Positions 1 through 64,000 of a stretch of 64,000 bases of DNA are shown here, piece after piece (the first letter of the stretch is position 1; each line of letters starts with the position of its first letter). The notes below the pieces were generated by a model. That model was not told the DNA's origin, made no database searches, and saw only the letters and a program-made list of their open reading frames with translations. The translations under genes and the position numbers were made by a program. Source of the stretch: Clostridia bacterium (lineage in GTDB: Bacteria; Bacillota; Clostridia; Christensenellales; DTU072); NCBI GenBank assembly GCA_045601385.1, contig JAZRZM010000005.1, forward strand, positions 823 through 64,822. The letters are read 5' to 3'.

Positions 1-73
1 GAACGCGCGCCTGACATTCTCCGGCGAACGCACGCGCCAGATTGCTAAACGTTTTACTTTTTATAAGTTCCAT
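1..73 (-). CDS. rubrerythrin-like diiron protein, 5' end only (gene runs off the left edge)
   Basis: Minus-strand ATG at 73-71 with GGAGGT upstream. It translates MELIKSKTFSNLARAFAGECQARV, which resembles the N-terminal 'NL..AFAGE.QAR' helix of rubrerythrins. Only 24 codons are visible. Confidence 0.5.
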   Translation of the reverse strand, partial: MELIKSKTFSNLARAFAGECQARV

Positions 74-159
74 ATTTTTTACCTCCGTGCAGGGAGTATT
101 GCCGACGGTTCTTTATCTTAAACATTGACTTATTTTATAAAAAAGTTTATACTGTTTTT

Positions 160-750
160 ATGAAAGTAGAAATCAACGCCGATAAAAAAAGGTATTTTCA
201 ATGCAGCATGTACTACATGCGGAGATATTTCGGACTGCGTGAAATCATTTTGCTGACTTTACTTCTCGGCATCGGGCTTGCGCTGTTCTTTTTGAGCGGC
301 GGCACGCAGATTATTATGCTGATCCTTTTCGGCGTGTCGGTTGCGATCATTTTATTCGCGTTCGTACTGTTTTTATGGACGTCCACGTCGGGGTACAAGG
401 TTGACTTCGAGATGAAAGGCATCGCCCATCAGGTGCTGGAATTCGACGAAGACGCCCTGCACGTGACAAACTACGACAAAGGCGGCAAACCCGTCTTTAT
501 GGAGACGCATCTATATAATAAAATCGACAAAATCGCCATAAGAAAAGACGTCATCTATATTTATGCGCAGGTTTCGGTCTTCTACTACATCACGGCGGAT
601 TCTTTGGACGCAACGCAGCGTACCGAACTTATCGAACTGTTACACCGCCATATCGACGACGAAAGCGTCTTCAAAATCAAAAAGACGTATCGCGTCTTCC
701 CGAAAAAGAAAAAAGTCACATTGGAACCCGACGAAAAGAATAAAAAATAA
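160..750 (+). CDS. hypothetical membrane protein (two N-terminal TM helices plus a soluble C-domain)
   Basis: 196-aa ORF. Hydrophobic segments are LLTLLLGIGLALFFL and IMLILFGVSVAIILFAFVLFLW. No catalytic motif recognised. Confidence 0.6.
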   Translation: MKVEINADKKRYFQCSMYYMRRYFGLREIILLTLLLGIGLALFFLSGGTQIIMLILFGVSVAIILFAFVLFLWTSTSGYKVDFEMKGIAHQVLEFDEDALHVTNYDKGGKPVFMETHLYNKIDKIAIRKDVIYIYAQVSVFYYITADSLDATQRTELIELLHRHIDDESVFKIKKTYRVFPKKKKVTLEPDEKNKK

Positions 751-764
751 CGGAGGTAATTTTT

Positions 765-1676
765 ATGTTACTTGATAAACTGTATCGCTTCTTTTGGACA
801 AAGGTCGACATCGGCGACAAAAAAAGAGTGGACGGAGAAGTCTTTCCCAAAAACATTCGTACCGAACTCGACGTTCCGTACATAGAAGACGGAGACAAAT
901 GGCATCTTTTGGACGTTTTTCGCCCTGATAACGACGAAAAACTGCCTTTGATTATCGACATTCACGGTGGCGGACTGATGGGCGGAACCAAACTCGGAAA
1001 CCGCACTTATTGTTATCATCTCGCATCGAAAGGCTTTGTCGTCATCGCGCCCGACTATGCGCTTTCGCCCGAAAAGCGGTATCCGGCGCACCTTATCGAC
1101 GTCAACGACGCTTTGATATGGATTAAAGAACACGCACCCAAGTACGGCTGGGACGGGAAAAACGTCATTTTGACCGGCGACAGCGCGGGCGGTTTTCTCG
1201 CTATGCACGAGACGCTCGTCAACAACGACGAAAAATACGCCGCCGTATACGGACTCCGCTCTCCGGGATTCGATTTCAACGCAATCGTCCTGACAAGCGG
1301 TATGTACGACCTCGATAAAGGCGCACCGAAAATCATGTTTCCCGGCATCTTCGGCACTTACCGCAAGAAAAAAGCCCCCTATTTTGACAAACTCGATCTG
1401 TCGCAGTGGGTAACGAAACAAAACGTTCCGCCATGTCTGATGATTACGAGCGACGAAGACTTTATTCAGTTTTCCACTCTGACGCTCGATAAAGTCATGG
1501 CCGAAAAAGGCATCGAACACACCCTATATAACTACGGCAAGCGCGACGATCAAAAACTCGAACACGTCTTCGCCGTCCTGCATCCGGCTTCGCCCGCGGG
1601 AAAAATCTGCGTAGATCAAACGGTCGAATTTATAGAAAAGTTTATCGACCGAAGCGCTTGCGCCGAAGAAGCCTGA
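765..1676 (+). CDS. alpha/beta hydrolase (esterase/lipase, fold-3 / hormone-sensitive-lipase-like)
   Basis: Oxyanion-hole motif IDIHGGGLMGG and nucleophile elbow GDSAGG. 303 aa. Confidence 0.8.
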   Translation: MLLDKLYRFFWTKVDIGDKKRVDGEVFPKNIRTELDVPYIEDGDKWHLLDVFRPDNDEKLPLIIDIHGGGLMGGTKLGNRTYCYHLASKGFVVIAPDYALSPEKRYPAHLIDVNDALIWIKEHAPKYGWDGKNVILTGDSAGGFLAMHETLVNNDEKYAAVYGLRSPGFDFNAIVLTSGMYDLDKGAPKIMFPGIFGTYRKKKAPYFDKLDLSQWVTKQNVPPCLMITSDEDFIQFSTLTLDKVMAEKGIEHTLYNYGKRDDQKLEHVFAVLHPASPAGKICVDQTVEFIEKFIDRSACAEEA

Positions 1677-1706
1677 AAACTGCTTTTTGCCGAACGAATA
1701 TAATTT

Positions 1707-1736
1707 AACTCCGCCCGACGCGGCGGAGTTTTTTTG
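1707..1736 (+). terminator. rho-independent terminator after the esterase gene
   Basis: AACTCCGCC / GGCGGAGTT stem (1707-1715 / 1722-1730) followed by a T-run. Confidence 0.75.
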
Positions 1737-1769
1737 CGCAAAAAAATGTGAAATTTATTTCAAATTCAT

Positions 1770-1798
1770 TTGACATTCAATAGCGGCATAGTTATAAT
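1770..1798 (+). promoter_or_regulatory. sigma-A type promoter of the feo operon
   Basis: TTGACA (1770-1775), exact 17-nt spacer, TATAAT (1793-1798), about 28 nt before the feoA ATG region. The palindrome TGAAAT-TT-ATTTCA (1749-1762) lies just upstream. Confidence 0.7.
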
Positions 1799-1825
1799 AG
1801 AGGTGCCAAAAAGGGGAAAGCAAGC

Positions 1826-2062
1826 ATGAAAGAAATCGGTCTTGACAAAATGAAAATCGGGCAAACGGGCACGATAACAAAAGTCGGCGGACAAGGCGAC
1901 CTGAGGTGTCACTTACTCGACATGGGGCTGATACCGAAAACAAAAGTCAAAATCGTACGTTTCGCGCCCATGGGCGATCCGGTGGAAATCATGCTACGCG
2001 GATATAATTTGACTTTGCGCTTATCCGACGCGCACTTGATTCTGGTGGAGGCGAACGAATGA
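1826..2062 (+). CDS. feoA: ferrous iron transport protein A
   Basis: 78-aa SH3-like FeoA pattern (MKIGQTGTITKV...LLDMGLIPKTKVKIVRFAPMGDPVEI). Overlaps the feoB start by 4 nt. Confidence 0.9.
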   Translation: MKEIGLDKMKIGQTGTITKVGGQGDLRCHLLDMGLIPKTKVKIVRFAPMGDPVEIMLRGYNLTLRLSDAHLILVEANE

Positions 2063-4050
2063 TTTTTGCTCTTATCGGCAACCAAAACTGCGGAAAAACG
2101 ACTCTTTTTAACCAACTGACGGGCGCAAACCAACACGTCGGCAACTTCCCCGGCGTAACGGTGGACGGAAAGTCGGGCGTCATTCGTAATACCAAGGACT
2201 GCACCGTCGTAGACCTGCCCGGCATATATTCTTTACGCCCCTATTCGGGAGAAGAAATCGTAACGAGAGACTTTTTGATTCGCTCAAAACCGGACGCAGT
2301 CATCAACATTGTGGACGCAACCAATCTCGAACGGAACCTGTATCTTACCCTGCAACTATTGGAAATGCGCATTCCGACGGTCATCGCTCTGAACATGATG
2401 GACGAAGTGACCGCAAACGGCGGCAGCGTCAATATTCCCTTACTCACCGAAAAACTGGGCGTACCCGTCCTACCTATCAGCGCGGTCAAAAACGAAGGCG
2501 TATCCGAACTGCTCACGACGCTCGTCGAAGTCGGCAAAAAAAAGTTGATACCCACTGTCTATGACTTTTGCGCGTCGGGACCGATACACCGCTGTATCCA
2601 CGCGGTAACGCACGTCGTCGAAGACCACGCCGAAAACGCCGGAATCAATCCGCGTTTTGCCACGACCAAATTGATCGAAGGCGACAAAGACGTCATTTCT
2701 CTTTTACAACTCGACGAAAACGAAACGGAACTGATCGAACACAGCGTCGTGGAAATGGAAACCGAACACGGCATGGACCGCCACGCCGCGCTTGCCGATA
2801 TGCGTTATACTTTTATCGAAAAAGTTTGTTCGGAAGCCGTCGTCAAATGCGAAGAAAGCAAAGAGCACAAACGCAGTCAAAAAATAGACAAAATCCTGAC
2901 CGACAAGTTTGCCGCCTTACCTATATTTGTCGGCATCATGTTTTTGGTCTTTTATCTTACCTTTGAAGTGATCGGATACTATCTGAGCGAACTGATTGCG
3001 CTCGGTATAGACAAACTCTGCATAGTCACAGCGGACGGACTGAGCCGTTTCGGAACAAACGCCGTAATGATCAGCCTTTTGACCGACGGCATTTTCCGCG
3101 GCGTAGGCAGCGTGCTGTCCTTTATTCCCTACGTCGTCGTTTTGTTCTTCTTTTTGTCCATACTCGAAGACACGGGCTATATGGCGCGCGTCGCGTTCGT
3201 CATGGATAAACTGCTGCGAAAAATCGGATTGTCGGGCAAAAGCATCGTCCCGATGCTGATCGGCTTCGGATGTTCCGTCCCCGCCGTCATGAGCGCGCGC
3301 ACCTTGTCCGGAAAGCGCGACCGCCACATGACCATCATGCTGATACCCTTTATGAGTTGTTCGGCAAAAATACCGATTTATGCCCTTTTTACCGCGGCAT
3401 TCTTCCCCCGCTTCAAAGCGCTGATTATGCTTTCTTTGTACGTCGGCGGTATCGTCATCGGCATTATCGTCGCCTTGATTCTGAAATCAACCGCCTTTCG
3501 CGGAAATCCAAATCCGTTTGTTATGGAACTCCCAAACTACCGTTTTCCGTCACCCAAAAGCGTACTTCTTTTAATGTGGGAAAAAGCGAAAGACTTTATC
3601 GTAAAAGCGTTTACCATCATCTTTATCACGAGCGTGATTATATGGTTTTTACGGTCGTTCGACATCTATTTCAACCCGGTATTGGATGACGCCGGTTCGA
3701 GCATGCTTGCCGCAATCGGTTCGTTTATCGCACCCGTTTTTAAGCCGTGCGGCTTCGGCACATGGGAAGCGGCGACTTCTCTTATCGCCGGTTTTACTGC
3801 CAAAGAAGCCGTCGTCAGTTCTCTCGAAGTCCTCACCCAAGGCGCGGCGACAAGCCTGTTTACGTCCGCCTCGGCATACAGTTTTATGACGTTTACCCTT
3901 TTATACACGCCCTGCGTCGCCGCCGTCACTACGATACGGAAAGAGACGAAAAGCCTGCCGTTGACGCTCCTTATTGTCGCTATGCAGTGCGTCCTCGCCT
4001 GGGTGGCGTCCACCGTCATTTATCAACTGATTCTGGTTTGCGGCGGCTGA
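2059..4050 (+). CDS. feoB: ferrous iron transport protein B (GTPase plus permease)
   Basis: N-terminal G-domain with G1 GNQNCGKTTLFN and DLPG, followed by a polytopic membrane domain. 663 aa. Confidence 0.95.
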   Translation: MIFALIGNQNCGKTTLFNQLTGANQHVGNFPGVTVDGKSGVIRNTKDCTVVDLPGIYSLRPYSGEEIVTRDFLIRSKPDAVINIVDATNLERNLYLTLQLLEMRIPTVIALNMMDEVTANGGSVNIPLLTEKLGVPVLPISAVKNEGVSELLTTLVEVGKKKLIPTVYDFCASGPIHRCIHAVTHVVEDHAENAGINPRFATTKLIEGDKDVISLLQLDENETELIEHSVVEMETEHGMDRHAALADMRYTFIEKVCSEAVVKCEESKEHKRSQKIDKILTDKFAALPIFVGIMFLVFYLTFEVIGYYLSELIALGIDKLCIVTADGLSRFGTNAVMISLLTDGIFRGVGSVLSFIPYVVVLFFFLSILEDTGYMARVAFVMDKLLRKIGLSGKSIVPMLIGFGCSVPAVMSARTLSGKRDRHMTIMLIPFMSCSAKIPIYALFTAAFFPRFKALIMLSLYVGGIVIGIIVALILKSTAFRGNPNPFVMELPNYRFPSPKSVLLLMWEKAKDFIVKAFTIIFITSVIIWFLRSFDIYFNPVLDDAGSSMLAAIGSFIAPVFKPCGFGTWEAATSLIAGFTAKEAVVSSLEVLTQGAATSLFTSASAYSFMTFTLLYTPCVAAVTTIRKETKSLPLTLLIVAMQCVLAWVASTVIYQLILVCGG

Positions 4051-4051
4051 T

Positions 4052-4234
4052 ATGAGCAAAGCGGATATCGTCGTTCTGATCGTCGTCCTCGTTTGGCTCG
4101 CACTCGCCGTCTTTTTTCTGATTCGCGCCAAAAAAAAAGGAAGAACGTCGTGCGGTTGTTCTTCCTGTAATCAATGCTCTTCCTGTAAAAACCGATCCGA
4201 CTGTTCCGCCTGCGAAAAGGCAAAACGCGAATAA
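4052..4234 (+). CDS. FeoB-associated Cys-rich membrane protein
   Basis: 60 aa. One TM helix (IVVLIVVLVWLALAVFFLI) followed by a CGCSSCNQCSSC...CSAC tail. Starts 2 nt after the feoB stop. Confidence 0.8.
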   Translation: MSKADIVVLIVVLVWLALAVFFLIRAKKKGRTSCGCSSCNQCSSCKNRSDCSACEKAKRE

Positions 4235-4239
4235 TTCTT

Positions 4240-5043
4240 TTACAGATTTCTCAAAAACGCAAGTCCCTCGCGGACGCCGTCAAAAGGATCTTCCGTACCC
4301 TCGAATTCGACGGTATAATAGCCGTCGTATCCGCTTTCTTTCAGGTATGAAACACATTCGGAGACGGGCACGTCCCCCCTCCCCACGATCGTGCCCGTCA
4401 AGAACTTTCCGTTTTTCGACGGGAACGAACCGGTTTTCGGTTTATCCGTAACAAAAAAATCCTTGACATGGACGTGTTTCACATACGGCAACGCCGTTTT
4501 TACCCCTACGACGGGATCTGCGCCGACGCAAAGGAAATTCCCGATATCGCATAGCCAACGGTAGTTATCGTCTCCGACAGTATCCATCAGAAGTTTCATT
4601 CTTTCGGGCGCCTGAAAAATAAAACCGTGATTCTCGGTCATGGTGACGATACCTTTTTCACGCGCATACGCCGTTATTTCCCGAATACGCGGCGCAATGA
4701 TACCGATCGCCCTCTCGATCGACTCGAACGGACGCAAAGCGTAACATACGTCGTGGCGCAATACGGGCGCGCCGAGCGCGGCGGCGATATCGATATGCCT
4801 TTTGACCTTTTCGACCGCTCTCTTTCCGAAAGGCGTATTCAGGTTCGCACTCACGCAATATGCCGTGATCGGCAGACCGATTTTCCGACAATATTCCTTG
4901 ATTTCCGTCGCTTTTTCGACCGTTTCCGGACTCAACGTCGTAAATTCGATTCCGTCGTACCCCATTTCTTTGGCTTTATCGCACATTTCGGTATAGGATA
5001 TACGGCATTTTGAAAAACTGTAACTCGATACGCTGATTTTCAT
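4240..5043 (-). CDS. sugar phosphate isomerase/epimerase (xylose-isomerase-like TIM barrel)
   Basis: Starts MKISVSSYSFSK..., with GYDGIEF, HVHVKDF and GYDGYYTVEFEG, all typical of AP-endonuclease-2/XylA-like TIM barrels. The internal ATG at 5043 was chosen over the 5190 ORF start, which overlaps the putP 3' end. Confidence 0.75.
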   Translation of the reverse strand: MKISVSSYSFSKCRISYTEMCDKAKEMGYDGIEFTTLSPETVEKATEIKEYCRKIGLPITAYCVSANLNTPFGKRAVEKVKRHIDIAAALGAPVLRHDVCYALRPFESIERAIGIIAPRIREITAYAREKGIVTMTENHGFIFQAPERMKLLMDTVGDDNYRWLCDIGNFLCVGADPVVGVKTALPYVKHVHVKDFFVTDKPKTGSFPSKNGKFLTGTIVGRGDVPVSECVSYLKESGYDGYYTVEFEGTEDPFDGVREGLAFLRNL

Positions 5044-5119
5044 GGTTTTACTCCTTTTTAAGACAAAGATCCCCGAATTGCTCCGAAGATCTTTTGTTTT
5101 TATTGTTTTTTGTTTCCGT

Positions 5120-6679
5120 TCAGATTTTTTTCGTTGCGGACACTTTATCGAACAGGTCGAGGATTTCCTGCTTGGGCGAACCCGTCGCAAGAGAAACCGC
5201 CACGGCGGTTATCATTCCGCAGACAAATCCGGGGATGATTTCGTACAAACCGGTATTGAAGACCGCGCTGACGCCGTCGTAATATTCATAGTTAAAGAGG
5301 AACATCCAAAGGACGTCCACCACAAAACCGACGATGATGGAAGCGGTCGCGCCTTTGTAATTGAGTTTTCTCCAATACAATGAAAGCAAAATAACCGGTC
5401 CGAACGCCGCGCCGAACGCCGCCCACGCCGCCGAAACAAGGCTCATAATCGTCGCAAAAGCCGCAACAAGGGGTTTGCCCGACCATGTCGCCGAGCCGAG
5501 CAAGGCGATAACAAAAGCGACCAGGGACACGACGATGACGACGATACGTCCCACCCACATGACTTCTTTATCTTTCGCGTTCTTGCGAATAACCGTTTTA
5601 TATACGTCGGAAGCAAACGCCGAACTCGACGCAAGGAGTTGCGAATCCGCAGTGCTCATGGACGCGGCAAGAATCGCGGAAATAATCACGCCGCCGATAA
5701 ACGCCGGGAAAACCGAACGCGCCATCATAATAAAGATCGTACTCTTGTCTCCTTCTACGGCGGAGCCGAAATACTTTCTGCCGACCAACGCGACGACCGT
5801 GGTCATAATGAGGATAAGCGCCGTCCAACAACTGCCCGTAATCTGCGAGCGTTTCATTTCTTTTTCCGACTTGATCGAAATATACCGGACGATAATATGC
5901 GGCATACCGAAGTAACCCAAGCCCCAGCCGAGACCGGTCAGAATCGTCGCCACACTGTACCAGTCGAATTTTCCCGTCGAAAGCAGGTTATAATAGTTTG
6001 CCGGCAGGTCGCCCGACACAAAGGCGGCAATTTGGGTTTCACTGCCCATAAGGCACGCGGCGACGATCGGAGTAATCATAAGAGCCAGCAACATCAGCAT
6101 ACCTTGGAAAAAGTCCGTCCAACACACGGCGTTAAAGCCGCCGAGGAAGACGTAAACCAATATGATCACGGTAGCGATCGCCATGGCTATCCGCTCGTCA
6201 AGACCGAAAAGGGTGTTAAAAATCGTTCCGCACGCGCTGATGCTCGACGCACCGTACACACAATAAACAACGATGAAAATGACGGCGCATACGACCTGCA
6301 AGACAGGACTTTCCGACAAAAAGCGATTGGTCAGATACTGCGGAATGGTAATGGAATCCTTCGCCATAATGGCGTATCTGCGAAGTTTGGGCGCAACGAA
6401 AATCCACGCAAGCACCGTGCCGATCAGCAAGCCGATCGCGATCCAGATTTGACCGAGCCCCAAAGCATAAATGGCGCCGGGAAGTCCCATCAGCGCCCAC
6501 GCGCTCATATCGGAAGCGCCCGCGCTCAACGCGGCGACAAGTCCGTTCATGTTTCTTCCGCCCAAGAAGAATTCTTTTTCGCCCGTCGCGTTTTTGTCCT
6601 TAAAGAAAAAGTACAGTCCGATACCGAGAACGACGACAAAATAGAGAACAAACGCGATGATTTCACCTGTTTTTGACAT
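5120..6679 (-). CDS. putP: sodium:solute symporter, PutP-like (sodium/proline)
   Basis: 519 aa, polytopic. FFLGGRNMNGLVAALSAGASDMSAWALMGLPGAIY matches the SSS/PutP signature region. Confidence 0.75.
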   Translation of the reverse strand: MSKTGEIIAFVLYFVVVLGIGLYFFFKDKNATGEKEFFLGGRNMNGLVAALSAGASDMSAWALMGLPGAIYALGLGQIWIAIGLLIGTVLAWIFVAPKLRRYAIMAKDSITIPQYLTNRFLSESPVLQVVCAVIFIVVYCVYGASSISACGTIFNTLFGLDERIAMAIATVIILVYVFLGGFNAVCWTDFFQGMLMLLALMITPIVAACLMGSETQIAAFVSGDLPANYYNLLSTGKFDWYSVATILTGLGWGLGYFGMPHIIVRYISIKSEKEMKRSQITGSCWTALILIMTTVVALVGRKYFGSAVEGDKSTIFIMMARSVFPAFIGGVIISAILAASMSTADSQLLASSSAFASDVYKTVIRKNAKDKEVMWVGRIVVIVVSLVAFVIALLGSATWSGKPLVAAFATIMSLVSAAWAAFGAAFGPVILLSLYWRKLNYKGATASIIVGFVVDVLWMFLFNYEYYDGVSAVFNTGLYEIIPGFVCGMITAVAVSLATGSPKQEILDLFDKVSATKKI

Positions 6680-6805
6680 AAAAATTACTCCTTATGAATA
6701 AACAATATAAATATAATACTAAAAATAAGTAAAAAAAGCAAACAATATCGGTAAAAACTTTTATATATCGACTAAACGTGTTATAATCGAAATCGGAGGG
6801 TAGAC

Positions 6806-7363
6806 ATGAATATATGTTTTTTCGGCTCGGCGCGCGAATGCGTCGGACAAAAGTATAAAGAAGAATCCTTTTTACTCGGCAAAGAAATGGCAAAACGCGG
6901 ACACACGCTTGTCTTCGGCGGCGGCGGAAAAGGTTTGATGGGCGCGGTCGCGCGCGGCGTAAAAGAAGGCGGCGGTAAAATCATCGGCGTCATTCCGCGC
7001 TTTTTTTCCGAAGACAACCTCGAAGAAGCGTTTTGCCATTGCACCGAATTACGCGAATGCGATACCATGAGCGAAAGGAAACAAATCATGGAAAGCCTCG
7101 CCGATGCATTTATCATCGCGCCGGGTGGCGTCGGAACTTATGACGAGTTTTTTGAAGTGCTTTGCAACAAACAACTCGCACGGCACAATAAGCCCATCGC
7201 TCTAATCAACACCGACGGCTTTTACGAAGAATCGGAAATAATGATGACGCGAGCAATCGAAAAAGGCTTCGTCGCCGAAAACTGCCGCCTCTTATACCGC
7301 GTTTTTGTCGATTATAACGAAGCGTTATCCTTTTTGGAAGCGTCGGGCGAAGTTAAGAAGTAA
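6806..7363 (+). CDS. LOG family / TIGR00730 Rossmann-fold nucleotide-binding protein
   Basis: VFGGGGKGLMGAVARG and PGGVGTYDEFFE (the PGGxGTxxE motif). 185 aa. Confidence 0.85.
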   Translation: MNICFFGSARECVGQKYKEESFLLGKEMAKRGHTLVFGGGGKGLMGAVARGVKEGGGKIIGVIPRFFSEDNLEEAFCHCTELRECDTMSERKQIMESLADAFIIAPGGVGTYDEFFEVLCNKQLARHNKPIALINTDGFYEESEIMMTRAIEKGFVAENCRLLYRVFVDYNEALSFLEASGEVKK

Positions 7364-7676
7364 GAACGAATTTTGCTCTGTTTATCGGCATACCGTATTG
7401 CCGATCGACAAGGATAAACCGATTATTTATTTCGTTTTCGGGAAACTTTAACGCAATAAAAAGGATTCCGTTCCCGATGTTTTTATAAAAATTAATCAAG
7501 GTGTCGCTACCGTCCGTCGCCCGAAGCCAAAGCCCGTTCCCGTAAAAAGGCACGTCGAGTACGATACATGTATTCCGGACGGAAAAATCACAAAGAACGC
7601 GATGTTTTCCGTCGGATATATTTACCGTAAAATAAGGTTTGTTACTGCTTATTATTGCGGTAAACGTCTTTATCAT
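7353..7676 (-). CDS. hypothetical protein (107 aa), translationally coupled to the upstream gene
   Basis: Its ATG (7676-7674) overlaps the TGA of the 181-aa gene as TGATG. No recognisable motif. The region looks more AT-rich than its neighbours by eye. Confidence 0.5.
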   Translation of the reverse strand: MIKTFTAIISSNKPYFTVNISDGKHRVLCDFSVRNTCIVLDVPFYGNGLWLRATDGSDTLINFYKNIGNGILFIALKFPENEINNRFILVDRQYGMPINRAKFVLTS

Positions 7677-8221
7677 CAGTCAAAATCAAGCGTCGCCGTC
7701 GGAATGACAAGTCCGGCATAATTAGCGTCCGTCAGCGTAAAGGACTGTTGCGCAATCGGTTCGTTACGGATATATTCGGTCTGCGTCTGCGACGTCATCG
7801 ACACCGTAATCACACCGTCGTAAACGTTGTGCGTATCGTCCGCCGTCAACTGCTTGAAATAAAGCGTAAACGGCGTGGTCGCGTCCCCGAAAGGGACATT
7901 CTCGAAGACGGCTTCGCCGGTCGGCTTGATTGTCACGGCGGTACCGTATTCGGCATTCCCGGCCGAATCGGTCATAATCAAAGTACCGCCCGTGACGGGT
8001 GTGCCGCCGGCGGCGCCCGTTTCGTTGACGTTAAACGTCAGTGTGCCCGTAGCCGACAGCGTAAAGACGCCGCTTCCCGCCGTTTTTCCCGCCACAAAAG
8101 AAGTCGGCGACAGCGTAGAGAGGTCATATCCCGGCGCGGACACAGCCGCCACCGTATACGTTCCCTCTTTCATCGGCAACGATCCGCTGCCGTTTACGAT
8201 AGTAACTGTATATTTTCCCAT
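7676..8221 (-). CDS. hypothetical beta-rich protein (two Ig/prealbumin-like halves, no signal peptide)
   Basis: 181 aa, rich in T/G/A/V. Repeated 'TGTLTFNV' / 'GEAVFENVPFG' strands resemble carboxypeptidase-regulatory-like or phage-fibre beta-sandwiches. No hydrophobic N-terminus. Confidence 0.55.
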   Translation of the reverse strand: MGKYTVTIVNGSGSLPMKEGTYTVAAVSAPGYDLSTLSPTSFVAGKTAGSGVFTLSATGTLTFNVNETGAAGGTPVTGGTLIMTDSAGNAEYGTAVTIKPTGEAVFENVPFGDATTPFTLYFKQLTADDTHNVYDGVITVSMTSQTQTEYIRNEPIAQQSFTLTDANYAGLVIPTATLDFD

Positions 8222-8329
8222 TGTTATTTCTCCTTTGCATTATGCTTTCACTGCATTCTACGCGCATACAAAAAAAATTGTTCAAAGGAGCATCTTTAAC
8301 TTATTCTTGCCTCTCCGACAAAAGAGCAT

Positions 8330-8361
8330 AAAAAAACCGCCTGCCAAAACGGCAGACGGTT
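8330..8361 (-). terminator. rho-independent terminator of the MFS transporter gene
   Basis: The minus strand reads CCGUCUGCC-guuuu-GGCAGGCGG followed by U7. Confidence 0.75.
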
Positions 8362-8386
8362 CATATTTTTGCAAAGGAAAACGGTT

Positions 8387-10153
8387 TTATGCGGCGGTTT
8401 CGTCTTCCGCGACGGCGGCAGTGACGCCTTTGGCGGTGTTTTCCTGCCGAGCAAGTATTTCGCTGATTTTCTTTTTATCGAGTTTTAACTGCGAGAAGAT
8501 GATGATACCGGCACCGACGAAGACGGTCACGCCGATACAAAGGATCCAACCGATACCGTCGCAAGCCTCTTTCGGTTGCGTCGCGTTACCGCTGACAAAA
8601 TGAATGGTGTCGAGAAGAGCGGTCGAAACGGCGGTGATGATGCCTTGTCCGGCTTTGTAGCAGAAAGTCATGACGCCCGCGTAAGTACCCGTTTGATCCC
8701 GTCCCGTCAGATCTTTCTGAATGACGACGACGTCGCCGACCAAAGCGAGCGGCATCGAGTACAAAACGCCCGTACCGGCGCCGGCGATCATGAGCGACGG
8801 CGCGAGAATGACGACGCCCCACCAACTCTTATCGGTAGCCAAAATCGCGTTGATATTGTCGCGGCAAAGGAAGCAGATAAACAGAACGATACAGCCGATA
8901 AAACTGACGATAAGTCCGGCAAACATCGAAAACTGCTTTGACTTTACCTTGGACAGTTTCATCCAAACGGGTTGACAACCGATCGTGCAAAGGAGAAGCG
9001 CGCCCATCAAAACGTACATCTGAATCGTTTTCAGTTGGAAAGTAAACGTAAAGACGTTAAAACCGAGCGAGATAATCAACGTCGCGCTCATCATAGCGAC
9101 GACATAGCCGATCGCGATGGTACGCATTTCTTTAATCTTGAACGTACCGAAAAAGTTGCGGAGGACATTGCCGAGAGTGATTTGTCCGTCGTCGGCGCGT
9201 TTCTTTTGCAGAAGACTGCGTACTTCGCGGTTGGTCGGATTCTTTTTGCCCGAATCGATCAATTCTTGACGGCATTCTTCCATGGTGTGTTCTTTCTTGG
9301 GCGCGTTGAGGTCGATTCCTTTTTCGATCGCTTCTTTCATTTCGCGATCTTGCAAAATCTTGATATAACGCTTGGTTACAAGAAGCAGGAAAGCGCTCGT
9401 AACGACGGTGATCGCCGTGCCGACCAAAGCAAAGTCACGGTAGCCTTGCGCGACTTGCTGACCTTTTCTGAAATCAAGTCCCGTCAGACCTTTTGCCGCG
9501 ATTTCCGCTTCGGAGAGGGCGTCTTTCGTCTTATAAACGAGTTCGGAGCCGTTGTAATATCCGGCGTACTTATTCTGGAACGAACCCATAACGACGACGC
9601 AAAGGAGCATACCGATGATATAAAGAACCGAACGAACCGCCTGAATCGTCGTCCGCTCGTTGTAATCCATACTGATTTCCACGCTGAACGCGCCTACGGG
9701 CGTGTAATACATCGTATTAAACGTACGCAAAAGAATCAAAAACACGGTAAACCAAATAAAAATACCCGCCGCTCCCATCGTTTCGTACGGTATGTACCAA
9801 ACGGCAAGCGCCGTCGCCATCATTCCGATCAAGCCGATCAACATAAACAAATGACGTTTGCCGAAAACCTTACTGTTGAAGTGGTCGGAAATAAAGCCCA
9901 TAATCGGATCGCTGATCGCGTCAAAGATGACTGCGATACCCACGGCAATGCCCATCAAAGCGGCGGTAAAACCTCTTTCTCCCACACCCGGAAGAGCCAT
10001 CGTACCGAAAGTCGTGATATACGTCGCGACGGTGCTGCTGATTAAGCCGTATCCGAAATCGCCGAGTCCCAACGCGACCATATCGAGTTTACGCACGCGC
10101 GTACCACCCTTATCGTCCGTGAACCCACTGAAAAACTTTTTTATAGCATTCAT
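8387..10153 (-). CDS. MFS transporter, glycoside-pentoside-hexuronide (MelB-like) type with an enlarged central loop
   Basis: 588 aa. N-terminus LDMVALGLGDFGYGLISSTVATYITTFG is typical of GPH/MFS_2 carriers. A charged insert of about 70 aa (KILQDREMKEAIEKG...RADDGQITLGN) lies between the two six-helix halves. Confidence 0.75.
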   Translation of the reverse strand: MNAIKKFFSGFTDDKGGTRVRKLDMVALGLGDFGYGLISSTVATYITTFGTMALPGVGERGFTAALMGIAVGIAVIFDAISDPIMGFISDHFNSKVFGKRHLFMLIGLIGMMATALAVWYIPYETMGAAGIFIWFTVFLILLRTFNTMYYTPVGAFSVEISMDYNERTTIQAVRSVLYIIGMLLCVVVMGSFQNKYAGYYNGSELVYKTKDALSEAEIAAKGLTGLDFRKGQQVAQGYRDFALVGTAITVVTSAFLLLVTKRYIKILQDREMKEAIEKGIDLNAPKKEHTMEECRQELIDSGKKNPTNREVRSLLQKKRADDGQITLGNVLRNFFGTFKIKEMRTIAIGYVVAMMSATLIISLGFNVFTFTFQLKTIQMYVLMGALLLCTIGCQPVWMKLSKVKSKQFSMFAGLIVSFIGCIVLFICFLCRDNINAILATDKSWWGVVILAPSLMIAGAGTGVLYSMPLALVGDVVVIQKDLTGRDQTGTYAGVMTFCYKAGQGIITAVSTALLDTIHFVSGNATQPKEACDGIGWILCIGVTVFVGAGIIIFSQLKLDKKKISEILARQENTAKGVTAAVAEDETAA

Positions 10154-10301
10154 TTTTCTGCGTCTCCTTTAAACAAAATTGCGTTTCTTATAGTATACAT
10201 CAAAGCGCATTTTTTGAAAAGGGGGCAAATTGCCACAGCAGAGAGTTTACCGAAAGTTTTTTTACTTTGATCAACCGTTTAGTCCCGCATCCTAAAAACA
10301 G

Positions 10302-10330
10302 TTGCATTCCCGCATATTTCGTGATATACT
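10302..10330 (+). promoter_or_regulatory. promoter of the stand-alone tRNA-Gly gene
   Basis: TTGCAT (10302-07), 17 nt, TATACT (10325-30), 18 nt upstream of the tRNA 5' end. Confidence 0.6.
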
Positions 10331-10347
10331 GTAAATGCATTCGATAT

Positions 10348-10421
10348 GCAGGTGTAGTTCATCGGTAGAATGCGAGCTTCCCAAGCTTGAGAGGAGGGTC
10401 CGACTCCCTTCACCTGCTCCA
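10348..10421 (+). tRNA. tRNA-Gly (anticodon CCC), CCA encoded
   Basis: Hand-folded cloverleaf. Acceptor GCAGGUG/CACCUGC, D-arm GUUC-AUCGGUA-GAAU, anticodon arm CGAGC-UUCCCAA-GCUUG, T-arm GAGGG-UCCGACU-CCCUU, discriminator U, then CCA. The T-loop has C where U55 is normally invariant. Confidence 0.85.
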
Positions 10422-10430
10422 CAATAAAAA

Positions 10431-10458
10431 AACCGCACGGAGAGTCGTGCGGTTTTTG
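10431..10458 (+). terminator. rho-independent terminator after tRNA-Gly
   Basis: AACCGCACG-gagagt-CGUGCGGUU followed by a U-run. Confidence 0.8.
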
Positions 10459-10584
10459 TTATCGAACTCTATTATGGGAGTCGGACGGGCGGACAGGCGA
10501 CATATACGCTTTTTCGCACTGTTGTCGCCGTAATTGACAACACAGTGCGTTGTCATACCGCCCCGGCCTGTCGGCGAGCGATAG

Positions 10585-10650
10585 CGAGAGTGCGAGGGAC
10601 TCCTTCACCTGCTCCATAATTAAAACCACACGGTGCTCTGTGCGGTTTTT
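10585..10650 (+). repeat. degenerate second copy of the tRNA-Gly 3' end plus its terminator
   Basis: GAGGGACTCCTTCACCTGCTCCATAATTAAAACCACACGGTGCTCTGTGCGGTTTTTT compared with GAGGGTCCGACTCCCTTCACCTGCTCCACAATAAAAAAACCGCACGGAGAGTCGTGCGGTTTTT at 10394-10457. No matching 5' acceptor half. Confidence 0.75.
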
Positions 10651-10705
10651 TATTATCAAACTCATAAGGACAAAATATTTTTCGCAAAGTTCAGAATATA
10701 AAAAA

Positions 10706-10945
10706 ACGGAACGCCGCTGTACCGACGTACCGCAAGCGAACGCCTCGTTTTGAATCACAAAGCAAAGAACGGAGAATTGAGAGAGATTTCGGACGAAACG
10801 GAACGCCGCTGTACCGGAGTACTGCAAGTGAACGTTTCGTTTTGAATCACAAAGCAAAGAACGGAGAATTGAGTGGGATTTCGGACGAAACGGAACGCCG
10901 CTGTACCGGAGTACTGCAAGTGAACGCTTCGTTCAAAATCACCTC
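10706..10945. repeat. 92-bp tandem repeat, about 2.6 copies
   Basis: ACGGAACGCCGCTGTACC begins at 10706, 10798 and 10890, an exact 92-bp period. Copies 1 and 2 differ at a handful of positions and copy 3 is truncated. Confidence 0.9.
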
Positions 10946-10960
10946 AATTATCCGTTCTGC

Positions 10961-12010
10961 TTATAAATTCGGGTTGGCGTCGAGACCCAACTTTGCCGGG
11001 GGGATTCCTTCTTTTATGGCAAAGAAAGCCGCTTCCCCGATCATCGCCGCATTATCGGTGCAAAGATGTCGCGGCGGCAATAACGCCGTGATACCGTACT
11101 TCGCCGCCTCCGCCGTGATCCCTTCACGCAAAGCGGAATTGGCACCAACGCCGCCGGCGACGGCGATTTTTTTGACTTTACATGCTCGCGCCGCGCGGAT
11201 CGCGTTTTCGATCAGCATTCCCGTCGCTCTTTTTTGAAAAGAACAGGCGACGTCGCTTTTATTGACAGGGATACCTTTTTGCTCGCAGGTATGGACGTAA
11301 TTGATAACGGCTGTTTTGATGCCGGAGTAGGAAAAGTTATAGGTCTTCTCGCCTTTGAACGGTCGCGGCAGGTCGATACAGTCGGTACCGTCTTTTGCGC
11401 ACGCCTCGATCTGCGGACCGCCCGGATAAGGCAAGCCGATGACGCGAGCCACTTTATCGAACGCCTCTCCGGCGGCGTCGTCCGCCGTTTGTCCGAGAAG
11501 GCGCATATCGCCATAACTTCTGACATCCAAAATTTCCGTGTGTCCGCCGCTTGCGAGAAGGCACAAAAAAGGAAAGTTAAGATTTTCGTGCGCAAGAAAA
11601 TTGGCGCAGACGTGACCTTTGATATGGTCGATGGCAACGAGAGGTTTATCCAAAGCGAAAGCAAGCGATTTGGCATACGAAACACCGACCAAAAGGGCAC
11701 CCAAAAGCCCAGCACCGTACGTGACGGCAATGACGTCGATATCTTGCAGAGTGAGGTGAGAATCGGCAAGCGCTTCTTCGACGAGAGTATCGATCGCCAA
11801 CACGTGATTACGGGAAGCGATCTCGGGGACAACGCCTCCGAAGCGTTTATGTATATCTATTTGCGAATTGATTTTGTTACTGATGATTTCTCTGCCGCGC
11901 ACGACGGCGACAGCCGTCTCGTCGCAACTCGATTCAAACGCAAGAATATAATAGTCGTCTCGCGCGCGGAGCGCGTCAAGCTTACGCACCGCTCTTTCAT
12001 AGTATGACAT
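10961..12010 (-). CDS. tsaD: tRNA N6-adenosine threonylcarbamoyltransferase
   Basis: ILAFESSCDETAVAVV, GVVPEIASRNH, HIKGH and GGVGANSALR are Kae1/TsaD hallmarks. 349 aa. Confidence 0.95.
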   Translation of the reverse strand: MSYYERAVRKLDALRARDDYYILAFESSCDETAVAVVRGREIISNKINSQIDIHKRFGGVVPEIASRNHVLAIDTLVEEALADSHLTLQDIDVIAVTYGAGLLGALLVGVSYAKSLAFALDKPLVAIDHIKGHVCANFLAHENLNFPFLCLLASGGHTEILDVRSYGDMRLLGQTADDAAGEAFDKVARVIGLPYPGGPQIEACAKDGTDCIDLPRPFKGEKTYNFSYSGIKTAVINYVHTCEQKGIPVNKSDVACSFQKRATGMLIENAIRAARACKVKKIAVAGGVGANSALREGITAEAAKYGITALLPPRHLCTDNAAMIGEAAFFAIKEGIPPAKLGLDANPNL

Positions 12011-12013
12011 AGT

Positions 12014-13111
12014 TTAACTCTTCTTCAAATATTCGATAATAAAGTCCTGAATGTCGCCGTCCATTACCGCGTTGACGTTGCTGTTTTCGTAGCCCGTGCG
12101 GTGGTCTTTGACGAGGGTATACGGACAGAAGACGTAACTTCTTATCTGACTGCCCCACTCGATTTTTTTCAGTTCGCCCTTAATGGACTGCGCCTCTTCG
12201 AGTTGTTCTCTCTCGCGCATTTCGGTCAGTTTTCCGATGAGGATACGCATCGCCATTTCTTTATTCTGCAACTGGCTCCGCTCGTTCTGACAAGCGACGA
12301 CGATACCGGTGGCAAGGTGCGTGATACGGACGGCGGAGGATACTTTGTTGACGTTCTGACCGCCCGCGCCGCCGCTTCGGTAAGTATCGACGCGTATTTC
12401 TTCGGGACGGACGACGATATCGCTGACGTCGGTGATTTCCGGCATGACTTCGAGACTGGAAAAAGAGGTGTGACGACGTTTGTTCGCGTCAAACGGCGAT
12501 ATACGCACCAAACGGTGCACGCCCATTTCGGCGCGGAGATAGCCGTAGGCGTTTTCTCCCGAAACCATAAAAGTCACGCTCTTTATTCCGGCTTCTTCGC
12601 CGTCGAGAAGATCGAGAACGCTTACTTTGTACCCTTGTCTTTCGGCATAGCGCGTATACATACGGAAAAGCATGCCCGTCCAGTCCTGCGCCTCGGTTCC
12701 GCCCGCCCCGGCATGGAGCGTCAGAATCGCGTTGTTGGCGTCGTATTTTCCGCGAAGCAACGCTTCGATACGGAGTTGTCCGACCAAATCGGTGATTTCG
12801 TCCACCGTTTTCAGGACGGCTTCCACTTCGCCTTCTTCCTGCATTTCCTCTACGAGCGCGACAAGTTCCACCGTGTCGTCAACCTGTTTTTTTACGTCGT
12901 AAAACCGTTTTACTTTTCTTTCGCACGTAGCGAGTTCGCGACTGTTCTTGGTTGCTCTTTCGGTATCGTCCCAAAAGTGTTCTTCATTCTGCTCTTCTTT
13001 AAGAAGGGCGATTTTATTTTCCGCCTCGGCAATACCGGTCGCGTCAAAAAGAACGCGGACGTCTTCCTGCAAAGCGGCAAGTTGTTGCTTTTGCGCGTAA
13101 AAATCTACCAT
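12014..13111 (-). CDS. prfB: peptide chain release factor 2 (single uninterrupted frame)
   Basis: SPF tripeptide (RISPFDANKRRHTSF) and GGQ (SGGAGGQNVNKV). 365 aa. AAGGAG lies upstream of the ATG at 13111. Confidence 0.95.
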   Translation of the reverse strand: MVDFYAQKQQLAALQEDVRVLFDATGIAEAENKIALLKEEQNEEHFWDDTERATKNSRELATCERKVKRFYDVKKQVDDTVELVALVEEMQEEGEVEAVLKTVDEITDLVGQLRIEALLRGKYDANNAILTLHAGAGGTEAQDWTGMLFRMYTRYAERQGYKVSVLDLLDGEEAGIKSVTFMVSGENAYGYLRAEMGVHRLVRISPFDANKRRHTSFSSLEVMPEITDVSDIVVRPEEIRVDTYRSGGAGGQNVNKVSSAVRITHLATGIVVACQNERSQLQNKEMAMRILIGKLTEMREREQLEEAQSIKGELKKIEWGSQIRSYVFCPYTLVKDHRTGYENSNVNAVMDGDIQDFIIEYLKKS

Positions 13112-13125
13112 AAAAAAGTTACTCC

Positions 13126-15789
13126 TTATTTCCGACCGCAGCAGTCCTTATATTTTTTGCCCGATCCGCACGGACAGGGAGAATTGCTCTTGATGCCCAT
13201 TCTCTGTTCGTTCTGACGGACTCTTTTTTCTTCAAAGGCGTTCTTGCGTTCGACCGTTTTTTCCATATCTATCTTGCACAGGAAAATCGCGACGTTATTC
13301 TGAATGGCGGTAACCATATCTTCAAACATGTCGCTACCCTCTTTTCTGTATTCGGTGACCGGATCGACGTGACCGATACTTCTGAGTCCGATACCTTTCC
13401 GCAAAAGATCCATATTGTCAATATGCTCCATCCAGTTGCGATCGACTTGATTCAGAAGAACGGAACGCTCCACTTCCTTGAAATCCATATCGTTTTCTTC
13501 GGCGAGTCTGCACTTGGCGTCATACTGCCGCACCGCCTCGGCGCTTATTTCGTCGGTAATCTTCTGATAGTTCCTGTGACCGACAAGTTCGGGCGTGACA
13601 AAATTTGTCCCCGGTTTGAGGACGCGCTGTTCGAGCGCGCGATTGAACGCGTCGTAATCGACCGTCGTCTCGTCGTTGCCACCTTCAAAACTGACAAATT
13701 CGGCTACCGTATCGGCAATTACGGGTTCCATATATTTCAAAACCTGTTCGTGTACGTCCGCGCCGTTTAACACGTCGTTACGTTGGGAATAAATCAGTTT
13801 TCTCTGTTTATTCATGACGTCGTCGTAATTAAGAACGTTTCTGCGGATAGCGAAGTTATTGTTTTCGCAGGCTTTCTGCGCGCGTTCGATTTGTTTGGAA
13901 ATGACGCCCGCCTGAATGACCGTATCCTCGTCGCCGCCGGTCAGAGAAGACATAAGCGACTTCATTCTGTCGCCGCCGAAGCGTCTCATCAATTCGTCTT
14001 CAAAAGAAAGGTAGAAGCAGGTACTGCCCTCGTCGCCCTGACGACCGCTACGACCGCGCAACTGGTTGTCGATACGGCGCGACTCGTGACGGGAAGTACC
14101 GATGACGCGAAGTCCGCCGAGTTCTTTGACTTTTTGGTGTTCTTCTTCCGTCTCTTTCTTGTATTTTTCGACAAGGTGGAGATAGTGCTCGCGCGCACGG
14201 ATTTCTTCTTCGTCGAAAAGCGCGTTATAAGCGGACGCCACGCTGATGATTTCTTCTTTATACCCTTCCTTTCTCATTGCCTCTTTCGCCATGTATTCGG
14301 GATTGCCGCCGAGCAAGATGTCGGTACCGCGCCCTGCCATGTTGGTCGCAATCGTCACCGCGCCGACTCTTCCGGCTTGGGCGATGATATAGGCTTCGTC
14401 TTCGTTGCTTTTTGCGTTCAGGACGCGGTTAGCGATTCTTTCCCGACTGAGCCTGCGCGAAATCAGTTCGCTGACGTCCACGTCAACCGTGCCGACCAAG
14501 ATAGGCTGTCCCGTCTCGTGCGTCCTTTTGACTTCCGCGACGACCGCCTTATACTTGGCTTCCGCCGTGGCGTAGATTTTGTCGGCTTCGTCCCGACGGA
14601 TGTTGGGCAAATTGGACGGAATCACGACGACGTCGAGACCGTATATTCCTTTGAATTCCGGCTCTTCCGTCTTTGCCGTACCCGTCATACCCGACAGTTT
14701 TTTATACAAACGAAAATAGTTTTGGAACGTAATCGTCGCGATCGTGCGGTTTTCGCGTTTAATGCGCACCCCTTCTTTGGCTTCGATCGCCTGGTGCAAA
14801 CCTTCCGAGTAGCGCCGTCCTTCCATTTTGCGCCCGGTAAACTCGTCCACGATGACGACCTCGCCGTTTTCGACGATGTAGTCCTGGTCGGCAAACATCA
14901 AAAAGTTCGCGCGCAAAGCGTTATTGATTTTTTTATTCAAGTCGGGATTACTGCCGTCGGCAAGACCTTGACGGAAGTAGCGTTCGGCTTTTTCAAGTCC
15001 CTCTTCGGTAAGGTAAATATGTTTGTCCTTTTCTTCGATGGTATAGTCGCCCTCTTTCAGAATCCGCATAAACCGCTGACACTCGGCATAGATTTCACCC
15101 GAAGCCCCGGCAGGCGCGGAAATAATAAGCGGCGTACGCGCTTCGTCGATCAGAATGCTGTCCACTTCGTCGACGATGGCAAACGCATGACCGCGTTGCA
15201 TTACTTTGCTTTTATGCGTCGCCATATTGTCGCGCAGATAGTCGAACCCGAGTTCGTTGTTGGTACAATAGGTAATGTCGCACGCATAAGCCGCTTTTTT
15301 CTGCTCGAAACTCATATTCGGCAGAATACATCCGACCGTCAAACCGAGAAAACGGAATACTTTGCCCATCCAATCGGCGTCGCGCTTGGCAAGATAATCG
15401 TTGACGGTAACGACATGCACGCCCTCTCCCGTCAAAGCGTTCAGATATGCCGGCAAAGTCGCCACAAGCGTTTTTCCTTCGCCCGTTTTCATTTCGGCGA
15501 TGCGCCCCTGATGAAGCACGATACCGCCGAGGATCTGCACGTCGAAGTGGCGCATTTTCAGCACACGCCACGCGCCCTCCCGTACGACGGCATACGCGTC
15601 GGGCAAAATCGCGTCAAGCGTCTCTCCGCTTTGCAAACGTTTTTTCAGCACGTCCGTCTGCATGCGCAGTTCTTCGTCGCTCATCGCCTTATAAAGGTTT
15701 TCTTTTTCGTTGACCTTTACAACGGTCTTCTGCAATTTCGCTATGGCTTTCTTTTGTTCGCGCTCGGCAAAAAACTGAACCAAACACAT
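13126..15789 (-). CDS. secA: preprotein translocase ATPase SecA
   Basis: 887 aa. MKTGEGKTL Walker A, DEVDSILIDEARTPLIIS, and the C-terminal zinc motif CPCGSGKKYKDCCG. Confidence 0.97.
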   Translation of the reverse strand: MCLVQFFAEREQKKAIAKLQKTVVKVNEKENLYKAMSDEELRMQTDVLKKRLQSGETLDAILPDAYAVVREGAWRVLKMRHFDVQILGGIVLHQGRIAEMKTGEGKTLVATLPAYLNALTGEGVHVVTVNDYLAKRDADWMGKVFRFLGLTVGCILPNMSFEQKKAAYACDITYCTNNELGFDYLRDNMATHKSKVMQRGHAFAIVDEVDSILIDEARTPLIISAPAGASGEIYAECQRFMRILKEGDYTIEEKDKHIYLTEEGLEKAERYFRQGLADGSNPDLNKKINNALRANFLMFADQDYIVENGEVVIVDEFTGRKMEGRRYSEGLHQAIEAKEGVRIKRENRTIATITFQNYFRLYKKLSGMTGTAKTEEPEFKGIYGLDVVVIPSNLPNIRRDEADKIYATAEAKYKAVVAEVKRTHETGQPILVGTVDVDVSELISRRLSRERIANRVLNAKSNEDEAYIIAQAGRVGAVTIATNMAGRGTDILLGGNPEYMAKEAMRKEGYKEEIISVASAYNALFDEEEIRAREHYLHLVEKYKKETEEEHQKVKELGGLRVIGTSRHESRRIDNQLRGRSGRQGDEGSTCFYLSFEDELMRRFGGDRMKSLMSSLTGGDEDTVIQAGVISKQIERAQKACENNNFAIRRNVLNYDDVMNKQRKLIYSQRNDVLNGADVHEQVLKYMEPVIADTVAEFVSFEGGNDETTVDYDAFNRALEQRVLKPGTNFVTPELVGHRNYQKITDEISAEAVRQYDAKCRLAEENDMDFKEVERSVLLNQVDRNWMEHIDNMDLLRKGIGLRSIGHVDPVTEYRKEGSDMFEDMVTAIQNNVAIFLCKIDMEKTVERKNAFEEKRVRQNEQRMGIKSNSPCPCGSGKKYKDCCGRK

Positions 15790-15913
15790 AAGGCAAACAC
15801 CCCTCTTATATTAAATATTTTTTACAGTATACCATATATTTTTGCGAAACACAAACGATATAAAACAAAAACCCGCCCCGTCAGCGGAGCGGGTTTGAAT
15901 AAAAAAAACTTCT

Positions 15914-18900
15914 TTACCGGACCGTCGGCACGCCGATAACGCCCGCCGGACAAAGCACATACTTGGCTGAAAAGGCAAATTTGCGAAAATCGCTCGGTCC
16001 GTCAACGTGATCGCGGCAAGCCGTACCGCGATTATGTATCGCTCCGAAAGCGTTCTGACGGGAAATATATGCCGACACATCCAACTTGTTTTCTCCCTGC
16101 ACGGTCGGTATCTTGCAGACGTACGGCGCATAGGCGATATCTTTCGTAACGCCGTTCGCGCACACTTCCACTACCGGCGCACAAAAACGTCCGACCTGTA
16201 CGGCAATGTCCCGTCCGTCGCCCATAAATGCGGTATGATAGGTCAGTTTGCCGCCGTAGAAAGGCAACCTCTGTTTGGTTATGTTCCCGAAAGAAAGAGT
16301 GGGAGCCAACTCGGTCACGACGCATTTCCCCGCCTTTACTTCCACGCCGAAGTTACCTAAAAGGAAGCAGTTTTCGGTGTCGGTATTCTCGCCGAACGGT
16401 AATACCACTTCCAATACGTTTTTCCCTTTTTTCAAATCGGGCAGCGTGATTTTTCGGATGGATTTATCGACGTAATAGCCCTTGACGACTTTTTCCACTT
16501 TCTTGCCGTTAAATGTGATTTCCGCTTTTTCGGCGTCTTCCAAGGCAAGTTCGGGAGCCCTATATTCGATTTTACTTGTAAAGGTAAACAACAAACGCAA
16601 TGTGTGATCGGCGTCTTTTTTCACCTGCGCCCACGGCTGGCAGATACTGCCGCCGTGCGGCGCGTAGCCGCACCGACGCCGACAAATATTATCGAGCGTA
16701 ATCAGATTCAAGCGCGCGCACGAATATTTCCCGTTATCGACGGCAAAGCGCGCTCTGTCCAGAACAAGGACGTTCGGCTCGTGCAAAGTATACGGGACAT
16801 TATCGCATACGGGCGTACCCTGCTCATCGGAGACAAGTTCTTTTTCGATTCTCTCAGGCTTACCGGGTTCCAATCGGATAAGAAGGCTATCGTGATTATA
16901 CATGCACGCTTCGATTTCCGTCATACCGTCTTTTTCTTCGCAAGACAGTCTCTCGGTTGTGCCGTCGAGCGTATTATAAAGCGTGGCGCTGTATTCGCCG
17001 AGAACCTTGACCGTCAGTTTCTGTCTGATAATGACGTCGTTATCGGGAAACCGCTCTTTGAACGCGCGTGCCGCAAAAAGCCAAAGTCCGCCGTCTCTTT
17101 CGCGGAGACAAGAGACAATATTGTCGGTGTGCTTTCCGCTTTCATCGTAAAATCCGACGACGCGGTAGGGTTCCAACGCGCGCAAAATCTCCTTTTTATC
17201 GAAGTTTACGCAGGACGCGTCCGAAGCAAGTTCGTACGGACGTCTTGACAATGCGGCGTCCATATACAAAGGTAAATCGCCCGCAAATATCAGTTTTCCG
17301 CCGTTTGCGACGAATTTTTCCAACCTTTCTACCGTCGTTTGCCGCAAGGTGAGACACGACGGGATCACAATGACTTTGTATTGCATCTGCCCGACGGTCA
17401 AAGGGTAATCGCCTTCTTTATTCAATTCGGGCAAAAGCGACTCGTCGATAAAATCAAAATCAAGTCCGCTTTTCACAAGCCATTCGGTCAGATCGGCAAA
17501 ACGTTTCTCCGTTTTTTGTTTGAGCCGCATATTGCGTTCGCACGTACCCCAAAGGAGCCAATAACTCTCCACCGGATGAATAACGGCGATGTCGGTTACG
17601 GCTTTTCCGCCCGTCAAAGCGGTATTGACTCTTCCGAAATGATCTTCGACAAGCCCGAATTTTTCATACCAAGGCGATTGATAAAAGATAGACGCCGGAT
17701 AGTCGCGCTTGGCTTCGCCTTTCATCGACATCATACTCAAATGCGGAACGCGAAGAGTAACGCCGAGCGCCGCTTGCCAGTCACCGTGCAATTTGTAGTT
17801 GCGGAATTCGTAGTTCCAACGCGACACGCCGTACAGTTCCGAAAGCATACCTTCTTTCCCGTATTGATGCACGACGGATTGGCACTGTTTGGCGGTCGTG
17901 AATTCGTACCGCGAACAAAGCATATCGATACCCGGTACACCAAAACCGCGATAACAGCGCATTGTCTCCCCGACTGCTCGCGTTTGGGATAACAAAGTCG
18001 GCTCTTCCATTAAATGCCCCGTAAATTCCAACCCTACTTCCCGCGCTTTTGCACCGAGATTATCGCAAAACGCTTCGGCAAAGCGATCTGCCACGTGGTC
18101 AAAATAGCGGTAACGTACGGCAGACAAGACGCCGCTCTTCGGTTCAAAGAAAAGTTCGGGCAAAAAGTCAAGAATATCCTCGTCGTATTTTTCCCGATAG
18201 GTCACTTCAAAGTCGTCCGTCCACGCTCTCTCGAAAGAAAGGGAGAGGGCAGACGGAAAGTCTTTCGCGCGGTACACTTGCGGTTCGTCGGTAAAAATAG
18301 CCCGACATTCTTTTCCCATTGCGTCGGGAAAATGCTTGGCGTAGTTGCCGTACGTGATATCGGCAAAGAGATCGATCGCTTCTTTGTTCATCGTATCGAC
18401 GTACGCCTGATTGTTGTGCCACGTCTCCGGTTTTATCACTTTCAGATAGGCGTACCACGTCGAGCCGGAGGCAGTTTCGTCGTCGCGCAAGCGGCGGTAG
18501 GAAAGGATACGACCGAAGAAAGCATGCACGCTGTAACGGGCAAGCAGTTTATTCCCTTCGAGCAGTCGCCCTTTTTCATCGAATACGGGTTTCTCCGTCC
18601 GTTCGACTTTGGTAAAGAGAAGATATCTTCCGCGATAGGCTTTATTTGCCGTCACCTTTCCGCCGGCAAACCCGGACGGCCAGCGATCTTCGTCGTAAAG
18701 CCAGGAAAGCATATTCAGTTTGCGAGAACTGTCGATACACGCGCGCACGTTTTCGTTAAACTCGTCTCCGAGATAGGGCGTCTCCAACCCGGTTCTGACA
18801 TGCATAAAGTATCCGCCGAAGCCCATTTTTTTGAAGACTTCGGTCTGCCACACGGTTTCTTCTTTATTAAGTTTCGTATTCCACGCCCAAAAAGGCGCGC

Positions 18901-18970
18901 CGCGATATTCACTCGTCGGATTGGAAAACAGTTCTTTGGAAAAGGGTTCTTTACTCTTCGGATAAATCAT
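15914..18970 (-). CDS. large glycoside-hydrolase-like protein (family not assignable by eye)
   Basis: 1018 aa. N-terminal YRGAPFWAWN...GFGGYFMHVRTGL...WLYDEDRWPSGFAGG is a signature I recall from uncharacterised GH (GH106-like / jelly-roll) proteins. No signal peptide. Confidence 0.5.
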   Translation of the reverse strand: MIYPKSKEPFSKELFSNPTSEYRGAPFWAWNTKLNKEETVWQTEVFKKMGFGGYFMHVRTGLETPYLGDEFNENVRACIDSSRKLNMLSWLYDEDRWPSGFAGGKVTANKAYRGRYLLFTKVERTEKPVFDEKGRLLEGNKLLARYSVHAFFGRILSYRRLRDDETASGSTWYAYLKVIKPETWHNNQAYVDTMNKEAIDLFADITYGNYAKHFPDAMGKECRAIFTDEPQVYRAKDFPSALSLSFERAWTDDFEVTYREKYDEDILDFLPELFFEPKSGVLSAVRYRYFDHVADRFAEAFCDNLGAKAREVGLEFTGHLMEEPTLLSQTRAVGETMRCYRGFGVPGIDMLCSRYEFTTAKQCQSVVHQYGKEGMLSELYGVSRWNYEFRNYKLHGDWQAALGVTLRVPHLSMMSMKGEAKRDYPASIFYQSPWYEKFGLVEDHFGRVNTALTGGKAVTDIAVIHPVESYWLLWGTCERNMRLKQKTEKRFADLTEWLVKSGLDFDFIDESLLPELNKEGDYPLTVGQMQYKVIVIPSCLTLRQTTVERLEKFVANGGKLIFAGDLPLYMDAALSRRPYELASDASCVNFDKKEILRALEPYRVVGFYDESGKHTDNIVSCLRERDGGLWLFAARAFKERFPDNDVIIRQKLTVKVLGEYSATLYNTLDGTTERLSCEEKDGMTEIEACMYNHDSLLIRLEPGKPERIEKELVSDEQGTPVCDNVPYTLHEPNVLVLDRARFAVDNGKYSCARLNLITLDNICRRRCGYAPHGGSICQPWAQVKKDADHTLRLLFTFTSKIEYRAPELALEDAEKAEITFNGKKVEKVVKGYYVDKSIRKITLPDLKKGKNVLEVVLPFGENTDTENCFLLGNFGVEVKAGKCVVTELAPTLSFGNITKQRLPFYGGKLTYHTAFMGDGRDIAVQVGRFCAPVVEVCANGVTKDIAYAPYVCKIPTVQGENKLDVSAYISRQNAFGAIHNRGTACRDHVDGPSDFRKFAFSAKYVLCPAGVIGVPTVR

Positions 18971-18985
18971 TCTTTTTCACCTCAT

Positions 18986-20089
18986 TTATAAAAGTCTGTC
19001 GATGATCGCGTCCGCATCTTTCATTTTATTTTCCATATCGGAGACCAGTTTGAATTGATTTCGGGCTCTTACAAGGTTATGTTCGGGATACCCAACGCGG
19101 AAATACTTGTCCCCGTCAAGATAATCGGTCAAGAAACGCATGCCTGTTTCGAGCGTGATGACGACAGCCCCGAGCGGAAGAAGACGGATTTCTTTTTCGG
19201 TGATAAAACCTTTCAGTTCACCCACGTATCCGGTAGCGAACGCCTCGAACATATCGAGGGACATGCCGACTTTATCGAGATCCTTTTCATCTTCGGGCGC
19301 GGAAGAAGCGCCGTACCGTATCGCGTCGCCGAAGTCATACAAGACGCTCCCCGGCATAACGGTATCGAGGTCGATGACGCAGACGCTTTTTTGCGTTTTT
19401 GTGTCGATCAGAATATTGTTGAGTTTGGTATCGTTATGCGTAACGCGCATAGGAATAACGCCTTTTTCCAAAAGATCGACAATACTTACGCACGTTTTTT
19501 CGCGGGACAAAACGAATTCTATTTCGCTTGCCACGCCGTCGCGCCGACCGGACAGATTTTTTTCGACCGCCTCGCGGAACTTGCGCAAACGGTCTTTTGT
19601 GTTATGGAAATTGTCGATGACTTCGCCGATCGTAGACGTGTCGAAGTCGGCAAGCATCTTGGTAAACTTGCCGAAACTTCTTCCCACTTCGGTAAAAAAC
19701 GTCGGACCGGGGCAGGCGTCGTAGGTCTCCGCGCCTTCGATAAAGTCGTACATGCGCCACGGTGCGTTTTCTTCGTCGCGGTAATAGTTTTTTCCGTCTC
19801 TCAACTTATGAAACCGCAACGTACAGCGCGTTTCGTCTTCTCCCGCAAGCGCGGCTTTTTGTCGGATAAAATCGGTCACCGACATCACGTTATGCATCAG
19901 TACGTCCATTTTCGGAAAGACGTATTCGTTCATTTTTTGTAGGACGTAGCGCTTTTTCCCCTCGTTTTCCAACGCCGTAGTAACAAAAAAAGTGCGGCTG
20001 ATATGCCCGATAAAGCACTCCTCAACCGCTATTACTTTTTCGTTATTGACGTCAAAATGCGAGAAAACTTCCCGTATTTTATACAACAT
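18986..20089 (-). CDS. aminoglycoside-phosphotransferase-fold sugar anomeric kinase (NahK / AmgK-like)
   Basis: 367 aa. RYVLQKMNEYVFPKMDVLMHNVMSVTDF is colinear with the N-acetylhexosamine 1-kinase N-lobe. Catalytic loop THNDTKLNNIL and DLDT are present. Confidence 0.7.
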   Translation of the reverse strand: MLYKIREVFSHFDVNNEKVIAVEECFIGHISRTFFVTTALENEGKKRYVLQKMNEYVFPKMDVLMHNVMSVTDFIRQKAALAGEDETRCTLRFHKLRDGKNYYRDEENAPWRMYDFIEGAETYDACPGPTFFTEVGRSFGKFTKMLADFDTSTIGEVIDNFHNTKDRLRKFREAVEKNLSGRRDGVASEIEFVLSREKTCVSIVDLLEKGVIPMRVTHNDTKLNNILIDTKTQKSVCVIDLDTVMPGSVLYDFGDAIRYGASSAPEDEKDLDKVGMSLDMFEAFATGYVGELKGFITEKEIRLLPLGAVVITLETGMRFLTDYLDGDKYFRVGYPEHNLVRARNQFKLVSDMENKMKDADAIIDRLL

Positions 20090-20094
20090 AAGTA

Positions 20095-20940
20095 TTATAA
20101 TCCTTTATACAATCCGCGTTCGATAAGATCGGTCATCGCCGCTTTGACTGCCGGCGAATCCTCTTTATAGGTCACGCCGAACCACTTTTCGGGCGTGGGA
20201 ATAACCTTGATTTTCGCACCTTGCGTACGAATCAATTCGTCCAGAAGAAGGGGCAGATAAAATTCGTCTTTCATAGGATTGGTCATGCCTGCATAGAAAG
20301 CGCGGAACTTTTCTTCCATAATACCGAACAGCGACGGGAAGAGTCCCCACATATTCATCGAGGCGACCGAGTCAAGCGGAATGCCGCTGTCTTTCGTGAT
20401 GGCTTTGCATTCGTCCACACCGGCAAGGTAGCCGTCTTTTACCGCGCAGATACCGCGCGAAACCGAACCGTTATCGGTGAGCGTTTGTCCGAGACGAAAA
20501 CCGATATTGCACATTTCGTCGGAAGAAACGAGATGATCGTGCAACAGTTTATACGACTGCTGACCGTAGTAGTCGTCGGCATTGATTACGCCGAAAGGAG
20601 AATCGACGACCTTTTCGCAACACATAATCGCGTGCGCCGTTCCCCACGGCTTGGTTCTGCCCTCGGGCACGGTCAGTCCCGCCGGAATATCGTCCATCTG
20701 TTGGAACGCATATTCGACGTCAACCATTTTTTCGATACGTTTTCCGACGACTTCGCGAAAATCGGCTTCGTGCTCTTTTTTGATAATCATAACGACTTTA
20801 TCAAAGCCCGCCTTTACGGCGTCATAGACCGAAAAATCGATCAGAATTTCTCCGTTCGGTCCCAGGGGCGCGATTTGTTTCATTCCGCCGAAACGACTGC
20901 CCATACCGGCAGCCAGGACGACTAACGTGGTTTTTCTCAT
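20095..20940 (-). CDS. sugar-1-phosphate nucleotidyltransferase
   Basis: Starts MRKTTLVVLAAGMGSRFGG (the GxGxRF/L NTP-transferase signature). The internal ATG at 20940 has GGGAGG upstream. Confidence 0.8.
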   Translation of the reverse strand: MRKTTLVVLAAGMGSRFGGMKQIAPLGPNGEILIDFSVYDAVKAGFDKVVMIIKKEHEADFREVVGKRIEKMVDVEYAFQQMDDIPAGLTVPEGRTKPWGTAHAIMCCEKVVDSPFGVINADDYYGQQSYKLLHDHLVSSDEMCNIGFRLGQTLTDNGSVSRGICAVKDGYLAGVDECKAITKDSGIPLDSVASMNMWGLFPSLFGIMEEKFRAFYAGMTNPMKDEFYLPLLLDELIRTQGAKIKVIPTPEKWFGVTYKEDSPAVKAAMTDLIERGLYKGL

Positions 20941-21122
20941 AAAATTACCTCCCGTATGACATAAGTCATATTTATTATATGTTTTATATTTACAGTGTAT
21001 CATTTTTGATTCGAATACGCAACCCTTTTTTAGAAAACGTCACAAAAAAATGCGTAACGAAAACACCCCTTCCAAACCGTTTTTCCGTCATTATTCGCCG
21101 CAAAAAAACATACAATATCGGT

Positions 21123-22175
21123 ATGAAAAAAGTCGTCGCGGCGTCTTTCGGGTTTGTCGGCACGGTTATCGGCGCCGGGTTTGCCTCGGGCAAAGAAATC
21201 GCCCTGTACTTCGGTCAATCGGGCGTCGTCACCCCCGCTCTTTCCGGATTGATTCTCGCTCTTTTTGCCTATCTGTTTTGCGAAACGGGCCGAACCGTCG
21301 GCGATCCGACCGCACTTTTTCCCAAAGGCAAAAAACCGTTTTCGATTTGCGTCGAACTGTCAAACGCCGCCGTGTTTTGTACGACTGTCGCCGGAAGCGA
21401 ACAAACCGTTCTTTCTCTTTGCGGCTTTCACGGCGGAGCAATCATAACGGTTCTTCTGACGCTCGCCACTCTCTTTTTCGGTAAAAAAATCTCTTCGGCG
21501 CTGTCCGTCGTTTCCGTCGTCGCCATTCTCGTCATGATCGGTTATTTGTTTTTCGCCTCGGATATTCCTCTCCCGACAGGAAAATTCAGTCCCCTGTCCG
21601 CGTCTGTCTACGCAGGCATGAACATGCTTACGGGCGGATTCTTTATATCGTCGATGAGTCGTGACTTCACAAAAAAAGACAGCGTACGCACCGCTGTCCT
21701 GACTTTTTTTCTGCTCACCGCTCTTCTTCTCGCCGTCTTCTGCATCGGCAAAAACCACACGGACGAAACCTTTCCTCTGCTCGCCGCAGCCGAAGATCTG
21801 CACGTCGAAAAACTCGGCTCCGCCGTCCTTTTCCTCGCCATGTACACAACCTGCGTCGGCACGATGACCGTCGCCGGCAAAAACGTCCCGGAAAAAAACC
21901 TCGCTCTTGCCTCCGCTTCTCTTCTCGTCTCTTGCCTCGGCTTTGAAAAACTGCTCTCTACGCTCTATCCTATCATCGGCGTGCTCGGCGGATTCTTTTG
22001 CGTCGTTACCGCCGTCTTTTATCTGAAAGAAAAACCCGACAAAAATAATACGTTATCAGTAAGCGACAACCGTAATCCGCTCGTTGTCAAAAACGGCGGT
22101 TCCGGCAAGAGCGGCAGGAAGCGTCAGAGAAACAAGGTCGGTGTTATTAAAAGCACTTTGGGCAACCGAATTTAA
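21123..22175 (+). CDS. polytopic membrane protein (YkvI-like transporter family)
   Basis: Starts MKKVVAASFGFVGTVIGAGFASGKEI, followed by about 10 hydrophobic segments. The frame stays open for 120 nt into the convergent gene. Confidence 0.55.
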   Translation: MKKVVAASFGFVGTVIGAGFASGKEIALYFGQSGVVTPALSGLILALFAYLFCETGRTVGDPTALFPKGKKPFSICVELSNAAVFCTTVAGSEQTVLSLCGFHGGAIITVLLTLATLFFGKKISSALSVVSVVAILVMIGYLFFASDIPLPTGKFSPLSASVYAGMNMLTGGFFISSMSRDFTKKDSVRTAVLTFFLLTALLLAVFCIGKNHTDETFPLLAAAEDLHVEKLGSAVLFLAMYTTCVGTMTVAGKNVPEKNLALASASLLVSCLGFEKLLSTLYPIIGVLGGFFCVVTAVFYLKEKPDKNNTLSVSDNRNPLVVKNGGSGKSGRKRQRNKVGVIKSTLGNRI

Positions 22176-23648
22176 CTTTGAGGCTGCCGAAATATAAAAT
22201 TCAGACAAATTTTCACATCCCGCAAAAGCATTTTCGGAAAGGGTAGTCACGCTATCGGGCAAAGTAAACGCAATCAGAGCCTTGCAGTCGCCGAAAGCCG
22301 ACTTCCCGACGCGGATAAGACCGTCCGGCAAGGATATTTCATTCAGGGACACACACCCGAAAAAGCACTTGTCGTCCAAAACAAGCAAACCGCTTGGCAA
22401 GACGACTTTTTGCAAGGCGGTGCAAAATTGAAAAGCGGAAACGTTCAGCACGGTCCTCTCGTTTCCCTCTTCGAAGGTGACGTTCCGCAAGTTTTTACAG
22501 GACATAAACGCCTGCGCAAAATCAAGGTCGTACGTAGACGGAACGGTCAGATTGACGATCGGAGACGAATTGGAAGAAGTGGGCGTAAAGCCGGCTTTTT
22601 TGATCGCGCGCACAGGAAGCGATTCGTGCCCGTTCGGCAAAACGACGTCGCCGGGAAAACGATCGGGATCCTTTGCGGACAGTTCGTAATAGTCGTTGCC
22701 GAAGTTGTCCGTTTTTTGTTCAAAAGAAAAATACGAATCGGGCGTGGCGACCGAGGCGTTTGAGTTTACCCATTTTGCATACAGCGTGAAATTGTCCGAC
22801 AAAAAAACGTCCGCTTTCCAGTTGTAGGCGACTTGGCAGTCCTCGTCTTCATACCAACCCAAAAAGATTTTTTCGGCGCAGACGGGATCGGACGGTCTTT
22901 CGAGATAAGAACGGATGTTGCCCGTAAACGGTTCGACCGCGCTTCCGCCGTTTGAGTCGAATGTGACGGTAAACGTGCGCGTGGAATACTCGTATTCGTA
23001 CGAAGAACAAACGGTTATATTGTCTTTCAAATCGATTAAACGGTCCTGCGTAACGTCCGTTTCGGTCCCGTCGTCGTTGACGATAACCCATTTTTTCGCA
23101 ACAATGCGCCTTGCCGAGCCATCGGGCTCATTGTTATCGTCATAAAAATATGGAACTTCGGGCAGATCGCCGAGCGCAAGACTGCCACCGAACGGCACGC
23201 CGATATAGGGCGTCGTTTCGTAGGCTTTGACGGTATCTCCGTCGCGTAAGAAAAAGCAAACCAGCACGTCTTTTTGCTTGGTGGTGACGGTATACTTCTT
23301 GATTCGGTCGATGTCCCTTTTGCCGTCGGAGCCGGTCAGGCGCAAGATGACCGTATACTTTTTCCCGCGTTCGAGCGTCACCGTACGGCGACTTGCGACG
23401 GGTAATTCGACATTCTCCTCGTCATACACGCGCACCGACAAATTGAGATTGTATACGGCGGCGTATTTGTCGTAATCGGGAATCGAATAGCGCAAAGTGT
23501 ACTCTCCCGCTTCGACGTCCGTCACGTCGTCGGCAAAGATTTCCGGTCCGTCCGCTCTCCCCGTACAGGCGACGAGCGCAACGACAAAAAACATAATCAG
23601 AAGCGCGATTATACCTTTTTTATTCATCATTTTTTTATCCACATTCAT
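22056..23648 (-). CDS. surface lipoprotein with a Listeria-Bacteroides (Flg_new) repeat and BspA-type leucine-rich repeats
   Basis: Lipobox VVALVAC near the N-terminus. FTVTFDSNGGS...FLGWYEDEDCQ...FTLYAKW is a Flg_new repeat. The C-terminal units 'F.gC..L..v.lP..l..i...aF' are BspA-like LRRs. The start codon is ambiguous (23648, 23630 or 23627) and none has a strong SD. Confidence 0.8.
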   Translation of the reverse strand: MNVDKKMMNKKGIIALLIMFFVVALVACTGRADGPEIFADDVTDVEAGEYTLRYSIPDYDKYAAVYNLNLSVRVYDEENVELPVASRRTVTLERGKKYTVILRLTGSDGKRDIDRIKKYTVTTKQKDVLVCFFLRDGDTVKAYETTPYIGVPFGGSLALGDLPEVPYFYDDNNEPDGSARRIVAKKWVIVNDDGTETDVTQDRLIDLKDNITVCSSYEYEYSTRTFTVTFDSNGGSAVEPFTGNIRSYLERPSDPVCAEKIFLGWYEDEDCQVAYNWKADVFLSDNFTLYAKWVNSNASVATPDSYFSFEQKTDNFGNDYYELSAKDPDRFPGDVVLPNGHESLPVRAIKKAGFTPTSSNSSPIVNLTVPSTYDLDFAQAFMSCKNLRNVTFEEGNERTVLNVSAFQFCTALQKVVLPSGLLVLDDKCFFGCVSLNEISLPDGLIRVGKSAFGDCKALIAFTLPDSVTTLSENAFAGCENLSEFYISAASKLNSVAQSAFNNTDLVSLTLPAALAGTAVFDNERITVVAY

Positions 23649-23826
23649 TATACAGGAATGTCGCCGAAAAGTAAACTCTTTCCACCGAAAAGGGTTCCCG
23701 ATTACACCTCCGTTTCAGTTTTTCGACTTTTTTCGCTTGTGGAAAACCCAAAAAATGTGGATAACCGCGGGTAAATTGTGGACAAATCCTGTATAAATGT
23801 GGATAACCGCGTATAATTGTGGATAA
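23635..23826. promoter_or_regulatory. cluster of six DnaA boxes
   Basis: TTATCCACA at 23635-43. On the other strand: TGTGGAAAA 23738-46, TGTGGATAA 23756-64, TGTGGACAA 23777-85, TGTGGATAA 23798-806, TGTGGATAA 23818-26. Confidence 0.85.
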
Positions 23827-23869
23827 CCGACCGTTTTGCGTCAAAGAAAAAATCCGAACGAAAACGCAT

Positions 23870-23895
23870 AAAAAAAGGTGCCTTTCGGCACCCTT
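23870..23895 (-). terminator. rho-independent terminator after recR
   Basis: The minus strand reads GGGUGCC-gaaa-GGCACC followed by U7. Confidence 0.75.
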
Positions 23896-23922
23896 ACAAA
23901 CGGCTTTTTGCAAAGCGTATTT

Positions 23923-24501
23923 TTATAAATCTTTTCGATCGGACAAAGCCCTTTGCAAAGTGACTTCGTCGGCATATTCGATTTCCGAACCGACCGAAAT
24001 ACCGTACGCAAGGCGCGTGACGCGGATCCCGAGGGGCTTGATTTGTCCGGCGAGGTAAGACGCCGTCAGTTCGCCGCTGATGTCGGGGTTGGTGGCGATA
24101 ATGACTTCTTCCACGCCGACAAGGCGCGCCATCAGTTCCTTGATACGGATATCGTCTACCCCGACGCCGTTCCGAAAGTCGATCGTACCGTGCAAGACGT
24201 GATACACGCCTTTGTACGAACCGAGTTTTTCAAAAGGCGCGATGTCCTTTGGTTGCGCCACGACGCAAATGATTTTTTTAGAGCGGCTTTGGCAAAATTC
24301 GCAAAGGTCGTCCTCGGTATAATTGCCGCATTCGGGGCAAAATCGGACGTTCCTCTTTACTTGCAAAATCGCCTCGGCAAACTCCTCCGCCCTGCTTTGA
24401 TCGCCCTCGACAATGCTGTACGCATACCGAAGAGCCGTTTTTGTGCCGACTCCGGGCAAAGCGCGAAAGCACGCGGTCAGGCGAGAAATCGAGTCGGTCA
24501 T
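23923..24501 (-). CDS. recR: recombination protein RecR
   Basis: LPGVGTKTALRYAY (HhH), zinc finger CPECGNYTEDDLCEFC, and a Toprim region. 192 aa. Confidence 0.95.
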   Translation of the reverse strand: MTDSISRLTACFRALPGVGTKTALRYAYSIVEGDQSRAEEFAEAILQVKRNVRFCPECGNYTEDDLCEFCQSRSKKIICVVAQPKDIAPFEKLGSYKGVYHVLHGTIDFRNGVGVDDIRIKELMARLVGVEEVIIATNPDISGELTASYLAGQIKPLGIRVTRLAYGISVGSEIEYADEVTLQRALSDRKDL

Positions 24502-24502
24502 A

Positions 24503-24850
24503 TCAGAAGAGACCTCCGCCCAGTCCGCCCGTCAGCGGTCCCATAACCTTTTGATATTCTTCTTCCACACCTTCCATCGCTTCGTTGAACCCGGCGAGAA
24601 TCAAGTCCTGCAACATCTCCACGTCGTCCGGATCGACCGCCTCTTTGGCGATTTTGATGCCCGTCAGTTTGCGGTCGCACGTCATTGTGACTTCGACCAT
24701 GCCGCCACCGGCCGTACCGACGACTTCCGTCTCCGCGAGTTGCGCTTGCGCTTCCTGCATATCCGCTTGCATCTTTTGCGCCTGCCGCATCAGTTGTTGC
24801 ATATTTCCGCCGCCGCCGAAGCCGCCGCCGAATCCGTTGAATTTACCCAT
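24503..24850 (-). CDS. ybaB: YbaB/EbfC family nucleoid-associated protein
   Basis: 115 aa. NMQQLMRQAQKMQADMQEAQ...GGGMVEVTMTCDRKL...DPDDVEMLQDLILAGFNEA is canonical for the family. Confidence 0.9.
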   Translation of the reverse strand: MGKFNGFGGGFGGGGNMQQLMRQAQKMQADMQEAQAQLAETEVVGTAGGGMVEVTMTCDRKLTGIKIAKEAVDPDDVEMLQDLILAGFNEAMEGVEEEYQKVMGPLTGGLGGGLF

Positions 24851-24882
24851 TTTGTTTTTCTCCTTGTCCGTTTATTTTTTTC

Positions 24883-25398
24883 TTACCAATACAGCGCGTT
24901 TACATCGGGCTTAATTATGACTCCGTTATTTTGGCTGTCGGGATCGAAAGGAAGAACTGCGTCTTCACGATACCCGTCTGCGGATACAACCTCGATAACA
25001 TAGCCGTTTTTCTTGTTTTGCGACCGACTCCAAACTTCCGTCATAACGTAAAAATGCGCTCCGTTTTCGACGGAAAACGTCTTCGATTTATCCATAGAAA
25101 GGACGCTGCCGTCCTCGCCGATAACGCGCAAAACGTGCCACGTCGCGCCTTTACTGACTTCGACGACCGATTCAAGATCGACCGAGGTCGTCCCGTCTTC
25201 GTATCGATAGACGAGTACGTCGCCGTTGCAACGGCGCAAAACCGCGCTTTCCGTCGCCGCGGCATTGGTTATGACCGCCTCTTGTTTATCCAAATAGGCT
25301 TTATGCCCGTAAACCGCGCCCGTCAGACTGCCGATTACGACGATCGCAAGTATGACGATAAAAAGAACCGTCCCCTTTCCCGATATTTTTTCGTTCAT
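24883..25398 (-). CDS. hypothetical single-pass membrane protein (171 aa)
   Basis: ATG at 25398 with GGGAAGGA upstream. It overlaps the upstream stop by 4 nt. TM helix VLFIVILAIVVIGSLTGAVY is followed by a beta-rich ectodomain. Confidence 0.6.
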   Translation of the reverse strand: MNEKISGKGTVLFIVILAIVVIGSLTGAVYGHKAYLDKQEAVITNAAATESAVLRRCNGDVLVYRYEDGTTSVDLESVVEVSKGATWHVLRVIGEDGSVLSMDKSKTFSVENGAHFYVMTEVWSRSQNKKNGYVIEVVSADGYREDAVLPFDPDSQNNGVIIKPDVNALYW

Positions 25399-26438
25399 TT
25401 CCTTCCCTTCTTTGTTTGCCCTTCTTCGACGCCGAGGCACCTTGCGACGTATTGCTCGTCCTCGGAAAAGCCGTAGAACTCCGCAATCGGCAAGCACTCT
25501 TCGTCCGTGACCGTCGCAACTTCCGTTCTTTCCGTCATAAATTTGGAAAAACCGCCTATTTTGCAACCGTCTCCGATAAACAAAACGCCCTCGCTCTTTA
25601 TTGTACGCACCGTCTCCGCGTCACATTCCCGCAACATGGCAAAAACGAGTTCCGCCGTCCGCTCGTACAAGAGAGAGACCGTCTCAAAGACGTCTTTCGC
25701 CGCAAATCCGACCGCTTTCGGCTTGTCGCAAATGGCATCCTTGCAAACAAATTGTACCCTCGTGCAGTCGCCTTTATAAAGAGAAAAATATTTTCCGATG
25801 TCGATCGTATATCCGTCGTCGGGAACAGCCGTCCGTTCGTGCGAAATTTCGGCATTCTTGCAGCCCGGCACCGTTTCGCTCCGCTTACATACTTCTTCGA
25901 TAAGAAGACGCGCCGTCTCCGACGTGCCGAAATTAAGAGCATAGGCTTTTTTAATAACGCCCGACTCGGTAATAACCGCCTCAACGCCGACTGTGCCGAT
26001 TTCCACGATAAACCGTTTTCCCTCTTTTTGCGCGATCTGCGACAAAACGTACGGTTTTTCAATCAAATCGACGTTGCGAAAACCGCTGTCAATAAAGGCT
26101 TTTTCGACGGACGAGCGATAAGCATCGTCCGCAAAAGACGGTATCAGCACAAAAACATGGGGTTTTTTCGTCCCGAAAAGACGGGAAAAACAAACTTTTA
26201 TAAGCAATTTTGCGCCCTGTACGTCGTTGATTCCGCCGACGCCGAAAGGACGAACGAAAACTTTATCGCCCGAAAGACCGTCTTTCGAAGCGATCGCGCT
26301 TTTTCCGAACGAAACGAGGGACGGAATCGCCGTCTTCTTGCGAACGACCGCGTTTTTTTCCCGCGCAAGCAATTTTCCGTCGCCGTACACGCAAAAATAC
26401 TCCTTGTCAAAAGAGACGACCGCTCTTATTTCCGACAT
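25395..26438 (-). CDS. MreB/actin-fold homologue with degenerate nucleotide-binding motifs
   Basis: 347 aa, colinear with MreB. VRPFGVGGINDVQGAKLLI aligns with LRPMKDGVIADYETT, and IEKPYVLSQIA with IEEPFAAAIGA. The ATP-binding motifs themselves are lost: phosphate-1, phosphate-2 and adenosine motifs read SFDKEYF, EIGTVGV and IGDGCKI. Confidence 0.65.
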   Translation of the reverse strand: MSEIRAVVSFDKEYFCVYGDGKLLAREKNAVVRKKTAIPSLVSFGKSAIASKDGLSGDKVFVRPFGVGGINDVQGAKLLIKVCFSRLFGTKKPHVFVLIPSFADDAYRSSVEKAFIDSGFRNVDLIEKPYVLSQIAQKEGKRFIVEIGTVGVEAVITESGVIKKAYALNFGTSETARLLIEEVCKRSETVPGCKNAEISHERTAVPDDGYTIDIGKYFSLYKGDCTRVQFVCKDAICDKPKAVGFAAKDVFETVSLLYERTAELVFAMLRECDAETVRTIKSEGVLFIGDGCKIGGFSKFMTERTEVATVTDEECLPIAEFYGFSEDEQYVARCLGVEEGQTKKGRK

Positions 26439-26989
26439 AGTATCCCCTCCTCATGCAGTATTTTTTCGAGTTTTTCGGTGGGCAAGCCGACGATATTGTC
26501 ATAACTGCCCTCAAAGTGCTCCACCACTTGCCCGTCCTGAATGGCATAGGCGCCGGCTTTATCGTACACGCAATAACCGTCTATATACTTTTCGATATCT
26601 TCCGCCGTCAAGTCGCGGAAAAAAACGGTCGATTTTTCAAAGCATATCCGCTCTTTTTTGTCAATACGAACATATAATCCGCTGATAACCTCGTGCGCCT
26701 TACCCGAGAGCGCCGCCAGCATGGACGCCGCTTCTTCTCTGCCGTGCGGCTTGCCGAAAATCTTTCCTTCGGGCGAAACGACAATGGTATCGCACGCAAT
26801 CACCACGTCGCCTTCGGTAACGGCGCGCCCTTTTTTGGCGGCAATCGCCGACGCTATCCTTTCCGGTTCGGTTTCGCAAACCGATTCGTCTACCGCCGGA
26901 ATGCGGATAAGGTATTCGTCGAACAACTTTTTCAGCAGTTCTTTTCGCCTCGGAGAAGAGGACGCCAGCACAACGACGGGCGTCGGCAT
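26426..26989 (-). CDS. maf: Maf-like nucleoside triphosphate pyrophosphatase
   Basis: VVLASSSPRRKELL, ACDTIV and KAGAYAIQ motifs. 187 aa. Confidence 0.9.
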   Translation of the reverse strand: MPTPVVVLASSSPRRKELLKKLFDEYLIRIPAVDESVCETEPERIASAIAAKKGRAVTEGDVVIACDTIVVSPEGKIFGKPHGREEAASMLAALSGKAHEVISGLYVRIDKKERICFEKSTVFFRDLTAEDIEKYIDGYCVYDKAGAYAIQDGQVVEHFEGSYDNIVGLPTEKLEKILHEEGILCRK

Positions 26990-26991
26990 GT

Positions 26992-28503
26992 TTACAGAAT
27001 ATCGAGATTCTTTTGGAAGGCGCGGCGGAATTCGCTCACCGCCGAAAGCGCGTCCTGAATTTCCAACGAGCAGTCGGCAGTCGCTTCCGTCTTCAAAATG
27101 ACGCTTTCGCCGAGAATGTCGCAGTTCAGCGTCGTGATAACGCCGTTTGAACTACGGTCAAAACACTCGGCAATGCGCACCAGAACGCCCAGTTTCCGAA
27201 TCGCGTCGATGTCGTCTTCTTTCAGCATGGTCAGGTATTGCTGAATGTCGGGGCTGTCGAGCGCCTGACTCGTATGCATACCGGCTACGATCGCCGCCAT
27301 CACCAAATCCTTTTGCTGAATTCCGTATAGATTACTGTTCAAAATAAAGTAAAACGAATGTTTGTGATGTTCGTAGTACTTAAAACTGCTCCCGATGTCG
27401 TGCAGTTGCGCCGCGACGCGCAGGACTCTGACGTAAGCGCGGGGGAGTTTGTGCAGCACTTTCAGTTGACGATACAGTTGCAACGCCAATTCGAAAACGT
27501 GCTCGGAATGCTGAATGTTCATATTGAAAATGGTCAGCATGTTATAGATACTGTGCCCGAGGATATCGCTGATGGAGCGCTCGTACGTAGACGGCAACGC
27601 ATAGTGGAACATAACCCCTTCCCTGAGTCCGGCGCCCGAAATCACGATCTCCTTGAACGACGTCGCCTCTTCAAAGGCTTTTATGACCGTCATCGCCGCC
27701 GGCAGAATCTCCGCGCGCGCCGAAGAAATACCCTTGATACGGAGCGACTTGCTCGTATCGACGACTTTCAAAGAATTGTAAATGCTGTCGAATTCGTCGA
27801 AAGGAATGTGGTAATTATGCGCCATGTTCAACGGATACCGCTTCAAGCGGCGACTGATTTTACCGAGATTACGGATCGAACCGCCCACCCCGATAAACTG
27901 CGTGTCTTCTTCCAGCTCGTTCAGCCAATCCAGTTTTTTGATATGCTCGGTGATATACTCTTTCATCTTTTCGATGCGTTCGTTCGGATCCTGCACTTCG
28001 GCAAACTTCTCCGTCAACGTCACCGCGCCGAACGGCAAACTCTCCTGGTTGAGCATCAGTCGGCGGTTGTAATGAATGACTTTTACGCTCGCGCCGCCGA
28101 TATCCACGATCACGCCGCGCGGCACGTCCATCGAATTGATGACGCCCGTATAAACGAGGTTTGCTTCTTCTTCTTGCGTCAAAACGGTGATTTTGATACC
28201 GCATCCGTTCAGAATCTCGTCGACAAAGGTCTTTTGGTTCTTCGCTCTGCGCACCGCCGCGGTCGCATAGGCAAACACTCTGTTTACCTTGTGACTTTCG
28301 TACAGGTTCTTGAACATGTTGAGCGTCTTGACCATTTGTTGAATGCGAATCGGGCGCAAAAATCCGTCCGTTTCCATCCCCTGCGCAAGGCGTACCGGCT
28401 CTTTCAACTCGTCGATTACGTTGAAATACCCTCCGTCGATAATATTGACGATCACAATACGCGCCGTATTGGATCCGATGTCGATAATTGCTATTTTTTC
28501 CAT
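26992..28503 (-). CDS. Ppx/GppA family phosphatase with C-terminal HD domain
   Basis: IAIIDIGSNTARIVI and DIGGASVK (ASKHA fold), plus LHDIGS in the HD region. 503 aa. Confidence 0.85.
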   Translation of the reverse strand: MEKIAIIDIGSNTARIVIVNIIDGGYFNVIDELKEPVRLAQGMETDGFLRPIRIQQMVKTLNMFKNLYESHKVNRVFAYATAAVRRAKNQKTFVDEILNGCGIKITVLTQEEEANLVYTGVINSMDVPRGVIVDIGGASVKVIHYNRRLMLNQESLPFGAVTLTEKFAEVQDPNERIEKMKEYITEHIKKLDWLNELEEDTQFIGVGGSIRNLGKISRRLKRYPLNMAHNYHIPFDEFDSIYNSLKVVDTSKSLRIKGISSARAEILPAAMTVIKAFEEATSFKEIVISGAGLREGVMFHYALPSTYERSISDILGHSIYNMLTIFNMNIQHSEHVFELALQLYRQLKVLHKLPRAYVRVLRVAAQLHDIGSSFKYYEHHKHSFYFILNSNLYGIQQKDLVMAAIVAGMHTSQALDSPDIQQYLTMLKEDDIDAIRKLGVLVRIAECFDRSSNGVITTLNCDILGESVILKTEATADCSLEIQDALSAVSEFRRAFQKNLDIL

Positions 28504-28712
28504 ACTCTCCGTTCCTCCGAAAACCGTGAATAAGTAACGATTCCTTTCGTTCCCTCTTTACTAAAACAAATTATAATCCTTTTACAAATTCTTTGCAAGA
28601 GGGTATCGATATATTTTACCGTTTTTTTACCGTTTATTTTTTGAAGCGCGTTTATATCGCTTCGGCAAAGGGAATAAAAAAAGAAAACGACAAAAAAGAG
28701 GGAGAAAAAAAG

Positions 28713-29423
28713 ATGAAAGCGATTATTATGGCAGGCGGAAAAGGCACGAGGCTGATGCCGCTTACGGGGAAAATGCCGAAACCTATGGTAAACCTTCTGG
28801 ACAAGCCGGTACTGTGCTACACGCTCGCGCTGCTGCGAAAACACGGCGTAACGGATATCGGCGTCACGGTAGGGTATATGGCGGACAAAATCGAAAGTTA
28901 TTTCGGCGACGGCGAGGACTTCGGCGTACGCCTGACGTATTTTGAGGAAGAGACGCCTCTCGGCACCGCCGGCGGCGTGCGCCGGGCGGAAGACTTTTTG
29001 GACGAAGACTTTTTCGTTTTAAGCGGTGACGCCTACACGGAAATCGATTTAAGCCGCGCCGCCGCCTTTCACAAAGCCAAACGCTCTCCTTTCACGGTTG
29101 TGTGTCAGCCGCGCACGGATCCGACGGGTTTAGGCACCCTGAATATCGATTTTGAAAACCGAATAACGGATTTTGTCGAAAAACCGCAGGAGAAAAAACC
29201 GGGGCTTGTCAACACGGGGATTTATGTCGTCAATAAGGGCGTCCTGCGCCTGATACCGAGCGGTTTTTACGATTTCGGACGAGACTTATTACCGCGGATA
29301 TACGACCGCTGTTTCGCGTACGTAGATTATTCGTACTGGTCGGATATCGGCACGCTGGACAGTTATTACGACACCAACAAATATCTCGCGTCGAAGTGGC
29401 GTGACGACGTCGTCGTGCCGTAA
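28713..29423 (+). CDS. sugar-1-phosphate nucleotidyltransferase
   Basis: Starts MKAIIMAGGKGTRLMPLTGKMPKPMV (GxGTRL signature). ATG at 28713 with AGAGGGAG upstream. Confidence 0.85.
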   Translation: MKAIIMAGGKGTRLMPLTGKMPKPMVNLLDKPVLCYTLALLRKHGVTDIGVTVGYMADKIESYFGDGEDFGVRLTYFEEETPLGTAGGVRRAEDFLDEDFFVLSGDAYTEIDLSRAAAFHKAKRSPFTVVCQPRTDPTGLGTLNIDFENRITDFVEKPQEKKPGLVNTGIYVVNKGVLRLIPSGFYDFGRDLLPRIYDRCFAYVDYSYWSDIGTLDSYYDTNKYLASKWRDDVVVP

Positions 29424-29429
29424 AAAAGT

Positions 29430-30422
29430 TCACGCGTAAAAATCGGAAACGGCTTTGAAAAAAGCGTCGAGATTTTCCCATTTGGCGCGAGCGGGAATAT
29501 CGCAACCGGAACTGATTAAAAAGTTTTTATACAAAGAGCAGTCTTTCATAAGATCGGTTGTGATCCCGTACACCTTTTCGGGCGTTTCGTCGCAGAAAGC
29601 GAGAGGATCGATATTGCCCATCACAACAGCGTCGGAAGGCATTTTTTCAAGCATCGCGCGCATATCGACGGCGTTTCCGAAGTGATAGGCGTCGGCGCCG
29701 AGAGAGGCGATATTATCCGCCATATGCACGACGGAGCCGGCGCAATTATGATAAACGACGGCAAATCGGTCATCGGAGACGGCTTTTATTATCCGACGGA
29801 CATGGCGGGAAGAAAACTGTTCCAGAAGAGATGGCGACAAAAGCCCCGCGGCAGGCTCGGCAATGATGATTCCGTCCGCTCCGACGGCTTTGAACGCCTC
29901 GGCATACCGAATCAAAAAATCACATCCGACGGCGATCATGTTATTTGCCCCTTCGTCGTCGTCGGCACACCACAAAATCAGGTCTTCCATTCTGCACAAA
30001 CGCGCCGCAAGCGTAAACGGCCCCGTCACACTGCAAAAAAGCGGAACGTCGTTTCCCAAACGGACTTTGGCTTCCATTACGCCTTCGATAAAAGTTTCCG
30101 TTCGGCGCATACCGACAAGAGGCATACGCAGATTACGCGCTTGCGCATCGTTTGCCACGCGAATTGATTTCACCGTCGGCAGGTCGCTTTCCTTATAAAT
30201 AAGTTCGGCGCCGAAAGCCTCCGCTTCCACCGACAAATCCATCGGATAAACCGCCGCGCTTACCGGACAACGGTCGATAATCGAAAGCACCCCTTCGATT
30301 TGCTTTTCTTTATCGGTAATCAGTTCCCGTACCGTCGCTCCCGTCAAAGAGACGGCGGGAAACGACAGAATGGGCAACGCTTTATTTTTCTGCGCCGCTA
30401 TTTGTTCGAGAATCGGTTTCAT
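29430..30422 (-). CDS. uroporphyrinogen-decarboxylase-family methyltransferase (MtaA/MT2-like)
   Basis: 330 aa. The URO-D/MtaA-like layout (PILSFP...DLSVEAEAFG...HNCAG...) sits immediately downstream of a corrinoid protein gene. Confidence 0.7.
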   Translation of the reverse strand: MKPILEQIAAQKNKALPILSFPAVSLTGATVRELITDKEKQIEGVLSIIDRCPVSAAVYPMDLSVEAEAFGAELIYKESDLPTVKSIRVANDAQARNLRMPLVGMRRTETFIEGVMEAKVRLGNDVPLFCSVTGPFTLAARLCRMEDLILWCADDDEGANNMIAVGCDFLIRYAEAFKAVGADGIIIAEPAAGLLSPSLLEQFSSRHVRRIIKAVSDDRFAVVYHNCAGSVVHMADNIASLGADAYHFGNAVDMRAMLEKMPSDAVVMGNIDPLAFCDETPEKVYGITTDLMKDCSLYKNFLISSGCDIPARAKWENLDAFFKAVSDFYA

Positions 30423-30425
30423 CCT

Positions 30426-31061
30426 TTATTTTCCCGAGCAAAAACGCTTTGCGATTTCCGCCGCACTGCCGGCTTCGGGCGTAAACGCGTCCGCGCCGAT
30501 GCTTTTCGCGAACTCTTCCGTCACCGGCGCACCGCCGACCATAACTTTGACTTTATCACGCAGTCCTGCCGCTTTCAGGTCATCAATAACGGTCTTTTGG
30601 TATACCATAGTCGTCGTAAGCAGAGAAGAAAGACACACAATATCGGCGCCGCTTTCACGCACGGCTTCGATGATACGATCGCTGCCGACGTCGGTGCCGA
30701 GATCGATACATTCGATTCCGACGCCTTCGAGCATAATACGGACGACGTTTTTCCCGATATCGTGAATATCGCCTTTTACGGTGCAAATAACGGCTTTTCC
30801 GATCGGTTTGACGCCGCTTTCGAGGAGAAGCGGACGAAGGATATCGAGGCACTTGTTCATGGCGCGCGCGGCGATAAGAACGTCGGGAATAAAGATTTCT
30901 TCGGCTTTGAATTTCGCACCGATTTCGTCCATCGCGGCGATCAGTCCGCCCGACAGTATTTCGGACGCGCTTATTCCGACGGCAAGAGCCGTTTCGACAG
31001 CCGCCTGCGCGTCTTTTGCTTTTCCTTTACGGATATATTCGTTAATAAGTTCGATTGTCAT
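30426..31061 (-). CDS. corrinoid (B12-binding) protein of a methyltransferase system
   Basis: GDIHDIGKN (DxHxxG), SSLLTTTM (SxL) and VMVGGAPV (GG), after an N-terminal helical cap. 211 aa. Confidence 0.9.
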   Translation of the reverse strand: MTIELINEYIRKGKAKDAQAAVETALAVGISASEILSGGLIAAMDEIGAKFKAEEIFIPDVLIAARAMNKCLDILRPLLLESGVKPIGKAVICTVKGDIHDIGKNVVRIMLEGVGIECIDLGTDVGSDRIIEAVRESGADIVCLSSLLTTTMVYQKTVIDDLKAAGLRDKVKVMVGGAPVTEEFAKSIGADAFTPEAGSAAEIAKRFCSGK

Positions 31062-32062
31062 TGCAGAACGAGTCCTCCTTTATAGTGGCGATATTTTTCC
31101 GCCGCGTCAAAAAGAGCGGCTATGTTTTCGAGCGGTATATCCTGATTCGTCTCGATATGCAGGCTCAGTCCGCCGCGTTTGTCGTACAAAGCCTCGACGC
31201 ATTCGGCAAAGTGATCGAAAATCTGTCCGCGCGTTGCGAACGGATACAACTGCCTGTCCAGGTCAAGGTCGATGGCGATCGGATTTTTACCCCTGCGGCA
31301 GACGTTGACCAGATTTTCCAAACCGTTGGCGCGGTACTGCGGATTGATGATATCGACGTGCGCGTCAATAAGGTCGGGCATAATTTCGTAAATACAACCG
31401 TCGGTGTGCATATAAACGACCAATTCGGGGTTGTGCGCCTTACACTTGCGATACAGTTTTTCAAAACACGGCTTCATATACCTGCGCCACCGTTCGGCAC
31501 CGATAGCAAGCCCTTTTTGCATACCGAGGTCGTCGCCGAATGTGATGATTCCTTTGCCGGAGCGTTTTACCTTGCCCAAGCGGATATCCAACTGTTTTTC
31601 GTTATACAAAAGGACCTTATCGATCAACGTGCGAAGAGCGTCCCCTTCCTCCGCAAAATAAATCATCGCGTCTTCAAAACCGCATAAGTCGATCAACCGT
31701 AAATACATGAACCCGTGCGGCATCTTGCCGTTTCTGTTCTTGGGTATCTGTAAAGAAAAAATATCCTCTTCCGACCGCACGGGGTGTCCCACAACGACGG
31801 AATTCAGTCCTTCTTCGATATTTTTCCATTCGCAGCCCCATTCGTCGACGTGGATACCCTCGTGGTACTTGGGGGGCATTTTTACGCGGTGATGCTTGAT
31901 ATTGCGGTGCGGCGCGAAAAACTGCGGATACTGATTCATAAGCCGCAACAGATCTTCGCCGTATTTCAGAAAAGTAATCGGTTGCAAACCGATATTGATC
32001 GGAATCGTTTCGGGGCTGTCAAACTTCGCCGCGCGATACAATCCTTTTTGAAAATTATTCAT
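31058..32062 (-). CDS. uroporphyrinogen-decarboxylase-family protein (candidate substrate:corrinoid methyltransferase)
   Basis: 334 aa. URO-D-like C-terminal half (VVYMHTDGCIYEIMPDLIDAHVDIINPQ). 4-nt overlap with the corrinoid protein gene. Confidence 0.6.
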   Translation of the reverse strand: MNNFQKGLYRAAKFDSPETIPINIGLQPITFLKYGEDLLRLMNQYPQFFAPHRNIKHHRVKMPPKYHEGIHVDEWGCEWKNIEEGLNSVVVGHPVRSEEDIFSLQIPKNRNGKMPHGFMYLRLIDLCGFEDAMIYFAEEGDALRTLIDKVLLYNEKQLDIRLGKVKRSGKGIITFGDDLGMQKGLAIGAERWRRYMKPCFEKLYRKCKAHNPELVVYMHTDGCIYEIMPDLIDAHVDIINPQYRANGLENLVNVCRRGKNPIAIDLDLDRQLYPFATRGQIFDHFAECVEALYDKRGGLSLHIETNQDIPLENIAALFDAAEKYRHYKGGLVLQ

Positions 32063-32209
32063 TTGCTTCTCCTTGTCTTGTTATAAATGTATTATAAATA
32101 CTATAAGTAAAACTGTCAATATTGAAAAAGTCGAAAAAAAATCAACGAAACACTTGCTTTTCTCCTTTTATATGATATAATAGGAAAAATTTTTTATAGG
32201 AGAGGAGAT

Positions 32210-33706
32210 ATGGCATACTATTTTGAAGAACCTTCGCGCACGTTCAGCGAATATCTGTTGATACCCGGATACACGGACGAAAATTGCCGCCCGGAAAACG
32301 TAAAACTCACGACTCCGCTTGTCAAATACAGACCGGATCGGGAGGAATGTCCCATTCGTCTGAATATTCCTTTGGTATCGGCTATCATGCAATCGGTATC
32401 CAACGACACACTGGCGATCGCTTTGGCAAAACAAGGCGGTATGTCTTTTATTTACGGCAGTCAGTCTATCGAAAGCGAAGCGGCGATGGTGGCGAAAGTC
32501 AAAAACTACAAAGCCGGTTTCGTCGTCAGCGACAGCAACGTAAAACCGACCGCCACGCTGAAACAACTGATCGAACTCGTCCGCACCAACGGACACTCGA
32601 CCGTCGCCGTCACCGAGGACGGAACGGGCACGGGAAAACTGCTCGGGCTTGTCACAAGCCGCGACTACCGCGCAAGCAAAATCGACCCGGAAACTCCGGT
32701 TGAAAAAGTGATGACAAAACTTGCCGATTTGATTACCGCTCCCGAAAACATCGATTTAAGTACCGCAAACAACCTGATTTGGGATCATAAAATCAATCAA
32801 CTGCCCATTGTGGACAAAAACGGAAACTTGAAATATCTCGTCTTCCGCAAAGACTACGAAGAGCACGCCGACAATCCCGACGAAGTCGTCGATAAAGAAC
32901 ACCGCTTGATGGTCGGCGCCGGCATCAACACCCTCGATTTTGAAAAAAGAGTCCCCGCTCTTATCGAAGCGGGAGCGGACGTACTGTGCATCGACAGCAG
33001 CGAAGGATACAGTTGCTGGCAAAAAAATACCATTGCGTTCATACGCGCAAAATACGGCGATTCGGTCAAAGTCGGCGCGGGTAACGTGGTCGATAAAGAC
33101 GGCTTTTTATTCCTCGCAAAAGCCGGAGCGGACTTCGTCAAAGTCGGTATCGGCGGCGGTTCGATATGTATCACGCGCGAACAGAAAGGTATCGGCAGAG
33201 GACAAGCGACCGCTCTTATCGAAGTGGTCAAAGCCCGTGACGAATACTTCAAAGAAACGGGAATCTACGTGCCCATTTGCTCGGACGGCGGCATCGTTCA
33301 CGACTACCACATGACCTTGGCTCTCGCTATGGGCGCGGACTTTATCATGCTCGGCAGATATTTTGCCCGTTTTGACGAAAGCCCGACGACGCGTCTGAAC
33401 ATCAACGGCAGTTACGTCAAGGAATATTGGGGCGAAGGCAGTAACCGCGCCCGTAACTGGCAACGGTACGACCTCGGCGGCAAGAGCGGACTTTCTTTTG
33501 AAGAAGGCGTCGATTCTTACGTCCCCTACGCCGGACACCTCAAAGACAACGTCGCAAAGAGCCTCTATAAAGTCAAATCGACCATGTGTAACTGCGGTGT
33601 GACCGACATACCCACTTTCCACGAAAAAGCCCGTATTACCCTCGTCTCCGCCACCGGTATCATCGAAGGCGGCAGCCACGACGTCATCTTAAAAAACTCC
33701 GATTAA
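32210..33706 (+). CDS. guaB: IMP dehydrogenase
   Basis: 498 aa. Catalytic loop [12 protein letters not shown] and an internal CBS-pair region (VMTK...[14 protein letters not shown]). Confidence 0.9.
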
Positions 33707-33726
33707 ACGGATATTCCTTTACAGAA

Positions 33727-33766
33727 CGCGCTCTTTTGTCCGACGGATAAAAGAGCGTTTTTTTTA
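33727..33766 (+). terminator. rho-independent terminator after guaB
   Basis: CGCTCTTTT / AAAAGAGCG stem followed by T8. Confidence 0.75.
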
Positions 33767-33815
33767 TCGAAAACGGCAAAAAAAGATACACTATCCGCCG
33801 TCCGCACGCACGGTA

Positions 33816-34226
33816 TTATCGCAGCAGAGCCACGATAAGAGACGTTTTTCTGTTTTCGCCGACAAGCAGGCTTTGCGATGCATTGGGTATCCTGTCGAGC
33901 GTAATCAGGATACTGATTTGCTGATCATAGACAGACAAAACGGTTCTTGACGGTGACGAAGGACAATGCCCGGCACGGACCGACGGGACGTAAGAATCGT
34001 TTCCGAGCAAAGCGTTCAGATCGCGCAAAGAACGAAAAATGAGGTTCTTTATATAACCCACCGTACGCGCCGAAAGAGCGGAGCGGACAGAGCCGAGATC
34101 GCCGAGAAGTTCCAGTTGATTTTCTTCCAACAGAATCAGGCGTTCGATCGGCGTTTTGTCGTTTGATTCGTCCGACGTCATTACTTTTTGATATTCGCGC
34201 GCCATTTGTTCGATTTCTTCGTTCAT
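33816..34226 (-). CDS. hypothetical protein (136 aa, helical)
   Basis: Internal ATG at 34226 with AGAGGG upstream. No motif recognised. Confidence 0.45.
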   Translation of the reverse strand: MNEEIEQMAREYQKVMTSDESNDKTPIERLILLEENQLELLGDLGSVRSALSARTVGYIKNLIFRSLRDLNALLGNDSYVPSVRAGHCPSSPSRTVLSVYDQQISILITLDRIPNASQSLLVGENRKTSLIVALLR

Positions 34227-34398
34227 ATTTACCCTCTTTGGTTTCACAATATGCGCCCGCGGCGGCTTTTGTGCGACTTTTTGCCACATATTACGTCGGG
34301 TGCGTCCGAAAAAAAGCCGAAATTGCTTGCTTTCGGATACTTTAATATGATACAATGACTTGTAAATTATATTTATTTAATATATACGAGGCATTGAT

Positions 34399-35880
34399 AT
34401 GAGCAAAAAAGTTTTTTCACGTTCCGGACGGCGCATTACGGCGGTTTTGCTTGCGATTCTGACGGTTTTTGTTTGCCTGTTATTGCCTGCCTGTACCGAC
34501 GGCGTCAACGAAGACGAAAAGGAAGAAAAAAACGCGATTATCATCATACCCGGCTTGTTTGCTTCGGCATTATACGAAGAAGACACGGGCGAACCGATAT
34601 GGGATCCCTTTACGGATAACGACCTATGGATTACCGACCTGCTTGCGCACAGCGGAATGAATTATGCGACCATACTCGCTCTCCTGCAAGACGAGCAATT
34701 TTTGGCTCAACTGAATCACATCACCGCAAACGGCGGCTTGGGCGACGGAGAAAGTTTTTTATACAAACTGACCGCTATGACGGACGACGGAAAAAGCGTC
34801 TACAATATCAAACCGGTATCTTTCTTTGACGCCGACAGCCGTCTTCGCTACGGATTGATGAACGCGCAGACGGAAATCTATAACGACTTTCACGAAAAAT
34901 ACGGTTCCGACTACGAAGTCAGCGTTTTTAACTACGATTTTCGCCTCGACAACCGCGACAGCGCCGCGCTTTTGCAGACTTTTATCGACGAAAAGGAATA
35001 TGACAACGTGATTTTCGTCACCCACAGCAACGGCGGACTTGTCGTGGCGCGCTACCTTGCCATGAGCGAAGAAAACCGTGCGAAAGTGCGCCTTAACCTC
35101 AGTTATGACGCGCCCTATCTCGGCTCCGTCCTCGCTTTAAGCACGCTTGAAAACCTCGACGGCATGGCGGACGATATTTACGAAATAACCGATTCGCTCG
35201 GGTTAAAAGACATGGACGAAATCATCGACACGGCGTTCCGCACGCAGTTTTTACCCCTTGCCAATATGTACGTCGTCTATCAACTGCTTCCGACGTACGA
35301 ACTGCTTTGCTCGCCGCATTTTTATAATTACATGACCGAACATACCCACACGCCCGGTCAGGAAGTCCGCGACGTACTGTACGAACACGAAGTTCCGCTC
35401 GTGACGAAAATCGACGCAAACGGCAAAAAAACCGCTCTGCACTTCGACAGCGAACAAGAACTGTACGACTTTTATTGCTCGCGCCCGTGGGCGCACCTTG
35501 ATAACGACGTGGAAAAACCCCTCCGCGCCGGCATGAAAGACTGGCTCGACTACTGCGACTCGATGTATGTGGAGACGGCGACGGGCAAAGTGCACTCGAC
35601 CACGCTCGTCGATTCCGTTTATTTCTGCGGCACGGGCTACCGCACCGATATCGGCGTCGCGTACAAGACGTATGCAAGTGGCGAGACCGTTTGTTACTAC
35701 GACACCGAAAGCGAACTCGGCGACGGGACCGTCCTGCTATATTCGGCTTCGGCAGGCGTAACGGACAGCGCAAAAATCCGCGTTGTACCCCACGCAAATC
35801 ATTTTGATCCCGTACAAGAGTTTTTGACATACTCTGCGGATATGACCGACGCGGTCATGAAAGAATTTTTGAAAAAGTAA
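34399..35880 (+). CDS. secreted/lipoprotein alpha/beta hydrolase (LCAT/PGAP1-like lipase)
   Basis: Lipobox LLPAC. IIIIPGLFASALY and nucleophile elbow VTHSNGGLVVARYL. 493 aa. Confidence 0.7.
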   Translation: MSKKVFSRSGRRITAVLLAILTVFVCLLLPACTDGVNEDEKEEKNAIIIIPGLFASALYEEDTGEPIWDPFTDNDLWITDLLAHSGMNYATILALLQDEQFLAQLNHITANGGLGDGESFLYKLTAMTDDGKSVYNIKPVSFFDADSRLRYGLMNAQTEIYNDFHEKYGSDYEVSVFNYDFRLDNRDSAALLQTFIDEKEYDNVIFVTHSNGGLVVARYLAMSEENRAKVRLNLSYDAPYLGSVLALSTLENLDGMADDIYEITDSLGLKDMDEIIDTAFRTQFLPLANMYVVYQLLPTYELLCSPHFYNYMTEHTHTPGQEVRDVLYEHEVPLVTKIDANGKKTALHFDSEQELYDFYCSRPWAHLDNDVEKPLRAGMKDWLDYCDSMYVETATGKVHSTTLVDSVYFCGTGYRTDIGVAYKTYASGETVCYYDTESELGDGTVLLYSASAGVTDSAKIRVVPHANHFDPVQEFLTYSADMTDAVMKEFLKK

Positions 35881-35896
35881 AAACAGGAAGGACAGT

Positions 35897-37969
35897 ATGG
35901 TTACCGATTTGTTTGGAAGCATGGTATTCGGAGATCGCGAAATCCGCGATCGGATCAGCGAAAGCGATTACGCCGAATATAATTTGTGCGTGACCGAGGG
36001 CAAGCGCCTTTCTCTTCGTCTTGCGACCGTAATCGCCGACAAGATGAAAGAATGGGCGATCGAGAAAGGCTGCACGCACTTCACGCATTGGTTTCAGCCG
36101 ATGACGGGTATCACCGCCGAAAAGCACGAAAGTTTTATCGAACCTGCCGAAAATGGCGGCGTCGTGATGAAATTCAGCGGAAAAGAATTAATTAAAGGCG
36201 AACCGGACGCGTCGAGTTTTCCTTCGGGCGGGCTGCGCGCCACGTTTGAAGCGCGCGGATATACCGCATGGGATCCGACCAGTCACGCTTTCATCAAGGA
36301 CGGCGTGTTGTGCGTCCCGACGGCGTTTTGCAGTTTTAACGGGCTTGCGCTCGACAAAAAGACGCCCCTTCTCCGTTCGATGGAAGACCTCAGTCGCATC
36401 GCGCTGCGTATTCTGAAAATCTTCGGAAAAGACGACGTCAAAAAGGTCATCCCGATGGCGGGGCCCGAGCAAGAATATTTTTTGGTCGACAAAAAACTGT
36501 TTGAAAAGCGTCCCGACCTTGTTTGCTGCGGTCGTACGCTGTTCGGCGCGCGCAGTCCGAAAGGGCAAGAACTGGGCGATCACTACTTCGGTACGGTCAA
36601 GCCGCGCGTTCTTTCTTACATGAAAGATCTGGACGAAGAACTGTGGAAACTGGGCGTGTATGCGAAGACGAAGCACAACGAGACGGCGCCGGCTCAACAC
36701 GAACTTGCCGTCATCTACACCGACGCGAACACGGCGACCGATCATAATCAGATCATTATGGAATTGATGAAGAAGATAGCGACTCATCACGGGCTTACCT
36801 GTCTTCTGCACGAAAAGCCCTTTGCCACCATCAACGGCAGCGGCAAACACAATAACTGGTCTCTGCAAACGGACACCGGCGTAAATCTTCTCGAACCGGG
36901 CGAAAACCCGCGGGATAATATGCTCTTTATGCTCTTCCTTTCCGCCGTCATTTCGGCGGTGGACAAACATCAGGACCTGCTCCGCATCGCCTGTGCAAGC
37001 GCGGGAAACGATCACCGTCTGGGCGGATACGAAGCGCCGCCGGCGATTATCTCGATTTTTCTCGGGGACGAATTGACGGGCATTCTGAACGCCATCGAAA
37101 AAGGAAAGAATTTCAGCGAAAGAGCCAACTGCGAAGTGGAAATCGGCGTCAAGTGCCTGCCCAAGTTCCGTCGCGACACCACCGACCGCAACCGCACGTC
37201 GCCGTTTGCCTTTACCGGGAATAAGTTTGAATTCCGTATGCTCGGTTCGGAGTTCTCCACCGCCGACGTCAACGTCGTCCTCAATACCATTGTCGCCGAC
37301 GAATTGCTTTCTTTTGAAGAAAAACTGGATAAAAACGACCTTGTCACGTCGGTTAACGCCATCGTGCGCGACGTGATGAAAAATCATAAACGCGTCATTT
37401 TCAACGGCAACGGATACTCTGCCGAATGGGTAAAAGAAGCAAAAAAACTCGGACTTCTGAACCTCTCTTCGACGATGGACGCACTGCCGATGTATACGCA
37501 GGAACAAAACGTCGCATTGTTCGAACGCCACGGCGTACTGAACCGCGCCGAAATCGAATCGCGCGCCGAAATTCTGATAGAAAACTATCGGAATATTCTC
37601 CATATCGAAGCCTCGACTATGTCCGACATGGCAAAAGAACTCTTCTTGCCGGCGATATACGAATATATAAAAGAACTCGCCAAGACGAAAAAACTTCTTG
37701 CCGAACTCAACCTTCCGTGCGAAAACAAAACGCTCGATAAACTCGCCCGCCTTTATGCCGAGGGCGAAACGCTCGTCGAAACGCTCGACCAAGCGATAGC
37801 AAACGCCGACAAACAAAAGACGGCGAAAGCGCGCGCCGATTTCTTCCGCAAAAAAGTCCTGCCGTGCATGGACAGTCTGCGCCTTGTCATCGACGAAGCC
37901 GAACTTCTCACCGCCAAAAAATACTGGCCCGTACCGACCTACGAAGACTTGCTCTTCGGCGTCAACTGA
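35897..37969 (+). CDS. glnN: glutamine synthetase, type III
   Basis: 690 aa. N-terminal FG..VF...MKEWAIEKGCTHFTHWFQPMTG and the catalytic region NGSGKHNNWS are typical of GSIII. Confidence 0.85.
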   Translation: MVTDLFGSMVFGDREIRDRISESDYAEYNLCVTEGKRLSLRLATVIADKMKEWAIEKGCTHFTHWFQPMTGITAEKHESFIEPAENGGVVMKFSGKELIKGEPDASSFPSGGLRATFEARGYTAWDPTSHAFIKDGVLCVPTAFCSFNGLALDKKTPLLRSMEDLSRIALRILKIFGKDDVKKVIPMAGPEQEYFLVDKKLFEKRPDLVCCGRTLFGARSPKGQELGDHYFGTVKPRVLSYMKDLDEELWKLGVYAKTKHNETAPAQHELAVIYTDANTATDHNQIIMELMKKIATHHGLTCLLHEKPFATINGSGKHNNWSLQTDTGVNLLEPGENPRDNMLFMLFLSAVISAVDKHQDLLRIACASAGNDHRLGGYEAPPAIISIFLGDELTGILNAIEKGKNFSERANCEVEIGVKCLPKFRRDTTDRNRTSPFAFTGNKFEFRMLGSEFSTADVNVVLNTIVADELLSFEEKLDKNDLVTSVNAIVRDVMKNHKRVIFNGNGYSAEWVKEAKKLGLLNLSSTMDALPMYTQEQNVALFERHGVLNRAEIESRAEILIENYRNILHIEASTMSDMAKELFLPAIYEYIKELAKTKKLLAELNLPCENKTLDKLARLYAEGETLVETLDQAIANADKQKTAKARADFFRKKVLPCMDSLRLVIDEAELLTAKKYWPVPTYEDLLFGVN

Positions 37970-37996
37970 AATAACACCAAGTGAGGTAAAACCAAT

Positions 37997-38824
37997 ATGA
38001 AAAAAACAATCTCCGTTCTTGTCATCGTCCTGCTGCTTGTCGGCTCCGTTTTTGCCTTGGCGGCTTGCTCGAACAAAGACATCACCGTCGACAAATGCTG
38101 GGCAAACAACGAAAAACTGACCTACGCCGTCCTTGACGGCGACCGTGAAGTCGGCTCGCTCGACATTACTCTTGACGCCGATCCAGACGACAAAACCCTG
38201 CCTTACGGCGACGAGACGCGCACCTATTCTTCCGCCAACGTCCGCATTTCCGAGACGCTTGTCCGTAGCGGAGAAGCGACGGTAACGACGACGATCCTTG
38301 CCGACAACTACACCGTGCTTGCCGTAAACAAAGTCTATACCGACCTTTCCGACAACGCGAACAGTAGTTATTCCTTGCAGTCCTACCACGACGGCAAAAA
38401 CTACGTATACACCCTGCAAAAAGGCGATCAGACCGTTTCCGAAAAACTTAAAGTCGGCGCAAGCGGATATACCGATAACGAATTCTTATATTATTATATC
38501 CGCTGCTATAACATAAACGCCATTCCCTCTTCCGTCAAAGTCGCCGATCCGATCGGTAATTCTGTCCGCGAACTGAACGCGACTTTCATCGGCGAGACGA
38601 GCGTCGTCACCGCGTGTCCGGAAATCGGAACCGCCACTTGCAACGCAATCTATATCACACTGAAAGAAACGCCCTCGGGTAGCGGCATCTATGCCTATTA
38701 TCTGCCCGATAACGATAATTACAGATACGGTGACTTTTTGATTAAAAGTGCAAAATATCCGGTGAAACTTGTCGAGAACAATATTACGTACTTGTTGAAA
38801 TCTCAAGAAGCCCGCTATCAGTAA
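37997..38824 (+). CDS. putative lipoprotein (beta-rich, unknown function)
   Basis: Signal peptide plus lipobox FALAAC. 275 aa. Confidence 0.65.
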   Translation: MKKTISVLVIVLLLVGSVFALAACSNKDITVDKCWANNEKLTYAVLDGDREVGSLDITLDADPDDKTLPYGDETRTYSSANVRISETLVRSGEATVTTTILADNYTVLAVNKVYTDLSDNANSSYSLQSYHDGKNYVYTLQKGDQTVSEKLKVGASGYTDNEFLYYYIRCYNINAIPSSVKVADPIGNSVRELNATFIGETSVVTACPEIGTATCNAIYITLKETPSGSGIYAYYLPDNDNYRYGDFLIKSAKYPVKLVENNITYLLKSQEARYQ

Positions 38825-38836
38825 GAACGTACATTC

Positions 38837-39270
38837 GGGGTGATTTACGTATTTGTCAAAATAACTAAAAAGGATATTCCATAGAAATTTTGACGCATAC
38901 TTGTCCGAAACGTGCGGTCGCAGTACTTCTTGTACAGCTTCCCTGCGTTTCATACAAAATCCCTCCCGACTGTCCGTTCTTCGTATGCCGGATGCTTGGG
39001 GCGATTTACGTATTTGTCAAAATAACTAAAAAGATTATTCTATAATATTTTGACGCATACTTGTCCGAAACGTGCGGTCGCAGTACTTCTTGTACAGCTT
39101 CCCTGCGTTTCATACAAAATCCCTCCCGACTGTCCGTTCTTCGTATGCCGGACGCTTGGGGTGATTTACGTATCTGTCAAAATAACTAAAAAGGATATTC
39201 CATAGAAATTTTGACGCATACTTGTCCGAAACGTGCGATCGCGCGGTTCACGTGTTTGTCAAAACAAAAA
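38837..39270. repeat. 160/161-bp tandem repeat, about 2.5 copies plus a fourth partial head
   Basis: GGGG(T/C)GATTTACGTAT starts at 38837, 38998 and 39158. Copies 1 and 2 are about 95% identical. A related head, GGTTCACGTGTTTGTCAAAAC, lies at about 39245. Confidence 0.9.
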
Positions 39271-39316
39271 AATAAATGAGCGATTTTGCGCATTTTATAA
39301 AAAAACGGAGGCTATT

Positions 39317-40348
39317 ATGCAAAAGTTCAAAAATCTTGTTTTATGGAAAAAAATCGTGATTATTGTCGCCGCGGTTCTCGTGCTCGGCGGAATCGTGACC
39401 ATGTGCGTACTTCTGCCCCTTTCGGCTCGTGAAAAACGCGCTTACGAAAGACATAAACCCACGGCGTACACGCAGGAAGCGCACACGAAAAACTGTATCC
39501 ACTTCTTAAACACAGTCAACAGTGACTGCATGATTCTGGAAAGCGACGGGCATATCGCCATCATTGACTGCGGCGAAGATAACGACAACCCGCGCAACTT
39601 TTCCAACCTCGAACTCGAAGGCTACGAAGACAAAGTTGTGCGCTACGTTAAGGAACACTTTGCCGATGAAAGCGGAAACGTATATATCGATTTTATCGTC
39701 GGCACGCACGCACATTCCGACCACATCGGCGGTTTTGACACCCTCATTCTCGACGAAAAAATCACCGTCGGTAAAGCCTATCTGAAACGCTACAAACCCG
39801 AAACGATACGCTCATACGAGAAAGACAGATGGGACAACCAAGAAGTTTATGACCAAATGGTAAACGCGATCAATACGCGCGGAATTGAACTCGTGCAGGA
39901 TATTCCGAACGAAACGTTTTCTCTCGGCGAATACAAAATCCGCTTCTTGAACACGAAAGACGCGGAAGGGAAAAACCTCGGCGAAAACGACAATTCGATC
40001 GCGACTTTCGTCACGCTCGGCAATAAAAAAGCACTGCTGATGGGCGACGTCAACAACGACTCCGGCGACGAAGACGAAATCGCCGCGATCGTCGGCGAAG
40101 TGGATCTGATGAAAGTCGGACATCACGGCTACACCGCTTCTTCCACAAGAAACTTTATCAAAACCGTTTCGCCCGAAATCGCGATCGTCCCCAACAAACT
40201 CGAACGGATGGATCCCGATAACAAACGCCGTATCGTCAAAGAGGGCGGCTCTGTGTACGCCACTTATGACGAAAACGGTATCCTCGCCACGTTTACCGAA
40301 GACGGAATCAAACTGTACAACAATACCATGGACGGCTATTGGGATTGA
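39317..40348 (+). CDS. membrane-anchored MBL-fold metallo-hydrolase
   Basis: ATG at 39317 with ACGGAGG upstream. N-terminal TM helix, then GTHAHSDHIGG (HxHxDH) and VGHHG. Confidence 0.8.
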   Translation: MQKFKNLVLWKKIVIIVAAVLVLGGIVTMCVLLPLSAREKRAYERHKPTAYTQEAHTKNCIHFLNTVNSDCMILESDGHIAIIDCGEDNDNPRNFSNLELEGYEDKVVRYVKEHFADESGNVYIDFIVGTHAHSDHIGGFDTLILDEKITVGKAYLKRYKPETIRSYEKDRWDNQEVYDQMVNAINTRGIELVQDIPNETFSLGEYKIRFLNTKDAEGKNLGENDNSIATFVTLGNKKALLMGDVNNDSGDEDEIAAIVGEVDLMKVGHHGYTASSTRNFIKTVSPEIAIVPNKLERMDPDNKRRIVKEGGSVYATYDENGILATFTEDGIKLYNNTMDGYWD

Positions 40349-40365
40349 GTTTACGCTTGTAAAAA

Positions 40366-40402
40366 CACAAAAAAAGCGGTGGCTTCGACCACCGCTTTTT
40401 TA
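40366..40402. terminator. bidirectional rho-independent terminator between the MBL hydrolase gene and dnaE
   Basis: A-run, AGCGGTGG-cttcga-CCACCGCT, then T-run. Confidence 0.8.
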
Positions 40403-40421
40403 TAAAAGACTTTACCGAAAA

Positions 40422-43400
40422 TTATTCCTTTTTATCGCCGAGTATTTTGACGTTTCGATAGCCGAGAATACCTGTCAGGCTGTTTTTGAGCGAGTCGATA
40501 CCCATAATACGAAAACCGAGTTCATAAAGTTTACCGTCCATTTGAATTTTGACAGCGTTACTTCCGCCGCGATAATCGGACAAAATACCCATGACTTTAT
40601 CGTACAATTCGGGATCGTTATCGATACGCAAGCAAAGGACGCGGTCGTCCTGCGGTTCTTCCTTGACCTCTTCGAGTCCCCAGCCATAAACGCTCTGCGC
40701 TTCGATTTTCGGTTTTCCGCCTTCGACGACGGCGACTTTCCCTTTGATTTTTACCAACGCGTCGTCGTGAATAAGGGTTTTATAGGTGTCGTACGCCCTG
40801 CCGAAGAAAACGACGTCAAAACTACCGTTCAAGTCCTCGCAGACAGCCGCCGCCCACTTTTTGCCCGATTTTGCATTGACCTTGACGATGACGTCGCTGA
40901 GCACGCCGCCGAAGAAGACAAGATCACCGTTTTTGACGGGATATTCTTCCGTTTCTTCACCCTCTTCTTCCTCTTCGATCGGTTCTTTTTCAATGGGAAC
41001 AAACATCGTCGAATCGAAAGTAAATCCCGTCATCTCGCTCTCGTGTCCGTCCAGCGGATGCCCGGAAATATATCTGCCGAGCACTTCTTTTTCCAATTGG
41101 AGACGGGCGAGTTTGCTCTCGGATACTTCGACGTATTTGTAATCGTCCTGCAACATAAAGTCAAAAAACATCTGACCGCTGCCGAGCAGATTTTTATTGC
41201 CGAGTTCGATATCGAGGATTTTTTCGTAGTTAGCCATCATTGTGGCGCGGTTTTTGCCGAAACAGTCAAAAACGCCCCCTTTTATCATACTTTCGAGCAT
41301 TCTTTTATTGACCGATTCTCCGCCGGCACGACGAACAAAATCGGAAAAACTCTTGTATTCCCCGTTATTTTTCCGTTCTTGCACGATAGCGTCAACCGCC
41401 GCTTTGCCGACGTTTTTGATACATATAAGCCCGTATCGGACGGCTTCTCCTTCCGGGATAAACAGCCCCTCGCTGTGGTTGATATCGGGGGGCAAAACGG
41501 TAATGCCGTGTTCTTTGATGACGCGTAGGTACTTGCCCGTGTCGTCGGGTTTGTTGATACGGTTATTGATAACGGCGCAGAAATATTCGAGCGGATAATA
41601 GCATTTCAGATAAGCCGTCTGATACGTTAGGACGGAATAGGCGGCGGCGTGCGACTTATTGAACGCGTACGCGCCGAACTTTTCCAACTCCGCCCACATC
41701 GTCATGGCAAATTCTTCCGCGACGCCGTTGGCTACGCACCCGTCCACAAAACGCTTGCGCTGTTCGGGTATCTGCTCCACTTTCTTTTTACTGATAAACT
41801 TTCGGAAATTATCGGCTTGCGCCATGGTATAACCGGCAAGCGCCTGCGTGATGAACATTGCCTGTTCCTGATAGACGATAACGCCGTAGGTGTTTTGCAA
41901 AATCGGTTCGAGTTTCGGGTGGCGATAATCGATTTTGTCGCGGTGCTGTTTGTTCTCGACAAAGGTATCGACGTACTGCATCGGTCCCGGACGGTACAGA
42001 CTGACGCCGGCGATGATTTCTTCGATCAAGGTCGGTTTCAGACGTTTCATAAAGTTTTTCATACCCGCGCTTTCGAGTTGGAATACGGCGTCGCAGTCCC
42101 CCGTTCCGATCATCTTGTAGGTGTTCTGGTCTTCGTATCCGATTTTATCAAAATCGATTTTTACGCCGCGGTAGCGTTCGATCAGTTCTTCGCAACGGTC
42201 GATGTCGGTCAGCGTTTCGATAGCGAGGAAGTCCATCTTCAAAAGTCCGAGTTCTTCGCATTCGGTCATATCGAACTGCGTCGTAATGTCTTCGCCGTTT
42301 CTCGACAAAGCGACGACTTCGGCGACGGGGCGGGAACAAATGATAACGCCGGCGGCGTGTTTGCCACGGTCGCGCGGCATGTCCTCTATCTGCGCGGCAA
42401 GGTCGAGCACCTCTTTATAAAGAGGATTGTTGTTGTACATCTCGATCAATTCGGGAACGGCGTTCGGATCGTTCGGATCGAGCAAATTGGGGATATGGAC
42501 TTTTTTATCGTTATCGTGAATGTTTTTGACAAGCGCGTTCGCGTTGGCGAAAGGAATTTTGTACACGCGCGCGACGTTTTTGATCGCGTTCTTTTTCTTC
42601 ATCATCCCGAACGTGATAATCTGCGCGACGTGATCGACGTGGTATTTATCGCGGACGTAATCGATGACTTTTTCACGCCTGTCCGAACAAAAGTCGATAT
42701 CGAAGTCGGGCATCGTCTGCCGTTCGGGGTTCAAAAAACGCTCGAAAATAAGTCCGTACCGAAGAGGATCGATTTCGGTAATGTGAATGGCGTAAGCAAT
42801 GATACTGCCCGCGCCGCTCCCTCTGCCCGGTCCGATCGGGACGCCGTGCGTTTTGCCGTAGTTGATAAAGTCCCACACGATCAGATAGTATGAGGCAAAA
42901 CCCATTCGACAAATAACGTCCAATTCGTAATCGGCGCGCTTTTGTATATCGGGCGTGATTACGCCGTACCGCTCTTCCAAGCCCTTGTACGCCATTTTAC
43001 GCAGGTAGTCCTTGTCGTCCGCGTACCCTTCGGGCGGATCGTAATGCGGAATGGTATAGACGTGGAACGGTATCTCCACGTTGACTTTGTCCGCTATTTC
43101 GAGCGTGGTTTTGAGCGGCTCTTCGTCTCCGCCCATCAGTTCGAGCATCTGCTCGTACGATTTATAATAGAATTCGTCGTTCGGAAAACGCCACCTGGTC
43201 GGATCGTCTATATCTTTCTGCGTCTGTATGGCAAGAAGTACGTCGTGCGCCTTTGCGTCCGACTTTTCGATATAATGAAGGTCGTTGGTCACGACGGTCT
43301 TGACGCCGATCTCGGCGGCGATTTTTTTCAATAAAGGCAATACGCGCAGTTCTTCTTCCATACCGTGATTTTGCAATTCGATATAAAAGTCGTCGCCGTA

Positions 43401-43889
43401 AATATCTTTGAAATTTGTTGCGCACGCTACCGCTTCGTCATATTTTCCGTCGAGAAGTAATTGCGAAATCTCTCCCGCGATACAGGCGGAAAGGCAAATG
43501 ACGCCTCTGCTGTTGGCACGCAAAACTTTTTCGTCGACGCGCGGTTTATTATAGAATCCGTCCACGAATCCGGCGCTGGACACGTTCATGCAATTATGAA
43601 AACCTTCCAGGTCTTTCGCGATAAGGATCAAGTGAAAATAATCGGAGTGTTCGCGATCTTTCAGCGACATATCGTGGCAGGTATACGTTTCGATACCGAT
43701 AATGGGCTTAATTCCGGCAGCCTTGCACGCCTTGTAAAACTTGATCGCGCCGTACATATTGCCGTGATCGGTCATAGCCACTGCCGGCGCGCCCTCCGCC
43801 GCCGCTTTTTTCGCCAGTTTGTTTATGCGCGCATAACCGTCCAAAAGACTGTATTCGGTATGGTTATGCAAATGAACGAATGTTCCCAT
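40422..43889 (-). CDS. dnaE: DNA polymerase III alpha subunit (DnaE type)
   Basis: 1155 aa. PHP domain FVHLHNHTEYSLLDG, a polymerase core, and a C-terminal OB region. Confidence 0.95.
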   Translation of the reverse strand: MGTFVHLHNHTEYSLLDGYARINKLAKKAAAEGAPAVAMTDHGNMYGAIKFYKACKAAGIKPIIGIETYTCHDMSLKDREHSDYFHLILIAKDLEGFHNCMNVSSAGFVDGFYNKPRVDEKVLRANSRGVICLSACIAGEISQLLLDGKYDEAVACATNFKDIYGDDFYIELQNHGMEEELRVLPLLKKIAAEIGVKTVVTNDLHYIEKSDAKAHDVLLAIQTQKDIDDPTRWRFPNDEFYYKSYEQMLELMGGDEEPLKTTLEIADKVNVEIPFHVYTIPHYDPPEGYADDKDYLRKMAYKGLEERYGVITPDIQKRADYELDVICRMGFASYYLIVWDFINYGKTHGVPIGPGRGSGAGSIIAYAIHITEIDPLRYGLIFERFLNPERQTMPDFDIDFCSDRREKVIDYVRDKYHVDHVAQIITFGMMKKKNAIKNVARVYKIPFANANALVKNIHDNDKKVHIPNLLDPNDPNAVPELIEMYNNNPLYKEVLDLAAQIEDMPRDRGKHAAGVIICSRPVAEVVALSRNGEDITTQFDMTECEELGLLKMDFLAIETLTDIDRCEELIERYRGVKIDFDKIGYEDQNTYKMIGTGDCDAVFQLESAGMKNFMKRLKPTLIEEIIAGVSLYRPGPMQYVDTFVENKQHRDKIDYRHPKLEPILQNTYGVIVYQEQAMFITQALAGYTMAQADNFRKFISKKKVEQIPEQRKRFVDGCVANGVAEEFAMTMWAELEKFGAYAFNKSHAAAYSVLTYQTAYLKCYYPLEYFCAVINNRINKPDDTGKYLRVIKEHGITVLPPDINHSEGLFIPEGEAVRYGLICIKNVGKAAVDAIVQERKNNGEYKSFSDFVRRAGGESVNKRMLESMIKGGVFDCFGKNRATMMANYEKILDIELGNKNLLGSGQMFFDFMLQDDYKYVEVSESKLARLQLEKEVLGRYISGHPLDGHESEMTGFTFDSTMFVPIEKEPIEEEEEGEETEEYPVKNGDLVFFGGVLSDVIVKVNAKSGKKWAAAVCEDLNGSFDVVFFGRAYDTYKTLIHDDALVKIKGKVAVVEGGKPKIEAQSVYGWGLEEVKEEPQDDRVLCLRIDNDPELYDKVMGILSDYRGGSNAVKIQMDGKLYELGFRIMGIDSLKNSLTGILGYRNVKILGDKKE

Positions 43890-43906
43890 TTTTTTCTCTC
43901 CGTATT

Positions 43907-44860
43907 TTAATTCCGTTCGGCAAGTCGCATGATTTTACGCATACGGTGGTTGACGCAACTTTTCGTAACGGGCGGCGACGACATCGCCGCGATTTCTTCC
44001 AGCCCCGCGCTCTCGTTTTCAAGCCGCAGGCGACACGTCTCGCGCAGGTCGTCCCCGAGCGTTTGCCACACGTCGCTCGACATCAGTTTTTTGATCGCCG
44101 CGATCTGCTCGGCGGCGGTCCGTACCTTTTTACCGATGTTGGCAAGGTCGAAATTCTGCGCGCGGTTCAGATCGTTATTCATTCTCCTTTCCGCCATAAT
44201 CTCATACAAACGGAGCGTCGCTTCGCTCGCTTCCAGGTAGGCAAGCACTACGCCGATCGCTTCGCCGCTTTTCAAAAAAACGCCGCTGCCTTTCTTGCGC
44301 GTCTGCACTCTGCCTTTTTCGATATGTGGCAAAGAAGAAATCAGTTTTACGACGTCCTCTTTTACCATATCCGAGTTGAGATTAAAACAAAGCAAATAGC
44401 CTTTGCTTCTGCTCGCTTCGCCGAAAACTTCGGTTTTTTCGGGCGTTTTCAGCGTTCCGCACGACAAAAACAAACCGGCAAGATAGGCTCTGCGCATTCT
44501 TTCGGACGAAACAAGTTCTTTCGGGACGCAGTCGATCAAGGTATATTTATCGCGCACGATTCCGCATTTTTCAAAAATCGGCGCGGCTTCTTTTGCCGGC
44601 AAAGAGGCGCAAAAAAGAGGCGCGCCGTCCACGTCGCCGACGGTTTTTTCCGGTTTATAGCGAAAAATTCGCTCGATTACATCGCACACAAGGTCGATAA
44701 AGGATTTTTCCCGCGCCGAAAAAGACAATTCAAAACCGTTTTTCGTAAAAGAAATTTCGCCGCAACCGCGAATGGCTCCGCTCAAAAACGGAACGCACGC
44801 CGCGTCGGAAAACGTAACGGAATACAGTTCCCGCCTAACGGTCTTGTCGACGCTCTCCAT
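43907..44860 (-). CDS. whiA: DNA-binding protein WhiA
   Basis: LAGLIDADG-like AYLAGLFLSCGTL and the C-terminal HTH SCVNHRMRKIMRLAE. The start is uncertain: ATG at 44860 or 44920. Both overlap the murB 3' end. Confidence 0.8.
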   Translation of the reverse strand: MESVDKTVRRELYSVTFSDAACVPFLSGAIRGCGEISFTKNGFELSFSAREKSFIDLVCDVIERIFRYKPEKTVGDVDGAPLFCASLPAKEAAPIFEKCGIVRDKYTLIDCVPKELVSSERMRRAYLAGLFLSCGTLKTPEKTEVFGEASRSKGYLLCFNLNSDMVKEDVVKLISSLPHIEKGRVQTRKKGSGVFLKSGEAIGVVLAYLEASEATLRLYEIMAERRMNNDLNRAQNFDLANIGKKVRTAAEQIAAIKKLMSSDVWQTLGDDLRETCRLRLENESAGLEEIAAMSSPPVTKSCVNHRMRKIMRLAERN

Positions 44861-45704
44861 AGACACAAATCTCCTTTTCCAGTTTGATTCCGAAGTTCTT
44901 TCGTACCGTTTTTTCGGCAAGATTCACCAGTTCGAGATACTCTTCCGCCGTTCCGCCGCCTGTATTGACAATGACGTTGGCGTGCTTTTCGCTGATCTGC
45001 ATGCCGCCTGCGCGCGCGCCTTTCAAGCCCGATTTTTCAATATAATAGCCCGCGCCCATTTCGTCCGGGTTTTTGAAAACGCACCCGAGACTCCGTTGCG
45101 AAGGCATTTTTTCCTTCCGCTTGCGACGCGCTTCTTCCATCCTCGCCGCAATACGCGCCGAGTCGTCCGGATAGAGACGCAAGCCGACTTCGTAAACAAA
45201 GTCGAGATTCCTACGCAAACTGCTGTGACGGTAAGAAAAAGCGATTTCTTCCCGACAAAGCAACTCCGTTTCGCCGTCGTCCAACCGAAACACGGACACC
45301 GACTCGATAAGATCGGACAGGCTCGAACCATATGCGCCCGCATTGCCGTAAACCGCTCCGCCGATCGTGCCGGGTATACCGCACAGATTCTCCAACCCCG
45401 ACAACCCGTAAACGCGCGCAAGGTCGGCCACGTGCGCCGTTTTTTCCCCAACGCGCACCGTCACTTGGTCTTCTTCAAAGCGTATTCCGCGAAAACAGTC
45501 CGAAAAAAGGAACGTTTCGTCCGCACCGCTTAAAACAAGGGTGTTGGTCAGTCCTCCCGCGATAACAAAAGTTTCGTCCGACCGCTCGGCGGCTATCGCC
45601 GCAAGTTCGGTCAAATTTTTTGGGAAAAAAGCCTTTCCGACCACACCTCCGCATCCGAGAGACGACCGATCGGAGACATCCTGTTTTACAAATCCGATAT
45701 GCAT
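44835..45704 (-). CDS. murB: UDP-N-acetylenolpyruvoylglucosamine reductase
   Basis: FAD-binding GGLTNTLV and PGTIGGAVYGNAGAYG. 289 aa. Confidence 0.9.
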   Translation of the reverse strand: MHIGFVKQDVSDRSSLGCGGVVGKAFFPKNLTELAAIAAERSDETFVIAGGLTNTLVLSGADETFLFSDCFRGIRFEEDQVTVRVGEKTAHVADLARVYGLSGLENLCGIPGTIGGAVYGNAGAYGSSLSDLIESVSVFRLDDGETELLCREEIAFSYRHSSLRRNLDFVYEVGLRLYPDDSARIAARMEEARRKRKEKMPSQRSLGCVFKNPDEMGAGYYIEKSGLKGARAGGMQISEKHANVIVNTGGGTAEEYLELVNLAEKTVRKNFGIKLEKEICVYGERRQDR

Positions 45705-45856
45705 TATTATACTCCCTCTATCGATAAATTGTCAACCGATGGCGTAACCGACGCGGTCGCCTCCGTAGACAGAAAGAGTATATGATTTATGAAAATCAAT
45801 AATGCTTACAATATTTATTGTTTTTATCGGTAGCAAACGCTACATTTATCCGAATT

Positions 45857-46678
45857 TTATTTTTCAAAAGCAAGATTGTCGATCACCCAGGTAATCGGAT
45901 CGTCGTCACAGTCGGGAGCAATGACGTCCGCCGCCTTTTTGGCTGCGGCAGATCCGTTCCCCACGACGACGGCAAGCCCGCCGAAAGAAAGCAAAGTAAG
46001 ATCGTTATCCGAATCGCCCACGCAAATGACGTCCTTCCTGTCGATACCATAGCGCGCGGCAAGTTCCGCCGCCGCTTTTCCCTTGTTGATTTGTTTGGGT
46101 ATTATTTCGACGATAAAGGGTTTCGAGATGTTGACAAGCACCTCGTCTCCGAATTTTTCCGTCAGGTCGTCGCGAACGGACGGCATATCGCAAGGCTCGC
46201 CGAGAACAAGAATCTTCGGCGGACAAAACCGCTCTTTTTTCAGGTATTCCGACAAGTTACAGCCCGTCTCCACAAAATCGGCATGCGCAATCGAACGGTA
46301 AAAAAGCGTCCGCTCCGTCGCCTTTTGCGTATAAAAATACGGCTCGCGGTACGTCTGAAAATACACGCCCCTCTCTTCCAGATATTCGGCTATATTTATT
46401 GCCAAATCGGTATCAAGAGCTACCCTTTTCAATTCTTTTTCGGTATCAATATCGGTTTCCACGGCACCTTGATAGGTCAGTACTTCGCCGTGCAAATCAA
46501 GGTCTCTGCAAACGGGAAGCGCGCCGACGGTCATTCTGCCCGTGACGATAACAAACTTTCCTCCGGCGGCTACGTAACGCGCAATGGCGTCTTTCAGCCC
46601 TGCGCCGTATTGCTGTTTTCTGCCGACCAAGGTATCGTCCAAATCGACGCAAATCATTTTATATTTCGGTATTTTCAT
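45857..46678 (-). CDS. Cof-type HAD-IIB phosphatase
   Basis: CVDLDDTL (DxDxT) and VGDSDNDL. 273 aa. 4-nt overlap with uvrC. Confidence 0.85.
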   Translation of the reverse strand: MKIPKYKMICVDLDDTLVGRKQQYGAGLKDAIARYVAAGGKFVIVTGRMTVGALPVCRDLDLHGEVLTYQGAVETDIDTEKELKRVALDTDLAINIAEYLEERGVYFQTYREPYFYTQKATERTLFYRSIAHADFVETGCNLSEYLKKERFCPPKILVLGEPCDMPSVRDDLTEKFGDEVLVNISKPFIVEIIPKQINKGKAAAELAARYGIDRKDVICVGDSDNDLTLLSFGGLAVVVGNGSAAAKKAADVIAPDCDDDPITWVIDNLAFEK

Positions 46679-48483
46679 TCTTCTCCCCTTTTCTTTCGGA
46701 AAAATTCTATTATTTTTTCAGCGTCTTTCTCGCCGATACCGTCCACTTTTTGAAAGTCCTCTTTCGTCGCGTTTTCCATATTCTCCATACGACGGAAATA
46801 CACGATAAGATTTCTCGCTTTTGTCTTGCCGATCCCTTCTATTCCGGTCAATTCGCTTTCGGTCATTTGTTTTTTCCGAAGAAGACGGTGATAGGTAATG
46901 GCGAATCGGTGCGCTTCGTCGCGGATACGGATAAGCAGTTTGATAGCAAGACTGTCTCGCGGCAAAAATACGCTTTCCTCTCGTCCCGGGACAAACACTT
47001 CTTCCACCCTTTTTGCAAGACTGACGACCGGAAAATCAAGTTTGTCTTTTGCCATAACGTCGCAAACGTAGCCGAGTTGCCCTTTGCCGCCGTCTATTAC
47101 AATAAGGTCGGGGCGTTCGGAAAAACTGAGATCTTTTTGCGCTTTCCACTCTTCAAAGCGTCTCGAAAGTGTCTCCGCCATACAGGCAAAGTCGTTGTTT
47201 CCGACTACCGTTTTTATTTTGAAATGTCGATAGTATTTACTTGCTTTTGCCCCGTCCTTAAACACAACCATACTTGCCACCTTGTTGGTGCCGCTTATAT
47301 GCGATATATCGTAGCACTCGATGCGCAAGGGCAGAGTCGGCAGAGACAGCATGGCTTGCAGTTGTTTTACGCCGCCCATCGTCAGTTCTTCATAGCGGTT
47401 ATTATGTTCCAATTGCCGCGCAAGATGCTCTGACGCATTGGTTATTCCCATATCGACAAGTTGCTTTCGTATGCCGCCCGACGGCGTGAGAACGTGTATT
47501 TTTCTGCCGCTTTTTTTCGACAGATAATCGGCGAGTTCTTCCTTGAATTCTATTTCGTCACTGACAAGAATTTCGTTACAAATCAGCGCGTTTTGTTCAT
47601 AATATTGCATTATAAAAGACGTCAGTCCGTTGCTCATTTCGGTTTCTTTGCACGGGAAATTAACGCCGCCGAGATATTTTCCGCCGCGCACGGCAAAGCA
47701 GTTGACCACCGAATACATACCGTTTGTTACAAACGTAAAAACGTCGATGTCGGTTTCCTGTTTGAACGGGATAGTCTGCCTGCGCGACATTTCGTCCAGA
47801 CACGCGATGGTATCACGATATTTTTTTGCCTGCTCAAAATCCTCTCTTTCGGCGGCATTCATCATCTTTTCAGTCAAAATCGAACGCACTTTTTCGTCGT
47901 TTCCCGACAAAAAAGAAAGCATATCGTCAACGGCTTTCCGATACTCGGCTTCGTCCACGCGCCCCGTACAGGGTGCGCCGCACCGACCGAGAGAATAGTT
48001 CAGGCACTCCCTTTTCGGCAGCGTCCGACAACTTCGAATGGGAAAAACGGTGTGAATAATGTCGGTTACTTCGCGTATAGACACGCCGAGCATATACGGT
48101 CCGAAATAGCGTGCGCCGTCGGCTTTCATTTTGTAACAAACTTCCACTTTGGGGAATTTTTCTTTGACGTTTACGCGCAAATACGGATACGTTTTGTCGT
48201 CTTTCAGCAGAATATTATACGGCGGGTTGTACTGCTTAATCAGATTGTTTTCCAGAATAAGCGCCTCGTACTCGTTCGGCGTTATAATATAACGCAGGTC
48301 GTATATTTTTTCGACAAGAGCCATCGTCTTGTCGTTCTTGACGGTGTTATGAAAATATTGACGAACCCTGTTTTTGAGAACTTTCGCCTTACCGACGTAC
48401 AAGACGTTGTTCATTTCGTCCAGCATGACATAAACGCCGCTTTTTTCGGGCAGCGTGCGCAGTTTTTCGGTATAGGCTTTCAT
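46675..48483 (-). CDS. uvrC: excinuclease ABC subunit C
   Basis: GIY-YIG (GVYVMLDEMNNVLYVGKA), a UVR domain, and a C-terminal (HhH)2. 602 aa. Confidence 0.95.
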   Translation of the reverse strand: MKAYTEKLRTLPEKSGVYVMLDEMNNVLYVGKAKVLKNRVRQYFHNTVKNDKTMALVEKIYDLRYIITPNEYEALILENNLIKQYNPPYNILLKDDKTYPYLRVNVKEKFPKVEVCYKMKADGARYFGPYMLGVSIREVTDIIHTVFPIRSCRTLPKRECLNYSLGRCGAPCTGRVDEAEYRKAVDDMLSFLSGNDEKVRSILTEKMMNAAEREDFEQAKKYRDTIACLDEMSRRQTIPFKQETDIDVFTFVTNGMYSVVNCFAVRGGKYLGGVNFPCKETEMSNGLTSFIMQYYEQNALICNEILVSDEIEFKEELADYLSKKSGRKIHVLTPSGGIRKQLVDMGITNASEHLARQLEHNNRYEELTMGGVKQLQAMLSLPTLPLRIECYDISHISGTNKVASMVVFKDGAKASKYYRHFKIKTVVGNNDFACMAETLSRRFEEWKAQKDLSFSERPDLIVIDGGKGQLGYVCDVMAKDKLDFPVVSLAKRVEEVFVPGREESVFLPRDSLAIKLLIRIRDEAHRFAITYHRLLRKKQMTESELTGIEGIGKTKARNLIVYFRRMENMENATKEDFQKVDGIGEKDAEKIIEFFRKKRGEE

Positions 48484-48486
48484 CTT

Positions 48487-50022
48487 TTATAAATTAACCT
48501 CACAGTTCGGATCGGAAGGCCACTTGCGCCCCACGCGCAACCTTTGCCACACGCCGCGAAGCCCTTTCGGATTATACTTTTCGCGCGGGCAATAATTTAT
48601 CCCCTGCTCGTCCATTTCGGCGAAAAATCCGACAAGACGACTTTCAAAATCGGCAAAATTTTTGTTTTCCGACGCCGTCCAAGCCGCTTCGGCAAGCGCC
48701 TGCAAACGGGGATAGATCTGAAAATCGAGTTTCTTCTTGTCATAAACGTATTCCGTCCAAAGCGGCGCTTCGACGCCCAGCACGTTCTTATGCGCGCAAT
48801 CGGGTATGTCCATGTGTTCGGGTGTGAGATTGTACACCTTTTCAAGAGTCGTGGCTATGTAGGGATAATCGAGATAGCATATCATCGCGCGCGAAAGTAT
48901 CACCTTTCCGCCGTTTTTCACGCGTTCCATTGCCGCTTTCGGTCCGCGCCACCATTGCACGACGGCACTTTCCGGCAAATCGTCGCAGTCGAGTATCTCG
49001 TCCCACCCGATCAGCGTCTTTCCTTTCCCTTCCAGATATTTTGCCATTTCCGCGGTAAAATATCCCTGCAAGTTGGATTCGTCGCGTATTCCCTTTTCGC
49101 GCATAAATTCGTGACAACGGGGGCATTCTTTCCACTTGGTACGCGGTACTTCGTCGCCGCCGATATGAAAATAGGGCGACGGGAACAGTTCCGCCACTTC
49201 GTCGATTACGTCCCGACAAAACGCCCAAAAATCGGGGTTGCCGATACACCCGACGGTGTCCTTGACGCCGACTTTATTGCTGACGGCAAGCGGCTTTTTT
49301 TCGCACGAAAGATCGGGATAAACGGAAAGCGCGGAAGTAAGGTGTCCCGGCATATCGATCTCCGGTATGACTGTGATATAATTATCGGTAGCGTACGCCA
49401 CAATTTCGCGTACCTGTTCTTGTGTAAAGAAACAGCCTTTACCATATTCGTCTTTGCTGCGCTTGCCGATAACGTTCAGCCAGTCGCCTTGTCGCACGCT
49501 CCCTTTCACGCAAAGATCGGGATGCTTTTTTATTTCGATACGCCAACCTTGATCTTCGGTCAGGTGCCAGTGAAAAACATTGAGTTTGTAGTACGCCATA
49601 TTGTCAAGGATCTGCTTGATCTCATCCATACCGAAAAAGTGGCGCGCGACGTCCAGCATAAATCCTCTGTGCTTAAAGCGCGGTTTATCGTTTATACGGC
49701 AATACGAAAAAGCCCCCGACCGCGACAGCTGACACAAGGTGATCATGCCGTAAAACGCCCCTTTTTCGTCGGAAGAACGCACCTCGATTCCTTTTTCGTC
49801 GGCATTGAGAATATATCCTTCTTCGGCAACGGATCGGTCGGAAACAAAGCGTAAAAACGCGTCTTTTTCTTCGACAATCACAGGCGCAAAGGGACTCATC
49901 TTTTTTATGACCGCTCTTCCGAGGCGTTCGCCGTATTCTCCGAGACAAACGGAAAAACCGCTTTTCAATTCAATAGTTCCCGATCCGATATTGCTTTCGT
50001 ACGGTTTCGGTATTATTCTCAT
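48487..50022 (-). CDS. beta-N-acetylhexosaminidase (GH20)
   Basis: RGFMLDVARHF, FHWHLTEDQGWR and HIGGDEV. 511 aa. Confidence 0.9.
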   Translation of the reverse strand: MRIIPKPYESNIGSGTIELKSGFSVCLGEYGERLGRAVIKKMSPFAPVIVEEKDAFLRFVSDRSVAEEGYILNADEKGIEVRSSDEKGAFYGMITLCQLSRSGAFSYCRINDKPRFKHRGFMLDVARHFFGMDEIKQILDNMAYYKLNVFHWHLTEDQGWRIEIKKHPDLCVKGSVRQGDWLNVIGKRSKDEYGKGCFFTQEQVREIVAYATDNYITVIPEIDMPGHLTSALSVYPDLSCEKKPLAVSNKVGVKDTVGCIGNPDFWAFCRDVIDEVAELFPSPYFHIGGDEVPRTKWKECPRCHEFMREKGIRDESNLQGYFTAEMAKYLEGKGKTLIGWDEILDCDDLPESAVVQWWRGPKAAMERVKNGGKVILSRAMICYLDYPYIATTLEKVYNLTPEHMDIPDCAHKNVLGVEAPLWTEYVYDKKKLDFQIYPRLQALAEAAWTASENKNFADFESRLVGFFAEMDEQGINYCPREKYNPKGLRGVWQRLRVGRKWPSDPNCEVNL

Positions 50023-50390
50023 TTTTTATATTTTCTCCTTTATTTCAAAAAAGACGGAGTGTATAAAGCGCGTATCGTTTCGTATTCGTCGCAAATAAAT
50101 GCGCTCAGGGCGCTCGGAGCGGCATAAGTACGTTGATTTTTTGCGAAAACGGAGCGTAGGCGTACCGTCGTACGGTAGTCGACGTTTTCACAAAAGCCGA
50201 CGAAAACTCCGATTGCATTATCCGCTTTTTTATTGCTCTCCATTGTATTTTATGACATTTCTTTTTTCGTTTTCGTCGGCGCAAATAAATGTGCTTAGGA
50301 CGCTCCGAAAAAAAACCGCTACGTTTTGACAAGCATCAAAAGTAACGGTATCGGAAATCTGTTTTTTTAGTACGTTTGTTTTTTGCCCTA

Positions 50391-50774
50391 TTACGCCACC
50401 GAGCCGAACACCGTATTCGCGTCTTGCCATTGGCGATAACGTACGGGTACAAGGACGAAGAAATACACGGTCAAAGTGATGAGCGAGAAGAAGAACCACT
50501 TGAACACGTTGCCGAGGATTTCGCCGTATCTGCCGTCGAATTGCAGCGGAACGCCGACGATAAACGTATGTTTGCAACGGTAGCGATTCATGATCAAAAG
50601 CGCCCACGCCCAACCGAAAAACGGAATCGCAATCAAAATCACGCAGAACAGATTCTTAAAAAAGTTTCTTCCCGGCGTACCGGTATACTGCGATTGCAGA
50701 TTACGCGTCTTTTTACTGTTATTCAGAATATCACCCGAAAGGGTAATCGTGCAATTATTCAAACTCGGACCCAT
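50391..50774 (-). CDS. small membrane protein of unknown function
   Basis: 127 aa with two hydrophobic helices (LFCVILIAIPFFGWAWALLI and WFFFSLITLTVYFFVLV). The coding call is based on composition only. Confidence 0.45.
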   Translation of the reverse strand: MGPSLNNCTITLSGDILNNSKKTRNLQSQYTGTPGRNFFKNLFCVILIAIPFFGWAWALLIMNRYRCKHTFIVGVPLQFDGRYGEILGNVFKWFFFSLITLTVYFFVLVPVRYRQWQDANTVFGSVA

Positions 50775-50834
50775 GTAAACCTCCGTATAATAGTTATTTT
50801 ATCATTATATATCTTTTTCGTCAATATTTTTTTG

Positions 50835-51959
50835 TCAAAAACCGCATTTGGAACGGATTTCGCGGATATTTTTTACGATATGAAAGTCAACGCACAGTCT
50901 CTCGAACGTCGCCCCGCGTTTTTCGTGGAGAGAACAAAACGCCAGGGTGAGAGCGTCGAACCCCTCGTCGCCGCCGAGGATCAACGAAGCGATGAAGTCG
51001 TACGAATAGTGATGGATGCGGTTGATTTCTATCAGCGTTTCCGCGCGCAATTCAAGCGTATCTTTCAGTTTCAGCGAAGCGACGGCTTCGGGATACGGGC
51101 AATTACGGCGCATGATAAAATCGACAAGCGCAGAAACGGTCAGATCGTACCGACCGGACAAACCCATTTTTTTCGCGACTTTGGCATACGGCGTCTCGCT
51201 GCGGGCGGCGGTTTCGGTCAGAACATAGTCGATTTGGTTTTCGGGATATGTTTCGCGATAGCCGAGTTGCTCTTTTTGTAAAGAGGATAAGACCTTTTCA
51301 AACGGCTCTTTCCCGAGGCGCGGCGCGCTTGCCACTCCGGTACCGTCCAAAACTTCGAGGAGTTGTTCCATGCAGTCGCCCTTTTCCGAATTGATGCCGA
51401 GTTCGATATTGATAATCAGGTTGCCGTCGTGCGTGCCTTCGAGCAGATAGCGATAACTGTTATACGGATAGGATGAAGGATCTCCGTCGGGTGAAAGAGA
51501 ATGAACGTAGCGAATCTCGTGCGCCAGCGTGCCCGAATAAACACGCTTAAAAGTAGCGTCGCGGAAAGGCTTATCCACTCTGCGAAAACCGCTGTTGAAG
51601 TTGCGCCCGTATTCTTCCGCGACAAAGCGCGCATACACTTTCGCCGCTTCTTCGCGATCGGATTTGACGATAAAAAAGGCGGCGTCGTCCAGTATACAGT
51701 ACGACAGAAGCACGACTTTTTCCGACTCGTCCGCGCTGTCTTGCAAAATCTTTTCCATAATCTTCTTATTGGACTTCTTTTTCAACGCGTCGAAGCCGTG
51801 TATGCAATGCATGGACACCAAAGCGATATAGCCTGCGCCGCGACGAACGAGGTCTCCGCTCGTCTCTTCCATTGCTTTTACGTAGGATAGCGACTCGCCT
51901 TCCAGCGCGTCCACATACCCGGCAGTCTGTTCTTCCACTTGATTTTTCTTATTTGCCAT
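50835..51959 (-). CDS. Y1 (IS200/COG1943-type) transposase-like protein lacking the HUH motif
   Basis: 374 aa. The N-terminal 175 aa are colinear with COG1943 proteins: VVLLSYCILDDAAFFIVK aligns with 'iyAYCLMgNHiHLLlk', and RYVHSLSP...SYPYNSYRYLLEG with 'RYIHqNP...dYkWSSY.eY'. The two His of HUH are replaced by A and F. Confidence 0.55.
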   Translation of the reverse strand: MANKKNQVEEQTAGYVDALEGESLSYVKAMEETSGDLVRRGAGYIALVSMHCIHGFDALKKKSNKKIMEKILQDSADESEKVVLLSYCILDDAAFFIVKSDREEAAKVYARFVAEEYGRNFNSGFRRVDKPFRDATFKRVYSGTLAHEIRYVHSLSPDGDPSSYPYNSYRYLLEGTHDGNLIINIELGINSEKGDCMEQLLEVLDGTGVASAPRLGKEPFEKVLSSLQKEQLGYRETYPENQIDYVLTETAARSETPYAKVAKKMGLSGRYDLTVSALVDFIMRRNCPYPEAVASLKLKDTLELRAETLIEINRIHHYSYDFIASLILGGDEGFDALTLAFCSLHEKRGATFERLCVDFHIVKNIREIRSKCGF

Positions 51960-51993
51960 AAGTCACTCCTTTATTGTAGGTTGCTTTTCGTTT

Positions 51994-54900
51994 TTATTCC
52001 GTAATCATTATACCGTTCAGCCCGTCATACTGCACGACATAAAAATCGCCGTCGGCAAGAGTCCCCGCTTCCGCGCTGAATTCTCCCGTCTTGACGACCG
52101 ACGTATCCACCGACGCACCGCCGGTCAGAAGCATGTATATGCCGCTGTATTGAAGCAGGTCCGCGGTATCGATATAATATGTGACGTCGTATATTTCGCA
52201 TCTGTTTTGACGGAAAATATTGACGCCCGTCTGCACGATCCGATCGAACGCCGCGACGAATTCTTCCCGTCCGCTTGTTTGCGTAAACACAAACGTATCG
52301 CTGCCGTAATACAGTCTATCTACCGAAAAACCTTCTTTCATATCGGCAAGGAAGTTTTTATACAGTTCGTCCAAAGCGTCTTTTTGGGGATCTGTAAGTG
52401 CGGCTACGGGCTTCGTAAACAGGAATTTAACCGTCGTAACCGGCTCCGCCGTCAGTATAGACATATCGCGTATTCCTTCATATTCGTCGCTTAAAGCGTT
52501 TTTGTCCGTTTCAAAATTATTGCGGATATAAGCATACAGTTTATCGCTGTCGGCGAGATAGGTAAACGGTACCTTGATATACAAATAATCGACAAGATCG
52601 ACCTCTCTGTCCACCAGCGCGAAAAAGTCGCTTTCATTGCATTCGTTTATTTCTTTACCGCCATACAGGACGTTTCCGTATAAAGTAAGTTTATCGGCAA
52701 GGAAATGATATATCGCTTTTGCAAGCGCTTCTTTCTGACTGTTTACACCGCGCCAATTCGATATCAGATCGACGCGCAACACGTACTCCGTCGTTTCGCA
52801 CGAAAGAGCGACGCTGTCCGAAATTCCGGCATAAAAATCGTTTGCCATATGTGCGAAAGACAGCATTTCATCCGAGACGTTTTTGACAGTCGTATCGAAC
52901 GACGCGGTCTGCGAAAAACTCGCGTCGGCGTCGAACGTCACATATTCCGATCCGCTTTCGTACAGGTGTAAATCTTTGCCGAGATAGGCTTTTGTCACGC
53001 CGTAGTTCTTCATATAATTCAGGACGGAATAAATCCGTTCTTTCTGCTCGTCACTACCCGTCCAAAGATCGTTGGGGGTGAAGACGAGTTCAAAGTATTC
53101 GCGGTTGGGCGACAGTATGGCGATATCGGACAAGAAGTCGCACGAACCGTTCTCGCCGACCATTTCGGCGCGCAATTTGGCAAAATCTCCTCCGAGCACC
53201 CACGACGAATAAACGGTATGCGCGTTGGGCATATACACGCGGATAAGAAGATCCGTCTCGCTCCGCTCCCGCGTATGAACGGTCAATTCTTTTTTGCCGG
53301 TCATGGAGAATACGATCGGCGTCAGATCTATGGTATAACTGCCGTGGCCGAGAGTGCCGCAAACGGCGGTATATTCTCGAACGGATTCGTCATACGACAG
53401 AAGAAGTCTTCCCGACAATAGTTGCAGGACGCCCTTTCTTTTCAGCAGTTCTCCGTAGGTGACGGAATAAGAAATATCATACTCGACGTCGCTCTTTACT
53501 TCGGTAAACATATTGACGCCCACTTCCAGCGCGCCCCCTATCAGCGTAGTACAGGCGCTTTCCGAAGCGTTCGTATTGAAATCGGATTTTTCTTTCCCGA
53601 CCTTGATATTGGCGATACCCGTACTCTCGTACATTGTCTTCAAGAGGAAATAGAATACCGACGAAGCCGCCGTTTTTGCTTTTGCACTCGGAGCATAGGC
53701 TTCGACGCGCAATTCAAAATAGTCTTCGTTCGGACTCATCAGCGAAATCTCTTTAATCAGCGACTTGAAAGTCGTCCCTTCGACCTTGTACTTTTCGTTG
53801 GTTTCATCGTAAAGGATCGCGCTCAAAGCGTCCAGATTGGTCGGATTATGCAAATAAGCGATCGCCGACGGATTATTGGCGGTCGTCACGCGCAAAACGT
53901 ATGCGTTTTCGGACGGCGTAACGACGGATACGTCGATAACTTTCGGAATGATGCTGAATTCCTGCAAACAGTAATTTGCGTTTTCATAATACTTATTATT
54001 GGGATCGTCCACGCGAACGAAGAGGTAGTATACGTTGTTTATCTCCTCGCAAAGAGCGCTCAATTCGCTCGGCAAAGCGGCGTACTCTTCTTTGGAATAA
54101 CTATACAAAATATCTCCGCTCAACGTTACGGGAACGAGACGGCTTTTTTTGATAACGTAAAACTCGAAAGGCTCCAACCCCTCACGCTGCGTCGCCGACA
54201 TCGCGTCGTATTCTTCCTGCGTAAAGAATGCCGACACGCATTCCCCCGCAAAGCGCGCGTACACATAATGGGTGCATATCCCTTTGTACCTTTCGTCCAG
54301 TTTTGCGTATTGTTCGGGCGTGTACACATACCGAACGGCTTCGCCCGTGTAACCCTGCGTAAGACTGCGTTTGGTCAGCGTGTATATATAAGATACATTG
54401 ACAAGGGCTTGCGACTCGGGCGGCAAAGCGGCGTATTCTTCGGCGGAATAGACGATATCGCCCAGCGTATATCTCTCCGAACGGATATACAACGCGCGCT
54501 TCCCTGCCGACAAAGCCTCGTACTGCTCCTGCGTGCAAACCGTCAGGACAGAATCGGGATCCTCCGCATATTCGGTCGCCGTCATTCTTTCGAGCACCTC
54601 TCCGCTTGCCGATTTCAGCACATACGCCGAATAAATGACGTAATAGGTGCCCGAAGCGGGATCAAAGGGGTGCGCTTCGTCCGTTTCCAGACTGTCCGCC
54701 GAGATATAATACAGCACGTCGAGATTCATATTCTCGTCATACCCTTTGACGGCAAAGTAGGTACTGCGTTCTTCTTTGGTAAGATTCATCTGCAAAAACT
54801 GTTTGTACGGAATCAGATTCTTGCTTTGGATATAGTCCATACGAATATAGTTTTCGCTCGGGAATGCGAATTCGGGAATCTGCTTGCCCGTATCCATACC

Positions 54901-57900
54901 GAACGACGCCTCGGACACGTTGCCGTAGAAGAAAATCGTATTATTGAATACGAACGGTATATCCTGCAAGTCGTACACGGTAATAACGTACGACGTGGAC
55001 AAATAATCGTAGTCGCGGTATTGCACGCCTACGGTCACTTTGACGCCTGTTTTACTGTAAATATCGGTGCGGAAACCGCTATACGATATGTCGCTGTCGG
55101 TCATGGCGATATACTTCATCATATAGCCGACGGAAACGCCGCGCGCGTTGAATTTGGTAAACGTCAGATTGAGTATACCCGTCGAAACGTCCTGCTCCGC
55201 GTTACGGATATAATTGGTAAGCGGCTTATGCGTTTCGTTGATATCCACACCCGTCAGCGTGGCGCGCCATACGTAAATATAGACGTCGCAAGAATGGTTG
55301 CGATACTTGATGGCAATACGCCGATATCCCGTGGAAGAATCGATTTTGTCGTAGGAAAGCATTTCGGGCGTAATCGGCACGTTACCGACCGTACCGTCGG
55401 CATAATAAACGGTCAAAGTCTTTACCGTCAATACGTCGCCGATATACTCGGTCATCATGACGTCCCAACCTGCGGCGACCTCGCCGAGCACATAAACGGT
55501 ATTGCTGACGGTATACATCGACGAAAGTTTGTTCGTGTCCCGTAAAAAGTTCTCCGCTTCCTGCAACGTGACAAAGGATTTCTTTGCCGAAAGCGTAACG
55601 CCCTCGACGATTTCGTCTCCGTTCGCATTAAGATAATTCCCGTTGCGGACAAGATAATAATAGGTATCCGCCGCACGGTAAATCTGCGTTTCATAAAGGA
55701 AAGCGCGCGCTTCCGCCGCCGTATCGAAGATCGCTTTCGTCCTGCTTGCCCCGCTTTCCATATAGTCGTTTATGGCAAGTCCGACCTCGTTCAGATAGTC
55801 GCCTCCGCGCTTTACATAGTATTTTTCATTTTCACAAACGATTCCGTTCAGTATATCGGCATATTCGTTTGCGTCGTCTTCACTATTATAATAATAAAGA
55901 AGTTTGTATCCGTTTTCGGTCACGAAAGAACCGTACGTGTCCGCCAAAACGTATTTTCCCGTTACCGAATCCGACATAACCTTGTACGGAGCGCGCGAAA
56001 GCGCAAGAATTCTGCGGCGCATGGACTCGGCCTCGTCCCGCGCCTGTGCGTTCGTTTTGCCCGTCAATGAAACAAAGTAGGGCGTATAACCCGTTCTCCC
56101 TTCTTCGTCCACGTATTTCCCGTTGCCGTTCGCGATATAATATCCCGTCGTCGTCTGCGCCAAAGTCAGAGCAAGCAGTCTTGCACAGGCTTCTTCGCTT
56201 TCTTTTTGCGTGGCAAAATAGAGTTTTTCTCCCGTCGTGACGACCGAACCGTCTTCGGAAACGTATCCGAGCGTATAAACACCGTTGCCGTCCGAATACA
56301 AAACGGCGGCTCTTCCGTAGCGGTCAAGCACGGCGTACTGATTACCCATACCGTAACCGGCGATGTATTTGCCCGGTACTTCGGCGGAAATATCCTCGTC
56401 GCTACCGATATAGCGCACCGCCACCACGTCGTATGTGTTGGATGAAACGGATATGGAAAAGACGGTGGAAACGTCGGTATTCTGCGCGGCGACGCTATGA
56501 TGCAATTCGACCAGAACTTCTCCGATCACGTTAGCGATATCGGACGAAAGGGCTCCGCCCTTTTCCCAACCGGTCGTAAACTTTTCACCGGGACGATCTT
56601 CGTTAAGAGCCGCTATTCTCCTTTCGGCGGCGTCGAGCGTGGTAAGTCCGGCGTCAATAATGGTCGAGACGTTGCCGTCTTCATCGACGATCTCCCCGTC
56701 CGCATTGTAGACGACGTACAATTTTTGATACAGCGCATACCACCAACCGTCGTTTTGACGGAAAGACGAAACGCCCCGGAGCGTCTTGATCGGTTCGTAC
56801 GGTCCGGCATTGTAATAGGTGTAAAAAGTAAATTCCGAAAAATCGAGACTCTGCGTCGTCAGATACGCCGTTTTCCCTTCGGCGATCATCGCAAGCCCCG
56901 TTTCGCTTCTCGGACCGACCGAAATCTGCAAAGTCGTATCGTCCGTCGCGCCGAGGAAATAGAACTTGACGGGAATAAGCGTATCGCCCTCGGTCAGCGT
57001 GTTGGTGTCCGAGTCGTAAATCATATCTGCGGTCGCGTTTATTTTGCGGGAAGAGTTACCGACCGACAAAGTCACGTACACGCCGGCAAGATCCCAGTCT
57101 TCGTACTGTACGTAATTCGTCTTGCAGATATTAACGCCGGCGTCAACGTCCAGCGTGACTTTAATCGAAGTAAGCAACCACTCTTCGTTTTCGATCAAGT
57201 AGTAATAAAAATCGGTATAACAGGCATAGATGTCCGCCTTTTCAAAATAGACGAAAGAATCGTCCGCTACCTCCTGCTGATAGTCGGTATAACACGGATC
57301 GTAATAAGTCAAACGTCCGATACACCGTCTGCCGATTTTTGTTTTTTCGGCAATTAAAGACGGGTTTGCCGCCGTTTCCGCCTCGCTGTAAACATAGAGT
57401 TTACATTCGTCGCTTATATAAAGGTTATCGTACGCTTCGTTGGTAAAGGTCATCTGCGCCTTGCCGCCCGTCGACATTTCGCCGGCGTTCGCGGTGATTT
57501 CCGAGCCGTACAAAAGGAGCGTTTCGTTATTGCGGTAAGTCACCGAATACACGGCGCCCGTCAGGTCTATTTTTTCGGCGCCGGCGACATAAACCTTCGT
57601 CGCTTCCCTGATGACTTCCAATCGGCTGTCTATCATCGGTTGCGGTACGACGCGGCAGGTAATGGCGTCGGCAAAAATCTCTTCGGCGTCCTCTTCAAGA
57701 AGGGCCGCGTCCTCTTCGGGCAAGCGAAAACGTATCGTCTTCTGATACACGCCGCCGTCCGTGCCCTCGGCACAGTACAGACTCATACCGTCCGCCAGCA
57801 TGTCTTCCGTCACTTGGCGGTAGTCGCTCGTCGTTTCGTTGTTGTATTTAATATAGTATTGCAAAGAGCCGATGGATATGGTATCGCCGACAAAGAACCT

Positions 57901-59685
57901 TTGACCGGAAATAGTGTCGGTAGACGGCACAATATACATATTGGTCGGATACCGTCCCTCCACGCCGACATACAGCGAAACGTGGTGTTCGGGCACGCCG
58001 CCGTACACAAGCCACAGTTCGTACCACCCGGGCTCGGCGATATCGAGGGGCTGATTGACGGTTTCCGCACCGGCGTTGACGACCGAAATCATCGAACTGT
58101 TCAGCGAGAAAGTCTGCACCGTCCCGTCGTCGTACGTTACGCGCACCTGTCCCGTGGCAAGGTCGATCGTGTCGCCCTGTATCATGTTCTTGATCGTCGT
58201 CGTATCGGCATATTTGGTCGGCATAATATCGTCGATATTGACGATTGCCATTTCTTTATAGGCTTTACCTTGCGTCTTGCTGGTAAACGTCGTCGTCGGC
58301 GCGGTACGGATAATAACCGTTCCGTCGTCCCGCACTTCATCCACGATTCCGCCGCCTATGGAAAACACGCTGCTTGTACCATAGGTACCCAACATGGTAT
58401 TGTCCGCGATGATGTCGCCCGGTTTGACCGCCACCGTCGTCAGATTGTAGGGCATGTATGCCGAAACGGTAATCGTCCCCATTCCGTCCGCGTTATTCTT
58501 CATCGACGTCACCTTGCCGTAACTTTTCGACAAAACGGCGTCCAACGTGATTTCTTTACCGTCGCGGACGATATGGTTACTCGCAAGTTCCATATCCGGT
58601 TGCACCGTGCCGCCCACTTTGACGTACGCGTTACCGTAATAAGTATAAGTAAACTCGGTCGGATAGTCTTCGGGCAGATATAAAAGAATCGCCTCGACCG
58701 TCCTTTCCACGCTGTCGTCGATGCTGACGTACAAGTCGTTTTTCAAATCGGGCACGTCACGATAGTCGCCCTCTTTGGACGCACCCGTCGCCACGTCGTA
58801 CAAAGGCGTCTGCTCGTTGTCGTATCCGACGCGAAGGCTCATGCCGGAAAGATCGTAGCGATTATGGATTTTTGTCGTATAGGTACCGCCGAAGGCTTTG
58901 ACGAAAAGTTCGGCGGCGTCTTCCGCTTCGGCAAGCGTGGCGTACCCGGCAAAATCGTTTCCGTCCACCGTCGCGCCGTATGCGTCAAGAGGCTTACCCG
59001 TCCTGCCGTCGTGCACGGCGTAGACGTATTGTCCCATACCGATGTAGACAAAATTGTTTTCCGCCGAATCGACCACGCTTATCGAGGTGGGCGTTTTTTC
59101 TTCGTAATATACACGGAACGAAAGGATCTCTCCGTAATAGAAAGCGTTTATCGTCTGTTCGCCCAACCGATACGGATCGTACTCGTCCAACATGTCTTCG
59201 GTCAAAGCGAAATCCGATGTCTTCTCTTCGCTCTTATCCAACCCTTTTTCAAAATTCATCCGCACCGTCGCCCCGGCAAGGTCGATCGGTTGCCCCGCGA
59301 CGTAGCGCGTCACGTACGGTTGGGAAAGAAGTTCGATCGAAGAAAGCCGCCATTCGGTTACGACGATGTCGAACGAGGCGGACACGCCCGCATAGCGCAC
59401 GACGACCGTCTGCTCGCCCGGTTGCGTCATATCAAAAGAGGTCTTGTCGATCATCTCTTCGGTCAGGTCGAAAACCTGCGTTTTGTTATTATTGTAAACA
59501 ACGTGGATTTGCGCGCCGTCGATAAGAAGACTGTCTCCGGCGGTATATTCGGTCATTTCGATACCGTCAACCGTCATAGAAACGGCTTTGGGCGCGGCAA
59601 AAGTCAGATCGGGGGAACAAGCGCACAGCAGAAAAAGGCATGAAACGACAAGCAAAAACGTCCATAAAAAAGATTTCTTGCTCAT
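51994..59685 (-). CDS. giant modular surface lipoprotein (2,563 aa)
   Basis: ATG at 59685 (MSKKSFLWTFLLVVSCLFLLCAC) with a GGGGG SD. Signal peptide plus lipobox. Multiple Big_3-like Ig domains ('Y..Gd.ldl.Ga.v.v.Y.ng..') plus three further repeat classes. The frame is uninterrupted for 7.7 kb. Confidence 0.9.
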   Translation of the reverse strand: MSKKSFLWTFLLVVSCLFLLCACSPDLTFAAPKAVSMTVDGIEMTEYTAGDSLLIDGAQIHVVYNNNKTQVFDLTEEMIDKTSFDMTQPGEQTVVVRYAGVSASFDIVVTEWRLSSIELLSQPYVTRYVAGQPIDLAGATVRMNFEKGLDKSEEKTSDFALTEDMLDEYDPYRLGEQTINAFYYGEILSFRVYYEEKTPTSISVVDSAENNFVYIGMGQYVYAVHDGRTGKPLDAYGATVDGNDFAGYATLAEAEDAAELFVKAFGGTYTTKIHNRYDLSGMSLRVGYDNEQTPLYDVATGASKEGDYRDVPDLKNDLYVSIDDSVERTVEAILLYLPEDYPTEFTYTYYGNAYVKVGGTVQPDMELASNHIVRDGKEITLDAVLSKSYGKVTSMKNNADGMGTITVSAYMPYNLTTVAVKPGDIIADNTMLGTYGTSSVFSIGGGIVDEVRDDGTVIIRTAPTTTFTSKTQGKAYKEMAIVNIDDIMPTKYADTTTIKNMIQGDTIDLATGQVRVTYDDGTVQTFSLNSSMISVVNAGAETVNQPLDIAEPGWYELWLVYGGVPEHHVSLYVGVEGRYPTNMYIVPSTDTISGQRFFVGDTISIGSLQYYIKYNNETTSDYRQVTEDMLADGMSLYCAEGTDGGVYQKTIRFRLPEEDAALLEEDAEEIFADAITCRVVPQPMIDSRLEVIREATKVYVAGAEKIDLTGAVYSVTYRNNETLLLYGSEITANAGEMSTGGKAQMTFTNEAYDNLYISDECKLYVYSEAETAANPSLIAEKTKIGRRCIGRLTYYDPCYTDYQQEVADDSFVYFEKADIYACYTDFYYYLIENEEWLLTSIKVTLDVDAGVNICKTNYVQYEDWDLAGVYVTLSVGNSSRKINATADMIYDSDTNTLTEGDTLIPVKFYFLGATDDTTLQISVGPRSETGLAMIAEGKTAYLTTQSLDFSEFTFYTYYNAGPYEPIKTLRGVSSFRQNDGWWYALYQKLYVVYNADGEIVDEDGNVSTIIDAGLTTLDAAERRIAALNEDRPGEKFTTGWEKGGALSSDIANVIGEVLVELHHSVAAQNTDVSTVFSISVSSNTYDVVAVRYIGSDEDISAEVPGKYIAGYGMGNQYAVLDRYGRAAVLYSDGNGVYTLGYVSEDGSVVTTGEKLYFATQKESEEACARLLALTLAQTTTGYYIANGNGKYVDEEGRTGYTPYFVSLTGKTNAQARDEAESMRRRILALSRAPYKVMSDSVTGKYVLADTYGSFVTENGYKLLYYYNSEDDANEYADILNGIVCENEKYYVKRGGDYLNEVGLAINDYMESGASRTKAIFDTAAEARAFLYETQIYRAADTYYYLVRNGNYLNANGDEIVEGVTLSAKKSFVTLQEAENFLRDTNKLSSMYTVSNTVYVLGEVAAGWDVMMTEYIGDVLTVKTLTVYYADGTVGNVPITPEMLSYDKIDSSTGYRRIAIKYRNHSCDVYIYVWRATLTGVDINETHKPLTNYIRNAEQDVSTGILNLTFTKFNARGVSVGYMMKYIAMTDSDISYSGFRTDIYSKTGVKVTVGVQYRDYDYLSTSYVITVYDLQDIPFVFNNTIFFYGNVSEASFGMDTGKQIPEFAFPSENYIRMDYIQSKNLIPYKQFLQMNLTKEERSTYFAVKGYDENMNLDVLYYISADSLETDEAHPFDPASGTYYVIYSAYVLKSASGEVLERMTATEYAEDPDSVLTVCTQEQYEALSAGKRALYIRSERYTLGDIVYSAEEYAALPPESQALVNVSYIYTLTKRSLTQGYTGEAVRYVYTPEQYAKLDERYKGICTHYVYARFAGECVSAFFTQEEYDAMSATQREGLEPFEFYVIKKSRLVPVTLSGDILYSYSKEEYAALPSELSALCEEINNVYYLFVRVDDPNNKYYENANYCLQEFSIIPKVIDVSVVTPSENAYVLRVTTANNPSAIAYLHNPTNLDALSAILYDETNEKYKVEGTTFKSLIKEISLMSPNEDYFELRVEAYAPSAKAKTAASSVFYFLLKTMYESTGIANIKVGKEKSDFNTNASESACTTLIGGALEVGVNMFTEVKSDVEYDISYSVTYGELLKRKGVLQLLSGRLLLSYDESVREYTAVCGTLGHGSYTIDLTPIVFSMTGKKELTVHTRERSETDLLIRVYMPNAHTVYSSWVLGGDFAKLRAEMVGENGSCDFLSDIAILSPNREYFELVFTPNDLWTGSDEQKERIYSVLNYMKNYGVTKAYLGKDLHLYESGSEYVTFDADASFSQTASFDTTVKNVSDEMLSFAHMANDFYAGISDSVALSCETTEYVLRVDLISNWRGVNSQKEALAKAIYHFLADKLTLYGNVLYGGKEINECNESDFFALVDREVDLVDYLYIKVPFTYLADSDKLYAYIRNNFETDKNALSDEYEGIRDMSILTAEPVTTVKFLFTKPVAALTDPQKDALDELYKNFLADMKEGFSVDRLYYGSDTFVFTQTSGREEFVAAFDRIVQTGVNIFRQNRCEIYDVTYYIDTADLLQYSGIYMLLTGGASVDTSVVKTGEFSAEAGTLADGDFYVVQYDGLNGIMITE

Positions 59686-59860
59686 AAGTTTAACCCCCAC
59701 GATAAAATATAAATATATTATATATTACGCGCGCACAAAAAGCAAGAGCCAAAATCATTATTTTTGCCGAAAAAAAAGGAGCGGCACTTATTTAGTGCTT
59801 TACGCTCATAAAACGAGAAAATTCATTGTCACGCGCAAAAAAAAGTCGTATACTGAAAAC

Positions 59861-60529
59861 ATGGTACACTTCGGAAACGATTGGGACGACGTCCTGCAAG
59901 GAGAATTCGACAAAGACTACTATCGCAATTTGCACGACTTTTTGCGCGAAGAATACGCCACGCAGACAGTCTATCCGCCCATGCACGATATCTTCAACAG
60001 TCTGAAAACCACCCCCTATAAAGACGTGCGCGTCTGCGTCATCGGACAGGATCCTTACTTCAATCCCGGTCAGGCGCACGGCATGTGCTTTTCGGTACAA
60101 GAAGGCGTCCCCTGCCCGCCGTCGCTGAAAAATATTTATAAAGAGATTTTTGACGATTTGGGTATCCGAGAACCGAATTGCGGATACCTGATGAAATGGG
60201 CAAAGCAAGGCGTCCTGCTCCTCAACACTGTGCTTACTGTGCGGAAAGGCGCGCCGTTTTCCCACCGCGACAAAGGGTGGGAAACATTCACCGACGACGT
60301 CTTGAAAAAACTCAACGAGAAAAAAGAACCGATCGTTTTTTTACTGTGGGGACAACCCGCGAAGAAAAAAGCGGCGATTATCGATAATCCGATCCACCTC
60401 AAACTCGAAGCGGCGCACCCGTCTCCTATGTCGGCGACAAACGGTTTTTTCGGTTGCAGACATTTTTCAAAAACAAACCGTTTTTTAGTCGAACACGGAC
60501 TCGAACCGATCGACTGGGATCTGAATTGA
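59861..60529 (+). CDS. ung: uracil-DNA glycosylase
   Basis: ATG at 59861. VIGQDPYFNPGQAHGMCFSV and AAHPSPMSA motifs. 222 aa. Confidence 0.93.
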   Translation: MVHFGNDWDDVLQGEFDKDYYRNLHDFLREEYATQTVYPPMHDIFNSLKTTPYKDVRVCVIGQDPYFNPGQAHGMCFSVQEGVPCPPSLKNIYKEIFDDLGIREPNCGYLMKWAKQGVLLLNTVLTVRKGAPFSHRDKGWETFTDDVLKKLNEKKEPIVFLLWGQPAKKKAAIIDNPIHLKLEAAHPSPMSATNGFFGCRHFSKTNRFLVEHGLEPIDWDLN

Positions 60530-60534
60530 TTTTT

Positions 60535-60744
60535 TTATAATCCGAAATTCGTCCCCTGACCGCAACCGCACGAAGACGTTTCTCCGCCGCAGGAGCAAGA
60601 CGAACCGTTATCGGACAAACACAGCAAACAAAGACACATGGCAAGGGTATTTTTATTATCCGCCATGCTTCCTCCGCATCCGCACGAGCCGTTTCTGTTA
60701 TTATTCAGAATCATTAACAAGAGCATCGGCAAAGAATCAAACAT
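60535..60744 (-). CDS. small Cys/Gly-rich protein (69 aa, 9 Cys)
   Basis: GGAGGT 9 nt upstream of the ATG at 60744. Three S-C-(G/S)-C-G motifs plus MCLCLLCL. Divergent from an ArsR-family gene. Confidence 0.5.
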   Translation of the reverse strand: MFDSLPMLLLMILNNNRNGSCGCGGSMADNKNTLAMCLCLLCLSDNGSSCSCGGETSSCGCGQGTNFGL

Positions 60745-60813
60745 AAAGAAAATACCTCCGTTTTTTTCGCTTATTCTACAATATGCGTCAAATAATCCGT
60801 TCGTGACAGGTTT

Positions 60814-61215
60814 ATGATGGAAGAAAAAAAACGGAGAACATCAAAAATGAGTTTAGACGAAATTATTGCACGCTACATGCCGACGGACGAATCCATTCGG
60901 GACATCTGCGAGTTCTTTTCGGTATTCGCGCAGGACACGCGCATTCGGCTTGTCTCACTGCTATCCATCTCGCCCCTTTCGGTAGGCGACATCGCGCGAC
61001 TTCTCAACATCAACCAAACGACGGTTTCGCATCAACTGCGTATTCTCAAAGACCGCCGCGTCGTAGCCTGCACCCGTCGCGGAAAAGAAATCGTCTACAC
61101 CCTCGCTTCCGACGGCGTAAACGACATTTTATTGCAAGCCGTCAAGGTCACGCGCCTGCGCGAAGACACCTTCGCCGAGCGCCTCAATAAACAACCGACG
61201 GAATTCAGAGCGTAA
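60814..61215 (+). CDS. ArsR/SmtB family transcriptional regulator
   Basis: FSVFAQDTRIRLVSLL...SVGDIARLLNINQTTVSHQLRILKD is a winged HTH of the ArsR type. The classical alpha3 CxC and alpha5 His ligands are not evident. Confidence 0.85.
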   Translation: MMEEKKRRTSKMSLDEIIARYMPTDESIRDICEFFSVFAQDTRIRLVSLLSISPLSVGDIARLLNINQTTVSHQLRILKDRRVVACTRRGKEIVYTLASDGVNDILLQAVKVTRLREDTFAERLNKQPTEFRA

Positions 61216-61239
61216 CAAAAAACTTTTTCCGCAAAAAAA

Positions 61240-61788
61240 TTATTTTTTTATTTTGGAAATCCGCACGCACGCGTATTCGTAGCCTTTGATTAAAAGAAAG
61301 TCATATAAAAGGAACAAAACACTAAAAACGATATTAAAAACGACATAAAACGCGCTTTCGGAAAGATTTTGCACCAAAGTGATTTTGGAAAAATCGACGC
61401 TGATCAAACCGAGCGCACGATACGCCACCCAAAAAACAAGACAGGAATAAGCGATTTTTATAAGACAAGAAAGAATAATTTTATACGGTTTATCACCGCA
61501 TTTTTGTTCGGCAAAAACGGTCAGCACGACGTAAAAGCCGCTGCACATAACGAACGAAACGATCTTGACGTTGACGATAAAAAAGCCGACGACCGCCGCG
61601 ACGATGACGGCAAGGACGGCTTCGCGATAGTATTTTTGCGTCAAAGGCAGGACGATACCGATAGCGGAAAGAGCGACGCACGAGACGGAGACGTATCGCA
61701 CGAAATACCCGATCAAAATAAAGACAAGGCTGACCGCCGCGCCGATTCCGCCGAAAGCGAGCCGCCTTGCCAAATCTTTTTTCTTCAT
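61240..61788 (-). CDS. polytopic membrane protein (5-6 TM), unknown function
   Basis: 182 aa, strongly hydrophobic. Starts 1 nt after the stop of the J-like gene. Confidence 0.6.
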   Translation of the reverse strand: MKKKDLARRLAFGGIGAAVSLVFILIGYFVRYVSVSCVALSAIGIVLPLTQKYYREAVLAVIVAAVVGFFIVNVKIVSFVMCSGFYVVLTVFAEQKCGDKPYKIILSCLIKIAYSCLVFWVAYRALGLISVDFSKITLVQNLSESAFYVVFNIVFSVLFLLYDFLLIKGYEYACVRISKIKK

Positions 61789-61789
61789 A

Positions 61790-62479
61790 TCAGCAGCAAC
61801 GAATCAGGTCGCCGCCCATACATTCGCAACAACAGTCGGCGCACAGGAGCGAATTACAGCAGTCGCACACCGTACAACCGCGCCGCGCGTTGCGGAAATC
61901 GGCTTCCGGTCCCGAATAGACGCTCTCGCCGTTCTTTTCCGTTTCACTGTAAAAAGAATTGCCTTTTTCGGTCGTATGCGCGCGCATTTCCGTTTCCAAA
62001 GCGGTTTTTGCGTCGGCATATTTGGTATTCGACGGCTCCATATTGCAAGCGAATTCCAACTGTTTCAAAGCGTCCGCGTGCCAATTTTTCCGATAAAAAA
62101 TCGCCGATTGCAGATAGTGCCACTTTGCCGAGCGCGACGTACAGTCGTCCAGGATCTTTTGCGCGGCGTCCATTTGTCCGCTTTTAATAAAGGCTTCGGC
62201 TTTATCAAGATCCATCGAATACCGATTGTCGTCGGTCTCACTGTAAAAAGAACCGCTTTGCGAAGAAAAACTTTCGTACCCTCTCTCACGCAGAATATCG
62301 CACGCGTCGTTATATGCGTCTTCTATTTCTTCCAAGCGCGCGCACGCTTCCGCGCCCTCTTCGCCCGGATTAAAACGCTTTTCCTCATATAACGCGCGTT
62401 TTTGGGTGTACGCGGCATATAATTCGTCTCTCGACGCGCTTTCGCTTACGCCTAAAATTTCAAATGGGTTTCTTTGCAT
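61790..62479 (-). CDS. J-like domain protein lacking HPD, with TPR-like middle and Cys-rich C-terminus
   Basis: NPFEILGVSESASRDELYAAYTQKRALYEEKRFNPGEEG aligns with the J domain, but YHPD is replaced by YEEK. The tail CTVCDCCNSLLCADCCCECMGGDLIRCC has 11 Cys in 28 aa. Confidence 0.7.
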   Translation of the reverse strand: MQRNPFEILGVSESASRDELYAAYTQKRALYEEKRFNPGEEGAEACARLEEIEDAYNDACDILRERGYESFSSQSGSFYSETDDNRYSMDLDKAEAFIKSGQMDAAQKILDDCTSRSAKWHYLQSAIFYRKNWHADALKQLEFACNMEPSNTKYADAKTALETEMRAHTTEKGNSFYSETEKNGESVYSGPEADFRNARRGCTVCDCCNSLLCADCCCECMGGDLIRCC

Positions 62480-63309
62480 TTTTCTCCTTTGGCAGCCAAA
62501 ACCTGCTCGGTGCGGCTCCTAAAACCGCGATATATGATGTTGGATAACGCGCCTTCGCCGACGGTCGCGTCGATGTCTTTATACCCCTCGATAATCCGAT
62601 CGATACAGTCGTACAAAAGGGGGCGCGCTTGTTTTTCCACGTCGTCGAAACAAAAGTCTTCTCCGCAAAAAGAAAGAAACGGATTATAACAACCTTTGGA
62701 AAAATCCCTCTTTGCGTCGTCGGTCGCGTCGATAAGATAAACCCATTTCCCGACGTAGAACAATAGTTTTTTCAACGGCGCGTCGGCTTTTTTTGTCAGA
62801 CTTTCGCCGCACGCCATCATGATTTGTCCGAAAAGTTCTCCTATGCAGGCGGCGTTTTTTTTCGCCTTTTCGCTCTCCCGTATACGATTATACCCTTCCT
62901 GCACCTTTTTTGTCAAATCGGGCATACGTTTCGCCGCTTTCTTAAAGGCAGGTTTCAGCACGGCTTTCCATACGCGGTGCCTGTTTTCGTCCGTCACGTC
63001 GTCACTCGCCTTAAAATAGCCCAGTATTATATTGATATCGGCTACGCGCCCGAGAATGTCGCTGTCCTTTATCGACGGGACTTTGCTTATCGGATGCGTT
63101 ATGCAATGTTCTTCGCAAAAAATCGGTTCTGCGTCCTCATAATTATAACCGAGCAGAGCCAACAAAACAATGTCGTAATTGAGGGTGAACCGCATCGCCG
63201 TCCCGTACCGTCTGCCGATCGCTTTACACAAGCCGCAATAATAGGAACGGTACGTTTGGTAATCCTTAATCAGGATATTGGGTTTATCAATAACGACATA
63301 ACCGAACAT
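62452..63309 (-). CDS. DUF5685-like Cys/His-rich protein
   Basis: Starts MFGYVVIDKPNILIKDYQTYRSYYCGLCKAIGRRYG..., which I recall as the N-terminal signature of DUF5685. ATG at 63309. 28-nt overlap with the J-like gene. Confidence 0.6.
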   Translation of the reverse strand: MFGYVVIDKPNILIKDYQTYRSYYCGLCKAIGRRYGTAMRFTLNYDIVLLALLGYNYEDAEPIFCEEHCITHPISKVPSIKDSDILGRVADINIILGYFKASDDVTDENRHRVWKAVLKPAFKKAAKRMPDLTKKVQEGYNRIRESEKAKKNAACIGELFGQIMMACGESLTKKADAPLKKLLFYVGKWVYLIDATDDAKRDFSKGCYNPFLSFCGEDFCFDDVEKQARPLLYDCIDRIIEGYKDIDATVGEGALSNIIYRGFRSRTEQVLAAKGEKCKETHLKF

Positions 63310-63316
63310 ATTTTGT

Positions 63317-64000
63317 TTACACCAAACCGACTTTGCGATAGACTTTGGAAAGCGTCCTACGCGCGATGGCGCTCGCCTTTTCGGCTCCTTTTTTTGCCGT
63401 CTCCAACACAAAGTCCTTGTTCTTCATATAGTCGAGATACCGTTCGCGAATGGGACGGAGTTTTTCGACGACGGCTTCGCCGACAGCCGTTTTCAGTTCG
63501 GCATAGCCTTTCCCCTCGAAGTCGCGTTCGAGCGTCTCGATAGGCGTATCGGTGACCGAAGAAAAAATCGTCAAAAGGTTACTCACCCCCGGTTTATTTT
63601 CTTCGTCATACCGCACGCGTCCGTCGCAGTCGGTGACCGCGCGCTTAAACTTGCGCATGATGTCGTCGGGCGTATCAATCAGGCTGACCGTCGCGTTGAC
63701 GTCGGGATCGGACTTGCTCATCTTTTTGGTCGGATCCTGCAAAGAAAAGACCTTCGATCCCTGCTTGCCGATATAGGCTTCGGGCACGGTGAAAGTCGGG
63801 CTGTACAAGTTATTGAACCGTATCGCAAGATCGCGCGACAGTTCGAGATGTTGTTTCTGGTCGATACCCACCGGCACATAGTCGGTTTGATACAAAAGAA
63901 TATCGCTCGCCATCAGCACGGGATAATCGAGCAGTCCCATATTGATATTATCCGCGTGTTTTGCCGATTTATCCTTAAATTGAGTCATCCGTTGCGCTTC
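63317..64000 (-). CDS. trpS: tryptophan--tRNA ligase, C-terminal about 228 codons (gene continues off the right edge)
   Basis: GIDQKQHLELSRD and KMSKS. The frame stays open to position 64000 (…EAQRMTQFKDK). Confidence 0.9.
   Translation of the reverse strand, partial: EAQRMTQFKDKSAKHADNINMGLLDYPVLMASDILLYQTDYVPVGIDQKQHLELSRDLAIRFNNLYSPTFTVPEAYIGKQGSKVFSLQDPTKKMSKSDPDVNATVSLIDTPDDIMRKFKRAVTDCDGRVRYDEENKPGVSNLLTIFSSVTDTPIETLERDFEGKGYAELKTAVGEAVVEKLRPIRERYLDYMKNKDFVLETAKKGAEKASAIARRTLSKVYRKVGLV

Follow-up and report, generated by a model that had tools for sequence, protein, structure and literature searches.

In animals, the lipidated string of cysteine string protein alpha (CSP alpha, DNAJC5) anchors this co-chaperone to the membrane. 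Mitochondrial Pam16/Tim16 is a conserved J-fold without the HPD motif that serves as a binding or regulatory module and not as an Hsp70 activator, and ComQ of Bacillus is by sequence a member of the polyprenyl synthase family. DNAJC5 has been reviewed (PMC9712954). In the farnesylated class A Hsp40s, yeast Ydj1 and plant J2/J3, a C-terminal cysteine is prenylated, which brings these proteins to membranes (PMC5769771). For bacterial J-proteins with a cysteine string or a prenyl group, literature searches returned eukaryotic work only, and DUF5685 appeared in a single paper, solely as a list entry. The module reported here is common in Clostridia, yet no description of it was found in the literature searched.

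The three genes analyzed here represent this Clostridia-wide module in one genome. They encode a DUF5685 protein, a protein in which a J-like domain is combined with a string of closely spaced cysteines, and a small membrane protein, and are referred to as g1, g2, and g3, respectively. They lie near one end of a 64,000-nucleotide stretch of a Clostridia genome (the window).

Organization of the locus

The following features were located in the window:

63317-64000, minus strand: trpS (tryptophanyl-tRNA synthetase), 3' two thirds of an open reading frame that leaves the window
62452-63309, minus strand: g1, DUF5685 protein, open reading frame of 285 aa with the N-terminus MFGYV
61790-62479, minus strand: g2, J-domain-derived, TPR-like, cysteine-string protein, open reading frame of 229 aa
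61240-61788, minus strand: g3, membrane protein with six hydrophobic segments, open reading frame of 182 aa
60814-61215, plus strand: ArsR/SmtB-family regulator with HTH_5 and NF033788 matches, convergent with g3
60535-60744, minus strand: open reading frame of 69 aa with two hydrophobic segments, each followed by a cysteine cluster, divergent from the ArsR gene

An earlier, sequence-only reading had placed three minus-strand genes directly behind trpS, with an overlap of 28 nt between g1 and g2 and a gap of 1 nt between g2 and g3, and a check of the open reading frames showed this layout to be exact. The trpS stop codon lies 7 nt from the ATG of g1, the complete trpS frame comprises 331 aa, as read in a longer version of the locus (L001), and a threonine synthase gene precedes trpS with a gap of 4 nt. 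Terminators were sought on the minus strand from trpS to g3 and none was found, while a promoter-like site internal to the unit lies at 62887-62916; in front of trpS, Rfam gave no match to a T-box or any other RNA element in the longer locus.

On the other side of the unit, the first kilobase or so past g3 contains an ArsR homologue in 21 related loci. Peptides resembling the 69-aa product adjoin this ArsR gene in L047-L049, L051, L052, L054, L055, L057, L060, and L062, in both orientations, and one is present without an ArsR match in L061. The ArsR/SmtB gene is a possible associated neighbour of the module, its membership being only a candidate one, and the 69-aa frame is a further possible neighbour.

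Conservation and distribution of the module

A cysteine-tailed J-type gene directly follows the DUF5685 gene in all 105 species-level loci with enough sequence (29/29 and 76/76), and a g3 homologue follows g2 in 95 of these. As the gene order is the same in all 105 loci with room for it, the arrangement is far beyond chance, and chance juxtaposition of g1, g2, and g3 is ruled out by the synteny counts. These counts bear out the view that the three genes form one unit and show the pairing of DUF5685 with a J-protein, suggested earlier for other Clostridia, to be real and near-universal.

DUF5685 was detected in 166 of the 300 Clostridia genomes sampled, corresponding to 109 of 178 genera, and a match was also obtained in Thermotoga maritima, one of 14 control genomes. 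A word search returned 1385 homologues of g2, and at E ≤ 1e-10 the family comprises 1109 clusters (50% identity). In divergent families, DUF5685 is accompanied by an HPD-bearing J-protein with 5-9 cysteines in its last 30 residues; these J-proteins show no match to TPR models, and the position of g3 is taken by a Zn-ribbon membrane protein. In a single family (L130-L133), a MATE-type transporter gene comes after the DUF5685 gene and no J-protein gene is adjacent; a TPR and Cys-tail protein is still encoded elsewhere in these genomes. The constant core of the module is DUF5685 plus a J-type protein with a cysteine-rich, partly hydrophobic tail; the small membrane protein is usual.

The J-like domain of g2 and the loss of HPD

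Four features were delimited within g2:

62282-62479, minus strand: J-like domain, residues 1-66, by alignment to E. coli DnaJ, with PF00226 below its cut-off
62378-62386, minus strand: E32-E33-K34 in the HPD position, by alignment to the E. coli DnaJ J-domain
62015-62218, minus strand: TPR-like middle, approximately residues 88-155, with sub-threshold SRP_TPR_like and TPR_19 matches
61793-61876, minus strand: cysteine string CTVCDCCNSLLCADCCCECMGGDLIRCC, 11 Cys in 28 residues

Against PF00226, g2 scores 17.9 bits (18.8 bits in the genome search; cut-off 27.8). The profile of the g2 family alignment (A1) matches the J-domain of E. coli DnaJ with E = 1.5e-6, and HPD-bearing orthologues in the same position reach 65-68 bits with Pfam DnaJ. 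Judged from its sequence, g2 is therefore a descendant of a J-domain. HPD had been described as absent from g2 and is absent on correct alignment, where E-E-K stands opposite H-P-D, followed by the clade-conserved R35-F36-x-x-G39-E-x-G42.

The description of the unit as one with an HPD-less J-like protein is true for this genome but does not extend to the majority of its relatives: counting of the HPD columns in 149 homologues showed that most Clostridia orthologues keep HPD, that of Ruminiclostridium papyrosolvens being an example. In the g1 tree, the HPD-less partners fall into a single split of 61 rows (SH-aLRT 99), with 2 changes in all. This split comprises Christensenellales-like MAGs, in which a conserved YxxxRFxxGExG replaces the HPD loop. 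On the strength of these sequence comparisons, the loss of HPD characterizes a single clade and not the g2 family at large. Of the 57 assessable HPD-less loci, 52 have a trpS homologue immediately upstream of g1, versus none of 18 HPD loci, so that the position of the module behind trpS is confined to the HPD-less clade. Among 62 HPD-less species, mean pairwise identity is 40% in the J region versus 13-16% in the linkers. With HPD missing, g2 is predicted to have lost the stimulation of Hsp70 ATPase activity; one DnaK and one canonical DnaJ are encoded elsewhere in the same genome.

The TPR-like middle and the cysteine tail of g2

A TPR-like middle had been noted as well, and matches of this kind are indeed present, although for g2 itself all of them are sub-threshold. 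The g2 profile matches Ski3/TTC37 and consensus TPR proteins with E values between 3e-4 and 9e-4, and one HPD orthologue meets the TPR_8 cut-off.

The 11 cysteines reported for the last 28 residues (nt 61793-61876) were found as described. The tail core CADCCCECMGGDLIxCC is nearly invariant in A1, and CC stands at the C-terminus in 143 of 149 homologues. Other lineages carry tails of cysteines and hydrophobic residues with a different spacing; L, I, M, F, and W are frequent in the tails, and the lineage of L092 has a His/Cys/Asp-rich tail (VACDHCHCPCSDGCDCNCCDGCGCDC). Because the tails are rich in such hydrophobic residues and their cysteine spacing varies between lineages, a lipidated string would suit them better than a fixed metal site. 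An SmtA-type metallothionein was also considered for the tail, and it had no such match in Pfam or NCBIfam, contains L/I/M/F/W, and shows variable cysteine spacing.

The main tail type keeps its non-cysteine residues (A-D, E, and M-G-G-D-L-I), as a folded metal-binding motif would, an observation that speaks against prenylation.

Conserved residues and predicted fold of g1

The match of g1 to Pfam DUF5685 (PF18937) is strong, with 229.9 bits against a cut-off of 26.7 and coverage of model positions 1-271 of 272, in agreement with its first description as a DUF5685-like protein starting with MFGYV. All 28 aligned g1 homologues match PF18937 too, and residue conservation was read from their alignment (A2), which gave the following features:

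63226-63237, minus strand: C25-G-L-C28 within the invariant Y-C-G-x-C-K motif, from the A2 columns with codons read
63103-63105, minus strand: C69, invariant in A2 and carried on a beta-hairpin
62989-63012, minus strand: Asp-rich motif 1, K100-A-S-D103-D104-V-T-D107, at the C-terminal end of helix 84-108
62704-62730, minus strand: Asp-rich motif 2, D194-A-T-D197-D198-A-K-R-D202, at the end of helix 177-197

The N-terminus MFGYVxxDKPN is invariant. C25, C28, and C69 are the only invariant cysteines among the 28 homologues, and a fourth, close to the C-terminus, is found in most but not all of them. Most of the Cys/His clusters first pointed out in g1, including the first cysteine of FCEEHC and GCYNPFLSFCGEDFC, are not conserved. 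In motif 1, K100, D103, and D107 are invariant; in motif 2, the invariant residues are D194, A195, D198, and D202, and conservation of D197 reaches at least 90%.

The AF2 model of g1 (pLDDT 92.6, pTM 0.91) is all-alpha and enzyme-like. In a Foldseek comparison with the PDB, nearly all of the top 50 matches are trans-isoprenyl diphosphate synthases (trans-IPPS) or class I terpene synthases, the former including polyprenyl, farnesyl, and octaprenyl diphosphate synthases. Scores are moderate, with TM values of 0.45-0.58 and a best E value of 2.8e-3, none reaching E ≤ 1e-3. According to the secondary structure of the model, the two Asp-rich motifs are three helices apart, like helices D and H of trans-IPPS, and may be equated with FARM and SARM by helix order only. 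In predicted fold, g1 thus appears to resemble the trans-isoprenyl diphosphate synthases, a likeness of moderate score. Set against the roles first suggested for the unit (metal or Fe-S binding, redox chemistry, or palmitoylation-like lipidation), it favours a prenyl over an acyl group as the putative lipid.

Homology between g1 and prenyl enzymes at the sequence level was rejected. A search of PDB sequences with the A2 profile found no prenyl enzyme. Comparison by hhalign with 14 polyprenyl synthases from the same genome and relatives aligned motif 1 with FQxxDDxxD of the local enzymes at a probability of only 6.6%, which gives no homology. In Pfam, g1 matched neither PF00348 nor related families, and the scan of its 28 homologues gave one weak SQS_PSY match.

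The membrane protein g3

A membrane protein of 182 aa with 5-6 transmembrane helices had been predicted from the letters of g3; six hydrophobic segments are present, and the AF2 model (pLDDT 82.8) has five long helices, one of them long enough for two membrane crossings. The protein of the window, 19 close homologues, and four distant orthologues all lacked a match in Pfam and NCBIfam. By fold, g3 comes nearest to the ECF S-component RibU (5kbw_B; TM 0.58/0.61, probability 0.92), but with E = 0.86 this match is not significant.

Proposed function and alternatives

We tentatively propose that the DUF5685 protein prenylates the cysteine tail of g2 and so anchors this adaptor at the membrane, a reading that we regard as possible rather than probable. 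With its putative helical fold of class I isoprenoid enzymes, g1 would bind an allylic prenyl diphosphate through Mg2+ on the two invariant Asp-rich motifs and move the prenyl group onto cysteine thiols in the tail of g2, whose last two residues are nearly always CC. Lipidated g2 would then reside at the membrane beside its six-helix partner g3. One canonical polyprenyl synthase, which could supply the substrate, is encoded in the same genome. In most Clostridia, the intact J-domain would bring DnaK to this membrane site. In the Christensenellales-like clade, where HPD would have been replaced once by the conserved YxxxRFxxGExG loop, the J-like domain most likely does not stimulate Hsp70 and would act as a binding module, the part made up of g1, tail, and g3 being kept.

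We are more doubtful about a broader claim, according to which Clostridia would own an S-prenylation system, with DUF5685 multiply prenylating the string of a J-adaptor into a lipid-anchored platform for chaperone recruitment and one large clade doing without Hsp70 activation. We know of no bacterial S-prenylation of a protein by an enzyme of the class I fold. If the tail were prenylated, the module would be a bacterial counterpart of the eukaryotic lipid-anchored J-proteins, achieved with a different enzyme fold, and Gram-positive anaerobes, many gut species included, would have a new way of attaching lipids to proteins. The HPD-less clade offers a natural experiment on which parts are still selected once Hsp70 activation is lost.

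A serious rival, although we consider it unlikely, is a metal or Fe-S module. Zinc or an iron-sulfur cluster would then be bound by the g2 tail and by C25, C28, and C69 of g1, the J-type protein would serve as a dedicated scaffold or carrier by a logic like that of HscB with IscU, and g1 would be a metalloprotein whose likeness to terpene synthases is incidental. Invariance of C25, C28, and C69, together with the usual fourth cysteine near the C-terminus, suggests a metal centre and counts against prenylation. The acidic and glycine residues conserved between the tail cysteines, the His/Cys/Asp-rich tail of L092, the strictly anaerobic life of the module carriers, and the ArsR/SmtB metalloregulator-type gene beside the module in 21 related loci would all fit. 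Such a module leaves the invariant Asp-rich motifs of g1 without explanation, however, and is at odds with the wide variation in tail cysteine number and spacing among orthologues and with the many tails rich in aromatic and aliphatic residues; moreover, no metallothionein, Fe-S, or zinc-finger family match was found for g1 or g2 in Pfam and NCBIfam. Should metal binding be true instead of prenylation, g2 would be a new cysteine-rich metal-handling adaptor.

The moderate fold resemblance and the Asp-rich motifs also fit an isoprenoid enzyme with a small-molecule substrate. In that case g1 would make or modify a membrane lipid or cofactor, g3 would bind or move the lipid, and g2 would be a regulator or membrane-associated scaffold whose tail is no substrate. 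We hold this to be quite improbable. Its other support comes from the small-molecule-binding ECF S component as best fold match of g3, which is not significant, and from the family in which a MATE-type transporter gene takes the place of an adjacent J-protein gene, whose genomes still encode the TPR and Cys-tail protein. Additionally, it leaves unexplained why g1 and a cysteine-tailed protein are paired near-universally, often with overlapping genes, even where the third gene is of quite another kind. A sporulation- or spore-envelope-specific assembly factor, which the occurrence of the module in the class Clostridia (Thermotoga maritima matched too) and of Spo0A and SpoIVA in the same genome might favour, is highly improbable and was rejected on the 2x2 count in the 300 sampled Clostridia genomes, where DUF5685 is found in 131 of 228 SpoIVA-positive versus 35 of 72 SpoIVA-negative genomes (57% versus 49%) and 97 SpoIVA-positive genomes are without it.

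Comparison with known systems

Like DNAJC5, g2 joins a J-domain to a dense cysteine string. DNAJC5 is eukaryotic, however, has an internal string that is palmitoylated by DHHC enzymes, an intact HPD, no TPR, and no neighbouring isoprenoid-fold enzyme, whereas the string of g2 is C-terminal and its HPD is replaced. The profile match between the two is weak and confined to the J-domain; having the string (11 Cys in 28 residues) and lacking HPD, g2 falls outside the DNAJC5 type. Ydj1 and J2/J3 differ from g2 by a single CaaX cysteine and a canonical HPD, and are modified by a heterodimeric farnesyltransferase with an alpha-alpha barrel and not by a class I fold enzyme.

As a conserved J-fold that has lost HPD, g2 is similar to Pam16/Tim16, which, in contrast, is eukaryotic, belongs to the import motor, and carries neither cysteine string nor TPR. 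Encoding of a class C J-protein together with one devoted partner is shared with HscB (IscU/HscA) and DjlB/DjlC (HscC). All of these keep HPD and have a dedicated Hsp70, whereas the genome analyzed here has only one DnaK, and the partner of g2, unlike theirs, is an enzyme-like DUF.

In the same way as the synthases of farnesyl, geranylgeranyl, and octaprenyl diphosphate (FPPS, GGPPS, and octaprenyl diphosphate synthase), g1 has two Asp-rich motifs predicted at helix ends, three helices apart. It is distinguished from the trans-IPPS by its shorter length, no detectable sequence homology, and its invariant MFGYVxxDKPN N-terminus, YCGxCK motif, and C69 beta-hairpin. Unlike ComQ, g1 has no sequence match to the polyprenyl synthase family, and while ComQ targets a tryptophan of a small secreted pheromone, the proposed targets of g1 would be cysteines of a cytoplasmic protein of 229 aa. 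In ComQ/ComX of Bacillus, an Asp-rich enzyme of the IPPS fold is encoded beside the polypeptide that is prenylated, which is the very logic proposed for g1 and g2.

Organization of the three genes

Three minus-strand genes had been placed directly 3' of trpS by the sequence-only reading, and both the ORF list and the sequence agree:

62452-63309, minus strand: g1, DUF5685 protein, 285 aa, N-terminus MFGYV
61790-62479, minus strand: g2, J-like, TPR-like, Cys-tailed protein, 229 aa
61240-61788, minus strand: g3, membrane protein, 182 aa

The g1 ATG follows the trpS stop by 7 nt, the 3' end of g1 and the 5' end of g2 share 28 nt, and a single base lies between the g2 stop and the g3 ATG; the minus strand of the trpS-g1-g2-g3 stretch showed no terminator-like site. 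Since trpS in turn lies 4 nt behind a threonine synthase gene, the trio is the tail of a longer operon. That gene, encoding the threonine synthase C-terminal domain, maps past the window end, at 3312-3803 of the window's own locus (L001), 4 nt 5' of trpS. An Rfam search around trpS returned no element, T-box included. Within g1, the minus strand carries a perfect sigma-70 consensus at 62887-62916 (TTGACA, 18 nt, TATAAT; 12/12), ∼410 nt 5' of the g2 start, which may serve g2-g3 as an internal promoter or be a chance occurrence.

Beyond g3, an ArsR-family gene and a divergent 69-aa ORF occupy 60535-61215. A pair of this type directly follows g3 in at least 10 related species; loci with this neighborhood are L047-L049, L051, L052, L054, L055, L057 and L060-L062 (in L061 the peptide but no ArsR hit), and the pair has the same layout or is inverted as a unit among related loci. 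In 21 loci, an ArsR gene is found close to g3. Within the 69-aa ORF, Cys clusters come after each of two hydrophobic segments, and this small peptide, g2-tail-like in composition, could be part of the same system. An ordinary uracil-DNA glycosylase family gene (59861-60529, plus strand) is located between a giant lipoprotein gene and the small Cys-rich ORF.

Conservation of the module

With a g2 profile, 300 Clostridia genomes yielded 29 further loci, all of which (29/29) carry a DUF5685 gene immediately 5' of the g2 homologue on the same strand and 27 of which have a g3 homologue immediately 3'. The g1 alignment, run against one genome for each species, picked up 80 loci, and the nearest of them belong to uncultured Christensenella, Christensenellaceae and Stercoripulliclostridium MAGs of animal and human gut origin; a g2 homologue is found 3' of g1 in all 76 loci reaching past g1. 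With both searches pooled, g3 is also present in 95 of 105 loci. The unit singled out from sequence is co-conserved across related genomes, and the trio is a conserved module. DUF5685, nearly always in single copy, is carried by 166 of the 300 sampled genomes and 109 of 178 genera, while the g2 family comprises 1109 clusters at 50% identity (E ≤ 1e-10). In the literature searched, no paper describes a DUF5685/J-protein/membrane-protein module.

In 14 of 20 more divergent loci, the gene after DUF5685 encodes an HPD J-protein that has a Gly/Tyr-rich linker and carries 5-9 Cys within its final 30 residues; several of these 14 loci have a zinc-ribbon membrane protein ∼0.6-0.7 kb downstream instead of g3. 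As the Cys-tailed J partner is kept, what stays constant beside DUF5685 is a J-type protein whose tail is rich in cysteine and partly hydrophobic. In loci L139-L144, from other Clostridia families, the g3-replacing protein is 125-146 aa long with a CPxCK...CPxC zinc ribbon. In one family (L130-L133, from genomes G190, G136, G269 and G243), a MATE-type transporter gene follows DUF5685 with no adjacent J-protein; G136, G190 and G269 encode, elsewhere in the genome, a TPR plus Cys-tail protein of 137-159 aa without J-domain. Some longer proteins whose N-terminal part differs also contain the TPR-like part, with or without Cys tail (representatives P0312, 466 aa, P0346, P0383 and P0388).

Loss of HPD in a single clade

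The g2 protein scores below threshold against Pfam DnaJ (17.9 bits), as it does against TPR models. A profile built on 20 of its homologues recovers the J-domain of E. coli DnaJ (E = 1.5e-6), with 'y-e-e-k-r-f' facing 'Y-H-P-D-R'. The reported absence of HPD holds for the window g2 but is not a family trait, as 25 of the 29 partners from the 300-genome search keep the motif; three HPD-bearing orthologues pass the DnaJ model at 65-68 bits.

When g1 from 105 loci was placed on a maximum-likelihood tree, the HPD-less partners grouped in a single split (61 rows, SH-aLRT 99) with one exception outside it, that is, two changes in all. The exception (L092:4851-5504), the sole HPD-less partner within the HPD clade, has no g3 after g2, and its tail is different and His/Cys/Asp-rich (VACDHCHCPCSDGCDCNCCDGCGCDC). 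Of the HPD-less loci that could be assessed, 52 of 57 have a trpS homologue immediately 5' of g1, versus none of 18 HPD loci. Mean pairwise identity in the HPD-less clade is 40% in the J region versus 13-16% in linkers, and the consensus is its own (aYxxlrxkYxxxrFxeGExGnxAa versus kAYrELvKKYHPD in the HPD clade), indicating that selection still acts on the J-like domain, whose loop is new. The window genome encodes one DnaK and one canonical DnaJ, both elsewhere than the module; no further Hsp70 was found there.

Predicted folds of g1 and g3

Pfam DUF5685 matches g1 across the whole model (229.9 bits). The AlphaFold2 model (28 homologues; pLDDT 92.6, pTM 0.91) is confident and almost wholly helical. 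With few exceptions, the 50 PDB structures that it matches best are diphosphate synthases (polyprenyl, farnesyl, geranylgeranyl, hexaprenyl or octaprenyl) or class I terpene synthases, at TM-scores of 0.45-0.58 and a best E-value of 2.8e-3. Two Asp-rich motifs are invariant in the alignment: K100xxD103DxxD107, at the C-terminal end of helix 84-108, and D194AxD197D198xxxD202, at that of helix 177-197, with a spacing of three helices; judged by helix order in the model, this appears to be how trans-isoprenyl diphosphate synthases place their own two Asp-rich motifs. Profile searches against PDB, hhalign and a Pfam scan revealed no connection to prenyl enzymes, so the link rests on fold and motifs. 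Because g1 falls outside the polyprenyl synthases by sequence and g2 outside the canonical J-proteins by both score and HPD, we go no further than calling them a DUF5685 protein and a J-domain-derived protein. Also invariant in g1 are the N-terminus MFG..DKPN..KD, YCGxCK (C25, C28), R40, NYD and C69; the remaining Cys/His positions highlighted in the sequence-only reading vary among homologues.

No Pfam or NCBIfam family matched g3. In its model (pLDDT 82.8), five long helices span the six hydrophobic segments, and the sole structural match with TM >0.5, the riboflavin S component RibU of an ECF transporter (TM 0.58/0.61), has an E-value of 0.86 and is therefore a shape resemblance, not a finding.

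The cysteine tail and a possible role for the module

The tail of g2 has the 11 cysteines in its last 28 residues counted earlier, and its core, CADCCCECMGGDLIxCC, is the best-conserved stretch of the protein. The tail ends in CC in 143 of 149 homologues, with 8-12 Cys within the last 30 residues. Two types occur in the HPD-less clade, CADCCCECMGGDLIxCC and forms such as GGDSCAQWCCDMIICNTLLNCCCNCR, and the type switches about ten times on the g1 tree. A metallothionein is opposed by the variable spacing and the many aliphatic and aromatic residues.

We tentatively favor a reading that starts from the observed synteny, predicted fold resemblance, motifs and single-clade HPD loss, and from which we infer ligand, substrate, lipidation and localization. 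Here, g1 would be a Mg2+- and diphosphate-dependent prenyl-transfer enzyme alkylating the tail cysteines of g2, and lipidated g2 would be located at the membrane together with g3. In most Clostridia, the J-domain would bring DnaK to this site; in the HPD-less clade, recruitment would have been lost and the J-like domain would act as a binding module.

A metal or Fe-S role of the g2 tail and the three g1 cysteines, the main rival, fits the strictly conserved non-Cys residues of the CADCCCECMGGDLIxCC type, but varied Cys spacing and the many aliphatic and aromatic residues oppose a single fixed site, and we consider it somewhat unlikely. That g1 acts in small-molecule isoprenoid chemistry seems to us quite improbable. 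A sporulation role is very hard to credit, DUF5685 showing no association with SpoIVA (131 of 228 genomes with it versus 35 of 72 without, among the 300 Clostridia).

Comparison with known systems

What this analysis adds is the origin of the HPD-less form in one clade, its coupling to trpS, the missing sporulation link and a recurrent ArsR/small-peptide neighbor. In ComQ/ComX, an isoprenoid-fold enzyme is encoded beside its own polypeptide substrate, and this pair is the nearest analogue for the proposed pairing of g1 with g2. For a lipidated g2 as proposed, the nearest analogues are the eukaryotic lipid-anchored J-proteins, namely CSP alpha and the farnesylated Ydj1/J2/J3 (PMC5769771).
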